This document shows positions 1 to 64,000 of a DNA stretch of 64,000 nucleotides, piece after piece. Origin of the DNA: the human T2T-CHM13v2.0 reference genome, Homo sapiens; assembly GCF_009914755.1 (NCBI RefSeq), contig NC_060925.1, one strand, 5' to 3'. A program made the translations under genes and the position numbers. Under the pieces are notes generated by a model that saw only the letters and a list, made by a program, of their open reading frames with translations, searched no databases and was not told the DNA's origin. Each line of letters starts with the position of its first letter. Position 1 is the stretch's first letter.

Positions 1-360
1 GTTATTTCCCTTTGGGCAGATATACCAGAGCTTATCCATTTACCTTTTTCGTTGATAGACTTTTGTATCACCTCTGTGTTTTTGCTAATGTGAACAGGGA
101 TTGAATGCCTATTCTTATCCATTTCACCTATCTTACAAGAGCTACAGGGTGTACCCATTTTCAAATAAAGGAACAAATGTCATACTGTTTTCCAAAGTTA
201 CTGCATCAATGGACATTCTTAACAACAATGGTTAAGAGAGATTCTGGTGATCCACACCCCCTCCAATATTTGATATATGAGTTACTGACTTTTGTCAACC
301 AAATGGGTATGAAATGGTATTTTGCTGGAGTCATGATTTTCATTTCTCTTGGCTAGGTAC
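1..360 (-). mobile_element. Old LINE-1 (L1M-type) fragment
   Basis: Degenerate resemblance to antisense L1 ORF2 3' region (e.g. 'actgttttccaaagt', 'gggtatgaaatggtat', 'ttttcatttctct'); recognised by eye, boundaries approximate. Confidence 0.5.
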
Positions 361-2863
361 TTTTCTGTATTACAAACATCACTTCTTTCTGAAACAAAAG
401 AGCTGATGAGTGGTTCTGCACGTCCTCTCTATTATGATGAGTACAGCATCTGCTCTAAATCATGTGCTTACTGCTCCTTGTTGACCATACTTTGGTGATA
501 ATTTGAAAAATCATTTTACATCTTTGTATCTTTCAAGCCACACTTCATTCTAAACTCTATTCCCCTACTCCTATCATATATACTTCCTCTTTAAAAAATC
601 CTATGGAGAACTTCAGTGCATCCCATCGGTTTGCTGTTGCCACCCCTTTTTGTCTGCATCATGCCTACCCTGCTCGATTCCTTAGAATGTCTCTTTACCA
701 GCTGTCATCCCTCTTGGACTATTTGAAGCTGCTTCACCCCAACGGTGGTTTTACCAATTTGAATAAGGTAACAGTATGGAGGAAGATATCTGCAATGATA
801 TCACAAATTAAACACTCAACAATGTTGCTGCTGTTTTGAGTTTCCAGCTAAGGGAACTCTTTCCTCCTAGTTCTCCTCCTTCTCTTATTAACTTTTTAAA
901 ATATTTAAGATACACATCGTTATGCCTAGTGTTCCATTCTTTCTTGGTTAAAAGTATAAAATGCTGCGGTCACATTCTTATGAGTTTCTCTCTTCTGTCT
1001 CACCCATGAGCTCTCTGTTAGTCAGATTTAAATCCACAATGAAAGTTTCTGGGTTTTGATTCCTTAGTCTTCTGCGGAGTTATCAAATCAGAAAGGCAAC
1101 TAAGGAATGCATGAAATATACTTCTGTGGCAGAATGAAATTTTCAGCAGATACTGGCAAGCTGAAGAGCCCTCATTACTGTGTTATGTATTCGTGCTGCC
1201 AGTTTTGAATTCTGTTGTGGATACCTGAATGATCTGACATATCCTCCATTTTATTTATTTTCTTCGAAATTATTTATTCCACACCTGCCCCTTTATGTAT
1301 TTAGCTTATTCACCTTTTCCTTCCTGGCAAAAGAAGGACTCTTCCTTGTCTAGAATTTAGCATTCTGATCCAGAAAGCCAAATCCTGCTACAGGACTGTC
1401 TAATATAACTTCCCATTTGCTTAGCATTATCATCTATGTCACGTGGATGCCATTTGCTATTGAAGAACATATCTTTTGTTCCAGTAAATCCTTCTGTTTC
1501 TCTACAGTATATTCAAAAGCTGCTAGAAATCTGATACCTTTTTTGTTTGTGTGATCTTAGCATATTCTCAAGCTAATTAGTAGAAGTTTAAAGTAGTTTT
1601 TATAGGTTTGGTGAATTTGTCAGATACAGTCTGTACACCAAGTAAATTCAGGTTTAATAGTTTTTAAAAATCACAAATTTTAACTTCATTAGGAGCAAAT
1701 CTCATTAAATTTTCCTAGGAAGATTTTTTTAAAACAGTTAAAATATTTTATTTCAAAATACTTTTTTATTAAAAATTTTTTTCAGCTAGTGCTTTAAATG
1801 GATTATCCCTTTGTACAAAAGCAAACATGGCTTATGAATTTTATGGCTTAAAAACATATCATTATAATCCCAAATAACAATTTGTCTGAATGTATTCTTT
1901 ATCTCAATCCTTGTGTCTCTCCTATGTTTCTGAAGGTCATGAAATTTTTATAGAAGACTATGTCTTTGAGAAAATGTAAAATTTCATATCCTTGAGACAT
2001 TGTATATTAGTGTTCTAATTTGCATAGAGAGTAAGCATGCTTGTTATCTGATAAAATTCCTATTCTTTTTACTCCTATTTACTAATGCACACTGCTAATT
2101 ATTGGGAATAATGGGAGATATTAGAATAGGTAGTCTTAAGGAGCAGCTAAGCAAAATTCCTCTGTTTTCGACATTAGATGTACAGTATGTATTGATGGAG
2201 GACTGCAGATTTGCCTTCCAAATCTGTTTTGCTAAAGTTCTCATGAGTTCTTATTTTTTAAATCCTGGCTGACTAATAACATGGGAGACAGAGCAGCAGA
2301 AACTCAAAGGAGAACATTTCCTGCTTTCTGAGGGAATCATTAACATCTTTGCTTTTGTGATGAAATGTGCAGTTTAACATATTACCCAGACAATGAAACT
2401 GTCCTAGGCCTGCGTCCCCACCTTTATTTCCTCCTTTGCAAACTATGCTCATGTGCCTATCATTATAAACAGAAAGCGTGGTGCTATCATGATAAACAGA
2501 AAGGGTAGTATATATTTGTTGAATGAATGAAAGAATATGACAAACCTTTTAGAATTTATCACGGAGTGAGTGGAAGGGTCACATTGTTTACCTTCCCTCC
2601 CATCCCCAGTTCATCTCCATGCCCAGAGTACTGTGTCTCACCGAATTAAAAATATGTTTATGATTTGTAGCTTATATTTCATTATCTGCCTTCATACACC
2701 CCATGGAAACATTGAATGCTTACCAAGCAGCAGAAATACGTGTAAGGGTTGGAACAATCTAACTTTGATGAGCTGTAGGGTTCTTCCTACTATAGCTATT
2801 GGTTAATGACCAATTTCTTTTGGTCACTATTATACTACAGACCATAATAATAATAGCAGCTGA

Positions 2864-3209
<346 letters not shown>

Positions 3210-3594
3210 TAATGGTCATTATATTTGCCTGTATTCGTGCATTGCAATGGCAGCATAAAAAAAAGAGAAAATCCTTTTAAGGTTTGCAGTTTGGTTTGAA
3301 TGAGGCAAATGTATGAATAAGTAGCGGGTATAGTATGATATGGACCTCATAGTTATCTCTGTTACCTATAAAATATGTAATTTAATATTTTATTTTTGTA
3401 AAAGCACTATATATAATTTTCATGTCATGAATTCATTGATTATGTCATCTAAGCATTCTATCTTACATGTGTTTAAACAAGGTTGATGATAAATTAATAC
3501 AAATGATTTGCTCTTCTATGTCTAATGTTCTTTTGCACTTTCTAAAATCTCAACATATTCCTGTCTCCCTTTTTTTTTTTTTTTAAATATACAG

Positions 3595-3648
3595 AGTTGT
3601 CATGATGAGGAAGATGACGATGGTGAAGAGGAAGTGAAGAGTTTTGAA
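3595..3648 (+). CDS. RYR2: RYR2 exon ~80 (54 nt) SCHDEEDDDGEEEVKSFE
   Basis: Poly-T tract + acag acceptor, GAA|gtaaga donor; peptide matches RyR2 and joins the next exon in frame. Confidence 0.97.
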
Positions 3649-4898
3649 GTAAGATGGATCTTTCTGGATTTGCCTTTCTTTCTATCTTGAAACATTGTTT
3701 CATAGCTTATAACTGACATTTATGTTTCTTGCTTCATGGCTTATTGCAGCTTATTGTGTCAAGGAACTGCATGTCAGAGCTGGATGGACAAACCTGAGTC
3801 CTAACATTTGCTGAAGTTAAGACCAAGGATCATAGAATAGTTAAATAATATAATGAAGCACATATGTTCAGAATGAGTGTTCCTGAGAACCCTCAGAGAT
3901 GAGACGGCTTCAAATTGGTCTCATCTCAGCGATGTGGTCTGGAATTTCCAACAGACGTGAGGAAAATATTTATTGAAGAACAACATGATGTCAAGTTTTT
4001 CAGTAAACCCTTGGTTTGATATTTTTTCCTGAATAGAAGTCTTAAAGATTTGGCCTTAAAGACTTCTGCCCAATTAGATCACTCATTCCATGTACATATG
4101 CAGATAGTGGCACACAACGCAGTTTGCTTGCATGAGGTAGGAGTCCATATATCCCTAGGACTGTATTGTAGTTTACAACTATTTTCTCAAATGCTCTCAG
4201 CTTTTAAATGTCCTACGTAATTTGAAATGCTGCTTAATGTTACTTAGCCCAAAGGAAAGTTAATAGTATTTTCCCCCTTTGCTTATACTGTACTTTCGTT
4301 TTTTATGAGGAAAAGCTAGTTGTTGCTAACTACCGCTTTTTTTGTTTATCGGCTCTTTTTTTGTTTTGTTTTGTTTTTTTAGAATTTTCATAAAGAAATT
4401 AAGTGCAGGGAAATAGAAATTAGATTCTTTTTCTTTTCCTTTTAATTTACATGTCTGGACTTTGAGCTAGAAGTCTGGAAATATATCAGTAGCCAGCAAT
4501 GAGTCTTTAATTAAAGTGGACCCACAAAAACGTATTAGCCAATGAATAAGCTCAGAGCAGTGACCTTCCAGGATGCATTTGTTATGAACCTCTCTGCAGC
4601 ATTGAAGTCAATGTGTCAAAAATATAAAAACAATCTAATTTGAGGAACCCATGACTATTGCTGGCTGAGAAAAATGCCATAAGATTAATTTCTGTATGAT
4701 TTCTATAATCTTTTCTAATGTATATGTTTTCTATTCTCAAAGTCATCTTTATTGATAAGAAAGTGAGGTCAGTTTAGAATGAGCTGTGAGCAGCAGATAA
4801 TATTGTTTTTCTGAAGTGCACAGCATTTATAGTCTATCCGTTGTCTTCAGAGCAATTGTTTATTGCTATTTTGCTTCTTGTCCTCATCCTTCCTTAAG

Positions 4899-4922
4899 GT
4901 CACAGGATCCCAACGCAGCAAG
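4899..4922 (+). CDS. RYR2: RYR2 alternative 24-nt exon VTGSQRSK (inserted after E3715)
   Basis: tccttaag|GTCACAGGATCCCAACGCAGCAAG|gtaaaa, phase 0, identical to the known 8-aa RyR2 splice insert. Confidence 0.93.
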
Positions 4923-5620
4923 GTAAAACTATATATATGTGTGTATTTGTCTGGGTCTGAGTTTCGGTTTCTTGTGACATTTACCTTTGTTAGACCCAAC
5001 ATCTTGGATTCTTTTGTGAAAAGGAGGTCTTGAAAATCTTTCTACAAGTTTGTAGCTCCAATGCATTTGGTCTCTTCAGGATCCCTTCCTTTGACACAAG
5101 TTTATTCTTCTTGCAATTTAAATGACTCATAATTTGAAATTTTATCCTCCAGCTAACTTTGAGCTGCATACTGTGCTGGGATCAAGGAGTCCAGCCCTTT
5201 GGATGACAAACTTTTTAAGCCAGGGACTTCTCATTTTCGGTGCAATGTTCTGACCTTATCCCTCTTGATGTTTTTCAACACCAGTTTTATTACTTGAAAA
5301 CAGACATGATAAATGGTATTGCTGGTGAGATTGGAAAGAAGCCTGCTTTTCCATTGTGCTAGTAATCACTTCAATTAGTAACTGGAGATTATATTCCATG
5401 ATTTCAATATTGATTTCATTGTTGCATTAAAGGGAAGAACTAGATGACTATTTCTCTCTTAATATTTTGAATACTGGGAACATTTGCTAAAAGAAAACAT
5501 TTTGATATAGAATTACAAAATTACTTACATTAATATGAACCTTGTTAAGCTTATGTTTTATTTTCATAAGGCTATATGGTAGGAAAATCAATCATAAACA
5601 TTCTGTGAAGATGATACCTA

Positions 5621-5970
<350 letters not shown>

Positions 5971-6101
5971 GCTTTTTAGTTTGTAAGTGTAAACTATTCT
6001 ACTTTGCCTTCTTTTTTTTAAAAAAAAAAAAAAGTGAAATATTTGCTGCCAAAATGAATTTTAGACTGTCTTGAAGAAACTATTTTAAAATTCCTTTGTA
6101 A

Positions 6102-6401
<300 letters not shown>

Positions 6402-9349
6402 ACTTTTTAATTTTTTTAACTCACTGTTATAGTTGGAGGAATATATAGTTCTTGTATCATCATCCTTGCAAATTTCAAAATGTAAATCGTGTATATACTA
6501 TCAGATGCAGCTCTGATCCGATGGATATAATGGTTAATGGCATACAATGGGCCTAACACTTAATAATATATTATGGGCTTAAATAATAGATAATAATGGG
6601 TATAATAAGAATTTGGTAGATTTTGATTTTTTATCACGAATTATTTCATATAAAATTTATGTGAATTGTTGAGGGATGAAAATATGAAGGGCTCTCCTAA
6701 CATTAAGTAAAGAACTGATTTCCTAAGTAGCATAAAAGTTAATGCCTCAAGAATGTGTTGATAGTTGTATGATGGGGCTGGATGGCAGAGAAGGTGTTGC
6801 TAGCCAAGAAAACCATTTTACCTTGAAAGAGGAATGCAGTTTCAGGGAGATCGGTTTGATAAATAGGGTCAAATTTAGTGACATTAGAAAGGCTCCTCAT
6901 TCAGAAAAGAAGTCCGAAAGACGACAAGTGATGGCATCTTAATATTTAGACGCTAGGATTCAGGCCAGACTAAGGACAAGAAGTCAAATGACATATGGAG
7001 CATGACCTGAGAGAAAGGGCTACCTTTGAACTTAGAATAGTGGACAAGTTCACATGGTGGTGAAACCTGGCAATTAATCCCAAAACAGAGGATACAGACC
7101 AGCAGATATGACTGTCTCAGCAAGAGACAGGCTTTTAAAGTGCTGGGAATTGCCACACATTTATAGGTGTAATGCAGGACACCAGATTTGGGGATTTGCG
7201 CTTCCTAATGAGATTTTTTTTTTTTTAGTGATCTCCATCTGATTTGGGACTATAATTTATAATTCACACCTAATTTATGTAACATGCTACTCTTAACAAA
7301 ATACTGTGTATGTGGTATGAAATATTACAAAGCTGAGAAACAGAGATATATATAATTAATTCCCTATAAAGATACTCTTCTCTGAGGTTGACTATGTGAC
7401 ACCAACAAAACCACTGAAAAATTTATTGTTTATAAATGTAGTAATCTACCATACTTTTACATTGAGATGTCTATCTGACATAATTTAGACATAGTCTAAT
7501 AGTGGAGTTATTCACATAAGTTACAAATATGAAAGGCTATTTGTCAGTTTCAATAATTCTTATAACACATTATATCAAATAAATTTGGAAATAACATAAA
7601 GTGTGTGGTAATTGAATTCTATCCCTATACCTGGTTAATTATTAATATTTGCTATAGTTTCTATTTAAATTCTTTCCCTGTAAAATATTCCATAAAGTCA
7701 TTGAGAAGAGAAACGAAGTAGGTAAAAAGAAAAGTGCTATTATAGGGAAATTTTCCATGAAGAATGCAGTAAAGCTCAAAAAACATGGAAAACAAGGAAA
7801 GAGGAATGATTTGCCAGCTCTTTTCTTCTTCCATCATATATATATATGTATTGTTCATATGATCCTGTTAAATTAAAACGTGCCTGATTTAACCTGATTA
7901 CAAAATTCCCTGTTTCATCTGTAATATAGGTAAATATGCTTTCCTGTAACTACTTATTAAATAACTTTATTGCATATTTAGTTAATTATTTTTTAGGTTT
8001 GGAGCTACTTCTCTATCAAAAGCATTAAAAAGAACAGTTAAATCTTATAAAGAGGCCGATGTTAATTGAAAGGGAAGAAATGTTTTACCAGTTACCTGAA
8101 AAAAATAATTATTGGAGTTGAATGCTAGATTTAGCTTTTTAATTTTTGCTAAGGGAAATAATAATAAATAATAATGTTTCAAGTCAAATAACATCATTTT
8201 TCTGAGCATTATGGGTTTTTCTCACCTAGATCAACAAAGAACTTTGATACTGCAGTAGAACACATTTATTAACTATGATTTTATTAAAAAAACTCAGAAA
8301 CATTCTTTAGATGGTTACTTCTTTTATTGCTCTTCTCTAAAATCTGAGCATATAGCATTAAATAATAATTTATTGAAAGCATTTCTTTAGAATATTAAGG
8401 TACTGTAGTATAGATTTGTTGTTGACTGTGAAATCTAAATTAATGACAGTGAAGCTTAGATAAGCAAGAGGAATGGAATGTTAACTTGTCTTCCAGCCAT
8501 CTTTCTCAAATACTGGGCAAGCTGCATCTTCCTTTTGGCGAATGCCCAGTTTCTAATTGACAGATGAATTATCTGATGAGTCTGAGGTCCTATTTTTCTG
8601 TACTATTGATTAAAGAGAATTTCTTGTGTGTTAAATTCTAAATATGCCTGTGGCAGAGTTGGTAATTCTGTAATAAATACTTAGGAAACCAGCATATTCT
8701 CTCAGATGGATCTGAGACACAAATAAAATATTGTCATACCTGCTAACATACTCAAACCAATACCCAGCTCGTATCCCACAGTATGCACCATTAAGTATGG
8801 AAGAACCAATTTAGGTCCAAAATGTTTTAAGGATTAATATTATATAGCACTACCCCAATGATGAAAAGTTTTTGTCTGACCCGCCCATGAATCTAACTTT
8901 CAATAGAATACAATGTTTTGGTAATGCTACAAGAATGAATGGGCTGTAAGATATACTGCCCTCCATGGCTACATAATTTGAACTTTGAATGGGTTTATTT
9001 GGTGCTTTTCATAGTAACAGCATTTTAAATTAAAAAGTCTTCCTGAATCTTAGCAAAGAGAATTTTTAAATGCATAAAAATTAAAGATATAGCTACGGAT
9101 ATAAAATATTGAAACAATTATTCCTTATATCAAGAAAATTTATAATTCTTTAGTTCCTACTGCAGGAGGTATATGGTATCCAAAATATGGACTAAAGCAT
9201 TAAGAGTTGCTTTTCATGCTATTGAATCATAGAGGGGAAAGAGGGAAGGAATTCTGAGGGCCAGTGTTCTCCAGTACTCACGCTGATTGCCGCAATCTGC
9301 CAACTACATTTTTATACAATAAAATTATGCATCTCAAGTGATTATCTCG

Positions 9350-9740
9350 TGTCTTAGCTCAGATTTCCTAGAAAACACAGGCAAAAGCTTACGTGCTAAC
9401 ACTTTATTGGGGGAAGGGGTGTTAAAATCCCAGGGAATGAAGAGTTAGGGAAATAGAGAAACGATATGGGGAATGAGGGAGGGCAAGTAGAAGATAGAGT
9501 GTTCTTGAGCTGATCACAGCTGTTCAGCAGTACAGTGTGTTGCTCAGTTGTGTGGGATGCCTCCTGAGAGACCATATGCATTACAGAACAGAACAGTGCC
9601 TCCCCGGGGAAGGAGGATAGGCACTTTATATGCAGGTTCCTTACATCTCCTGTCACTTACTGGTCACAGAGTGTTAATTTCATCATACTTCCTGTTGATA
9701 TTAACCAGTTCTTCCAGGCAACCCCTGGGGAAGCCAGAGC
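9350..9740. mobile_element. Old ERVL-type LTR fragment (LTR33/LTR16-like)
   Basis: Begins tgtcttagctcagatttcctagaa...ctttattggggg...atcccaggga, resembling ERVL solo-LTR ends; family call tentative. Confidence 0.45.
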
Positions 9741-10059
9741 TGCCTTGAATACAGCCTGTTGAGTGTCCAGGCACCACAGTCTCTCCTTATCCATTAACAT
9801 GGGGTCTCCTTGGTGAGTGGTAATGATGGTAGCAGCTGGCTTTCATAAGTACACTGTGTGGGGGCAGTCATTTCTAGGGCCATTCTGGCTCAGAAGCAAG
9901 GCAAGTAGCCAAGGCTTAGAAAGAAGGGCATAGGTTGGGCTGGGGGGTCCTGGCCTTGACACAAGGAAGATTCCCAGAAAGCACAACCCTCTATATTGTA
10001 TATGGTAATTCATGCATATGAGTATGTGGACCAAAATAGCAGTCTGTATAGAAGACATG

Positions 10060-10390
10060 CAGCTGGCCCTCTTTATCTGTGGCTTCCACATCCTTGGATT
10101 CAGCCAACTACAGATTTAAATATTCGAAAAAATATTTGCTTCTGTAGCCAACAAGTACAGACTTTTTTCCCTTGTCACTGTTCCCTAAACAATACAGCAG
10201 AACAACTACTTACATAACATTTACGTTGTGTATTAAGTATTTATTATAAGGGATCTAGAGATTATTTAAAGTAGACAGGAGGATGTACGTAGGTTATGTG
10301 CAAACACTATAGCATTTTATATAAGGGACAGATGTTAATATCTGTAGGATGTCCTGGAACCAGTCCCCCACAGATACTAGGAGACAAACA
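10060..10390 (-). mobile_element. MER2 (TcMar-Tigger non-autonomous DNA transposon)
   Basis: Matches reverse of MER2 consensus (cagctggccctc...ttccctaaacaatacag...tctagagattatttaaagta...tcctggaaccagtcccccacagatac). Confidence 0.85.
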
Positions 10391-10519
10391 TGTATTGAAG
10401 CAGCATATATTTGTGCACTTTTCATGTGCACAGTAATGTAACTTCATGTGTTGTCATTTAAAAAATAATCTCAGTTGAAGCTTATACAGGAGCAGATTAT
10501 GTACAGTAAATGCAAGGCA

Positions 10520-10760
10520 GCAGACTCATTAAGAGCAGACACTCAGATGGACTTCCTGTGTTTGAATCCCAGCTTGAACTTCTAGCTGTGTGAGCGGAAG
10601 CCTCAATTTTTCTATCTATAAAGTGTGGCTAATTATAGTATCTACTTCACAGGGTTGTTATGAGGACTAAATTAGTCAATATATATAAGGCACTCAGAAC
10701 ATTGACTATCACATAACCATCTCTAAATATTTGCTATTATTATTATTATTATTATTATTA
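10520..10760 (+). mobile_element. MIR SINE with (TTA)n tail
   Basis: tttgaatcccagc...gcctcaatttttctatctataaa...acttcacagggttgttatgaggactaaat core, ending in (tta)n. Confidence 0.75.
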
Positions 10761-11124
10761 ATCAATTTCACTTTCTCTGCTGAAAACAAGTCAGGGAAGC
10801 CCATAGATAAACTTTTACAGTGTGGTGAACATAAACAACACAACACAGGAGACCTGGATTATCAGCCAGGTGCTGTGTGACCTCAACCTCTCTGTTTCTC
10901 AGCTTTCTGTTCTTTGAACAAAGAGTTTTCAACTAGATGTTCTCAGATGTCAAATCTACCCTTAACAGTTGTGTGGTTTGCTATCCAGGCATAAATTCTC
11001 TTCATTTTTAAGGGCAATTTCGCAGTTTCTCTAATTGCATAAGTATTGATGAAAGCATGCAAGTTTTTATCACTTTTTATCATTTGTGGAGGATTGAAAA
11101 AGAAAATAAACTCCCTGTGTTTTA

Positions 11125-11520
<396 letters not shown>

Positions 11521-11699
11521 TTAGTATTTAAAGAATCATGGAACTATACATAACACAGTAAGCTGAAGGGGAAAAAAAAACTATTGAAAGACAAAGAGTA
11601 GGGCCTTCCAAGAATAGAAAGAAACCCATGCCATGGAGTCTTGTCAGTTTGATGTGAATTGTCAGAATATTTGACTCCAAGCTTTCTAGGAGCCAACGT

Positions 11700-11930
11700 G
11701 AAATTACATACATTTCACATAAATTACATGAAATGACATAAATGTAAATTACATAAATATAGGAGCCAATATGAAATTACATAAATTTAATAATATAATG
11801 AACTTTATATAATTTATATAATATTCATAAATTTCATAAAGTTCATTATAAATATCAATATCATTAAATATAGTATGTAATATATAAAACATTGATATTA
11901 GGTATATTAAATATAATACTATTTAAAATA
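11700..11930. repeat. AT-rich low-complexity tract with 'aaattacata' reiterations
   Basis: Repeated aaattacata/acataaat units; ctaggagccaacgtgaaattacata is near-duplicated as ataggagccaatatgaaattacata. Confidence 0.7.
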
Positions 11931-13490
11931 TAGTCTTCCTGACTGGGAAAAACAAATTTCTAAAGTAAAATTCAATAGCATTTTTTTCCCCTGAGGATGA
12001 CAAAAAATGTCCTCAACAATTCAGTTAACACCATTTTTTGACAATTTATACAATAGAGTCCAGTTGTGCAGATGCTACCTGAAGATGGATTAGCATAAAA
12101 TGGCTACCAAGTATCTGGAAGAATTGAAGAAATACATATGTACCACCTTTCCAGATGGTCTCCAGAAAAATCCTCTTCCCAGCTAGACAGATAATTCTTG
12201 GCAGGGAATTTGGGACTGTATCAAATACTTGGAGTACAGCTGTTTCTCAAGAGTTGATCTGGGGTAGGGTTAATAACCATTCATGAAGATCTAGAATTAC
12301 AAAGACTAGAGCTTCTATAGTTGTGAGTTTTCAAAATTCAAGTAATGAGCTGCTGTGATCCAATCTATGATCAAAGTTATTCTGACTTCTCATTTTCCCA
12401 CTAAGTAGTCCAACACTCTGGCGCCCTCATGACCTAACCATAGCTTTGTATTCTTAGTGGTCCCAAGTTTTCTTCTTGTTCTTATTCTCTCTTTTGTCAG
12501 GCTATGCCAGGAGAGAAAGAACTGCATAGTACTTGCTTTCTGTATTCCAGGCAGTATCCAGTGCTTTTTAAGGCTTAAACAAATAAGTGGGTAAATGACC
12601 GCTGTTTTAAATCAATATTGCATTTAGAGATAAACTACATTCCCTCTAATGATGAGTCAACTTAACTTTGCTAATTTGATAGCTTCTGATTTTAGAGTTT
12701 CTCATTCTTTTCTTTCCTTGTTATACCTTGTTAATTAAGCTTTCAGTGGTATAGTGTAAATTGTGTCAACTGGACCCTGAAATAGAAAATTATTTCAACT
12801 TAGTTGAGTTTTATTGCTTTTGCATAGTTTTAAATTAGTTCTAAATATGCTGTATCCCTGAGAAATAATATTCCACCCAAAATGCAAGTGTATATAATAT
12901 TGGAAGAATTAAGCTGTAAAGTCACATTACACAGTATATCTAACGTCAAAGCCTCTAGTGCATTAACTGAATTACTTGACCCTGGTTTAGTGTTTCTTTT
13001 GTCTCTGTAGGTTAGTCAAACTTTGATACCATTTTTACAGAGTGTTAAAGAGACAGCATTAGAAACTTTGCTTATCCTATCAAGAAGCAGAATTCTGGAA
13101 GATCATTACACTGTTTGAAAGATCAGTAATAAAGAGAGTGGATAATGATGAAAGATCTGAACAAAAAATTAAATGAGCTAAAGCCCACAATTTGATTATT
13201 ATTTGTATATGTATAATTCTGAAGACCTCTTTAAACATGAACTGAAAGACAAACTTTTAGAGCTACTAATTTTGTAGCACTTCAAACAAAAAAGATAACA
13301 TTTGTAATATTTTAGATTGTGATCACAAACTATAGGATATCACATCATTTAGTTCTGTCATTTATTCATGCAAATTTTCTTGAATACCTATTATTTTCAG
13401 AGAACTGTACTGGATGTACAGTATGTGTGTACTGGTGTGGTTAAAACAAAGAAAGCCCGCTCTCTTCATGGATCTTCTAGGAAACTTCAT

Positions 13491-13753
13491 GTTTGTTTGT
13501 TTATTTATTTATTTAGAGGCAATGTCTTGCTCTGTTGCTCAGGCTGGAGTGCACTGGCGCAATCCTGGCCTCAGGTGATTCTCCCACCTGGGCCTACAGG
13601 TGCACACCACGAAGCCTGGCTATTTTTAGTTTTTTGTAGAGACAGGGTCTTGCTATTTGCCCAGGCTGGTCTAGAGCTCCTGGGCTCAAGCAGTCCTCCC
13701 ACTTCAGCCTCCCAAAGTGCTGAGGTTACAGGCATGAGCCACCATGCCTGGCT
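13491..13753 (-). mobile_element. Alu (AluJ-like, internally deleted), antisense
   Basis: Diverged reverse Alu with shortened right arm. Confidence 0.9.
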
Positions 13754-16364
13754 CATTTATTTAATTAAAAAAAAAAAAAAGAAAATTTAGGAACCACTCG
13801 TTTTAAACAAAGTTGTAGTCTTAGTATTTTCCCATCACTGTGAGTCAACTCTACAGAAATGTAGCTAATCTACATTTTTCAAGAACTTAAATACAACAGA
13901 AAAAAATAATTGAAGTAGATAAGTTGTCTCTTATCCATACTTTTGACTTCCCTTAGTCTGAGTTGACCTGTTTGTGCTGCAAACCAAATTATTAGTACAA
14001 TTTCACTCCCTTTCTTCATTGTCCCCATTGTTATCCAATTAAATCTTCTATTTTTCTGTCTTTTTATTTCGTATAATATTGATATTCAACATCACCTTGT
14101 AGGTCGTAACTCTCAGATGCCAATTAAAAATATTTCATGTTGACTTATGACATTACTAAATTATGGGAAATTTAAGGAGTTTTGTTCCTGGATATTTCTA
14201 TTCTCTTATAACTTGCTACCACCTACAGTTTCTGAGGAAAATATTATGAAAACCTTTTCTACACTTGTTGAAGTCATGGAAATACAAACAAACAAACAAA
14301 AGAACACAAAGTAGATGGGCTCATTTTGTATGATGCACAGATGATAGATTTGGTAGATTCAGCCTGTCAGTCGCTCAGGTTCTGCCCCAGAGGTCAATGT
14401 AGCTGAGGCAGGTCCTTCAGAAACAATGTAAATTCCTTTCCTGTAACCAGGCTGCCCTGGTTTAAAATATCTTTTCATCTCCATTACAAAGATAAACTAT
14501 TAGGTCAGTGGCAAAAACCACAATTACCTTTGCACCAACTTAATATTTTCTCCATCGATGACGAGCAAGGGACAATTGTAATTCCCCTTATTTCAATATT
14601 TTTTTCTCACATAAGACAAGTTGTCGAAGAACTAAATATAGTTGTTTCTCTTCAAGCCTTTCTACTTGTTTCCCCAAGTGTTAAAAGCTTGACACACTCT
14701 TAGACAAAATGAAATAATATTAGCAATGTTATTACAAACTTCAGTTATAACCAAAAGCAAATCATGATGTAAAATACTTCTGTTCATTACCAGTGATTTG
14801 AACATGGGTCTGAAATATGACCATATTCGACCTTGGAAAAACCTCCTAACAAGCTTATTAGGATATGCACTGATAATTCTTGGTTGCTCTTGGCAATCAG
14901 AATGTTTTGCCTAAGGGAAAATTTAAATTCTGGAGCTGCTCTTTTTTTCCTCACCTTACTGTGTAACCTTGAAATAACCTTGAAATAACACAAAGACTAA
15001 ACTGCAGGTGGTGTTTATTTAAGAGCCTTAGGCAGTTTAAGCAGAAGCTGGTGTGTCAGAGAACTCTATTCTTGAAAAGGTGCCTTCAAGGTGTTATTTT
15101 CCTGAGTAAGATGCTTATAAAAGATCTATCTACAATTTGTTTAGAAAAGCTAATCTGCAGTTTAAAAAATTGTTTTTACATAATTCATCTTAGTATCTGA
15201 AAATTTTCTGGTTTAGCTTTCAGAGTTTTTTTTTTTTTTTTAATTTATAATAAACTTTCCCTATGACAGATTAAATTACATGCCCAGAAGCTGTTCTCAA
15301 AGGGCAAAGTACTGGAAAGAAATAATATTAAAGAATCCTGAAGGGAGAGCTTCCAATTTCAGTTCAACAAAGAATAAATTCAACAGAGAGGTTGACTTGA
15401 TCTCTATGAAATACAGTATTTTTCTGCGTCTAGATCAGTATGTCTTTTTGGCTCAATGTTTTTTTTTTTTTCAAATGACTTTCATCATCTTCCTCAAAAC
15501 ATTGATTATTAAAATTTAGATGCGATGTTAAAAAAAATGAGTGACCTGTCCAGGGAGTTTATTTTTAAGCAAGGTAGTCTGAGATCCTGTCTATTTCTTG
15601 GTCCTTGTAAGGTTCATACATCATGTGTTGATTTCAGTTAGGTTACCGGGACCTTACAGGCTACACTGCAAGTTGTTCTGGCAGGTCTTTAACTGATCTT
15701 CCCCCTTTTGGAGCACAAATGGCAAATTGTTGTTTTGTTCTGTTTTTTCTCAAGAGTGTGTGGCATGTTGCCATCTTCCATCTTCTGTGAGTTTCCTGAT
15801 GACTGTCTTTATGTGTTCTATTAGGTCAATAGAAGAACTTCTTCCTGACTCCCTTGCCTCTTTAGTTGATGAAAATGATAGGACAGTTTCATGAGCGAAT
15901 AATTTCTTATCATTTTCTTACTGAAAAACTCTCTCACAAAAGGAGCTGGTTAAGCTTTAAGCGAAAGTTCCACATGGAGCTCTGGCAATGGGAGGAACAT
16001 AAAAGATTGTTGGGTCTAAAAGGAAGAATCAGATGTTGCTCATCAGTTTTAAACAACACCTGAAGAGCAGACGAAAGGGTCCTCTTTCAGTTTTTCTGAA
16101 ACTGTGTTGTAATGACAAAATGGTTTTGTGTGTCTGTGTGGTTCTGTTTCTGTTTTGTTTTTGACTTCACAGGAAGAGGTTTAAACATGAAGGCAAACCT
16201 TATAGATGTTAGCATGGCTACATATAAAGCAAAGCTGCCTCTTTTTTTTTCTTTTCTCTGCTTCCATTTAGGCCTATCACATAATTTAAGAAAACATAAA
16301 ATTAACCACAGGAGCGCTAACTATAGTGTGACAAAAAAAACCCTGATCAATTTTGTTTTCGCAG

Positions 16365-16421
16365 CACGATATTATCAAAGATTTAAGAAACAAATTTGCC
16401 AGCCTCGGCGAGAACTCTCTG
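16365..16421 (+). CDS. RYR2: Candidate RYR2 57-nt cassette exon HDIIKDLRNKFASLGENSL
   Basis: ccctgat branch-like motif, ttttgttttcgcag acceptor, CTG|gtaaca donor, 19 open codons in phase 0 matching intron-80 phase. Confidence 0.55.
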
Positions 16422-17590
16422 GTAACAGCATAAATGTCTGTGTTGGTTGCTTTTGATTTAAAGGTTTCTTTTTTCATTTGTTTGAGCCCATTTCTTTTCC
16501 CCCTCCTTTTAGTTCACTTTATTTTTCATATTCTGTAACTAGCAAGCCTTCATTTTTTAAACCTCTTCCATCTTCCAGTGTCTATTTTCTGTATTTTGGA
16601 TGGAAAGTTTATGGCAGCAAAGCTGTCATTCTGGCTACCTCTGCTGCAGCTCTTCCTGCTCTTAGGTCATATATGTTTTGGCCGTTGTGTTTATGGACAT
16701 GATACTAATTGACTGTTTCATGTCCCATTGACTAAGCTTCTCTACCACGCCATTTGATGGACTCACTGTCATAGGGCTCTATGCAACTTTCATTCTGCAA
16801 CTTATACTGCTTAGTTCCTTCTCAATTCTCCAGTGAACTGGATTGCTCAAGTGAATGGTCATACCAGTCTTGAACTTGCTGTGCCTTTATATTTTATTTT
16901 TATTTTCTTCTTTATGTTTTCAGTGGTAGCTTAAGTGGAAAAGAATAAACTCCAGCCATTGCTCCAGCAGTACCATGCAGTATCGTTTGTTACCACCAGA
17001 GAATACAAAATATAAAGGCACATTGCATCTCTTATTCTTTGGGGGTGACTGGGGAGATCTGTATCATAAATCCACTACTTCGTTGAAGCCTACCTTTTGA
17101 TTCATATCAGCTTTCAATTTTACTTAAACTTCAAGACATCTCAGTTAATGTTTTTCTGTGATTCAGTGATACTTTGCAACTCGAGCCATTTGCTGAGCAG
17201 TATCAAGTTATGGCCATGGCATGGGAGATTATTCAAAACGTGACAAACTTATGCACAAATGTATAAATCAGAAAGTGCAAGTTTCATTGATGAAGTACAG
17301 TACTTCAAAACTGTGATACAGGCTTTGAATGAATCAAATCATTAAAATTGAGAAAAAAAAATCCATGCTGATAAACCAGTACCAAAAACATATCAAGAAA
17401 ACTATAAAGGGGGAAAAAAAACAATAGTTGAATATGTTAATAATATCTGTTGAAGAACATCGTTGGTGTTGAAATGGTCCATAATGTTGTCATAGAGCCC
17501 ATACATGAAGAGATGACTAAAAATATGGTCTGTAGAAATCTGTTGTGCTTACTGATACCCTCAACATAAATGGTTGGGATTTGTGTTCAG

Positions 17591-17690
17591 GAAAAAGAAA
17601 TGGAAAAGCAAAAGCTTCTATACCAGCAAGCCCGACTCCACGATCGTGGCGCGGCTGAGATGGTGCTACAGACAATCAGTGCCAGCAAAG
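17591..17690 (+). CDS. RYR2: RYR2 exon ~81 (100 nt) [34 protein letters not shown]
   Basis: ttcag acceptor, AAG|gtaagg donor, RyR central-domain peptide. Confidence 0.98.
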
Positions 17691-17969
17691 GTAAGGTTCC
17701 TTGAGTTCCCCTCACGAGTGTCTGTTCTTCAGATTTCCTCGTTGCTCTCAAGGTCCTCCCTCATTTCAATTCCACTGACTCATTTAGTCCTGGGGTTTCT
17801 GGTTCATGACTATATCAGGTGCCTATTCACAAATACGAGCTCTCATTGTTTACGGAGACCAATGTTAATTTTTTTTTTCAGAGTCTTACTATACAGATTC
17901 ATTTTCATTCTGTTCTTTAAGTTTTGGAAACTATGTTATAACTAAACCTTAGCAGACTGATCCTATAAA

Positions 17970-18219
17970 ATGGGGGTGCACGAGCTTTTTCTTTAAGGCT
18001 GGAGAGTCAATATGTTCAGCTTCGAGGGTTATGCAACCTGTCACAGCTCTTCAACTGTGCCATGTTAGCAGGAAAGCTGCCAGACACAATAAGTACACAA
18101 ACAGCGTGGCTGTGTTCCAAAAAAACTTTATTTACACACACTTTGTTTACACACATAGGTGGCAAGCTGTAATTTTTTTATGTAATTTATGGTATTTTGC
18201 CATAGTTTGCTGACTCTTG
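17970..18219 (-). mobile_element. MER58A-like hAT-Charlie element
   Basis: gcgtggctgtgttccaaaaaaactttatttac and gccatagtttgctgactcttg match reverse MER58A. Confidence 0.75.
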
Positions 18220-18999
18220 ATACAAATATGGAGACTTTTAAAGTGAGACTTTTTTAACAATTAAGATGCTGTCATATATCTCAGTAGCCAGCTGTTTCAA
18301 GATGATTTTTTGTACATTCATAATAGCTTCTTTGTGAAAACATTTTAAATATAATTTGTAATGGAATGGAAAAGTAATGGTGGTACATTCTGTTATTAGG
18401 TACCCTTGTCCTTGAATAGAAGATTATTTATATTTCTAGGATAAATAGAGGTGAACAATGAAAAATGAAATATGTTACACTAAATAAAATTTTGTTATTA
18501 TCCGAATTACTTAAAATTGAGAATAGTCTGCCTAATAAACCAGACGTCAAACATATTAAAATAAAAGTGATACAATGAAAATGATGAAAGTTCTTCATAT
18601 ATAATACTGTTGAGGGAAGAGGGAGAGAAATTTTCTTTAAAGAAACTTTTAAGTAGCTCATACTTATTTTAATGTTTATTAAACACATAATTAATCTTGA
18701 ATCTTAATAATTTCAGGTCTCGATATTTCAAAATCAGTTGTCTTCCTATTCTGTTACTTCTATATCTTCTTATGGTTTCAGTTCTTAGATATTATAGAGA
18801 ATTTATTAAAAATGTTGATGCCAAATATGCATTATTATTATGTTAGCATTTTTTGGAACATAAGTCAGTCTCCCTATGCCATTAAACAGATTGCCTGGGG
18901 GGGCATAATAATAATTTTAAAAGTGCAGCATTGGAGGTAGAATAGGTTAATATAGAAGGCGAAATGATATAAGGAACACTACTTTTTTATATTTCTTAG

Positions 19000-19079
19000 G
19001 TGAAACTGGACCAATGGTAGCAGCTACTCTGAAACTTGGAATTGCTATTTTAAATGGTGGGAACTCCACAGTACAGCAG
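19000..19079 (+). CDS. RYR2: RYR2 exon ~82 (80 nt) [27 protein letters not shown]
   Basis: ttcttag acceptor, CAG|gtaaca donor. Confidence 0.98.
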
Positions 19080-19769
19080 GTAACAGCTTCCAGTCATTCA
19101 TATAATGTACTTTTCAGACAAATGGACCATATAGTAAAGAACTATTTGTTGTAAAATGTTTTATTTTCTATGTACAATATGGCTCAATTTTAGTTTACCA
19201 CAGTACTGAAGAGAGAGCAAAAGAGGGAAAAAGTAATTATGTGATAGTGTTACAAATCCAAACATAAAATGATGTCAAAATATCTGAAAACATCAAGTGT
19301 GACCTTTTATCATGTCAAATGAATTCTGGTGCTGAGGTATGAACCACTCTCTCACCATGCGTTTACCAAACTGTGGCTCTCTGGTTATGGAACCTGGCAG
19401 GGGTAACCAGCTCGTTCTGTTCCCAGAATAAGTGATTATATAGCTTTGAAAAAAGAAAAAATAAAACACTTAATCTCTCCAAAACATTTATCAAAAAATA
19501 ATGTCTCCTGCTTATGTTTTACTTAAGAAGACCCTCATTACTTAGTATGTATATTCAGAAGTCCTTAGATCCAGAGACAGGAGTGAGAGATCCTGTAATG
19601 TATACTTCTTGTCTATGTGGAACTTGTCTGTTTTCTTTATAACTTCAAATATATATCCCACCATCTCCTTTGATCCTGTAAGCCACATCCCTTTGTTTGA
19701 AAAAAAACAATGATTGTTTCATTTTTTATTTGACCAAAAGTTATCACACCCCCCGTAAATGGCTATATG

Positions 19770-19915
19770 GTTTTGTGTCTATGTGCGTATATATGTGTGT
19801 CTGTGTATCTGTGTATCATACCTACACTACGTGTATATTTGCTATTTGTGCATTTGTGCGTATATATATATATGCATATGTGCATATACTTTGTGCATAT
19901 GTATCCTTTACATAT
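19770..19915. repeat. Degenerate (TA/TG)n low-complexity tract
   Basis: Alternating purine-pyrimidine runs. Confidence 0.75.
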
Positions 19916-20330
19916 TTAGTTTGTATTGCCTTCGCTATCTGAAAAAGATTACTACTAAAATTTAGTCTGCTTAACTGAGCCCTTTTTAGAACAGCATTGA
20001 TAACAGGAATTGTTCTGCTCTTCCAGATTTGTAGAGAAGCAGTATTCTTATTTCCTTAAACCTTTGAGCATGCTTTCTATCATCTTGTATGTGCTTTTAC
20101 ATTTGAAATCTCTAATAAATTTTAACCATGTCAGAAATAGCTGTTTCGTTATGCTATGTAACAGTAAGCTAACAAGACAAAGCATTGCTTTAGCGTTTTT
20201 TTACATGTATGTTTAACCAAAATTTTGACCATAGATTCTGGACGTCATTCTGAGAACAAAGGAGAACATTTTAATAGCCAAATGATTCCTATTGTTTTTT
20301 CAATTTACAGACTATGGTAATGGAAACTGA

Positions 20331-20688
<358 letters not shown>

Positions 20689-21078
20689 TGTAATGCTGTT
20701 TAATGACATCACCTTGGTATGGAAACCTGTGAATAACATCTATAGGAATTTTCTTCCCAGTTAACTTGCACTAGAGTATCTGAATCACCAAATTACTTTA
20801 AGAGTGACCAGGAGAGAATTAAGAGTAATATATTACCCCTGACATTTTTGGTGCTTGTGGTGATGTGTAAGGCAACTAACCCTCTTATTCCAAGTTTGCG
20901 TAACTATCTTGCTTCGAGGTGTGTTCCTACTTCATGATAAAGATGGCATTAGTCATGTTTGTACGCAGTGAATATTTTCTGTCTATTCTAGAATGGAAAG
21001 CCTGTTTTGGTTGTTTATTTATTTAACAAACAATAAGATTTTTGTTCAGTGGCCATGTGGTTTCTATAATTCCCATAG

Positions 21079-21155
21079 AAAATGCTTGACTACCTCAAGG
21101 AGAAAAAGGATGTGGGCTTCTTTCAGAGCCTGGCCGGCCTGATGCAGTCATGTAG
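21079..21155 (+). CDS. RYR2: RYR2 exon ~83 (77 nt) [26 protein letters not shown]
   Basis: cccatag acceptor, TAG|gtaagg donor. Confidence 0.98.
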
Positions 21156-21388
21156 GTAAGGACTCACTTCCTTCTTGGGGGTTCTACTCAGTGGTTGTAT
21201 TTTTTCGAAGCATTTGTTTCTTACTCTGACGATAATTGCACATAGAAGAATAGTTAATGATTAACAACACTTTAAAGTGGGATAATCGGCAGTGTCTTGT
21301 TTTCTATCTTGTTTTAAGGGGTTGGTAATATCATAATTAATAACTTACAGAATGGTAATAATGTCTTAAAATAGCTTTCCCATAGTAC

Positions 21389-21686
21389 TATAATCCCAGA
21401 GCTTTGGGAGGAAGAGATAGGAGGATCCCTTGAGGCCAGCAATTCAAGACCAGCCTGGGTAACAGGGCAAGACTCCATCTCTACAAAAAGATTAAAAAAA
21501 AAAAAAAAGCTAGGCATGGTGGCAACACACCTGTACCATAGTCCTAGCTACTCAGGAGGCTGAGGTGGGAAGATTTCTTGAGCCCAGAAGTTCAAGGCTG
21601 TAGTGAGCTATGATAGTGCCACTACTGCAGCCTGAGAGACAGAGTGAGACCCTGTCTCTAATTTAAAAAAAAAAAAAAAAAAAAAA
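21389..21686 (+). mobile_element. Alu (AluJ-like, 5'-truncated), sense
   Basis: Diverged dimer with long A tail. Confidence 0.92.
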
Positions 21687-22117
21687 GCCTTCCCCGTGTT
21701 TAAATAGGGATCTTGGAGAATTAGCGTATATTCTGCATACTTGAAAATGAGTTGTGTATGCTTTTTTAAAAAAGAAAATTCTATTTAGTTTTATTTAGGA
21801 GCTTGTAGGCCATTTCTCATTTTGTGACTAAATGATCACTAACTCATTTGCGGTAATCGTTTTCCATTTTTTTTCAAGATTTAAAATCATTCAGACAGCA
21901 TTTGACTAAGGAATCTGACACACATTTAATGTAAGAAGCTATTCCAACTGCAAAAACATAATTATTAGAATTTTATTTCTGCACATCTGCTGGCTTTGTA
22001 ATGTACTCCCCATGTTGAAACCTAAGAATGCTTTCATGTTTGACTTTCACATGGATCATTTCAGTGTAGGCCCAGGGGAGACACTAGTCTGCCACTAAGA
22101 AAATACGGTTGGTAAGC

Positions 22118-22151
22118 AATGAATGGAGACATGTAATGAATGGAGACATGT
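22118..22151. repeat. 17-bp perfect tandem duplication
   Basis: aatgaatggagacatgt x2. Confidence 0.9.
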
Positions 22152-22274
22152 TTTCAGTGTACGTTAACATTTGCTTCATCTTCCAAGATATATGGTGTTT
22201 AGATGTTTGCTCTCCTGAGCAAAGAAAATGTTCTATTAGTCCTCTAAATGTTTTTTTTTCCCTTGTTATTATAG

Positions 22275-22348
22275 TGTCCTTGACCTAAATGCATTTGAGC
22301 GACAAAACAAAGCTGAAGGTCTTGGGATGGTGACAGAGGAAGGATCAG
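22275..22348 (+). CDS. RYR2: RYR2 exon ~84 (74 nt) [26 protein letters not shown]
   Basis: attatag acceptor, CAG|gtatta donor (phase 1). Confidence 0.98.
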
Positions 22349-24213
22349 GTATTAATGACTTACATTAAAAGGATCACCTGTCTCCCTTCCCTCCCTGAAA
22401 CGAGTCAATTATCAATTACCTTTCAAGTAGAGAGATAAGAAGTTATTTTAAAGTTGATGAAATGCTTACATGACTCATTTCAAAGTTCATAGTTGGACAC
22501 CGGTCACACCCTAAAACCAACCTTCCACGCCGGTCATTAACTCCTTGTGTGCCAGCCCCATTGCCAGCTGCCTTTCCCCTTATTGGGTTTTCAATGAGGA
22601 ATAATGGTTGAATGAAGGATCAAGATCCTTTATTAGAGAATTTTCTGGGAAATCATAAACCACATAGATGAACCTTTCAAGAACATTTGACTTTCTTTGG
22701 CCACTTTAGCAAAGTCGGGCTCTCAGATTCTTTTATTTCCTTAGGATAGTGATCCTTTGAGCTCCTTCAGTCTACTCTCATTCCTATTCCCTCCTCTTCC
22801 CTTCCAGCACAGTGATCCTCAAATCCATACATGTTTGCAAGTCTAGATTGATGAAAGAAATTAGAGACCAGTTATTTCGCTTAAATAATTCTGTGCACAA
22901 AAGCAGAGATACACGTGATCTTAGAATTTTTCTCTCTCTAAATAGATGCTGGTATAAACTAGAAAGTTTAGCATACAATGCATTTAAAGCAGAAATAACC
23001 TTTGCTGCCCTTTCATTTTAGCAGTATTTATTAAGAAAAAAATCTTCAGTAGTTTTTGGTTTGATTTGTTTTTATTCTTTTGTGTTTGATTTTTAAACTA
23101 GTTTTACTCAGGGCCCCGTATGTTTATCTGTTTTTGTTTGTTTTGTGTGGTTTGGATATGTCTTCTTGTCAATTATTAGTTTTGGAACATTGGGTCTTTT
23201 ATTGGACTAATCTTATTTCAAAAAATAATTTTTTCTCCCATCTGCCATTTGTAGTCTATGTTTATTTCTCTGAAATATTTTAGGATTAACTAATTTATCT
23301 ATGTATTTTTTTGTTCTCACAAATAGGAAAAACAACATTTCTTATTGTATTTTAAAGTTTATTATTAATACCCATTCTGACATTGCTACCACTATGTGGC
23401 TCCCGTGTTTATTTTATTTTCTGCTTGACATTTGGATGTACAAGTGCAGTCAACAAAAATAAGTCATATGGTTACTAAACTGAGTTAGCTACCTTCAAGA
23501 ACAATCACTGACACCATTCTATAACTTCTTAGGTTTTCTGGCCTAAGGTTCTGGCCTGAGGTTCAGAAGGCCAGACCTTTGAGAAAAGTCACCAGTGCCA
23601 CTCTAAACCGACTTAGGTTTTCTGGACCCATCTGCAGAACTTGGAGCCACTGCAGATCTCAGGGCCTATCACCTGCCTACCTCCAGCATCTCTCCAAAGT
23701 CCTAAGCAATTTTCAGCTATAAAATTTCTAAAAATGAATGAAGTCTCTGTCCAAAGCCTGACTTCCCTGTCTTGGAATTAGAAATCAATTTCATTTTCCC
23801 CTGTAGTTATTACCTAATGTTCCAGGGGCTCCTACCACAAATCCATAGTCATTCTTAGTCGCTGTTCATATCAGCTCCCAAAAGGAATAGCAGCCACTTA
23901 GGTTATTTTCCTCAGCCTCCTTTCCTTCGTCAGGCGGATATGGGTTGGAATAACATTTTCGAGTCCCAAGTCAGAAAGAACTTTGTGAGAGTGACCATTC
24001 TGATGTGAGAATTCTTTATATCTCTCAAAAGGAGATTGATTTAACTTGTGCATTCTTTTTCAACACATAAGAAAATAATTACTCAAACCGATTAACACGT
24101 TTTGTATTATTTCCTTACAAACAGAAAAACAAAAGCAAAATCTCAACTTTTTTTCTTTTTCCCCATTTCCTTTTCTTTCGACTACTGTAAATGTACTACC
24201 CTCCCTTCCTCAG

Positions 24214-24231
24214 TCATCACTCATGAGCGTG
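24214..24231 (+). CDS. RYR2: Candidate RYR2 18-nt microexon VITHER (paralog of RYR1 ASII)
   Basis: Long pyrimidine tract + cttcctcag|TCATCACTCATGAGCGTG|gtaatt; symmetric phase 1; same position and length as RYR1 VINRQN / RYR3 LIVRER. Confidence 0.8.
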
Positions 24232-25499
24232 GTAATTATTAAAAATGAACTGTCTTTTGTTTATTTGCTCCTTTATTTGTTGTTAGCTTTGTGTACAGAC
24301 TTGATAGTGACAATTTCCGTGCATTCTTTTTTGTTGTAGACTGTTTTAACAAGTAGATTATTTAATTTCCATCATTATGCATCCTGTTATTTTTTACATT
24401 TACACATCTAGCTTTCCTCCTTTTCTTTCTTGTTTCTATGAGGATGTACAGTTATTAGTATGTCAGATATGAAGGGGCAACAAGCATTTCAATTACATTT
24501 TCGGATTGGTTTTGTTGCTTTTCAGTTAAAAACCTTTCTGGTGGGCCCAGCGTCTGCAACTGTTGTGTCAATGAATGATCCTAGAATGTGTGCCCTAGTC
24601 TCCCTGTGGCGTTTCTGTCTTGAACATGCTGTGGCTTTATGGCTGTACTGATTGGTGCACGGGAAATCGGTGACAGATTCAAGGAGGACGTGACAAGCTG
24701 AGTCTCCTCCTCGCCAGTGTGCTCTGCCAGTTGCCTTCCAAGTATTGGGAGGCCTACTGAGTTTTTCCTCTATTCCTTTGAAAATCTGACAGATTACAAA
24801 TCATTTAACATCAAAACTAATTTTTATTTTTGTGACTGAATTCAAAGAGCAGTAGAAACAATAGCAACTATTTGCTCCTCAAACTAATATACTAGCAAAG
24901 ATGCCATTAGTAATTCAAAGTAGTTTCTGAAAGACATTCTATGCAGTGGAAATAAGGGATGAGATTTTAGATAGTACTTAGGACGCCAACAAGGCTTCCA
25001 AGATTAAATTGTGCTTTCTGAATACATGCTATTGCCTTAATCAAGAGACCTATTAGGAGCATATGTAAGGGCCACTCATTAGCTCTATTAATATTACAGT
25101 ATCTTCCAGATTGTTTTAAGAATTCCTATACAGACACTTTTGGCATGTTTAAATATATCTGTTTTGAGATCACTCTTTTGTTTAAGATTCTGTAAAAGTT
25201 AAAAAAGCCTACATACACTCACAGGAGAAGAAAAATCAATCATCCCTCTTGGAAGGGATAGAAAAGGCTGAAAAAGCAACATCTGTTAGTGATGTCACTT
25301 GCTTCAACACTTGAGGCTCAGAGAGCATGGGCTTAGCACTGAGAAAATAATCTGTTGTACCTGAATCTTCTACATCCTTGCCCACTGTTTTTATTAAGCT
25401 AAGTCTCTTCCTAATGACGACAATATGACCATAAATTATATAGCCATGGAAAATGTATAAGCTCAAATGCATGAACTTTTGATACCCGCAACCCTCCAA

Positions 25500-25625
25500 T
25501 GAGGTAGCTATTACCTTGATTTTATAGATAAGGAAACAGAGGAACAGAAAGGTTTCTTGACTTGTCCAAGGTCACACAGCTAAGCGGCAAGGCTGAGACT
25601 GAAATGCAGGCATTCTGCCTCCCAC
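25500..25625 (-). mobile_element. MIR SINE fragment
   Basis: attttatagataaggaaacagagg...gacttgtccaaggtcacacagctaag core. Confidence 0.75.
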
Positions 25626-25763
25626 TGTTTAATTTACAGATCCCACGAGTGAAGTCACTTCCCTCCCATCTGTTCATATTCTTCAGGGGCTTACTTCATG
25701 TCTACCATTGCCTTAGGTAGCATTTTTTTTTTTTTTTTTTTTTTTGCCCCTTGACTTACTGTT

Positions 25764-26150
<387 letters not shown>

Positions 26151-27129
26151 TGAACTTTTTATGGTTACAAATGTTCCTAACCTGGTATTGAGATGCCATG
26201 AGGAACTGTGTGTTTCTTTGAGGTTTGTATCTACAGATTTCAGATGAATTATTTATACTGTTTTTTTTCTGCTGCCATTATTGTCATGCAAGTTTGACCT
26301 CTGTCTCCTTTTTATACTAAGTTTCTCTCATTTCTATGAAAGCCTGAGCCTCCCAGTTTTTTTTTTTTAAAGGTTCTTCAGGAAATGTGTTAGTTTGTAA
26401 TATGCTCAATGCTGTCTGTGCTGTATATTTTATATTTATATGTGTTTTCTTTTAATGACTTAATCAAATTCAAAAACAAAACCTGTATGAATATTTAAAA
26501 TGTCATTCCATTCTTGGATTTTTAATTTGCTTTTTTATCAGAACCATTAACCCCATTACCAAATCATTATGACATTGAAAGTGCAATTTTTCTGCTTTCA
26601 AAATTCTTCTTGGAATATAGCAGAAGATACTGAATTTTTTTTTTTTGATCATGAGGTAGTCCTGGACTTCATAAAAGCAAGACAAAGTTTTGAAGTTGAT
26701 CCGATTTCTTAAAAATAGTTTGATTTTTTAAAATCCTCACTACAACATTAACTACCAATTAACCTTCCCCACCTTTCTATCTGTATCTGATAATTTGTTT
26801 CACTGAGGTTCTTACTGATATATTTATAATCATCTAATCAAATTTATGTGAAGTTGAAGCAACACAAATTGATTAAGCAAAGAGATTGAATTGATCTTTA
26901 AGTATTGGTTACCCTAACTTTTTGATACTCTTGATTGCTTAATTATTTATGGGCTACCTTTTCCTCAAGATTTTCCAAATACTTTCACAAGTGTAGTTTA
27001 GTATTCTGTGTACCTTATTCTGCCATTCTTGTGGGTAAATTTTCTCTTCAAGGAAAACTTGTGATGTTGGTTCGTGGCACCAAATACATTTTCTTAACAT
27101 CCTTGCAGTTTTTAAACTTTGAAGCGCTC

Positions 27130-27560
27130 ATTTAAATTAGAGTGACTATTATGTGCTAGATGGTGTCCTAGGCATTGGAAGCAATTTAGGAGCTCAGTAC
27201 TGTGTAGACAGACTTGTAAACAAATAAATTCAGAACAATGCTTTATGCATATAAAGGAATTTAGGTGGAAGTACTTAGCGGCTGGGATGTTGCGGGGCTG
27301 GGGGAGACGTGTAGTCTGAATTAGGAATCAAGGGGGTGGATAAGGAAGGCAAAGACATTCCAATGCGAGGGAACAGCATATGCAAAGTTCAAGGTACCAA
27401 ACACGGCAGAGAATGGTGACTAAGCTGTTATGAAGGAAAATGATCAGACTAGAGGATGGAAACATAGTACCTGGGAGGCCACGAAGGACCTTCTCTGCCC
27501 TGCCAAGGAATCTACACTTTATCTGAGGCCACAGAGAGCCATTAAATACCACTTAAGTGA
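27130..27560 (-). mobile_element. LINE-2 fragment
   Basis: tatgtgctagatggtgtcctaggcattgga...gagggaacagcatatgcaaag...gagccattaaa, typical L2 3' region antisense; approximate. Confidence 0.55.
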
Positions 27561-28329
27561 TACTATGTGTATTGTTAAATGATCCACCTAGAATTGAGTT
27601 CCTAACGTTTATTGTTCAAATAATGCTTCTGCTAGACTCCACTAACAGTACAATGTAGATTTCCCATTTCTCAGTCATGCTACTAAATAGAAATTGACTC
27701 CTCCAAAGATAGTGACCAGCATTATTATTTCCTTCATGGCAGTGGGAGAGCTCTGAGTTATGCCTAATGATAGATTAGAGGGAATTCTTCAGAGTAGACT
27801 TTTCACAGTTAAAGAAATCCATCTGTTTACCAGGGAAGTAGGATAATTGGAATGGTGCTTTTGAAAAATTACTCATAGGCAACATTGTGTGAGATAGGTA
27901 TCAGAGTCTCAAGGCAGGGAGATCAGTAAGGATGCTGATGAATGGAATGGATGAAAAACAATAAGAATTTCAGTGAGAGTCTTGACAGCTGAGAAGCTTA
28001 GGCTTTGGCTATAAGAGAAACAAGATGCAATCACATTTGAAAGCAAAGGGATTTTTTTTCCGCTCCAGCTAGTTTAATTTGTTTAAGAAGTTAACAGAAT
28101 GTACTTTAATTCTGTTATCCGTGGGACAAACCTGATTTATTTCACATAGTGGTCATTTTCGTTGTCTTGGCATCGGAAATAGGAATGCATTGTATACAAC
28201 GCTGTCAGACTGTTAACTAAATTTTAACAAATGCACTCTGGAATTTATAGAACAAACAACTGTCATACAACCTACAGAAATTCTGTAACTTAGAAATTTA
28301 GGTCATTTGACCTAAGGCTTCACATTTAT

Positions 28330-28975
28330 TTCTTTTGTGCTTTGTAGACTTCAAAGCACTTTTGTTTGATCCAATTCGATTCTCCCAACAGTCCTATGAA
28401 ATGAGGAGTTGAGGAGTTTGTTCATCTCTATATCAACATGATGAAACGAAGGCTCAGAACAGTGAACTGACTAAAGTCATATATCTAGCAATGGTTTTCC
28501 TTTGATTCTTAAATTGATGAAAACAAGCACGAGTTCACAATTATTTAAATAACATATAGTATATGTAATGATAATCAGTCAAAGATTTTATTAGTTACTG
28601 ATGGTAACTTTACAACATTTAGAAACTATAGCACACTGAATTCAGAAAGGCCATATAATACTGAAATTATCTGTTTATTTCCTGTATCTTCCATTAGACT
28701 GTGAACTTCTTCAGGTTCGAGATTATGTTCACCTCACAAGGTGCCTGCCATAGAAGAGTGAATGTTTTTTGAAGTTTACTGGAATCATACTCTTTACCAG
28801 TCGATAGCTATATGACATTGGTTATTTAATTTCTCAGTTGTTCACTGAACCACAAAATGGCATTACATTTAGCTAAGTTACAGGATTATAATAAACCTGA
28901 ATTGAAATGATGAGATAACATATCTAGCACAATGCCTAGCACACTGTAGTCACTAACTAAATATTAACTGTAAGC
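28330..28975. mobile_element. Cluster of MIR/L2 fragments
   Basis: atgaaacgaaggctcagaa...aaagtcatat (MIR -), ttagactgtgaacttctt (L2), ctagcacaatgcctagcaca (MIR +). Confidence 0.5.
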
Positions 28976-30898
28976 TTATTTTTTAAATTTACTTTTTAAT
29001 TGAATTGTAATATAATTGAAGCAGTCATACTTAAGCCGCTTAAACAGCAATATTAAAACTTCCCACATGGAATAAAATACCTGACTTTTCACTATTTTAA
29101 AATATTTGTAGCATTTTTCAGTTTTGGCAAGATGCAGAATCGATCTTAAGGTCCCCTCAAGATCCACAATCAGCATAATTTCCTCTATGGCAGCGGGGTG
29201 CTTTAGAGTCAACTGTATAGATTATAGGGGATCCTTTAATGTGGCCAGTCCTATGCTTCATGAATCACCTTTTACCTGTGCATTATTGTAGATATTGACA
29301 TGACAGGACCTGATAAAGAGAATGTTAGTCTTTTGGAGTCTATTTATCCTAATTCACCAATTGTAGGTAGAATAGTAGCCTTTAAAAATTTGTTAACTTT
29401 ATTAGATCTTTAAAATAGGACTTACTGTTTCACTCGTAGCTTGGTTAAATAAAATCTACCTAGATTATTTCCAAGAAAAAAATGTAATTTTGAGAACATT
29501 TTAATCCATGAAGATGGTGTTCAGGAGATATAAACACAATTAATAAATTCAAATCGCTTTATTCAGCAGCTTGGCATGATGTTTCCATATTTTTTAGTAT
29601 TATTGCCACTGCACCTAATATATTAACCTTTCCACAATTTACAAAAAATTACCACAGATTATGAAGAGCCAGTGACGTAGACAGGGTACGTGTTATCTTT
29701 ATTTTATACAAGAGAAAATGAAGGCGCAAAGAATGAACTCAGAAGCAGCAACAATATTGAAATACCTCTCCCTTTATTACAGTATTAAAAATCTTAAGCC
29801 TCTTATAACAATGAAACCAAAGGGATGTCCTTCACAATATGTACCTTGAGCCCTCAAGCAGCAATTACAAATCATAATTTACCAGTGTAAGAGCACTTTC
29901 AACTACATGTTACTCCATTCCGTTATTTGTTATTGATCTTAGTTTCCATCTTACAATGGAATTTCTTTTGCACACATCACAAAATAGACTGCTGATCCTG
30001 TACCTTCTGCAGACATAAAGCCATCATCCATCTCTGTTACTCTACCACTTATTTGCAGCATGGGCAATGGCAGCATTTTAATCAGATAGGAATGTCTTCA
30101 TTAAGCAACAGTACCCCAGCTTATACCTGGTATCACCTGATGGTAAACGAAGGCCTGACTCGTCCCCTCCCTAACCCCTCCCCTCTTCCCATTGTTCTGC
30201 GATGTACGGTGTGTCCTTATATAAGTGAAATTACTTGTACGTGTTTCGGTATACAGTCAAGAAAATACTGTGTGTGTCGACAATAAATAAAACCTTATGT
30301 TATAAATCATTATGCATTGTGCAGAGCATTTTTAGGTACACAGGTAGATTATATTTATTTCAGTGTTTTTCTGAATACTTTCTAGTAAGGGTTACTTCTT
30401 TCACGAATATATGAACACTTAAAGTGTGTACATGGTTTATTGAATTGATTTGTTTTTTGAAAAAAAAATTGCAGATGGGCTCACAGGGAAAGAATCAATA
30501 AGCCTATGTAATGAACTCATAATATTTTGATTTAAATATCACTTTAAAGACTCTTCTGATTAAGGTGACTCATGAAAATGGAACTAAGTATCACCAATGA
30601 AGAGTTTAGTGCCTTTATTTGCCTAAAACATTCTCCCTTTCGTTTCCTATCCTGTCGTGAATTTAAACACTGAGGAATGGACTTATCAGCCAATTATGGG
30701 AGATTCAACACAATAATGTGCCTATAACACTTAAACTTGCCACGTCTGATTTGCATACGTGGTGATTTTCACATAGTCACCAAATTTCATATCTTGTGGG
30801 CTAACAGGGAAATGAGTACAGTGATTTTATGTACTTTTTTTAATGTTTATATTAGTTTTCAAAATGGTTTTGCTTCCTAACCCTACCATTATATGAAG

Positions 30899-30931
30899 CC
30901 TCTCACTTTGAAAGTCACAGACTGCGGACTG
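30899..30931 (+). CDS. RYR2: Candidate RYR2 33-nt microexon ASHFESHRLRT
   Basis: Consensus branch point cctaac, first downstream AG at 30897-8, near-consensus CTG|gtaagt donor, symmetric phase 1, no stop. Confidence 0.65.
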
Positions 30932-30937
30932 GTAAGT

Positions 30938-31106
30938 CCATCAGCTCTCTGTCACTGTGATCATTCATAATTTCACTTAAAGTAAACATACGATCATTGC
31001 ATCATTTTCTTTCTCAGCCGAAAGTATTTATTTCCATTCTGTAAAAAGTTCTTTTTTTTTTTTTTTTTAATATGTAAGTCCATTCATTCACTGGCTTTTT
31101 TGTCAT
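30938..31106 (+). promoter_or_regulatory. YCAY cluster (putative NOVA intronic splicing enhancer)
   Basis: 12 YCAY tetramers in ~170 nt directly downstream of the 33-nt candidate donor. Confidence 0.5.
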
Positions 31107-32118
31107 TTTGCTTTCTAAACAAATTTAGATTTTGGAGCAGCTGCTCGTAATGTGGAAGTGTTTTTTTTCCCCCCACGGACACTTTCTGTCTTGAAAATCA
31201 GCTTCATTTGTGTGGTGCTGTTCTGTGTTTGTTTCTTTCCTTGTGTTTTTGCTTTCAAAGTAACTTGTGATCAAGATACCTTTAAATTGAAATACAAGTA
31301 AACTGAGCCCTTTTCTGAGGTTTTCTCCTTGCCCCAAAAATATTTGTTAGTGTTGGATGATGCAGAGGAACTTCTGTAACTAGGGGACGCCTTTCTTTTC
31401 ACCTTTCTTTATTAGTTTTAGCTCTCACAACACGAGCCACCAAAGTCTGTCTTTTGGTTTCATATTTAGAATTAAGGTTGTTTGCCATTTCCTCCTCCTA
31501 TGGAAGTAATGCTCAAACCAGTCACATCTCTATTTTAGATTTCAGAAATCTTTCTTTTTATTCAGTAGTCAACCTGATAACAAAGTTAATTAAAACAAGT
31601 TAATCAACAATTTTCTAGTGATTTACAGCTTTCACAAAAATCCATGAATTATTCTTTAATAAAAGAAACTCTTGGCCCCGCTTTTTTGGATACACAGAAT
31701 GCTTTCCATTGAATCATTTGGTCATAATCCGGGTACAAAGCAAATTTAACACGTGTGAGAGATGCAGAAAAAGGTCCCTTCTATGTACACCTTGCCAAAT
31801 ACAAGAACATAAAGAAAGAAAAAAGCAAAGTTTAAGCCTTTAGGTCATTTGTAAAATGTTGCCAAACCCATGCTGCTACTTTTAACAGAGAAGTCTGAGT
31901 TTTAAAATTCAAACGTTCTTTTCTTACAAAGAAAAAGTGCCTCTATCTGCCAAGCGCATGATCTTATGAGCTTCAGATAGAAAAGTGGCTATGACTTGTG
32001 ACTGTTTTTGGTTCAGAACAATGCTAGATCAACATGCAAGTTGTATGGAGGTGGGGACAGAAAGGGAGCGGCAGGCTGGGGTGGCTGGTAATGTTTGATC
32101 CCTCTGGATTTCCCACAG

Positions 32119-32199
32119 GAGAAAAGGTTCTGCAGGACGATGAGTTCACCTGTGACCTCTTCCGATTCCTGCAACTACTCTGTGAGGGACACAACTCAG
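32119..32199 (+). CDS. RYR2: RYR2 exon ~85 (81 nt) [28 protein letters not shown]; contains Ca2+-site E3848
   Basis: cccacag acceptor, CAG|gtttgt donor; LQLLCEGHN motif conserved in RyR/IP3R (RIH-associated region). Confidence 0.98.
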
Positions 32200-32439
32200 G
32201 TTTGTGAGTCCCCGGAACTTCTGATGATACTAAGGCATAAATAATGTTTTCAAGCCAGTAATAACAAGAGCCTGTTAGTTCCAATTATGCATCGTTCTAG
32301 AGACAACAAATCATTCTAGAGCATGACTCTGCATTGGGAACTGGGACGTTTTATATATTGCTTCCCTGCTTTCACAGTCCTCGGATATCCATTTCACTTG
32401 AGTCTTATCAATAGTTTTGATGTTAGGGAAGACACATGA

Positions 32440-32740
<301 letters not shown>

Positions 32741-33324
32741 GACAGAGGATTTATGAAAAACATATAAATAGTTATAGAGTAATATAGAGTATCATTTCTT
32801 TTGCACCACTTCTCTTTACCTTGAGCGTATACATACTTCATTGTACTAGTTAACATAATGTATCTCCATTACTTGTTTACACATCTAACTCTCTACTAGG
32901 CTTGTGCACCCCTGAAGGCAGGAACTCCATCTTAATTTTATCTTGGCTGACCCCAGCACTTTGCACAGTACTGAGGAACAAGTGATTAATGAATAAATAA
33001 TTTCCTTCTTATATCCTCAAGGATAGCAACCTTTTTTAGTCATTCGTTTGCCCAGAGCTCTAGAACTAGGAATGAAGAAACTGATATTAGCAATATCTGA
33101 GACAAAAATTGAATATTGATCATCAATGGAGCACCCAGATACACTTTTGGGGTGATCACTTTTTATGGAAAATATAAATTATTTTCATAGTAAAACTATT
33201 AGATAAAAACACTGCACTAACCCACAATGATTTTGCCATAGAAAGCATTTGCCTTTGGAGTTCTTAGAATGACTCAACTTGAACTTCTGAGCAAGCATTA
33301 ATAACATTTTTTTATCTTGCATAG

Positions 33325-33413
33325 ATTTTCAGAATTATCTGAGAACTCAGACTGGCAATAATACAACTGTCAACATAATTATCTCCACTGTAGACTACCT
33401 ACTGAGAGTTCAG
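33325..33413 (+). CDS. RYR2: RYR2 exon ~86 (89 nt) [30 protein letters not shown]
   Basis: gcatag acceptor, CAG|gtatgt donor. Confidence 0.98.
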
Positions 33414-34832
33414 GTATGTTGCTTTCCATATTAGTAACAAATTAAAAGGGTTGGTATGTTGAAACAATACGGCAGAGTTTTAATGTGTTTTGGTTTATAA
33501 CTAGAAAGGAGTTTTTGAGATAGTTTATCTCTGATCACAATCTCTCAGCAATTCTTAGAGCAAAACAGCCACTGTTATCTCTGCTTCTGAACGTGCCTCC
33601 TACTTTTGCTCATTATTTTATTTCTGTAAGTAGAGATTTTTCGCCTGTTTTTTTAGCTTGATGGTATTTTAAAGTCATTTTCATTTTGTAAAGCACTTTT
33701 ATACTCTGCTCCTTCTTCTACAGTTGTTAGACAAATTGGGGAAGAATATTTGGAACATTTGTAGGAATAGGAAAGAAAGGCTTTGCAACTACTACCATAC
33801 ACTTAAATTTGATAGTCTAAGGTCAGTTCTTTTCAGCTGTCCTAATATTTGCATTAATTTTCACACCACATTGCTTAAAAATCTCTGATATTGTAATCAT
33901 ATTTGAGAACGTTAATCAAACTGAATTGAAGACGTAGGCCTCTTAAATAATGAGAGCCCTGTACAACTTTTTTCCCCTCATTTTATTTATAAGCTAAACC
34001 AGGCACAGTATTTTTAAAACTATAAATGCAGACTTTCAGCTTTTTCCTTAATCTTTGAGTGTGTAAAATCACAACTTTTTTTTTTTCTAACTGAAAGCTT
34101 AATGTGGTGGGGGAAGGTGCATTTTGAAGTCAGTACACCAAGAAGTGTTGCTGAAAACACATTTGTCATTTTAAAAATTGTCTGAAAACCCAAATGTAGT
34201 TCACAGCTCAACTAAATTGGATTATTTACTTATCCAACCAAAATATCTTTAAAATGTATGTTATTGTTAAATACATCTGGTTTATAGAGATTGATCTTAT
34301 TTAGATATTTGTTTACAATTGTTAGTATTTACAAATTTACAAGCAATCCAACCAGTTTCCTCAGGGACAGACACAAAAGCCATGGATATCAGCGAGTTCT
34401 CACTGATGCAATGTTATTAGTTTTGTTGGAGAAAATGGAGGCCAGATGTCGGTACCCCAAAAAAGATTGTTCCATGATTCATCTATTTTCTGTGCTCACA
34501 TAGTAAACATCTAATTTTGCTCATGCATAAATATGCTCCAGTCTTAATGAATTCTTATGTTTGTGAAGTTCAAGGTTATCAGACAGTAATTTTTAAAGCT
34601 AAGTTTTCTTCTTCTTGTCTTCTCTTCAGTTGTTAGCTATATCTAAGAAGGAGGTTCACATATTGTATGTTTAGGAAATTCATTGAAGAATGATATTTAC
34701 TTCACAGATATTTTTGTTTGCTACCATATCTATTATTTAAAATACTTCTCAGGCATAAAGTCCAAGACTGGTTAGTCAATGGTAACTTTAGAATGTGACT
34801 TGATAATAAATAATATCATCTCTATTTCCCAG

Positions 34833-34961
34833 GAATCAATTAGTGACTTTTATTGGTATTACTCTGGGAAAGATGTTATTGATGAACAAGGACAACGGAA
34901 TTTCTCCAAAGCTATCCAAGTGGCAAAACAAGTCTTTAACACTCTTACAGAGTATATTCAG
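34833..34961 (+). CDS. RYR2: RYR2 exon ~87 (129 nt) [14 protein letters not shown]...[10 protein letters not shown]; contains Ca2+-site E3922
   Basis: ttcccag acceptor, CAG|gtaaac donor; also visible in ORF 34779..34973. Confidence 0.98.
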
Positions 34962-36484
34962 GTAAACATTTAAACATGGCTGCTATCTGTAGCACTGAAC
35001 TCCATAGAAAAATGCAGTATATCTAGAGTAGTTTCCATATCTCCTATTGACCCCTTTCTGAGTTTCTTTGCAAATTGCTACAATTAAAATATTAGGTTGA
35101 GATGTGAATTTATATGGAATGAAATTGCTTCACCATTTGGCAGGTTGAGATATGATTAACTCCTTAGAGGCATGGGCTGTGATGTTAGCTCTATTGTACC
35201 TCCAGGGCCTGGTATATGTATTAAGCACTTAGTAAATATTAAGGAAGGAAGGGCGAGCAGGCACAACATTTAACCATTCTTTCTGGTATTCCACTAAAAG
35301 TGGGAAGAAGTTTCATAGAAACTTAAGAAAGAGAAGAGTGTTTGAAAACATCGCATATGTATATTATAGATAAAATTCCAAATAGCGTATAGAATATTCT
35401 TTTCTTTTTTACATCGATTTGTTTTATATTCTCCTTGGACTAAGCTTCTAGCCTTAACTTCAGATTTTTTAAAGATTTTATAAAATTCTGGGTTTTTCTG
35501 CAATCACCAAAACTTTGCTTGATGACCAGTCATCTTTCCTTTCTGTCTTGTCTCAGTGGACATGTTACCCTGAATCATTCACTATGTTTGACGTGCCCCA
35601 TGCTAAGGATAAAACAGGAGGGAGAAACTTATAATTGGCTTTGTGAGACTAAACATAAGCTTGTGGGGAGAAGAAAGGTTAAGTTAAAAATAAATTGTAT
35701 CCCAGGAGCGTAACAGTTACAGCTGTTTGAGTAAATAAATGACTCATGGCCAAGTACAGCCAACCAAGAGTAAGTGCTGTAGAGGTAGGAAGACCTCCTC
35801 CAGGCTCACTCGCCTCTGCATTCAGTCCCTTGGAAGCATGGCACTTTTTCTATTTTTTGCCTTGGTGGGGAAGAGGAACCTTATTTCAGCATTTCCAGAT
35901 GGAAACGTCACACTTGATAATTCTAATAACATTTCCTTTAAAATCAAATAAAAGTGAAAGCTTAAGTCAGTTTTGGTCTACTCACAGTCCCATTTCCTTA
36001 CCTCTCCTGGCTTCCATTATTGCCTTAGTATTCTCATGCATGCCTAGAATGATACCAGTACAACAACATTCATGTGTCATGTCCTGAATAAATAACAGGA
36101 TTGACTGATGACATTAGCAAGCCACTGGATTTTCCAGAAATGGGAATCAGGATGATTTCTATAATATATTCCAAATGAAACATAACCGCCATTTCAGCTA
36201 AGAGTAGGCATTTCTTGGTTCCTAAAATAATTGAGATTCCTGAATGTATCGAAATCTAGAAGCATCCATTGAGCTCTTACTATATGCAAAACTCTAGGGT
36301 GTTGTCATAGAACACAGATTTCTATGTGAATGTTTAAAGGATATTGGATAAAGTCACATGGCTTATTGTGCTTGGTTCAATAAGAACCAAAAAAAAAAAA
36401 AAAAAAAACAGAAGTAACAAGTAACTTCTCTTATTACTTATTTTTTATATGACATTTTAAAATAACAATCGTATCTGAAATATG

Positions 36485-36738
36485 TATTTTGGAATAATTT
36501 TAGTATTCAGAAAAGTTGTAAAGATAGCACAGAGGGTTTCTGTATATGATTCACCCAGCTTTCCCCAATGCTGACATTTTATATACTCATGGCACATTTG
36601 TCAAAACTAAGAAATTAACATCGGCACATCCTGTTAACTAAATTACAGGCTTTATTTTGATTTTACTAGTTTTTCCATTCACGTTATTTGTTTTTTAAAA
36701 TTCTGGGATACAATCCAAGTTACCACATTACATCTAGT
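36485..36738 (-). mobile_element. LINE-1 (L1MC-like) 3' fragment
   Basis: ggaataattttag...cagaaaagttgtaaagatagcacagag...tcacccagctttccccaatg...aaaactaagaaattaacat. Confidence 0.65.
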
Positions 36739-37951
36739 GAAATATATTTTAGAGAAGCTTGCCTTAGTGGTATATCTGCTGATAAATATTGATACTATGA
36801 AGATAAGCTTATCATTAGCTTCGTGCTGCTTCTGGACTGCCTTTTAGATTACAGCATTGCGTATTGCTTTATTATTCAAACTTCTACTAACTATAGAAAG
36901 TTATATAAGGGGGAGATCCAACACCATTGAAATAAATGGAATTACCTATAAGATTGTAATCCCAATTTAATAAAAGGGGAAGAATTGTTTGAGTAAGAGG
37001 ACGTTGTATTGTCAAGGTTCCTACAGTAAGACCATGAGGTAGTTGTTGAGAAAAGAGAAAGTTTGATCTGTCCTTGGCACAGGTCCTTCTGGTAGTTAGC
37101 AAGGGTTTTCCATGTTGCAGGTACATACATCATGAGAAAAAGAAAGCAAGGCACCAGACTAGGGAGTTTACAGCTCCCAGAAGCTGAGGACCTAAGGTTG
37201 AGCAAGCCCTGCAAAGGACATTCTGTGTGTTTCAGGTTTTAAAAGAAAAAATGGGTACTTTGGCTTTGGGCTTGCAACTCTGTCACATGAGGGTTGGCCA
37301 AACAACTTTTGGTCACCTAGGGGTTGCAGGAGAGCACAACCCCTTGTAATGCTTCAACTTTTGATTTAAACCTTAACTATCACGGGAAGAAAATTATTTC
37401 TGACTTGAAGAAAAAACAAGTTTATTTTCCTAAAAATGGCTATCTAGTGTTCACCTCTTGCACTTTTCCTCCTCCCTAATTTATATGCCATTGGAATACC
37501 AAGCTGACACTGAACATCGACCACAGGAAAATCCTAAAGATCTATTGCTTTCAAACCAGAGCTGTAATAGCCAGTTGGGACTAATTATAACCAGGGATGA
37601 AGGAAACTATAAAGCTACTATATCTGGTACATTAAATGAGCTGGATTTAATGACCTACAGATTAAAATAACCTGATTCCTTCTCACCACTGTCCCTTCAG
37701 ACTTGCTTTGTCGACCATTTCTTTACCACTAGAAGGAATCTTGTGCACTGGCCACTTTCAGATAAATAAAATCATGTCAGTCACTTTGTCACAAGAATAA
37801 TCTCATTTCAGTAAAACTTCCGCTTACCCTTGGGCCTGATTTTCAGCTGGAAAACCTAGAGTGAGGGTGCAGGCAAGAACTCCCATCTGGATGTTGTTCA
37901 TTCTGGAAGGAGTCCAATCTAGGCTTTTTTTACTCTCCCCCCTGAAGGTTC

Positions 37952-37973
37952 TTCTCTCTCTCTCTCTCTCTCT
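37952..37973. repeat. (CT)n microsatellite
   Basis: About 10 CT units. Confidence 0.9.
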
Positions 37974-39042
37974 TTCCCTTTCCCCTCCTGATTAACCCCA
38001 GGCTTCCTCTGGGTTGTTGCTGTGGGAGAGAGGAGGTATGGGGAAGGAAAGGTCTCTTCCGGGGCACATGTAATCCCAGAGTGCACCACGGAGCTGGCCC
38101 TCTGGTGTGGTGTGTTGTATTTTTTTATCTAACGTGCGAGCCTGGCCCTCTTAGTCCTCCAGTGCCTGGAAATGACTCTTTTCCCATCCAGTTTAAAGTT
38201 ATTCAATCAGACCTCAAGCATCTGGTGGCCCCCATCCACCTTGGAATTATGTTACCATTTCAGACTGATTTCAGATGGGGCAGAATGGCCCCTTCCTGAG
38301 TAGTCCATATAAGAAACACATCTTTCTTGTCATATGCTGTCTGTCACACTTTCTAATACCAGACCTTATGCTACCCAACTTCAGAAGACAGAAACTGAGC
38401 TCACATGATGGTTCTCCTGAAGCCTCTTCTCTCACTTGGTGTAAGGGGATGCAGAAGTAACGAAATGGAGAGGCTCAGCACACGGAGAACCCCCTCCAAA
38501 GTTTCCCCCTTTTCAATTTCAACCCCTTTGTATCCTTAGAGTGGAAATATCTATTTTTAGTCACCCCTTTTGCAGGTAGTGAGTCTACTGCTTTTGTAGA
38601 CAGTCAGTCGTTCTCATAGTCATCTGAGAATACATAGTCAGTATCTCAGCTGTAGGGCCTCAAGAGATGCTGAGACAGGAAAAAGTTCTATTTCAACATC
38701 TTGGATCTGGCCATCTCTTCCAATCACTTGTTTCTAGCATAAGATCTGAAATGTTTTTATGTGGCCTGCAATTTAAAGGTATTATAAGTTATTTGCCTAA
38801 AGGAATGAAGGAATTTGAAGTTAAGAACGGTATTTTATGTACTTTTTTCCTTTCTAAGTAAAATCCCTGTTATTTATTTTCATGGTTGATGTAGATGGGT
38901 TTACAAAACTGAATGATGGTAGAATTTTTTCATTGGAAAGTGAAAACAGAAATTGGCTCCATGAAAACAGTCTGCGTGCTACAGCGGATCCACCCTAGTA
39001 TTGATACTTCAGAAGTGTCAGCTAAGAGAACAAAGTTAGGTT

Positions 39043-39399
39043 TGTTAAAAGATAAACTTAGGCACAATAACATCTTAACAAGTTTATCTGAGCATTCAAC
39101 TATTTATGAATGGAGCAATACCAGAACACTAATGGTTCAGCACTTCACCAAAGGTGGGGGCACTTTTATAAGGCGTTCCTGGAAGCAAGACAAGAAATTT
39201 GATTGGTAAAAGTGCAAAGTCCCTAGTTAGAGGTTAGTTGGCAGTTTCTGACTGGTGAACTCTCTAGTTAGAAGTTAGCTGGCAGTTTCTGATTGGTTAA
39301 GCTTAAATTTACATTGAGTTGGGATTTGGTTTTCTTAGGGAGGAACGCAAGACACTGGAGCCATCTCAGCCTAATGACTCCCAATTAGTTATTTTAACC
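39043..39399 (-). mobile_element. ERV1 solo LTR (MER93-like)
   Basis: Bounded by tgttaaaa...ttttaac; reverse strand starts gttaaaataactaattgggagtcattaggctgagatggctccag; internal ttagttggcagtttctga repeat. Confidence 0.7.
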
Positions 39400-39946
39400 A
39401 CTTCCAATTGCCTTGGATTCTGGATTCGTGAAATTAATAAGCAAGTATTACTCTTTTAAAACACGTCATTGGTTGTACCATTTGTAAAATAGTTGTTCAA
39501 TTAAGAAAACGTTGAAGAGGATTTTTTTTCTCTATATGAATGCTTTATCCAGGTTACTATTTAGGAGTAAGAGGTAATCACCTCTCATCTAAAGCATATT
39601 CTCAGATTCTTTTGAATACAAAATAGTGACTATTGATTGATTTGACTAAATAGCCAAAGCACCCAGACCTTATTTTTTTTCCTCTAAATAGAGGAGATCA
39701 AAGCCAGACCAAAAAAAAAAAAATGATTCACAGAATATAAAAATCCTTGAGAAACTTTTTTTGGAATATATTAAATGTTTTAAAGAGGAACGTATTTCTC
39801 TCTTAAGGATCATTATCATCACTGTATCTCCTTCTTTCACTTTGAGTTCCTATCTTTTCAGATAACGTGCTAGCAGTGAAATATATCAGCACTAAGTCAA
39901 CTTTTCCCCTGTTATTGTACAGTTTGTTTTGGCAAATAAATTATGA

Positions 39947-40090
<144 letters not shown>

Positions 40091-41046
40091 TAACTAACTG
40101 CCTTCCTCTCTCTTAAATGACAAACTGGAGACTGTAATCATCAGCAAATTAAACATGCTTTTTGATGTTAGAATATTATCTTTTTAAAATCACTTTATCA
40201 CTTGTCTTTTTAAGATCATTTTATCATGCCTCTTTTGCTCATTAAAATTTTTTAAAAATAAAAACCGTTATGTAACCTGAGAATAGACAGGAGTCATTAT
40301 TCAAATTTGAGACAATGGATATTAAGAAATTGAATGTAATGGACAAATGAAACAGTCGAGTCCCCAAACATTGTACATTTCACAAGCTTCATCTTCCTGG
40401 CCATTGCTCACTGGAATTTTCCTTCCCCTTACAGATAATTGAAATAGGTTTTATAATCTGTTACAAGGGAGACAATTTTGTTACAGGGTCTTAAACAAGC
40501 AGATGTTCTCAGTAGGGCGATGCTTACCCCTAACCAGTGTATTTAATTTTGTGACAGAGAAAAAGTAGCTATTATATGGATAAGCAAATGAAGAATAAAC
40601 AGATTTTCTACCATGTTTAATGTTAACTTGAGGGCTATTGAAAAATATCAGCTTGTTTGCTCACTGCTGTATTTGTTTCATTTGAAACAAAAAGATACAC
40701 AAACAGAAAAGTTCTTGTGAATGTGTCTCTTCAATGCAGTGAATTTTGATGGTATAATCTGAGACCTTCAGAGTGTGAGTATTTGCCAGGCGGTCAGGTA
40801 GAAGAATGTCAGATTAAAAGACAGAATGCTGTCATTCTAATTCCTGAGCTGCCATGACTTGTTCCACCCGTGTGGGCCAGGTCTCTCTTCCCTGAGGCCT
40901 TGTTTCTCTGCAGTAAAGTGAAGAACCTATCCCTCAGGCCTGCAAATGACAATATGCAGGATATATTGTCAAAGATCAGCAGGGCTGGATGCTAGTAAAA
41001 GTGGTAAGGATACATCTTAATGTCAAAGATAAACAAAGCTGGATAC

Positions 41047-41545
41047 TAGTTAAGCGAATAAGGACAGATTTTAATCAGTAGTGCTATTGCAACAAGGAAA
41101 AAGAGTTCAGCATGAACTGAACCTGATTTGATTTGTACAGAGGTGACTGGGAATATTAATGGGAGAATGAAGATTAGAGAAGGGGCGAGCAGGAGCTCAG
41201 TAGAGTCAGAGGAGTGAAAAGTTACAAAAGGTTCATTGGTGTAAATGTGATTAGACCAGCTATGTCTGCTAACTGGCAATTGTCAAAGTTAGTTAGTTAG
41301 GATTCTGTCCTCCAGAGTCCTTATCCTTAGATGTTGTCTGGAACTGTTGATTTTTTTATCAGCCTGGAGTTTTCCCAGGCAGGTACTTTAGTGGAGGGCT
41401 GGGATCATCCTTGACATGCAGTCTTGAACAGTTAGAAACTATATTTATTAGTGTTTGTTCAAGTCTTTATAGACCAAAGTTGAGGCCAAGTTGAGAAGAG
41501 GGCTCAGAGGTACCTGACTAGAGTTTGGTCAAGGAGAGAATGTCA
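41047..41545 (-). mobile_element. ERV1 solo LTR (MER31/MER67 family)
   Basis: Reverse strand starts tgacattctctccttgaccaaactctagtcaggtacctctgagccctcttctcaac. Confidence 0.7.
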
Positions 41546-42367
41546 GTATGGAGTTATTGGTGACTTCAGCCCAATAGGGAAATTCCAGTCTTTCATTTAA
41601 TCACTAGGGATATTTTGGTAAGTAAAGGAAACCAACATATGAACCAAATGTAGACCCTCACAAGAGAGTTCTCATCCTGATGTTTTTCCATCAGGGTATT
41701 AACATCTGGTGCTACCTAGCACTTGTTCATGGTTTATAAAGTTTCCATAACAGCTATTTAGAAAGAAAACGTCTCATCTTCCCAACACTGTATAGCTTCA
41801 TATGTACCAAAAATGCCTTGTACAAATTTTTTAAAGAATAGTTTAAAAAATGGATGAGATGTAAAGTTGTGCAGATGTAAGTATGATCCGTATTTCCAGG
41901 GACTATAGCTAAGCGTAGTGATGTTTAGACACAATATGTCTTTGAAAAAGAATGTTTCTTTATGGTAAAAAATCAAAAGCAAAAACAAAATTTTAACCAG
42001 AGTAATACTGGAAAGCTTAATCAAATTGGTAAATAAGATACATTGTGTAATATTTATTAGTACAATGTTGTACTAATAGGTAATACCTGTGTAGGTTTTT
42101 GGTTAATTTATCTAACAAATACATTTATAAGTTTATCTTCTATGGTGCTTATATGCCTATATTTCTTCTATATGAAGTTGATTTTTACATAATAGCACCT
42201 AGAAGAAGTTAGAAAGTTAGAAGAAAAAAATGCAGGCTTTTCAAATAAAAGATAAGATAGATGTCAAATGTGCAGAAGGTCTTGAGTCTTGCTTGGCATT
42301 GGAGAATATTCCACTGTTGTGGTTCTTTCATATTATTGCTATATATGTTCATTGTCGGTACAAATAC

Positions 42368-42666
42368 TTTTTTTTTTTCTGAGACCCAGTCTTGCTCTGT
42401 CACCCGGGCTGGAGTGCAGTGGCGTGATCTCTGCTCACTGCAACCTCCGCCTCCCAGGCTCAAGCAATTCTTGTGCCTCAGCCTCCTGAGTAGCTGAGAC
42501 TACAGGTGTGTACTACCCTGCCCAGATAAATTTTTGTATTTTTAGTAGAGACGGGTTTTTGCCATGTTGCCCAGCCTGGTCTCAAACTCCTGAGCTCAGG
42601 TGATCTGTGCGCCTCGGCCTCCCAAAGAAGTGCTAGGATTACAGGCATGAGCCACTGCGCCCGGCC
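42368..42666 (-). mobile_element. Alu (AluS-like), antisense
   Basis: Reverse dimer; TSD tacaaatacttt. Confidence 0.96.
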
Positions 42667-42878
42667 TACAAATACTTTAAAGAACATGAGTTGAAATCAG
42701 TAATACTTTTTAATTGTAAAGTATAACTATTTTTAATATTTGGCCCTCCTTTAGTTCCATAATGCTTCAAGTGGTTACTATTTATTGCCAGAGCAGCATC
42801 CTTTTTGTGAGAATAAGTATGATGTTCCTGCTGCATAGTTTTCTTGTATTATCTCAAATGCAATGTTCATATTTTCAG

Positions 42879-42960
42879 GATTCCAGTCAAATTGAGCTAT
42901 TAAAAGAATTAATGGATCTGCAGAAGGATATGGTGGTCATGTTGCTGTCCATGTTAGAAG
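42879..42960 (+). CDS. RYR2: RYR2 exon ~89 (82 nt) [28 protein letters not shown]
   Basis: ttttcag acceptor, AAG|gtagtt donor. Confidence 0.98.
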
Positions 42961-43524
42961 GTAGTTTTGATTTATACTTTTAAATTCTCTTTATTATCTT
43001 ATTTAAAGGATCAGCATGGGCTTATGGAATCAGAGTGTAGCATAGAATAAAATAGCACTCAGATATGATAGATGCCTTGGATTTCTTGCTGGCTTATTAT
43101 TCTTTTTCTCACATTAGTTTTTTTTTAAAGGGAGATCCTGCATATCTCAGTTTACATATCTACAAAATGAAAATAGTAGTACTTTATAACAGTACTTTTC
43201 ATTTCATAGTGATATCGTAAAAAGTAAGCTCTCCAGTCTATAAAGAATATTTTATTTGTTAGTGTGTTTGTCCATAATCAGTGGGGGTTTCGGACATTTG
43301 GGTAACAGTCAGCTGTGTAAGCTGCTGCTTTGAAAAGACCACAGAGTCACTCCTTTGGGTTCTTAAAGCCGTGGCACTGCTGGGAAAGCCTCTGTCCCCC
43401 AGGGCAGCTGGCAGTGGTAGTCTTGTTCTCCCCACCACAGCCTCAGTTTTAATTTTCTCTTTTTTTTTCTTCCCAGCTTATTTTGTTATTGCTTTTTTTT
43501 TTTTTTTTTTTCCTGTAGCAGGCA

Positions 43525-43710
43525 GGAAATGTAGCAGTTAAGAGCTTGGGCTCCAAATCCACCGCCAGAGTTTAAATCCTGGCTTCCTTACCTCTGGGAG
43601 GTATGACCCTTGGACAAGCTACATCTCCATTTTTTCAGTTTCCTCCTCTGCAAAATAGAAATGATAGATATTGATATGAGAATTCAGTGGAATCCTATAA
43701 ATACAACCAA
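43525..43710 (+). mobile_element. MIR SINE
   Basis: gtttaaatcctggcttc...tgacccttggacaag...cagtttcctcctctgcaaaatag. Confidence 0.7.
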
Positions 43711-44029
43711 AACAACTAAGAAATGTTTGGTATTACGGTGCCTATCACTTTTTCTTAACTTCTTCCTATTTTCTCTCCGTGTCTGCCATACATGGCGTAA
43801 CTCCACTTCAGTTAACTGAGGCAGCTGTCACGCCTCGTGCTAGGACTTTGAAGTGGCAGCATCTGCTTAAAGCCCTTAGTCGGTGGCAACAGTAGCCACT
43901 TTATACCCTTTAAACACAGGATCCATTTTTCCATGCATGGCCCCGATTCGAATTTTGGGTTAAATACTAACAAACAGCAACAATAATAACTGCAGTAGCA
44001 GCAACCACAGCAGTGACTTAAAACCAGCC

Positions 44030-44235
44030 TCATAACGTGCCAGATACTGAATTAAGTACTTATTTAATCCTAGTAACAAGTTTATCAGTTCAATGGTAAT
44101 ATTATCTCAAGTTTGCAAATGAGGAAACTGAGGTACAGAGAGGCTAAGAAATCTGCCCAGGTTGCTGAGCACATTAAGCCTGGATTCAAACCCAACAATG
44201 TGGCTCCAGATCCCACACTCTTAACACCACGGTGC
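44030..44235 (-). mobile_element. MIR SINE
   Basis: tttgcaaatgaggaaactgaggtacagagaggctaag...ggattcaaaccca...ctcttaacacca. Confidence 0.75.
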
Positions 44236-44988
44236 TTACTGCTTCTCCGATTGACTCTGTGGACCTCTGACCAGCGACCTTTCTTCTCCTGCCTGTCTTT
44301 ATGATATATAGCACGTTCTGTTCAATGAATAAAAGCATTCTGTGATCCTGTAGTTCAGGAATCTGCCATTTTCTAACAACTATACACACTGACTCATGAA
44401 GAAATGTAGAAAGGTGCTTTTCATTATGAATCAGAAAAAGCGTACAGTTTGCTCTCAGGATCTGGTCTGAAGACCTGGCACTAACCTTTAATAATTAAGT
44501 CACAATGGGCCCATTAATTTAGTCTTGTTGAACTTCAATTTCCTCATCGGTAAAATTAGGGTTAACAAAAAGTACCTGCCTTACATATGAACATTAAATC
44601 AGATATTGTCTATGATAGTGATTTTTCAACTCTAAAGGGCTGAGCAAATGTTTATTTTTATTATTAATATGAAACGATTTTAGTTTCTGGCTCTTTGGCT
44701 CATTTTCTTTATCTAAAACATGTTGCTTCTTTGATTGAGGGGAAAAATGTCAACTTTTGTTGAAATATTTTATGTGTGTCAGTCTAATTGCTCTGTAAAT
44801 AGGGTTATGCATGTTTGTGTAATCATTTTTTAAACTATAGTTTATAAATAATTATCTTTTTATAGAGTGAGAGATAAACAGGGACATATCCTTGATTCAG
44901 ATGTTATTAAAGATCTACATTGTTATCTTCTGTATGATCACTGATTTTGTTAGTTTATTTTAAACAAATGCAACTGCTTTACCACCAG

Positions 44989-46286
44989 GTAATGTTGTTA
45001 ATGGAACGATTGGCAAACAGATGGTGGATATGCTTGTGGAATCTTCCAACAACGTGGAGATGATTCTCAAATTTTTTGACATGTTCTTAAAACTAAAGGA
45101 TTTGACGTCGTCTGATACTTTTAAAGAATATGACCCCGATGGCAAGGGAGTCATTTCCAAGAGGGACTTCCACAAAGCGATGGAGAGCCATAAGCACTAC
45201 ACGCAGTCAGAAACGGAATTTCTTTTGTCTTGTGCGGAGACGGATGAGAATGAAACCCTCGACTACGAAGAGTTCGTCAAACGCTTCCACGAACCTGCGA
45301 AGGACATCGGCTTCAACGTCGCCGTCCTTCTGACAAACCTCTCTGAGCACATGCCCAACGATACCCGACTTCAGACTTTTCTGGAATTAGCAGAGAGCGT
45401 CCTGAATTATTTCCAGCCCTTTCTGGGCCGCATCGAAATCATGGGAAGCGCCAAACGCATCGAGAGGGTCTATTTTGAAATCAGTGAGTCCAGCCGAACC
45501 CAGTGGGAGAAGCCCCAGGTCAAGGAGTCCAAAAGACAGTTCATATTTGACGTGGTCAACGAAGGCGGAGAGAAAGAGAAGATGGAACTCTTTGTGAACT
45601 TCTGCGAGGACACCATCTTTGAAATGCAGCTGGCGGCTCAGATCTCGGAGTCGGACTTGAACGAGAGGTCAGCGAATAAGGAAGAAAGCGAGAAGGAGAG
45701 GCCGGAAGAGCAGGGGCCGAGGATGGCTTTCTTCTCCATTCTGACGGTCAGGTCGGCCCTGTTTGCGCTCAGGTACAATATCTTGACCCTTATGCGAATG
45801 CTCAGTCTGAAGAGCCTGAAGAAGCAGATGAAAAAAGTAAAAAAGATGACCGTGAAGGACATGGTCACGGCCTTCTTTTCATCCTACTGGAGTATTTTCA
45901 TGACCCTCTTGCACTTCGTGGCCAGCGTTTTCAGAGGCTTTTTCCGCATCATTTGCAGCCTGCTGCTTGGGGGAAGCCTCGTCGAAGGTGCTAAAAAGAT
46001 CAAAGTTGCAGAACTGTTAGCCAACATGCCAGACCCCACTCAGGATGAGGTTAGAGGAGATGGGGAGGAGGGAGAGAGGAAACCCCTGGAAGCCGCCCTG
46101 CCCTCCGAGGATCTGACCGACTTAAAGGAGCTGACAGAGGAAAGTGACCTTCTTTCGGACATCTTTGGCCTGGATCTGAAGAGAGAAGGAGGACAGTACA
46201 AACTGATTCCTCATAATCCAAATGCTGGGCTCAGTGACCTCATGAGCAACCCAGTCCCCATGCCTGAGGTGCAGGAAAAATTTCAG
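44989..46286 (+). CDS. RYR2: RYR2 exon ~90 (1298 nt): EF-hand pair, U-motif/TaF region and DR1 segment
   Basis: caccag acceptor, CAG|gtaatt donor; 426-aa ORF 45021..46301 with EF loops DPDGKGVISKRDF and ETDENETLDYEEF; length equals known RYR2 exon 90. Confidence 0.99.
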
Positions 46287-46516
46287 GTAATTTATCTCTA
46301 AGTCACAGCAGCATTCTCTCTGGACTTCAGGTGGGTATAATAAATGATCATTAGACCAGGTTTCATGCTAGTGCCAGAACGGTGTTACCTATGTGACTTG
46401 AATTTCCAAAGAGAAATGCTTTTTGGTAGACAAAGTTAGTGTTTTTAAGAGTCCTTATGAATTATTAAATTATCTTAAACTATTATGGTGTAAGCTTCAG
46501 TACCCACCCTAACTGT

Positions 46517-46690
46517 AGCCTACATCTTTCTCCACGTTTATATAATTTTATATGCACATTTGAAAAGTTGGGAAAAGAAAGAAAACTTTTAGATACCTGT
46601 AAGTGGCATTATTCTCACAGAGCATTGAAATTTTCTCCTCTGTTCTGTGATTTTCTTTGGCATGTTTTCATTGTATGTTCTTTGTAGTCA
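46517..46690 (+). repeat. ~175-bp dispersed direct repeat, copy 1
   Basis: agcctacatctttctccacgtttata...tttgtagtca recurs at 48004-48180. Confidence 0.92.
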
Positions 46691-47283
46691 TTAGTCCATA
46701 GAGCCATCATTCCATCCATGAATATGGCATATTTTCCAAGTGTCTGACAGACACCACTGGGTATCATAGGGAATTCAAAGGTAAGATGGGGTCACTGCCT
46801 TCAAATTACCTTAAAAAGTTTATTCCAGAGATAAAACTAACACACATGAAGAAACTAGAAAAGGGTTAACTGTGAAATAGTATAGGCAGGGCAGTAGGGG
46901 TTGCTTATGTTGAGAAAATGGCAATGCCGCTATGGTTTAAAGTAGTTAGATAAGAATGAAGAGGTAGGACTTAAACTGGCATTGAAGGATGAGTAAGATT
47001 TTAGTAGGTGCTTAAGATAAAGAAGGATATTTCTGAAATGAGAAAAGAGAGTGAAAAGGAGTCCAGAAAGTTTGTCCCTGCTGCTGGTGCAGTAGGTCAG
47101 TGTGCAGAAGAAGCGGGAGATGTTTGGCCCTATAAAATGAAAAACACGTGGCGCTTTTATCGTGGTATAAGCAAGAGGGTATCTTATATAGGTTATGGTT
47201 TGACACATGGTCACATGGCTCCCTCAATTCATTCAAAGGTGATGGGTAATCCTGGTTTTCTTTTCCCCATTGACTCATTCAAG

Positions 47284-47351
47284 GAACAGAAGGCAAAAGA
47301 AGAAGAAAAGGAAGAAAAAGAAGAAACCAAATCTGAACCTGAAAAAGCCGA
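47284..47351 (+). CDS. RYR2: RYR2 exon ~91 (68 nt) EQKAKEEEKEEKEETKSEPEKA-E
   Basis: attcaag acceptor, CGA|gtatgt donor; frame consistent with neighbours. Confidence 0.96.
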
Positions 47352-47762
47352 GTATGTATAGTTTGCATATACTTTTCCTTCGTTTCAGTTTGTCATTACA
47401 TCTCTTTTTCTTGTACTCTGTCTTTGGGAGCTGCAAGGGAGAATCTCATATTGTCAAGGAGCCACAGAACTAATTGTGCCATCTCCGTGGAGAGGCTCTG
47501 ACAGCGAGGACCTCAGGCCATGGGCAGGGATCACTGTAGACGCCCCCGGGGCTGCCAGTCTAGTCTTTTCCTCTCATTCCATGGGGACCTCCATTTGTGT
47601 GATTCCCTCTCAGCAGGAAAGACTCCAGTGATTGCATGGAATGCTGTTTGTAAGAGGACTCAGGGCCACAATTCTGTCTTTAAAAATCACTCATGTCTTT
47701 CTGTCCTTTCCAAGAAGGGAGGAAACAAACATTCCAAATGCGCTTTCATAGAATCCTGTGGA

Positions 47763-47920
47763 GTGGTGCTCCTTAAACCATAGACCCAGGACCACATGCA
47801 TAAAAGTCCCCGGGAGAGTTGGTTAAAACAAACATTCCTGGGCCCCAAGCCATAGATCCTGCCTCAGCAGGTCTGGTGTGGGGCCTGGGAGCCTTCATTT
47901 TCACCAACACTCCTGGGATC
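47763..47920. mobile_element. MER5-like hAT-Charlie element
   Basis: gttaaaacaaacattcctgggcccca...ggtctggtgtggggcctgggagccttcattttcaccaa. Confidence 0.65.
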
Positions 47921-48003
47921 AACGCAGCAATAAAAAAGAGCTGGATGTGAGGCGATGAAAATGCATAACTCCCTCATAACACCAGGTTTCTCTGAATAAT
48001 CGA

Positions 48004-48180
48004 AGCCTACATCTTTCTCCACGTTTATAGAATTTTATACGCACATTTGAAAAGTTGGGGGAAGAAAGAAAGGAAGCTTTTAGGTGCCTGTAGTGCCACT
48101 ATTCTCCCATAGCATTGAAATTTTCTCCTCTATTCTGTTATTTTCTTTGGTCTGTTTTCATCGTTATGTTTTTGTAGTCA
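48004..48180 (+). repeat. ~175-bp dispersed direct repeat, copy 2
   Basis: Aligns along its whole length to 46517-46690 with scattered substitutions and small indels. Confidence 0.92.
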
Positions 48181-48622
48181 GCACTATTCATTGTCATAGA
48201 TCTCACACTATTGGGTCAGTTGTAAAAATGGCCCCATAAAAAGTAGACACAAATAACAGCAAGACAGGCATTTCAATGGCAATTCTTTAACTAATATATA
48301 CCTCATATGAGTTAAGATTAAGTATAGCTTATATATATTAATATTTCTGGTTTATGTATTAATACATATGACTTCACTTTAATTTAATGAAGGACTGATA
48401 TTTTGCACCTAAAGGATATCAAATGTCAATTCTTCTAATTCCATTATTGTTGGAATTAATATATCATTACTATAATTCACTTTATTTTATTTAATAAAAT
48501 TAATTACAATTAATATATGTCAGAGTATAATGATACACTTTATACATGTGAACAATTAAGTGTGTAGGCCTCTGATTTTAAATCTTAATGGAAAATGTTA
48601 AAAATTGTGCATTAAAATTATA

Positions 48623-48941
<319 letters not shown>

Positions 48942-49301
48942 TTATAATTTAAAAATAGGGTATGTGGGACAGTCATAGCAAAATCATTCATCATTCTTCA
49001 TTTTTTTAATGTTTCATTGCAGAATTGGAAGGAATCTGCTATGCATAAAGATTCTTCAAGCCTATAAAATGTCCTCTATATTTCAACTTCACAGAATTAC
49101 CCATCTCCAGGGGACTGTGATCAACAGAAAATCCTACCCCTGATTCTAAAATTCAGAATATTATCATTCACCGGAAAAGAAATTAGTTTTCAAAAGTAAT
49201 ATGATGGCCTAAAATATTTGTTCACTTGGGTAATTTTCCACAACACCCGTTTAGTTCTTTAGTTTCTGGAGAGCTTATGTTTTGTTTGTTTGTTTTCATA
49301 G

Positions 49302-49449
49302 GGGAGAAGATGGAGAAAAAGAAGAGAAAGCCAAGGAAGACAAGGGCAAACAAAAGTTGAGGCAGCTTCACACACACAGATACGGAGAACCAGAAGTGCC
49401 AGAGTCAGCATTCTGGAAGAAAATCATAGCATATCAACAGAAACTTCTA
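49302..49449 (+). CDS. RYR2: RYR2 exon ~92 (148 nt) GEDGEKEEKAKED...ESAFWKKIIAYQQKLL
   Basis: ttcatag acceptor, CTA|gtaaga donor. Confidence 0.98.
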
Positions 49450-49837
49450 GTAAGATGTTTTAGAATGAATATTGTTACTGATATAGTGCAATACCGTAAT
49501 AATTTAGGCTCAGTAAATGTTTGCTGACCTCTCCCTGAGTGGCAGTTAGGGAACCAGGTTAGTCCAGCACATGTTTGATTTGCTCATTGTAGTGTGTTTA
49601 TCTTTTATAGTGAATGTCTCTGGCCCACCGCTCCCTACTGTCAAACCCATAACCTCTACTCATGTTCACACTCCCTGAAACCCTTTCATTTGGTTCCTGC
49701 CAGGACAGTGCTCCCAGTGTCTGCCCACAAAGACATTAGGACAAGTGAATAAACATAGTCTAAGGACCTGCAACAGATTTTAAAGCAAGATGTGCCTTCT
49801 AGGACACAAGTAATTCAAAAATGTTCCAGAACTAGAT

Positions 49838-49979
49838 TAGTCAGTATTTCTATAACATCACCGTTTTACTTAAAAATCCAGGTATAAAAATATTAGCTAA
49901 TTGAGCCATAGTCAGTATTTCTATAACATCACCCTTTTACTTAAAAATCCAGGTATAAAAATATTAGCTAATTGAGCCA
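49838..49979. repeat. 71-bp tandem duplication (1 mismatch)
   Basis: tagtcagtatttctataacatcacc(g/c)ttttac...attgagcca x2. Confidence 0.95.
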
Positions 49980-50247
49980 CTTTCCATTGATAATAAGAAG
50001 GTCTATTCAAAATTGTTCTTTAAGAGAGGGATTACAGTTCTTTATATACTGTCCTGTACATTTTACAGAGGTGTTCCCCTAATTAGTAAAGCACACATTC
50101 ATATTTGGAAAACAAAAGGTATAGCTCTCTCTATGTCTATTCATATTTATCTTGAAATTCTTAAAAATATTGTTTGAAAGGCCTTTATTAACATGCATGT
50201 GTAATGTCACATGTATACACATATATGTGTCTCCTATCCTTTTCCTC

Positions 50248-50421
50248 CATGCTTATCTCCTATCCTTTTCCTCCTTTATAAAAATTAAACATATGTGTAT
50301 ATATGTATAATTTTTATAATTATATGTGTATATATGTATAATTATATGTGTGTATATATGCATAATTTTTATAAATTTTTATAATTTTTATAAGGGAGGA
50401 AAAGGATAGGGGATAAGCATG
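50248..50421. repeat. 40-bp inverted repeat around a 94-nt TA-rich spacer
   Basis: 50248-50287 is the reverse complement of 50382-50421 with 2 mismatches. Confidence 0.93.
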
Positions 50422-50819
50422 TAGAATCCACCTACAAGAGGTACTGACCAGTGATGTTAGACCTAGAATTTAAGAACAACAACCCTCATAAGAAAGCCAT
50501 TTGAACAGCAGAGTCATATTTAGTGTTTTTTAGCCCTTGAGAAATCAAAAATTGACAACTCAGAACCTCAATGAACTATAGAATTTCACCTATAAGGAAA
50601 GTGGACTGTCCTCAGTAATTATATATTCTAAATGCTTATCTTTAAACATGGTTATGTATTATATATTTTATGCAAATATATTTTAATTTAGTTGTAACTA
50701 CATTTCCTAAACCATCTTGTATTTTCCCTATATTGTTTAATACAGAGTTCACTGAACAGAAATGTTTCCTAGATAACTAACTCTGAATAATTCCTAATTT
50801 GGTATGCCATAATGGCTTC

Positions 50820-50909
50820 CATGGCTGCAGGTATAGTTCTATTATAGGTCATGGCTGCAGGTATAGTTCTATTATAGGTCATGGCTGCAGGTATAGTTCT
50901 ATTATAGGT
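50820..50909. repeat. 30-bp x3 perfect minisatellite
   Basis: catggctgcaggtatagttctattataggt x3. Confidence 0.97.
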
Positions 50910-51399
50910 GGTTTAAAGGTTGAATGGGCGCTGCAGCACCCCAGTGGGTTCCTGAAGAATGTGTTTAACTACAGTTGTGTAAACCAAGTAGTTGAGATTT
51001 TGCTTCCAGCTTTCACTGTGTCAGGGTTCACATGTTCTGTTGTCTCTGCACAGCTCCTCCCTTTTCCTGCATCTCTTTGCTATCTTTCTCGGCTCACCGA
51101 TTTGCATGCACATGACCAGTCATGGCCACATCCGTCTAACAAAGGCCCCTTTTCCCCTAAGTGAGAGCTCAGCCTAGCTAACTCAGCCTCTGTGACCCAG
51201 ATCCACCTTCCAAGGACAACCAGTGAAACTGACGCAGTCTGGGTGTGGTGGACAGCCTTGTTCTAATAAGCTCTGGCAGTAAAGATGGGGTCCTGTGTGG
51301 GGAAATGACACGAACAGAGATGGGCTGTGTACACAGAGGGGAATATCATTCTGAGGTGTTACATTTTGATGTAGCTTTATTATGGTAAATCCCCTGACA

Positions 51400-52675
51400 T
51401 ATCCACTTAAATTATATTGACATCTCCCACTTAATATTAAAACAAATGCTTAATGTCCACCATAACCTATTACTTTAAACCCACTTCTCTAGGCTTTATT
51501 TTTTCCCAGCCCAATAAATTGTACCAGCTGTTCCCTTAGTTGCTGAGGCTCCCAAATTCAGAAGGTATCATCTTTGAACCCTCTCTTTCCCACCTTAAAT
51601 ACAACCCAACGATAATTATTCTCAGTTGTTCCAAATACATCGAGTCTGCCCAGTTCTTGCCATCTCCACAGGTACCATTAAGTCCAATCCACCACCATGA
51701 ACCTCACCTCTGCCTGACGTCTTGTACTAACTTTCTAACGGGTCCTCTTGCTTTCACTGTTGTTCCACTGCTATCAGTTTTCACATAGTAGCTGGAGTGG
51801 GCCTTCCAAATCATAATCCAACTGCACCAAGTCCTCCTGAAATCCTCTAATAGCTTCCCATCCCACCTAGAATAAAATAATAATTATACTGGAATATTAC
51901 ATTTATTATAGATAATCAACATAATAATTATATTAATAACGAACTTTCCCTATATTAACTCATTTCATCTTCAAAGCACACTTAAGAGTTAAGGTCTTTT
52001 GTTATTCCCACTTCGCATGCAGATGAGCAGAGTGATGCTACAGAAAAGATTAAGTCATTTGTCCATATCCCACACTAGGAAATGGAGGGAGGCAGGCTTC
52101 ATATCCAGGCAATGAGGCCTCGGAGGTTGTAAACTGAACCACCACACTGTCAAAGACAAGACAACCTTTTATCAGAAGCCTACAAAACCCTGCCCCCTGC
52201 TCACCTGTCTGATCACATCCCCCTGCCACCCCCACACATCAGTCTCCCTTCTTCTCACTGTGTTTCCTTCTATTTCTCAAACACACCAACATCACTCCTA
52301 ACTCAGGGCCTCTGCCCTTGTTGCTCCTCTCTTTGACACACTCTTTCTTTCCCCAAATATTTGTATGACTTGCTCCCCGCTTGTGCATTCAGGCCTCTCT
52401 GTTCAAAGCTTACCTCCTGAGATAAACCTTCCCAGACCAACACCATCTAAAATAGCACCCCTATTCCCTAAGCTCCTAACCCGATGTAGTTTTCTTCTTA
52501 GCATTTAACATTCTCTGAAATTATGTTTTTCACTTGCGGGTATGCTTTTTTATTCTTTGTCTCCTCCATGGTGGCAGAAATGTTCTCCCTCACTTTTAGG
52601 TCTGCAGCACCAAGAATGGTGCTTGAAACAGTAGGCTTGCGATCAATTGTTTGGGGTAAATGAATGAATGCTTTA
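51400..52675 (+). mobile_element. LINE-2 3' region interrupted by an antisense MIR (~51950-52150)
   Basis: L2-like cagggcctctgcccttgttgctcctct...ctccatggtggcaga...cagtaggcttgcgatcaattgtttgg...aatgaatgaatg terminus. Confidence 0.6.
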
Positions 52676-52742
52676 TTTAAATTGACTGCAGGTTTCAAGC
52701 CTGTTGATTCAGTGACCTTTTCATAATGTTTTTCACCCTCAG

Positions 52743-52829
52743 AACTATTTTGCTCGCAACTTTTACAACATGAGAATGTTAGCCTTATTTGTCGCATTTG
52801 CTATCAATTTCATCTTGCTCTTTTATAAG
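52743..52829 (+). CDS. RYR2: RYR2 exon ~93 (87 nt) [29 protein letters not shown] (pre-S1/S1; R4497 CGC codon at 52755)
   Basis: ccctcag acceptor, AAG|gtacgt donor; hydrophobic S1 helix. Confidence 0.98.
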
Positions 52830-53418
52830 GTACGTACATCTCACTGTTTTAATTACTGGTATAAAACTCCAAATAGAAATGAATGTAAAGATTTCACGAT
52901 GAACGTATCTACTACTGCTAGTGAACATGTCTAAACCTATTATGAAATACTGGTGCCTAGGCACTGATATCACTGTTATCTAGGAAGGCAAGATAGATTT
53001 GTTCCTGAGAAGTGAGAAATGCCTCAACTGAAGGGCATTTGATTTAGCAGAGGGCTTCCCCACAGTATTCCCAGCCTAATTTAGCTGAATATCTTATTTG
53101 TGACTATGCCTGGGTGTGGCATACCGTATTATATTACATTCTTTTGTAATTGAGAAGAGAGCTTAGCCATCTAATTTTTTAGCATGCATTGGAATCCTCA
53201 GAATTTTTGGTTGAATAAGAATGAATTTTAAAAGTATGTTCATTACTTGCCTTTGGTTTTTGAAAAGCTATCGTTTTTAGCCTTTGCTATTAGTCCTTTC
53301 ATTATGCAGTGACTTCACATCCAACTATTTGCTGAAAAGGCTGTATTTCTTTTGTCTTTTGCTTGCAATGGTATCTTAGATGCAGCAAACTGACTCTACT
53401 TTAAATGCTTTGAATCAG

Positions 53419-53637
53419 GTCTCCACTTCTTCTGTGGTTGAAGGAAAGGAGCTCCCCACGAGAAGTTCAAGTGAAAATGCCAAAGTGACAAGCCTGGACA
53501 GCAGCTCCCATAGAATCATCGCAGTTCACTATGTACTAGAGGAGAGCAGCGGCTACATGGAGCCCACGTTGCGTATCTTAGCTATTCTGCACACGGTCAT
53601 TTCTTTCTTCTGCATCATTGGATACTACTGCTTGAAA
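53419..53637 (+). CDS. RYR2: RYR2 exon ~94 (219 nt) luminal S1-S2 loop and S2 helix
   Basis: aatcag acceptor, AAA|gtaaga donor; VSTSSVVEG...[11 protein letters not shown]. Confidence 0.98.
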
Positions 53638-53660
53638 GTAAGATAGTAAGGCACCAAGGT

Positions 53661-53663
<3 letters not shown>

Positions 53664-53698
<35 letters not shown>

Positions 53699-53703
53699 GT
53701 GTG

Positions 53704-53736
<33 letters not shown>
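53664..53736. repeat. (TG)n microsatellite with two CG interruptions
   Basis: About 36 dinucleotide units beginning 26 nt after the exon-94 donor. Confidence 0.97.
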
Positions 53737-54010
53737 TTTGCAGGCTGGACTTCTGGGGAAGCAGATTCTGAGCTGGAAACTTTGTGCACAAAGTTTCTGA
53801 GGGAATGCTCCATGAATCAACATGCATGGGGCAAATGGAGGAAGGATGGGACAGAGGGGAAAGCTGGGCTACTGTAGACAGACACAGCAGGTGCCGTCTC
53901 CAAAGCTGGGATGCCCCTTCAGGGCTGTCCTGGCCTGGGGCATTGGAGCCTGGCCTTTTTATGTCTACATTGACTAGTCTGCCCTGGGAAGGGGCTATGG
54001 CCATGAGCTG
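53737..54010. mobile_element. Old ERVL-type LTR fragment
   Basis: ggctggacttctggggaagcagattctgagctgga... resembles LTR16/LTR33-type ends; tentative. Confidence 0.45.
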
Positions 54011-55178
54011 TCTTAAAGTAGCTTTCTTTCATATACTGATAATTATTCACATAGAGAATTTCGCCTATAACTTGGCCCTACAGAAGTGAGCTCACCCACC
54101 CACTATGTCTCATGGTAATGCAGTGATACTTGGTGTATTAAGACTTATAGAAATATATTGTGTCAATCCTGGGAGTCATTTTATTGTTTTATTATGAGGG
54201 AAGTATCTACTGCTATTCTTGGCAGAAATGCCTCATGATTTGTCACACTTCACCCAGAAAATAATGCAGCTTTATCCCCAGAGGCCTGCCAAGGGAACAA
54301 TATAATTTGGTGAATAGAACCCAAGATAATCTCTCTGAGTGCTCAGGGCTGCCCATTACCTGTCCAAACCTCTTTATCTTTTCCTAGCAAGGTGCTTTTT
54401 TACTGTAATGCCTTTATTTCACTTTCACTGTCCTCTGCCTCTGGTTATAAATCTTGCAGAAGACGTGTGAAAAACCAGGGCTCAGAGTAAAAGACTAGAA
54501 TGTAAAGAGTTATTCAGGAACTCCTTTCCTCCCGTTTATTCTGTTTTATGGGAGTGCATATTCTTGGCTATTTCCAGAATATCAGTGTCTATCTGCTATC
54601 TGTGCCTTGTGTAAAGTCTGTCCGTGTAAAAAGAGAATCATTATGTTCTAGAAAATCATTATGTTCTGGAAATATTTTGACAAACTGACAGATTTTTGCT
54701 GATGTCGAAATTAAAATTTATCTCAAAATAGTATGTGGTGATGCTGAGCATGAAATTATTAAAGAGGTTTCTCAAATAAAACTGCACTTTAGTAGCATGC
54801 ATTTGGGAACATTGCTGCAATTGCTAAATTTTATTTCATTCATTCATGTTGAGAGATATATGTAAACAAAATGATTTTGCATAATCATCTTTTCATCTTT
54901 GAAGTTTAAAAATGATTTCACTAGTGTAATTATCTATAAGACCCTATGTGTTTAAAAACATATGCATATATGTAATATCTATTCTATCTTCTGTTTTTCC
55001 AAAACCTTCTAGATGCTTCTTCCTGCTTGAATATAGCTGATTCATTTTCATTCCATTTTTACCTTCCTAGAAGTACACAGGAAATATTTCTTTCCAAAAG
55101 CTGTTTTGTAAAGATAGTGACCACAAGATATGCCAGTAAATCTAAACTAATTTTAACGTATTTATTTTTCCTATGTAG

Positions 55179-55309
55179 GTCCCATTGGTTATTTTTAAGC
55201 GAGAAAAGGAAGTGGCACGGAAATTGGAATTTGATGGGCTTTATATTACAGAACAGCCTTCAGAAGATGATATTAAAGGCCAGTGGGATAGACTCGTAAT
55301 CAACACACA
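55179..55309 (+). CDS. RYR2: RYR2 exon ~95 (131 nt) [44 protein letters not shown]
   Basis: atgtag acceptor, ACA|gtgagt donor. Confidence 0.98.
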
Positions 55310-56600
55310 GTGAGTAAATAATTATATGAGACTTTCTGCACTCAAAAATTTCAGACATGAAAATATTTGGTTGGAGTTCCTGCAGATTTGTCAAAAGTTT
55401 AGCAGAGGTGAATAATAGTTATATATTCAGCCAAGAAAAATCTAAAGACTCAGTGCTGTCCAACTCTTAATGGTGGATGTCCTCAATTTTTGCCCTCTGA
55501 GTTCTGAATTCCTTAATTAAAAATGGCTTAGAGTTCATTTCCACAGCACTGATGGAACTTCACATCCATTACTCAGCGTTCAGGGATGTGTGTAGCAGGA
55601 AGTGCATGACCTGCAGGCAGGGTTATCTCATCCAAAAGCAGAGGCAAAAATTATTCATTAACGAAAAAGTTGTAGCATTAAAGGAAAATGCATTGAATTT
55701 TACACCTTGAATATATCTGAGTTATCAACTTTCAGTACCATCAAGCACCCTAGCATGAAACTAACTAAATATTAGGACACGGTGTAAAATGTAAGACAGA
55801 AAAACAAATGCTTTTTCTATCCAATAAACATTTAGCCCTGTGAGATCAAGACCCAAACTACTAGCTGCTGTTCTGAGTATAAGTCCATCACAAAAGTATA
55901 ATTTTTCACTGTAAAAAGAATTAGTGCAATAGTTGTAATAGTTTATATTTACTATTCGAGTGAAATCTTTTTAAAATTGTGATTAGTTTTGCTAATTAAA
56001 AAGTCATTTGCTAATGGGTTCCGAGTTGTCAAATGGAGATTATTTATACATGATACATGTTTATCCTAAATGCTAAATGTTTTGTTTAGCAATTCTACCA
56101 TTAATACTAATTTCTAAGCAAGTCAGTCCCTTTAGGCAAACTCTCTATGTATTAGTGAAGACGCTAGAGTTGTGCTTTGCTGCTATGCTCGAAGTTTCTG
56201 TGAGGATAAGTGGTGGGAAAGAGATTTTTTTCTTCATGGGAAAAACAATGACAGGTTTCTAGATACTTTAATTTTTAAAGGCAATTGATAAACAGGTCTA
56301 TGTACTGATATGTTATAAACAAATAAATATAACAATGCTACCTAATAAATATGCTCATATTCTTCTCCATTAAAGTATCAGCTTATAATCTTTTGTATAT
56401 ATTTACATGTTAATATTTAAAATAATATTCAAATACCTATGATGCAGGAAATTATGTGATGTTAGCCAAATTCATTGTAAGTTTACGTGGCAGGATATAT
56501 GTTTACATATTATTTTAAGTATGCCATATATCCCAAATGATATGTTATTATTTGTCATTAAAAATAATACTATTTACTTCTATGCTTTTGTATATTTTAG

Positions 56601-56643
56601 GTCATTTCCCAACAACTACTGGGACAAATTTGTTAAAAGAAAG
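56601..56643 (+). CDS. RYR2: RYR2 exon ~96 (43 nt) SFPNNYWDKFVKRK
   Basis: ttttag acceptor, AAG|gtaata donor. Confidence 0.98.
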
Positions 56644-56762
56644 GTAATATTACTTGGAATCCTCTACATTTTTCTTAAAGCACAGTTTAGATTTTTATTT
56701 GATGTGATTCAGATGTAGAATAAGATATTGAGGTATAATTTATCTGCCTATTAATGTCTCCA

Positions 56763-57062
56763 TTTTTTTTTTTTAATTTTTGAGATGGAGTCTCACTCCG
56801 TCACCCAGGCTGGAGTGCAGTAGCGCGATCTCAGCTCACTGCAACCTCAGCTGCCCAGTTCAAGCAATTCTCCTGCCTCAGTCTCCCGAGTGGCTGGGAT
56901 TCCAGGCGCCTGCCACCACACCCGGCTAATTTTTGTATTTTTAGTCGAGATGGGGTTTCGCCATGTTGGCCTGGCTGGTCTCTGACTCCTGACCTCAGGT
57001 GATCTGCCCGCCTTGACCTACCAAAGTGCTGGGATTAAAGGCATGAGCCACCACATCCGGCC
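56763..57062 (-). mobile_element. Alu (AluS-like), antisense
   Basis: Full reverse dimer. Confidence 0.96.
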
Positions 57063-57091
57063 AAATATGAATTTCAAGAATAGCACATAAT

Positions 57092-57118
57092 GGCCGGGCG
57101 CGGTGGCTCACGCCTGTA
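57092..57118 (+). mobile_element. 27-nt Alu 5' stub
   Basis: ggccgggcgcggtggctcacgcctgta, exact Alu consensus start. Confidence 0.9.
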
Positions 57119-57153
57119 TGTATATACAGGTATGTATGTGTGTGTGTGTATAT

Positions 57154-57186
<33 letters not shown>

Positions 57187-57352
57187 CACATATATATATA
57201 CACACATATATGGATACACACACATATGCACGCGTATGTGTGTACATATGTATGTGTGCATATGTGTACATATGTATGTATATGTATATATGTATATACA
57301 TATATAAATGTGTACATGTACATATATGTATATTTGTAAATGTACATATATA
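57119..57352. repeat. Compound (TA)/(TG)/(CA) microsatellite
   Basis: About 230 nt of alternating purine-pyrimidine sequence. Confidence 0.95.
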
Positions 57353-57911
57353 TTTTTTTACTTTGTTAGAAGCAATGTGTTCGATTTTTATGTGGAGGAG
57401 GTACAAGTGTTTTGTTCCCTCGTGACCTGGCATCTTGAGTCGCACTGCGCTAGTGCATCTGAGGACACCCAAATTAGGCAAAAGCTGTGAAAGAATAATT
57501 TTAAAATGGTTTTAAATAGATAATTTGAACATTTTATTCCTATTATTTAATGGAATAAGGAAGAAGCTTCTAAATTATTAAAGCAAGAGTTTCTTGCTTT
57601 AATGAAGAAAACTCTATATCTGTAGTCAAATAAATAGGTAAACCATAATGGCAGCTAATCCTGTTCCTGGATTTCCCGCTATGGTACCTAATTTGTCCTG
57701 CAGGGAATGTGAGGACACAGTCCCGAGAGAATCCCCCGGCTCAAATCAGCCCAGCCCATTTTTAGCACTGTGAGAATAATGCAAAACAAATGGTTTTAAT
57801 TAACCTAAGTAGTTCATGTTCATAGGCTCTTTCTTTTGGTTTCTTTTAATTTACTTGATTGCATACATTCAGAAAAAGCCAATTTTTATATCTGTTAATC
57901 CCTTCTTTTCA

Positions 57912-57983
57912 TCAGTATATTTCCTTCTTCATTCACTTCAATCTTGTTCAGTATATTTCCTTCTTCATTCACTTCAATCTTGT
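57912..57983. repeat. 36-bp perfect tandem duplication
   Basis: tcagtatatttccttcttcattcacttcaatcttgt x2. Confidence 0.95.
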
Positions 57984-58052
57984 ATTTTCACATTCTGTCT
58001 CCTTTTCTAATCTTTTCTCCTGTATAGTGGACTCCTTTTTTGCTACCAGTGA

Positions 58053-58395
<343 letters not shown>

Positions 58396-59348
58396 TCCAT
58401 TTTCATTACTGTGTAAGACTCACTCAGGAGGTATATGAACCAGAGGCCAAGAAGAGCTGTATCCCAGAGTTGGACATAACTGAGCTCACAGGGGAGCTGT
58501 GAGCACATCCAAGCCCTGCTCTAAAAACATGACAAATGGGCAAAGCCAGGCAGATGGGACAGAAGAGAAATAAGCAAGGAAGCTGAAGGGGATTGTTAAG
58601 AATTATTCTAATGATTGATAGACATGGAATCTATACTAGATGCTAATTAAAATGAGGATGGTGACAAGGTTGCAGGTCCTGGTGTTTTACTGAAGAATTG
58701 CTGGGGTCAGGATACTCAGGGGAGTGGGTTAGAAAGATGGGCATTGTGGCCAGAGAGTTGAAGGGTTGAAATTGAGACCATGGAAGGATGCCACCCCTGT
58801 GATGTGCCCCCTATTGGCATGCAGAGGTCTATGCAGAAGATCATTGGCTGGGGAGTCAGGCATGGCCTGGTTGCTTCCTGGACCCATCTCTTGCTGAGTT
58901 TAGCAAACTTAGGCACATTACATGAAGTTTTCTAAGGTACAGTTTCTTTATCTGCAGAATATCAATAACGTGAAACCTACATATTGTGACAGTCACATGG
59001 AATGAAGCATAATTTCTGGCACAAAGTATTAATTTAGTAAAGGTCGTTCTCATTCCATTTCCCTCCATTTCTTATGCTTTTATTTCAGCTCATCATCTTC
59101 TTTGGTATGACTCCCTCTCTTGAATGAGAGAGAAATCTTGTTCCTCAGATAGGTATTATGTAAGATGCTGTGAATTTGTTTAGACCTTAAGCAGTGTGAT
59201 CACAGAAGGTGAGCCACACACTAGATTTTAAGTGATTGTTAGGGCAAATATACAGTAAGTATAAAAATAATTAGATGTTTTATACACACATATAGATGAT
59301 GTTACTTAATGGTTGAAGCCAACAAAATGCTTTTTCTCATACCCCAAG

Positions 59349-59482
59349 GTTATGGATAAATATGGAGAGTTCTACGGCCGAGACAGAATCAGTGAATTAC
59401 TTGGCATGGACAAGGCAGCTCTGGACTTCAGTGATGCCAGAGAAAAGAAGAAGCCAAAGAAAGACAGCTCCTTATCAGCTGT
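59349..59482 (+). CDS. RYR2: RYR2 exon ~97 (134 nt) VMDKYGEFYGRDRISELLGMDKAALDFSDAREKKKPKKDSSLSA-V
   Basis: cccaag acceptor, TGT|gtaagt donor. Confidence 0.98.
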
Positions 59483-60088
59483 GTAAGTGTTACTTCGGCT
59501 CTATCCTACAGACTTAGATTGAAAGGGGAAAACATTAATACATTTTTAAACTTGTGCATTGATTTCCTTTCCTTCAATGTCAGAAGAATAGATAGATGAG
59601 GAAAACAGAAAGTATATAAAGTCTACTTTTACACTTCTTGGTATTTGGAACTCTGGAATTATTGGATTTTTTTTCTATTAATTTTTGGAGGTACCTTTTA
59701 ATATTTATAAGAGAACAGAAAGACTATGTTTTTTACTTAATTTGCCTTTTCTGTCTTTAAATGATCCTTAAATCTAAGTAAAACACATGCAAAAACTCAA
59801 TATATGGCTGTTTTCTGGTAATTCCTGTTTGAAAAAACGTTAATTTTCTTATGTTTTGGAAAAGGGAACTATGTAGCCCTTGTATTTAAAATGTTCAGAG
59901 GAACTCATATTACTTTACTATAAGTATTGTATTGTTTTGAACAGCAAAGGCTTAGTGCGTCAGAAATAATATACCATCATACCATTACTTGTAAAGTTTA
60001 CTTCAAAATGAAACACTCTTTATATACTGCTTTCATGGAATAATATGTTTCTAAACCAGTTGAGTTGAATGCACCTGAATTTAAATGT

Positions 60089-60114
60089 CACACACACACA
60101 CACACACACACACA
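60089..60114. repeat. (CA)n microsatellite
   Basis: About 13 CA units. Confidence 0.95.
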
Positions 60115-62560
60115 TATAGTGTGAGTGTACAGATATATACATACATCCATTTAGCAAATTTGATCAACTGAATCTCTGGAATAAAAGTAAAACATGCTTT
60201 TAAAAACGTAATTGCTTATTGTAGTCACTTAATGATTTTGGAAGAAACATAATACTTTCTCTTAACATGAGTAGGGATGTGATGGTTACTTTGAAAACAT
60301 ATTTCTGGTTCTGTGAAGCAGTATTATTTTCTTAATCTGTTAGCTAGCATTAAAAAGATAGTTTAGCTGGCCTATCTCATTGGTCATATTGTTTTTATCT
60401 ATCTGAAAACTTATTAAGGTGAACTTGTTTTTGAACTTACTGAAAACAACTTGGATCAGCAAATATGAATTAAGTTCCAAAATATTACTTGAGTACTCTA
60501 GGAAAACAAATGTATATTTAAACGTTGTGCCGCTGCCTGTAAAATGAAACACCGATGGGCAATCCTTAGGATCTGTGTTCCTTATGTTAGAATATCATGA
60601 AACAAGAACTAGGGTGTGAGGCTGAGCATCCCACAAACATTTTCAGATCCTTAACAAGCAATATAGAATTAAATAGTTTTACTGAGTTATGCATTTTCTG
60701 TGGTCATATTTGTGACTCTAAAAAAAAGTCTGAAAAAATAGAAGGGAAGTTTAGACTGTTTTTCTACTATGAAGAAATAGTTTTAAATTGGCATAGTTTT
60801 CTACCATTATACATAGTAACTGTTTGTAAGTAAGTTTGACCCCTAGCAAAGTACCAAGAAGTTCATATGGCATTTAACACCTTGACATATGGAGAATAAA
60901 ATTAGAAGAATAAAGTTCTGGTAAATAATGTACAACTAGGAAAAAGATTTACATATAATGTCTCTTTACTAAAGCATTTAGGAAGGTCAGGTTTTAAAAG
61001 ATTATCCGATTTCTATATGAACGCTATCTTAATGGGAACATTCAAATACAAAATGATTTATATATTTATTTATCAAACACATAAGGCTTGGTATGTGCAC
61101 CTTTAAATAAGTGGCCAGCTCCATTCCTGGGGGTGGAATAGCTGCAAGCAGTCTGGAAGGCTGCAGGTGTCTTCATTTGCGTCCTCACTGGGGAGGAAAG
61201 GAGCTCATGTCTCAAAACATCTCCAAAACTCACCTTCCTGGTTATAGTTTACCCTTGACTGGAGCTTTGGAGTCCCCCCGCCCCCCAACCAGGAAGGCCG
61301 TGTTCTGATTGGCTTAGCTCAGCCATGGCCCTCCCCCAGAGGTGGGGTCAGCCTCACCGAAACAAACAGCATGGCTGCCACCTACGGGTGAGAAATGAGT
61401 GCTGTGTGATACTGATGGTATATTGTCACACTAATGTATGCTAGAGATGGAAAATAACTCATAAGAATAACTTTTAAAATAAAATAAATAAGAAACCACC
61501 ATAGGAAATTCATACATCCTGATATAAACCATTATTCTGTTTTAGATTGCTTTAATGTAAAATAATTATGCTCCCATGCAAACTACTACATTTTTTCCCC
61601 CAACTCTTCCTTTTTTCATTTAAGAAAAAAAATTCTTATATTGAAACCTGTTGTAAATATTTGTGGCACTTTTTTTAAAGGCTCCTGTGATAATAAAATT
61701 AATTATAGTTCAAAGATAACTTTATTTAAGGAAAAAAAAATTGTTTTTAATCCTGGAGTAAGTTAAATGAGCCTTAACCCTTAGTGAAAAAAATCTCCTA
61801 AAAAGTCACCTTCGATTTGCAACTACTTAGCATTTATAATTTAAGAAAGATTCGCTTAATTAAAAGAAATGATTAAAGAAGTCAATAAAGACTAAAACAT
61901 TAAATCTAGAGAAACCCTTTAGAAAATAATATTGCCATTATGTTATATTGCATTATTTCATATCAATTACTTAGAGCTGGAATATTGGAAAGGCTGGGAA
62001 AGTTACAATTTCTAGCCTATAAATCAGTGGCAAGTTCTGAAAAAATGAAAATTAACACATATATTTTAATATACGTGTTTGTAATCTGCAAAGATCACAA
62101 ATATTTACTTTAGTATTTATCCATTCAACATATATGTATTTAGACATTCAGTGTGTGAGCTGGGGAGTTCACAGACAAGTGAGAGAGGCATATAACCACC
62201 TACATGCATATACCAGCACCCACAACTGTAAGACAATGTGGAAAATAATAATAAAAGGAATTGTCTACAAAATGCTATGAGAACTGAGGGGAAGGGCTAA
62301 ATTCCTGCCTGGATGTAAAAGGAAACAGAGAAGGTGAATTTTCTGGAAATGAAGTAAAAACAAAACAATTTAAAAGCTCTTTCATTTATAAAATAAGGTA
62401 GTTGTAAAATAAATGTGTATATTTATGCTAGCTTTTATTATTTGAATCAAAAGTTATTCTGTTGGAATGCAATTGCAAGTGCATATGAAAGTGAGGAAAT
62501 GTTTGATGTGTACATATGTTGGCCAATTTAGTACAGTTTCAAGGAATAAATGTTATATGT

Positions 62561-62978
<418 letters not shown>

Positions 62979-63167
62979 TCATGAAACTCTAGGATACAGT
63001 GTCAGAGTTGGCTCTCAGCTCCTCCCTTGGCATCTGGGATAGAACTCGTTTCCCAAGAAGGTGTCCAAGTCTTGTCCCATTGAATGTGAAGGCCGTCAGG
63101 CTCTCGCAAGCCTATGAGTCTTTGGTTAATGTGCATAACTACGCATTTTTTTTTTTTGTCATTGCAG

Positions 63168-63228
63168 ACTGAACTCCATTGATGTGAAGTATCAGATGTG
63201 GAAACTAGGAGTCGTTTTCACTGACAAC
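63168..63228 (+). CDS. RYR2: RYR2 exon ~98 (61 nt) LNSIDVKYQMWKLGVVFTDN
   Basis: Poly-T + ttgcag acceptor, AAC|gtaagc donor. Confidence 0.98.
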
Positions 63229-64000
63229 GTAAGCCTACTTCATTATCACAAAAGAAAATGCACTCTGATTAGATAAGACTGTGGGAGTTCTGCAGATGGA
63301 AGGCTGGTTATTTAGAAAATGTTTCGAATACCAATTCATTTCATACAGACCAGATCTGGAGAGAGACCCACAGAATGATATGATTAATGAGCCCATCTCT
63401 CATTCCATTTCTTTCAATAGCTGAAATAGTAAAATGAAAATATATGAAAAACTGAGATGCAGATTTGTGAGTACGTTCATTAAGGTTTTAATTGGACAAT
63501 GGCATACTTCAGTTTTATAGATGTTAAAAAGAAACTCCTAAATAATTTTAAAAGAACATTAATTGTGCTAAATTTAGGTTTTCCCCAAATTAAGTACATT
63601 AACTTATGGAGTTTTATTTTATTTTTTTTATTCTCCTTTTACCAAAGAGCCTTTGGAGACTAAATATAGGGCCGTAATATATATCCAAATAGAAAAAAAT
63701 TACCTATTACTAAAAACCGCCAGGTGTCTCAAGATTTCACTCTTTAATTTTAGCACTGACTTTTATAGTTCACGTTAGTTCCATTCTCCTATTTAGAAGC
63801 ATTTGATAGCCCCCAAATTCTCCTGCCTCTATCCTTATCCCTTCCCTCATCCAGCCATGGGCCCAGAACTCTGGGTGTCTTAGGAGCATTCTCTAAGAGT
63901 TCAAAATCAGGTCTTCCAAGTATCTTTCAGAACCATAAACTATTAATACACTATCTTACAACTAATTTCTCATCCAAATGGGAGCAACTCCCCTGAATAA

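What the first reader, a model, noticed from the sequence alone, without database searches (positions are those of the whole stretch)
24136..24240. Hidden 18-nt microexon VITHER: RYR2 counterpart of RYR1 ASII
Seen: an AG-free, pyrimidine-rich stretch of ~75 nt ends in cttcctcag|TCATCACTCATGAGCGTG|gtaatt, followed by a U/G-rich tract. With the phase-1 G of exon 84 it reads EEGS-VITHER-GEKV and regenerates the Gly codon. Known (recalled): RYR1 has EDGT-VINRQN-GEKV, where VINRQN is the alternatively spliced 18-nt ASII exon; RYR3 has EEGT-LIVRER-GEKV; canonical RyR2 lacks these six residues. Inference: the ancestral microexon is retained in RYR2 and normally skipped in adult heart. It inserts ~22 residues before Ca2+ ligand E3848. 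Standard aligners and clinical exon panels would miss it.
Basis: partly seen in the sequence, partly recalled or inferred. Interest (0 to 1): 0.8.

Follow-up and report, generated by a model that had tools for sequence, protein, structure and literature searches.

The report
Conserved unannotated 18-base RYR2 microexon
An 18-base optional exon inside the human heart calcium-release channel gene RYR2, missing from the human reference gene models, encodes the same six amino acids found in fish, bird, reptile and macaque versions of the gene, so it is almost certainly a real, ancient, optionally used exon.

Summary
Window 24214-24231 (T2T chr1:237,174,214-237,174,231) is an 18-nt cassette flanked by ag| and |gtaatt. 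It lies in frame between RYR2 exons 22275-22348 and 32119-32199 and reads EEGS-VITHER-GEKV.

- **Paralogues:** The same human genome holds 18-nt exons at the same intron and phase in RYR1 (VINRQN, the ASII exon 83) and in RYR3 (LIVRER).
- **Skipped form:** All 13 RyR2 sequences in the PDB (human, mouse, pig) lack the six residues.
- **Conservation:** In two protein searches, the best 120 full-length RyR2 models all carry a six-residue insert here. It is VITHER in 115 of 120 in the first search (birds, lizards, crocodile, coelacanth, gar, teleosts).
- **Primate use:** Two Macaca fascicularis RefSeq models (isoforms X3 and X18) carry VITHER. One matches the human exons spliced with the microexon at 99.8% identity without gaps.

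The exon is therefore real, over 400 My old and under coding constraint. It is hidden only in the sense that human RefSeq omits it. I could not test whether human tissues use it, or in which ones. Its effect on Ca2+ activation, 22 residues before ligand E3848, is inference. I found no paper describing it. Interest is moderate: a new member of a known kind.

The parts
22275..22348 (+). RYR2 upstream constitutive exon (exon 84 if the 1298-nt exon is counted as exon 90). It ends in phase 1 (...GGA TCA G|gt).
   Evidence: Hub gene table. It encodes [24 protein letters not shown], residues 3802-3825 of the human RyR2 PDB chains.
24136..24213 (+). AG-free, pyrimidine-rich 3' splice-site region ending in cttcctcag. 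It contains UCUU and U-runs and no UGC motif.
   Evidence: The AG exclusion zone is 76-78 nt. Pyrimidine content of the last 20 nt is 0.85, which only 2 of 19 annotated exons in the window reach. There is no TGC within 164 nt upstream.
24214..24231 (+). 18-nt cassette microexon TCATCACTCATGAGCGTG. With the phase-1 G of the upstream exon it encodes V-I-T-H-E-R, and its last G restarts the Gly codon.
   Evidence: It is paralogous to the RYR1 and RYR3 18-nt exons (11/18 and 12/18 nt identical). The identical peptide sits at the same junction in RyR2 models of other vertebrates and macaque.
24232..24300 (+). 5' splice site gtaattat followed by a U-rich tract with UGUU/GUGU motifs.
   Evidence: The 5'ss GTG|GTAATT matches 6 of 9 consensus positions, the same as or better than 10 of 19 annotated exons in the window. 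The G|GTAATT core is identical to the RYR1 ASII donor.
32119..32199 (+). RYR2 downstream constitutive exon (exon 85), encoding [27 protein letters not shown] with the Ca2+ ligand E3848.
   Evidence: Hub gene table. The EKV...HNS stretch is residues 3827-3852 in human RyR2 chains. The ligand role of E3848 comes from a passage of PMC9394283.

Best explanation
Window 24214-24231 is a genuine, anciently conserved cassette microexon of RYR2. It is the orthologue of the 'VITHER' exon present in RyR2 models of fish, lungfish, coelacanth, reptiles, birds and macaque. It is the paralogue of RYR1 exon 83 (ASII) and of the RYR3 18-nt exon.

It is spliced in or out as a unit. Because it begins after a phase-1 G and ends with a G, the Gly codon is rebuilt either way. 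The two products differ only by six residues inserted between S3825 and G3826.

What is shown:
- the sequence, frame and splice sites;
- paralogy in the same genome;
- skipped mRNAs, in human, mouse and pig cDNA-derived sequences;
- included forms in macaque and non-mammal models;
- identity of the peptide across vertebrates.

What is inferred:
- In mammals the heart mainly skips the exon, and some other tissue or developmental stage includes it.
- Inclusion lengthens a loop just before the helix that carries Ca2+ ligand E3848, and so tunes Ca2+ activation or gating. I put this functional part at about 0.4.
- The long AG-free CU-rich acceptor region and the U-rich downstream tract make it a repressible, factor-dependent exon.
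For: - **Sequence and frame:**
- **Splice sites:** They are as good as those of constitutive exons in the same gene.
- **Paralogues:** 18-nt exons lie at the homologous intron and phase in RYR1 and RYR3 of the same genome.
- **Partial RyR2 models (read):** 4 teleost partial RyR2 proteins carry VITHER or VISHER at the junction.
- **Full-length models (read):** 120 of the 120 best hits (of 1913 hits) carry a 6-residue insert. It is VITHER in 115, VMTHER in 2, and VINHER, VISHER and VLTHER in 1 each.
- **Primate models (read):** The best 120 include Macaca fascicularis RyR2 isoforms X18 and X3 with EEGS-VITHER-GEKVL. X18 aligns to the human window exons spliced with the microexon at 99.8% identity over 1026 residues without a gap.
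- **Skipped form:** 13 of 13 PDB RyR2 sequences lack the insert. Three unnamed proteins on contigs too short to hold introns also lack it (P0016, P0034 and P0058).
- **Copy number:** The stretch is single-copy and not a masked repeat (hub table).
Against: - None of the 18 human RefSeq transcripts contains the exon (hub table).
- No human RNA evidence could be examined here.
- Among mammals, only macaque models with the exon were seen. Mammalian partial models lack it (Capra, Ovis and Neotoma).
- The evidence type behind the macaque models (RNA or homology) is unknown to me.
- No GCAUG lies within 300 nt, whereas RYR1 and RYR3 each have one or two downstream. No UGC lies near the acceptor, so the exon does not carry the two best-known microexon enhancer signatures.
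- The structural placement in a loop rests on a low-confidence model (mean pLDDT 46).
Confidence: 0.85

Rival explanations
1. A vestigial exon in humans. It is functional in non-mammals but effectively never spliced into human RYR2 mRNA, and its sequence survives by chance or by recent loss of use.
For: It is absent from all 18 human RefSeq transcripts (hub table) and from 13 of 13 PDB RyR2 sequences. Goat, sheep and woodrat partial models lack it. No paper mentions it.
Against: All six codons, the ag acceptor, the gt donor and the pyrimidine tract are intact, and the peptide is identical to that of birds and fish. Decay would be expected after roughly 300 My without use (my inference from general neutral rates). 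Two macaque RefSeq isoform models include it. Microexons are commonly missed by aligners and annotation, as the abstract of PMC7821500 states.
Confidence: 0.12
2. The stretch is conserved for a non-coding reason, such as an intronic splicing regulator or other element, and the open frame is incidental.
For: No direct evidence. Its flanks are rich in regulatory-looking CU and U tracts.
Against: What is conserved is the amino-acid sequence at the exact exon-exon junction in annotated proteins of many vertebrates. The RYR1 and RYR3 paralogues share its length, phase and position while their DNA has diverged (9-12 of 18 nt). No Rfam family matches there.
Confidence: 0.02
3. A chance ag...gt open 18-mer with no biological meaning.
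For: 21 such open cassettes occur in this intron by chance.
Against: Only one of the 21 encodes the orthologous hexapeptide exactly, and it lies in the homologous intron. A six-of-six residue match by chance is of the order of 1e-7 per candidate (my calculation from uniform residue frequencies).
Confidence: 0.01

Closest known systems
RYR1 exon 83 (ASII, residues 3865-3870, VINRQN)
   Same: It is 18 nt long, lies in the same phase-1 position in the homologous intron and starts TCAT. Its donor core G|GTAATT is identical, and the Gly codon is regenerated on skipping. It is a known developmentally regulated cassette (passages of PMC3899969 and PMC5840707).
   Different: The peptide is VINRQN rather than VITHER (11 of 18 nt identical). 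In RYR1 the included form is the adult and reference form (21 of 25 PDB RyR1 sequences show the full 7-residue gap), whereas in mammalian RyR2 the skipped form is the reference. RYR1 has UGC at -8 and a GCAUG at +167, and RYR2 has neither.
RYR3 18-nt exon (LIVRER)
   Same: It has the same length, intron position and phase, 12 of 18 nt are identical, and it shares the R-E-R / H-E-R ending. It is also optional: the one PDB RyR3 sequence (9c1e) lacks it.
   Different: The upstream phase-1 base is C, so inclusion gives Leu and skipping turns the junction Gly into Arg (EEGT-R-EKV). The donor is stronger (gtaagt).
VITHER exon in RyR2 models of non-mammalian vertebrates and Macaca fascicularis (RefSeq XP and UniProt models)
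   Same: The hexapeptide is identical at the identical junction. These are the orthologues.
   Different: Those models are annotated, while the human RefSeq models omit the exon (hub table). I saw only proteins, not their DNA or their transcript support.
Known RYR2 cassette exons: exon 4, exon 75 (gg donor; 'islet-type' versus 'cardiac-type' RyR2) and the 24-nt exon at window 4899-4922
   Same: They are small in-frame cassettes of the same gene with tissue-specific use (passages of PMC9033130 and PMC12109991). The 24-nt exon encodes VTGSQRSK and co-occurs with VITHER in macaque isoform X3.
   Different: They lie at different positions in the protein. These exons are described in print or in human RefSeq, and the 18-nt exon is not.
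Neuronal SRRM3/SRRM4-dependent microexons
   Same: The size (27 nt or less), the deep conservation and the in-frame insertion into a surface region of a signalling protein.
   Different: There is no UGC motif between the pyrimidine tract and the acceptor. Neural specificity is untested. ryr genes are absent from the supplementary tables I could search.

Membership tests
RyR ASII-type microexon (homologue of RYR1 exon 83) | An 18-nt exon in the intron between the exons encoding ...AEGLGMV.E.G. and GEKV..DDEF, in phase 1 | tested here: met
   Searches show the same intron, length and phase in RYR1, RYR2 and RYR3 of one genome.
RyR ASII-type microexon (homologue of RYR1 exon 83) | Sequence similarity to the paralogous exons | tested here: met
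   11 of 18 nt are identical to RYR1 and 12 of 18 to RYR3. The peptide pattern is [VL]-I-x-[RH]-[QE]-[NR].
RyR ASII-type microexon (homologue of RYR1 exon 83) | Functional splice signals | tested here: met
   There is an ag acceptor after a tract with 0.85 pyrimidine, and a gt donor matching 6 of 9 consensus positions. Both are within the range of the 19 annotated exons. No MaxEnt score was available.
RyR ASII-type microexon (homologue of RYR1 exon 83) | Both included and skipped mRNAs exist (a true cassette) | tested here: inconclusive
   The skipped form is in 13 of 13 PDB RyR2 sequences, including human. The included form is in the macaque X3 and X18 models and in many non-mammal models. 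Inclusion in human RNA was not testable here.
RyR ASII-type microexon (homologue of RYR1 exon 83) | Developmental or tissue-specific regulation | not testable with these tools
   No RNA-seq data were available, and no paper was found.
SRRM4/SRRM3-dependent neuronal microexon | UGC-containing enhancer close to the 3' splice site | tested here: not met
   The nearest upstream TGC is at -165.
SRRM4/SRRM3-dependent neuronal microexon | Length of 27 nt or less and deep vertebrate conservation | tested here: met
   The exon is 18 nt, and the peptide is identical from teleosts to primates.
SRRM4/SRRM3-dependent neuronal microexon | Neural-specific inclusion dependent on SRRM4 or SRRM3 | not testable with these tools
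   There are no ryr entries in the supplements of PMC12626424, PMC7821500, PMC12868881 or PMC10639058. Supplements of bioRxiv preprints are closed.

The most novel reading that the evidence does not exclude
In humans, the VITHER(+) RyR2 would be the main RyR2 isoform of particular non-cardiac cells (neurons, endocrine or smooth-muscle cells) or of a developmental stage. It would have measurably different Ca2+ activation because the six residues sit in the loop feeding the helix that holds E3848. Variants in or around this exon would go unscreened and unnumbered in current clinical RYR2 testing.
Probability: 0.3. Interest if true: 0.7.

Novelty: new member of a known kind. Interest (0 to 1): 0.45.

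Why it matters
RYR2 is a major arrhythmia (CPVT) gene and is widely expressed in brain and endocrine cells. An optional six-residue insert lies 22 residues from the cytosolic Ca2+ activation site. It is conserved from fish to primates yet absent from the human reference models and from every RyR2 structure sequence I found. This has several consequences.

- Residue numbering, variant annotation and exon-capture designs ignore 18 coding bases and their splice sites.
- All functional and structural work on mammalian RyR2 has used one of two natural forms.
- The parallel with RYR1 ASII and the RYR3 exon implies a regulated switch older than the RyR1/2/3 duplication, and its function has not been worked out in any of the three.

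It is also a concrete case of a microexon missed by human annotation although orthologous models contain it.

Tried and rejected
- **Literature:** Ten full-text searches found no paper describing this exon.
  - 'RYR2'+'microexon' gave 15 papers. I opened three of them and none concerns this exon. The QKI preprint is about RYR2 exon 75 with a gg donor, outside the window. Searches turned up only unrelated mentions. The other 12 I saw only as a listing of titles and abstract openings.
  - 'vither' alone matched only 'flavithermus'.
  - 'vither'+'ryanodine' gave 2 papers whose titles are unrelated; I did not open them.
  - 'RyR2'+'splice variants'+'24-bp'+'30-bp' gave 0 papers.
- **Supplements:** Four microexon papers had no ryr1, ryr2 or ryr3 entries in the supplementary files held. 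Some of those tables may list coordinates only. bioRxiv supplements are closed, and the Irimia 2014 paper is not held, so large microexon catalogues may still contain the exon.
- **Query length:** A 26-aa exon was too short for the search for homologous proteins, so I used a 43-aa exon instead.
- **Structure prediction:** AlphaFold2 on a 488-aa fish RyR2 fragment with a 25-row alignment gave mean pLDDT 46.1 and pTM 0.31. Its placement of VITHER (residues 317-322) in a coil between helices 296-307 and 331-344 is only a weak hint, so I ran no fold search on it.
- **Splicing motifs:** The scan found no GCAUG within 300 nt, no UGC near the acceptor and no QKI motif. I therefore dropped RBFOX-, SRRM4- or QKI-driven inclusion as specific proposals.
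- **Other features:** Rfam found only an Alu-type SRP match elsewhere in the intron. There is no notable ORF on either strand.
- **Mammalian conservation:** I could not test DNA-level conservation in other mammals, because no vertebrate genome other than the window's own is held.
Full report
**Observation**

The window reads cttcctcag|TCATCACTCATGAGCGTG|gtaatt, with the 18 nt at 24214-24231. The upstream RYR2 exon (22275-22348) ends GAA GGA TCA G|gt, and the downstream exon (32119-32199) begins ag|GA GAA AAG GTT. A script that joined the annotated exons gave ...[20 protein letters not shown]... without the 18 nt and ...[26 protein letters not shown]... with it, with no stop and the Gly codon rebuilt in both.

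The nearest upstream AG is at 24134-24135, so the AG-free zone is 76-78 nt. Pyrimidine content is 0.78 over 24136-24211 and 0.85 over the last 20 nt. Only 2 of the 19 annotated exons in the window reach 0.85. The donor GTG|GTAATT matches 6 of 9 consensus positions, and 10 of the 19 annotated exons score 6 or less. The downstream 70 nt are 50% T and 16% G, with UGUU/GUGU motifs.

The region is single-copy in the genome and is not in the hub's repeat list. The VITHER frame closes three codons past the donor, and no other ORF of note overlaps on either strand. Rfam finds nothing at the site; its only hit in the intron is an Alu-type SRP match at 25945-26061.

**Paralogues in the same genome**

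I searched the window's own assembly with the two flanking exons. This found their RYR3 homologues on contig C15 and their RYR1 homologues on C19. I fetched both introns and scanned them for open 18-nt ag...gt/gc cassettes in phase 1.

- RYR1 has 5 candidates, one of which is ag|TCATCAATCGCCAGAACG|gtaatt, encoding VINRQN.
- RYR3 has 7 candidates, one of which is ag|TCATTGTTCGGGAACGTG|gtaagt.
- RYR2 intron 84 has 21 candidates, one of which is the VITHER exon.

Joined translation gives EEGT-LIVRER-GEKV for RYR3. Skipping there gives EEGT-R-EKV, because the phase-1 base is C. Nucleotide identity is 11/18 (RYR2/RYR1), 12/18 (RYR2/RYR3) and 9/18 (RYR1/RYR3).

Passages of PMC3899969 define RyR1 ASII as exon 83, residues 3865-3870. 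They say that ASII(-) is transient after birth and about 10% in adults. A passage of PMC5840707 agrees.

**Which forms exist as cloned or modelled proteins**

I searched the PDB sequence set with each flanking exon. Each search matched 39 distinct RyR sequences.

- **RyR2:** In 13 of 13 sequences (human 4967 aa, mouse 4966 aa, pig 4968 aa, one shortened entry) the two exons are separated by a single residue, the Gly. The insert is absent.
- **RyR3:** The one sequence (9c1e) also shows a one-residue gap.
- **RyR1:** 21 of 25 sequences show a seven-residue gap (six residues plus Gly, positions 3865-3871 in the 5037-aa chains). The other four (6x32-6x35; 3716-3816 residues) show shorter gaps. I take these to be shortened deposited sequences rather than isoforms.

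Human numbering places EKVL...CEGHNS at 3827-3852, so the E of LLCEGHN is E3848. The insertion point (S3825/G3826) lies 22 residues before it. A passage of PMC9394283 names E3848, E3922 and T4931 as the cytosolic Ca2+ site of human RyR2.

**Orthologues**

The exon nearest the junction that was long enough to use as a query (43 aa, 34833-34961) retrieved 239 proteins of 77-2000 aa, of which the best 120 were listed. I read these.

- Among RyR2-type entries that span the junction cleanly, 4 carry the insert. They are all teleosts: Ameca, Oncorhynchus and Lates with VITHER, and Oryzias with VISHER.
- 11 lack the insert. These include goat, sheep, woodrat, quail, a turtle and three fishes.
- Three unnamed proteins also lack it (P0016, P0034 and P0058). 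Their contigs are too short to contain introns, so I infer they derive from mRNA.
- Three further models read through into intron.

I then used a fish protein carrying the insert as query, restricted to 106 residues around the junction and to proteins of 2222-5000 aa. This gave 1913 hits. All of the best 120 carry a six-residue insert: VITHER in 115, VMTHER in 2, and VINHER, VISHER and VLTHER in 1 each. The taxa include chicken (8 isoform models), ducks, geese, passerines, ostrich, lizards, crocodile, coelacanth, gar and many teleosts.

To bring mammals to the top, I used a Nothobranchius protein that shares 'GEKVL' with mammals as the query (2055 hits, best 120 listed). The 14 entries not seen before all carry an insert. 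Among them are lungfish and two Macaca fascicularis models, isoform X18 (4992 aa) and isoform X3 (5023 aa), both with EEGS-VITHER-GEKVL.

The human window exons spliced with the microexon align to X18 at 99.8% identity over 1026 residues without a gap. They align to X3 with one 8-residue gap, which is the 24-nt exon at 4899-4922 encoding VTGSQRSK. No other mammal appeared in the listed 120. The database is clustered at 90% identity, so this is a lower bound.

**Interpretation**

The human 18-mer encodes exactly the hexapeptide that RyR2 of other vertebrates carries at exactly this junction. Its splice signals are intact, and a primate has annotated isoforms that use it. Chance is excluded, because only 1 of the 21 open cassettes in the intron matches, and it matches six residues out of six.

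A long-dead vestige is unlikely. From general neutral rates, I infer that roughly 300 My without selection would have degraded 18 coding bases and their splice sites. The exon must predate the RyR1/2/3 duplication, since all three paralogues keep it in the same place.

It is a true cassette. The skipped form is in mammalian cDNA-derived sequences and in intron-free unnamed contigs of both 'EKVL' and 'EKVM' type. The included form is in many models.

Tissue, developmental stage and inclusion level in humans remain open. The regulatory signature is a long AG-free CU-rich acceptor region and a U-rich downstream tract. There is no GCAUG within 300 nt, no UGC near the acceptor and no QKI motif. RYR1 and RYR3 each have one or two GCAUG within 170 nt downstream. 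That difference may relate to the high inclusion in muscle RyR1, but this is inference.

An AlphaFold2 model of a 488-aa fish fragment puts VITHER in a coil between two helices. Its mean pLDDT is only 46, so this is a hint and nothing more. That the insert tunes Ca2+ activation is plausible from its position, but it is untested.

**Prior knowledge and novelty**

RYR2 cassettes described in print are exon 4 and exon 75, which distinguish islet-type from cardiac-type RyR2; exon 75 has a gg donor (passages of PMC9033130 and PMC12109991; the QKI preprint). Human RefSeq also holds the 24-nt exon at 4899-4922 (hub table).

I found no paper on the 18-nt exon in ten full-text searches. I also found no ryr entries in the supplements of four microexon papers. 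Catalogues I could not open may list it.

The exon is, however, in public protein models of many species, including a primate. I therefore rate it a new member of a known kind: the RyR ASII-type microexon. It is a human annotation gap rather than a new mechanism.

Noticed in passing
window 4899-4922 (+): The 24-nt alternative RYR2 exon listed by the hub encodes VTGSQRSK between ...EVKSFE and EKEMEKQ.... It has a canonical gtaaaa donor and a strong pyrimidine tract. It co-occurs with VITHER in macaque isoform X3. It is not the gg-donor 'exon 75' of the QKI and Takasawa papers, which lies outside the window.
   Followed up: partly
L008:691-708 (RYR3, G000:C15): Skipping the RYR3 18-nt exon changes the junction residue from Gly to Arg (EEGT-R-EKV), because the upstream phase-1 base is C. 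Skipping in RYR1 and RYR2 preserves Gly. The only PDB RyR3 sequence (9c1e) is the skipped form.
   Followed up: partly
L003:1381-1498 (RYR1, upstream of the exon-85 homologue, G000:C19): Three TGCATG motifs lie within about 45 nt, roughly 50-100 nt upstream of the acceptor of the exon that follows ASII in RYR1 (sequence shown). This looks like an RBFOX site cluster. RYR2 has no GCATG within 300 nt of its microexon.
   Followed up: no
window 25945-26061 (-): An Rfam Metazoa_SRP match (71.7 bits, just above the gathering score) lies inside the masked repeat 25714-26066. It is most likely an Alu element in intron 84.
   Followed up: no
PDB entries 6x32-6x35: In four RyR1 entries with shortened deposited sequences, the stretch between the two flanking exons is shorter than in full-length chains. 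This would fit the ASII loop being left out of those sequences, possibly because it is unresolved. I did not check this.
   Followed up: no
P0242, P0243, P0248-P0251, P0254: Some bird and catfish RyR2 isoform models are 5081-5111 aa long, more than 100 residues longer than human RyR2. This implies further optional exons elsewhere in the gene that I did not map onto the human sequence.
   Followed up: no
P0109 and P0091: Both RyR1 forms appear among the database hits. One carries VINRQN (P0091) and a sheep-hybrid model lacks it (P0109, NEDGT-GEKVMADDEF). A bird 'RyR1-like' model (P0092) carries IISREN at the same place.
   Followed up: no
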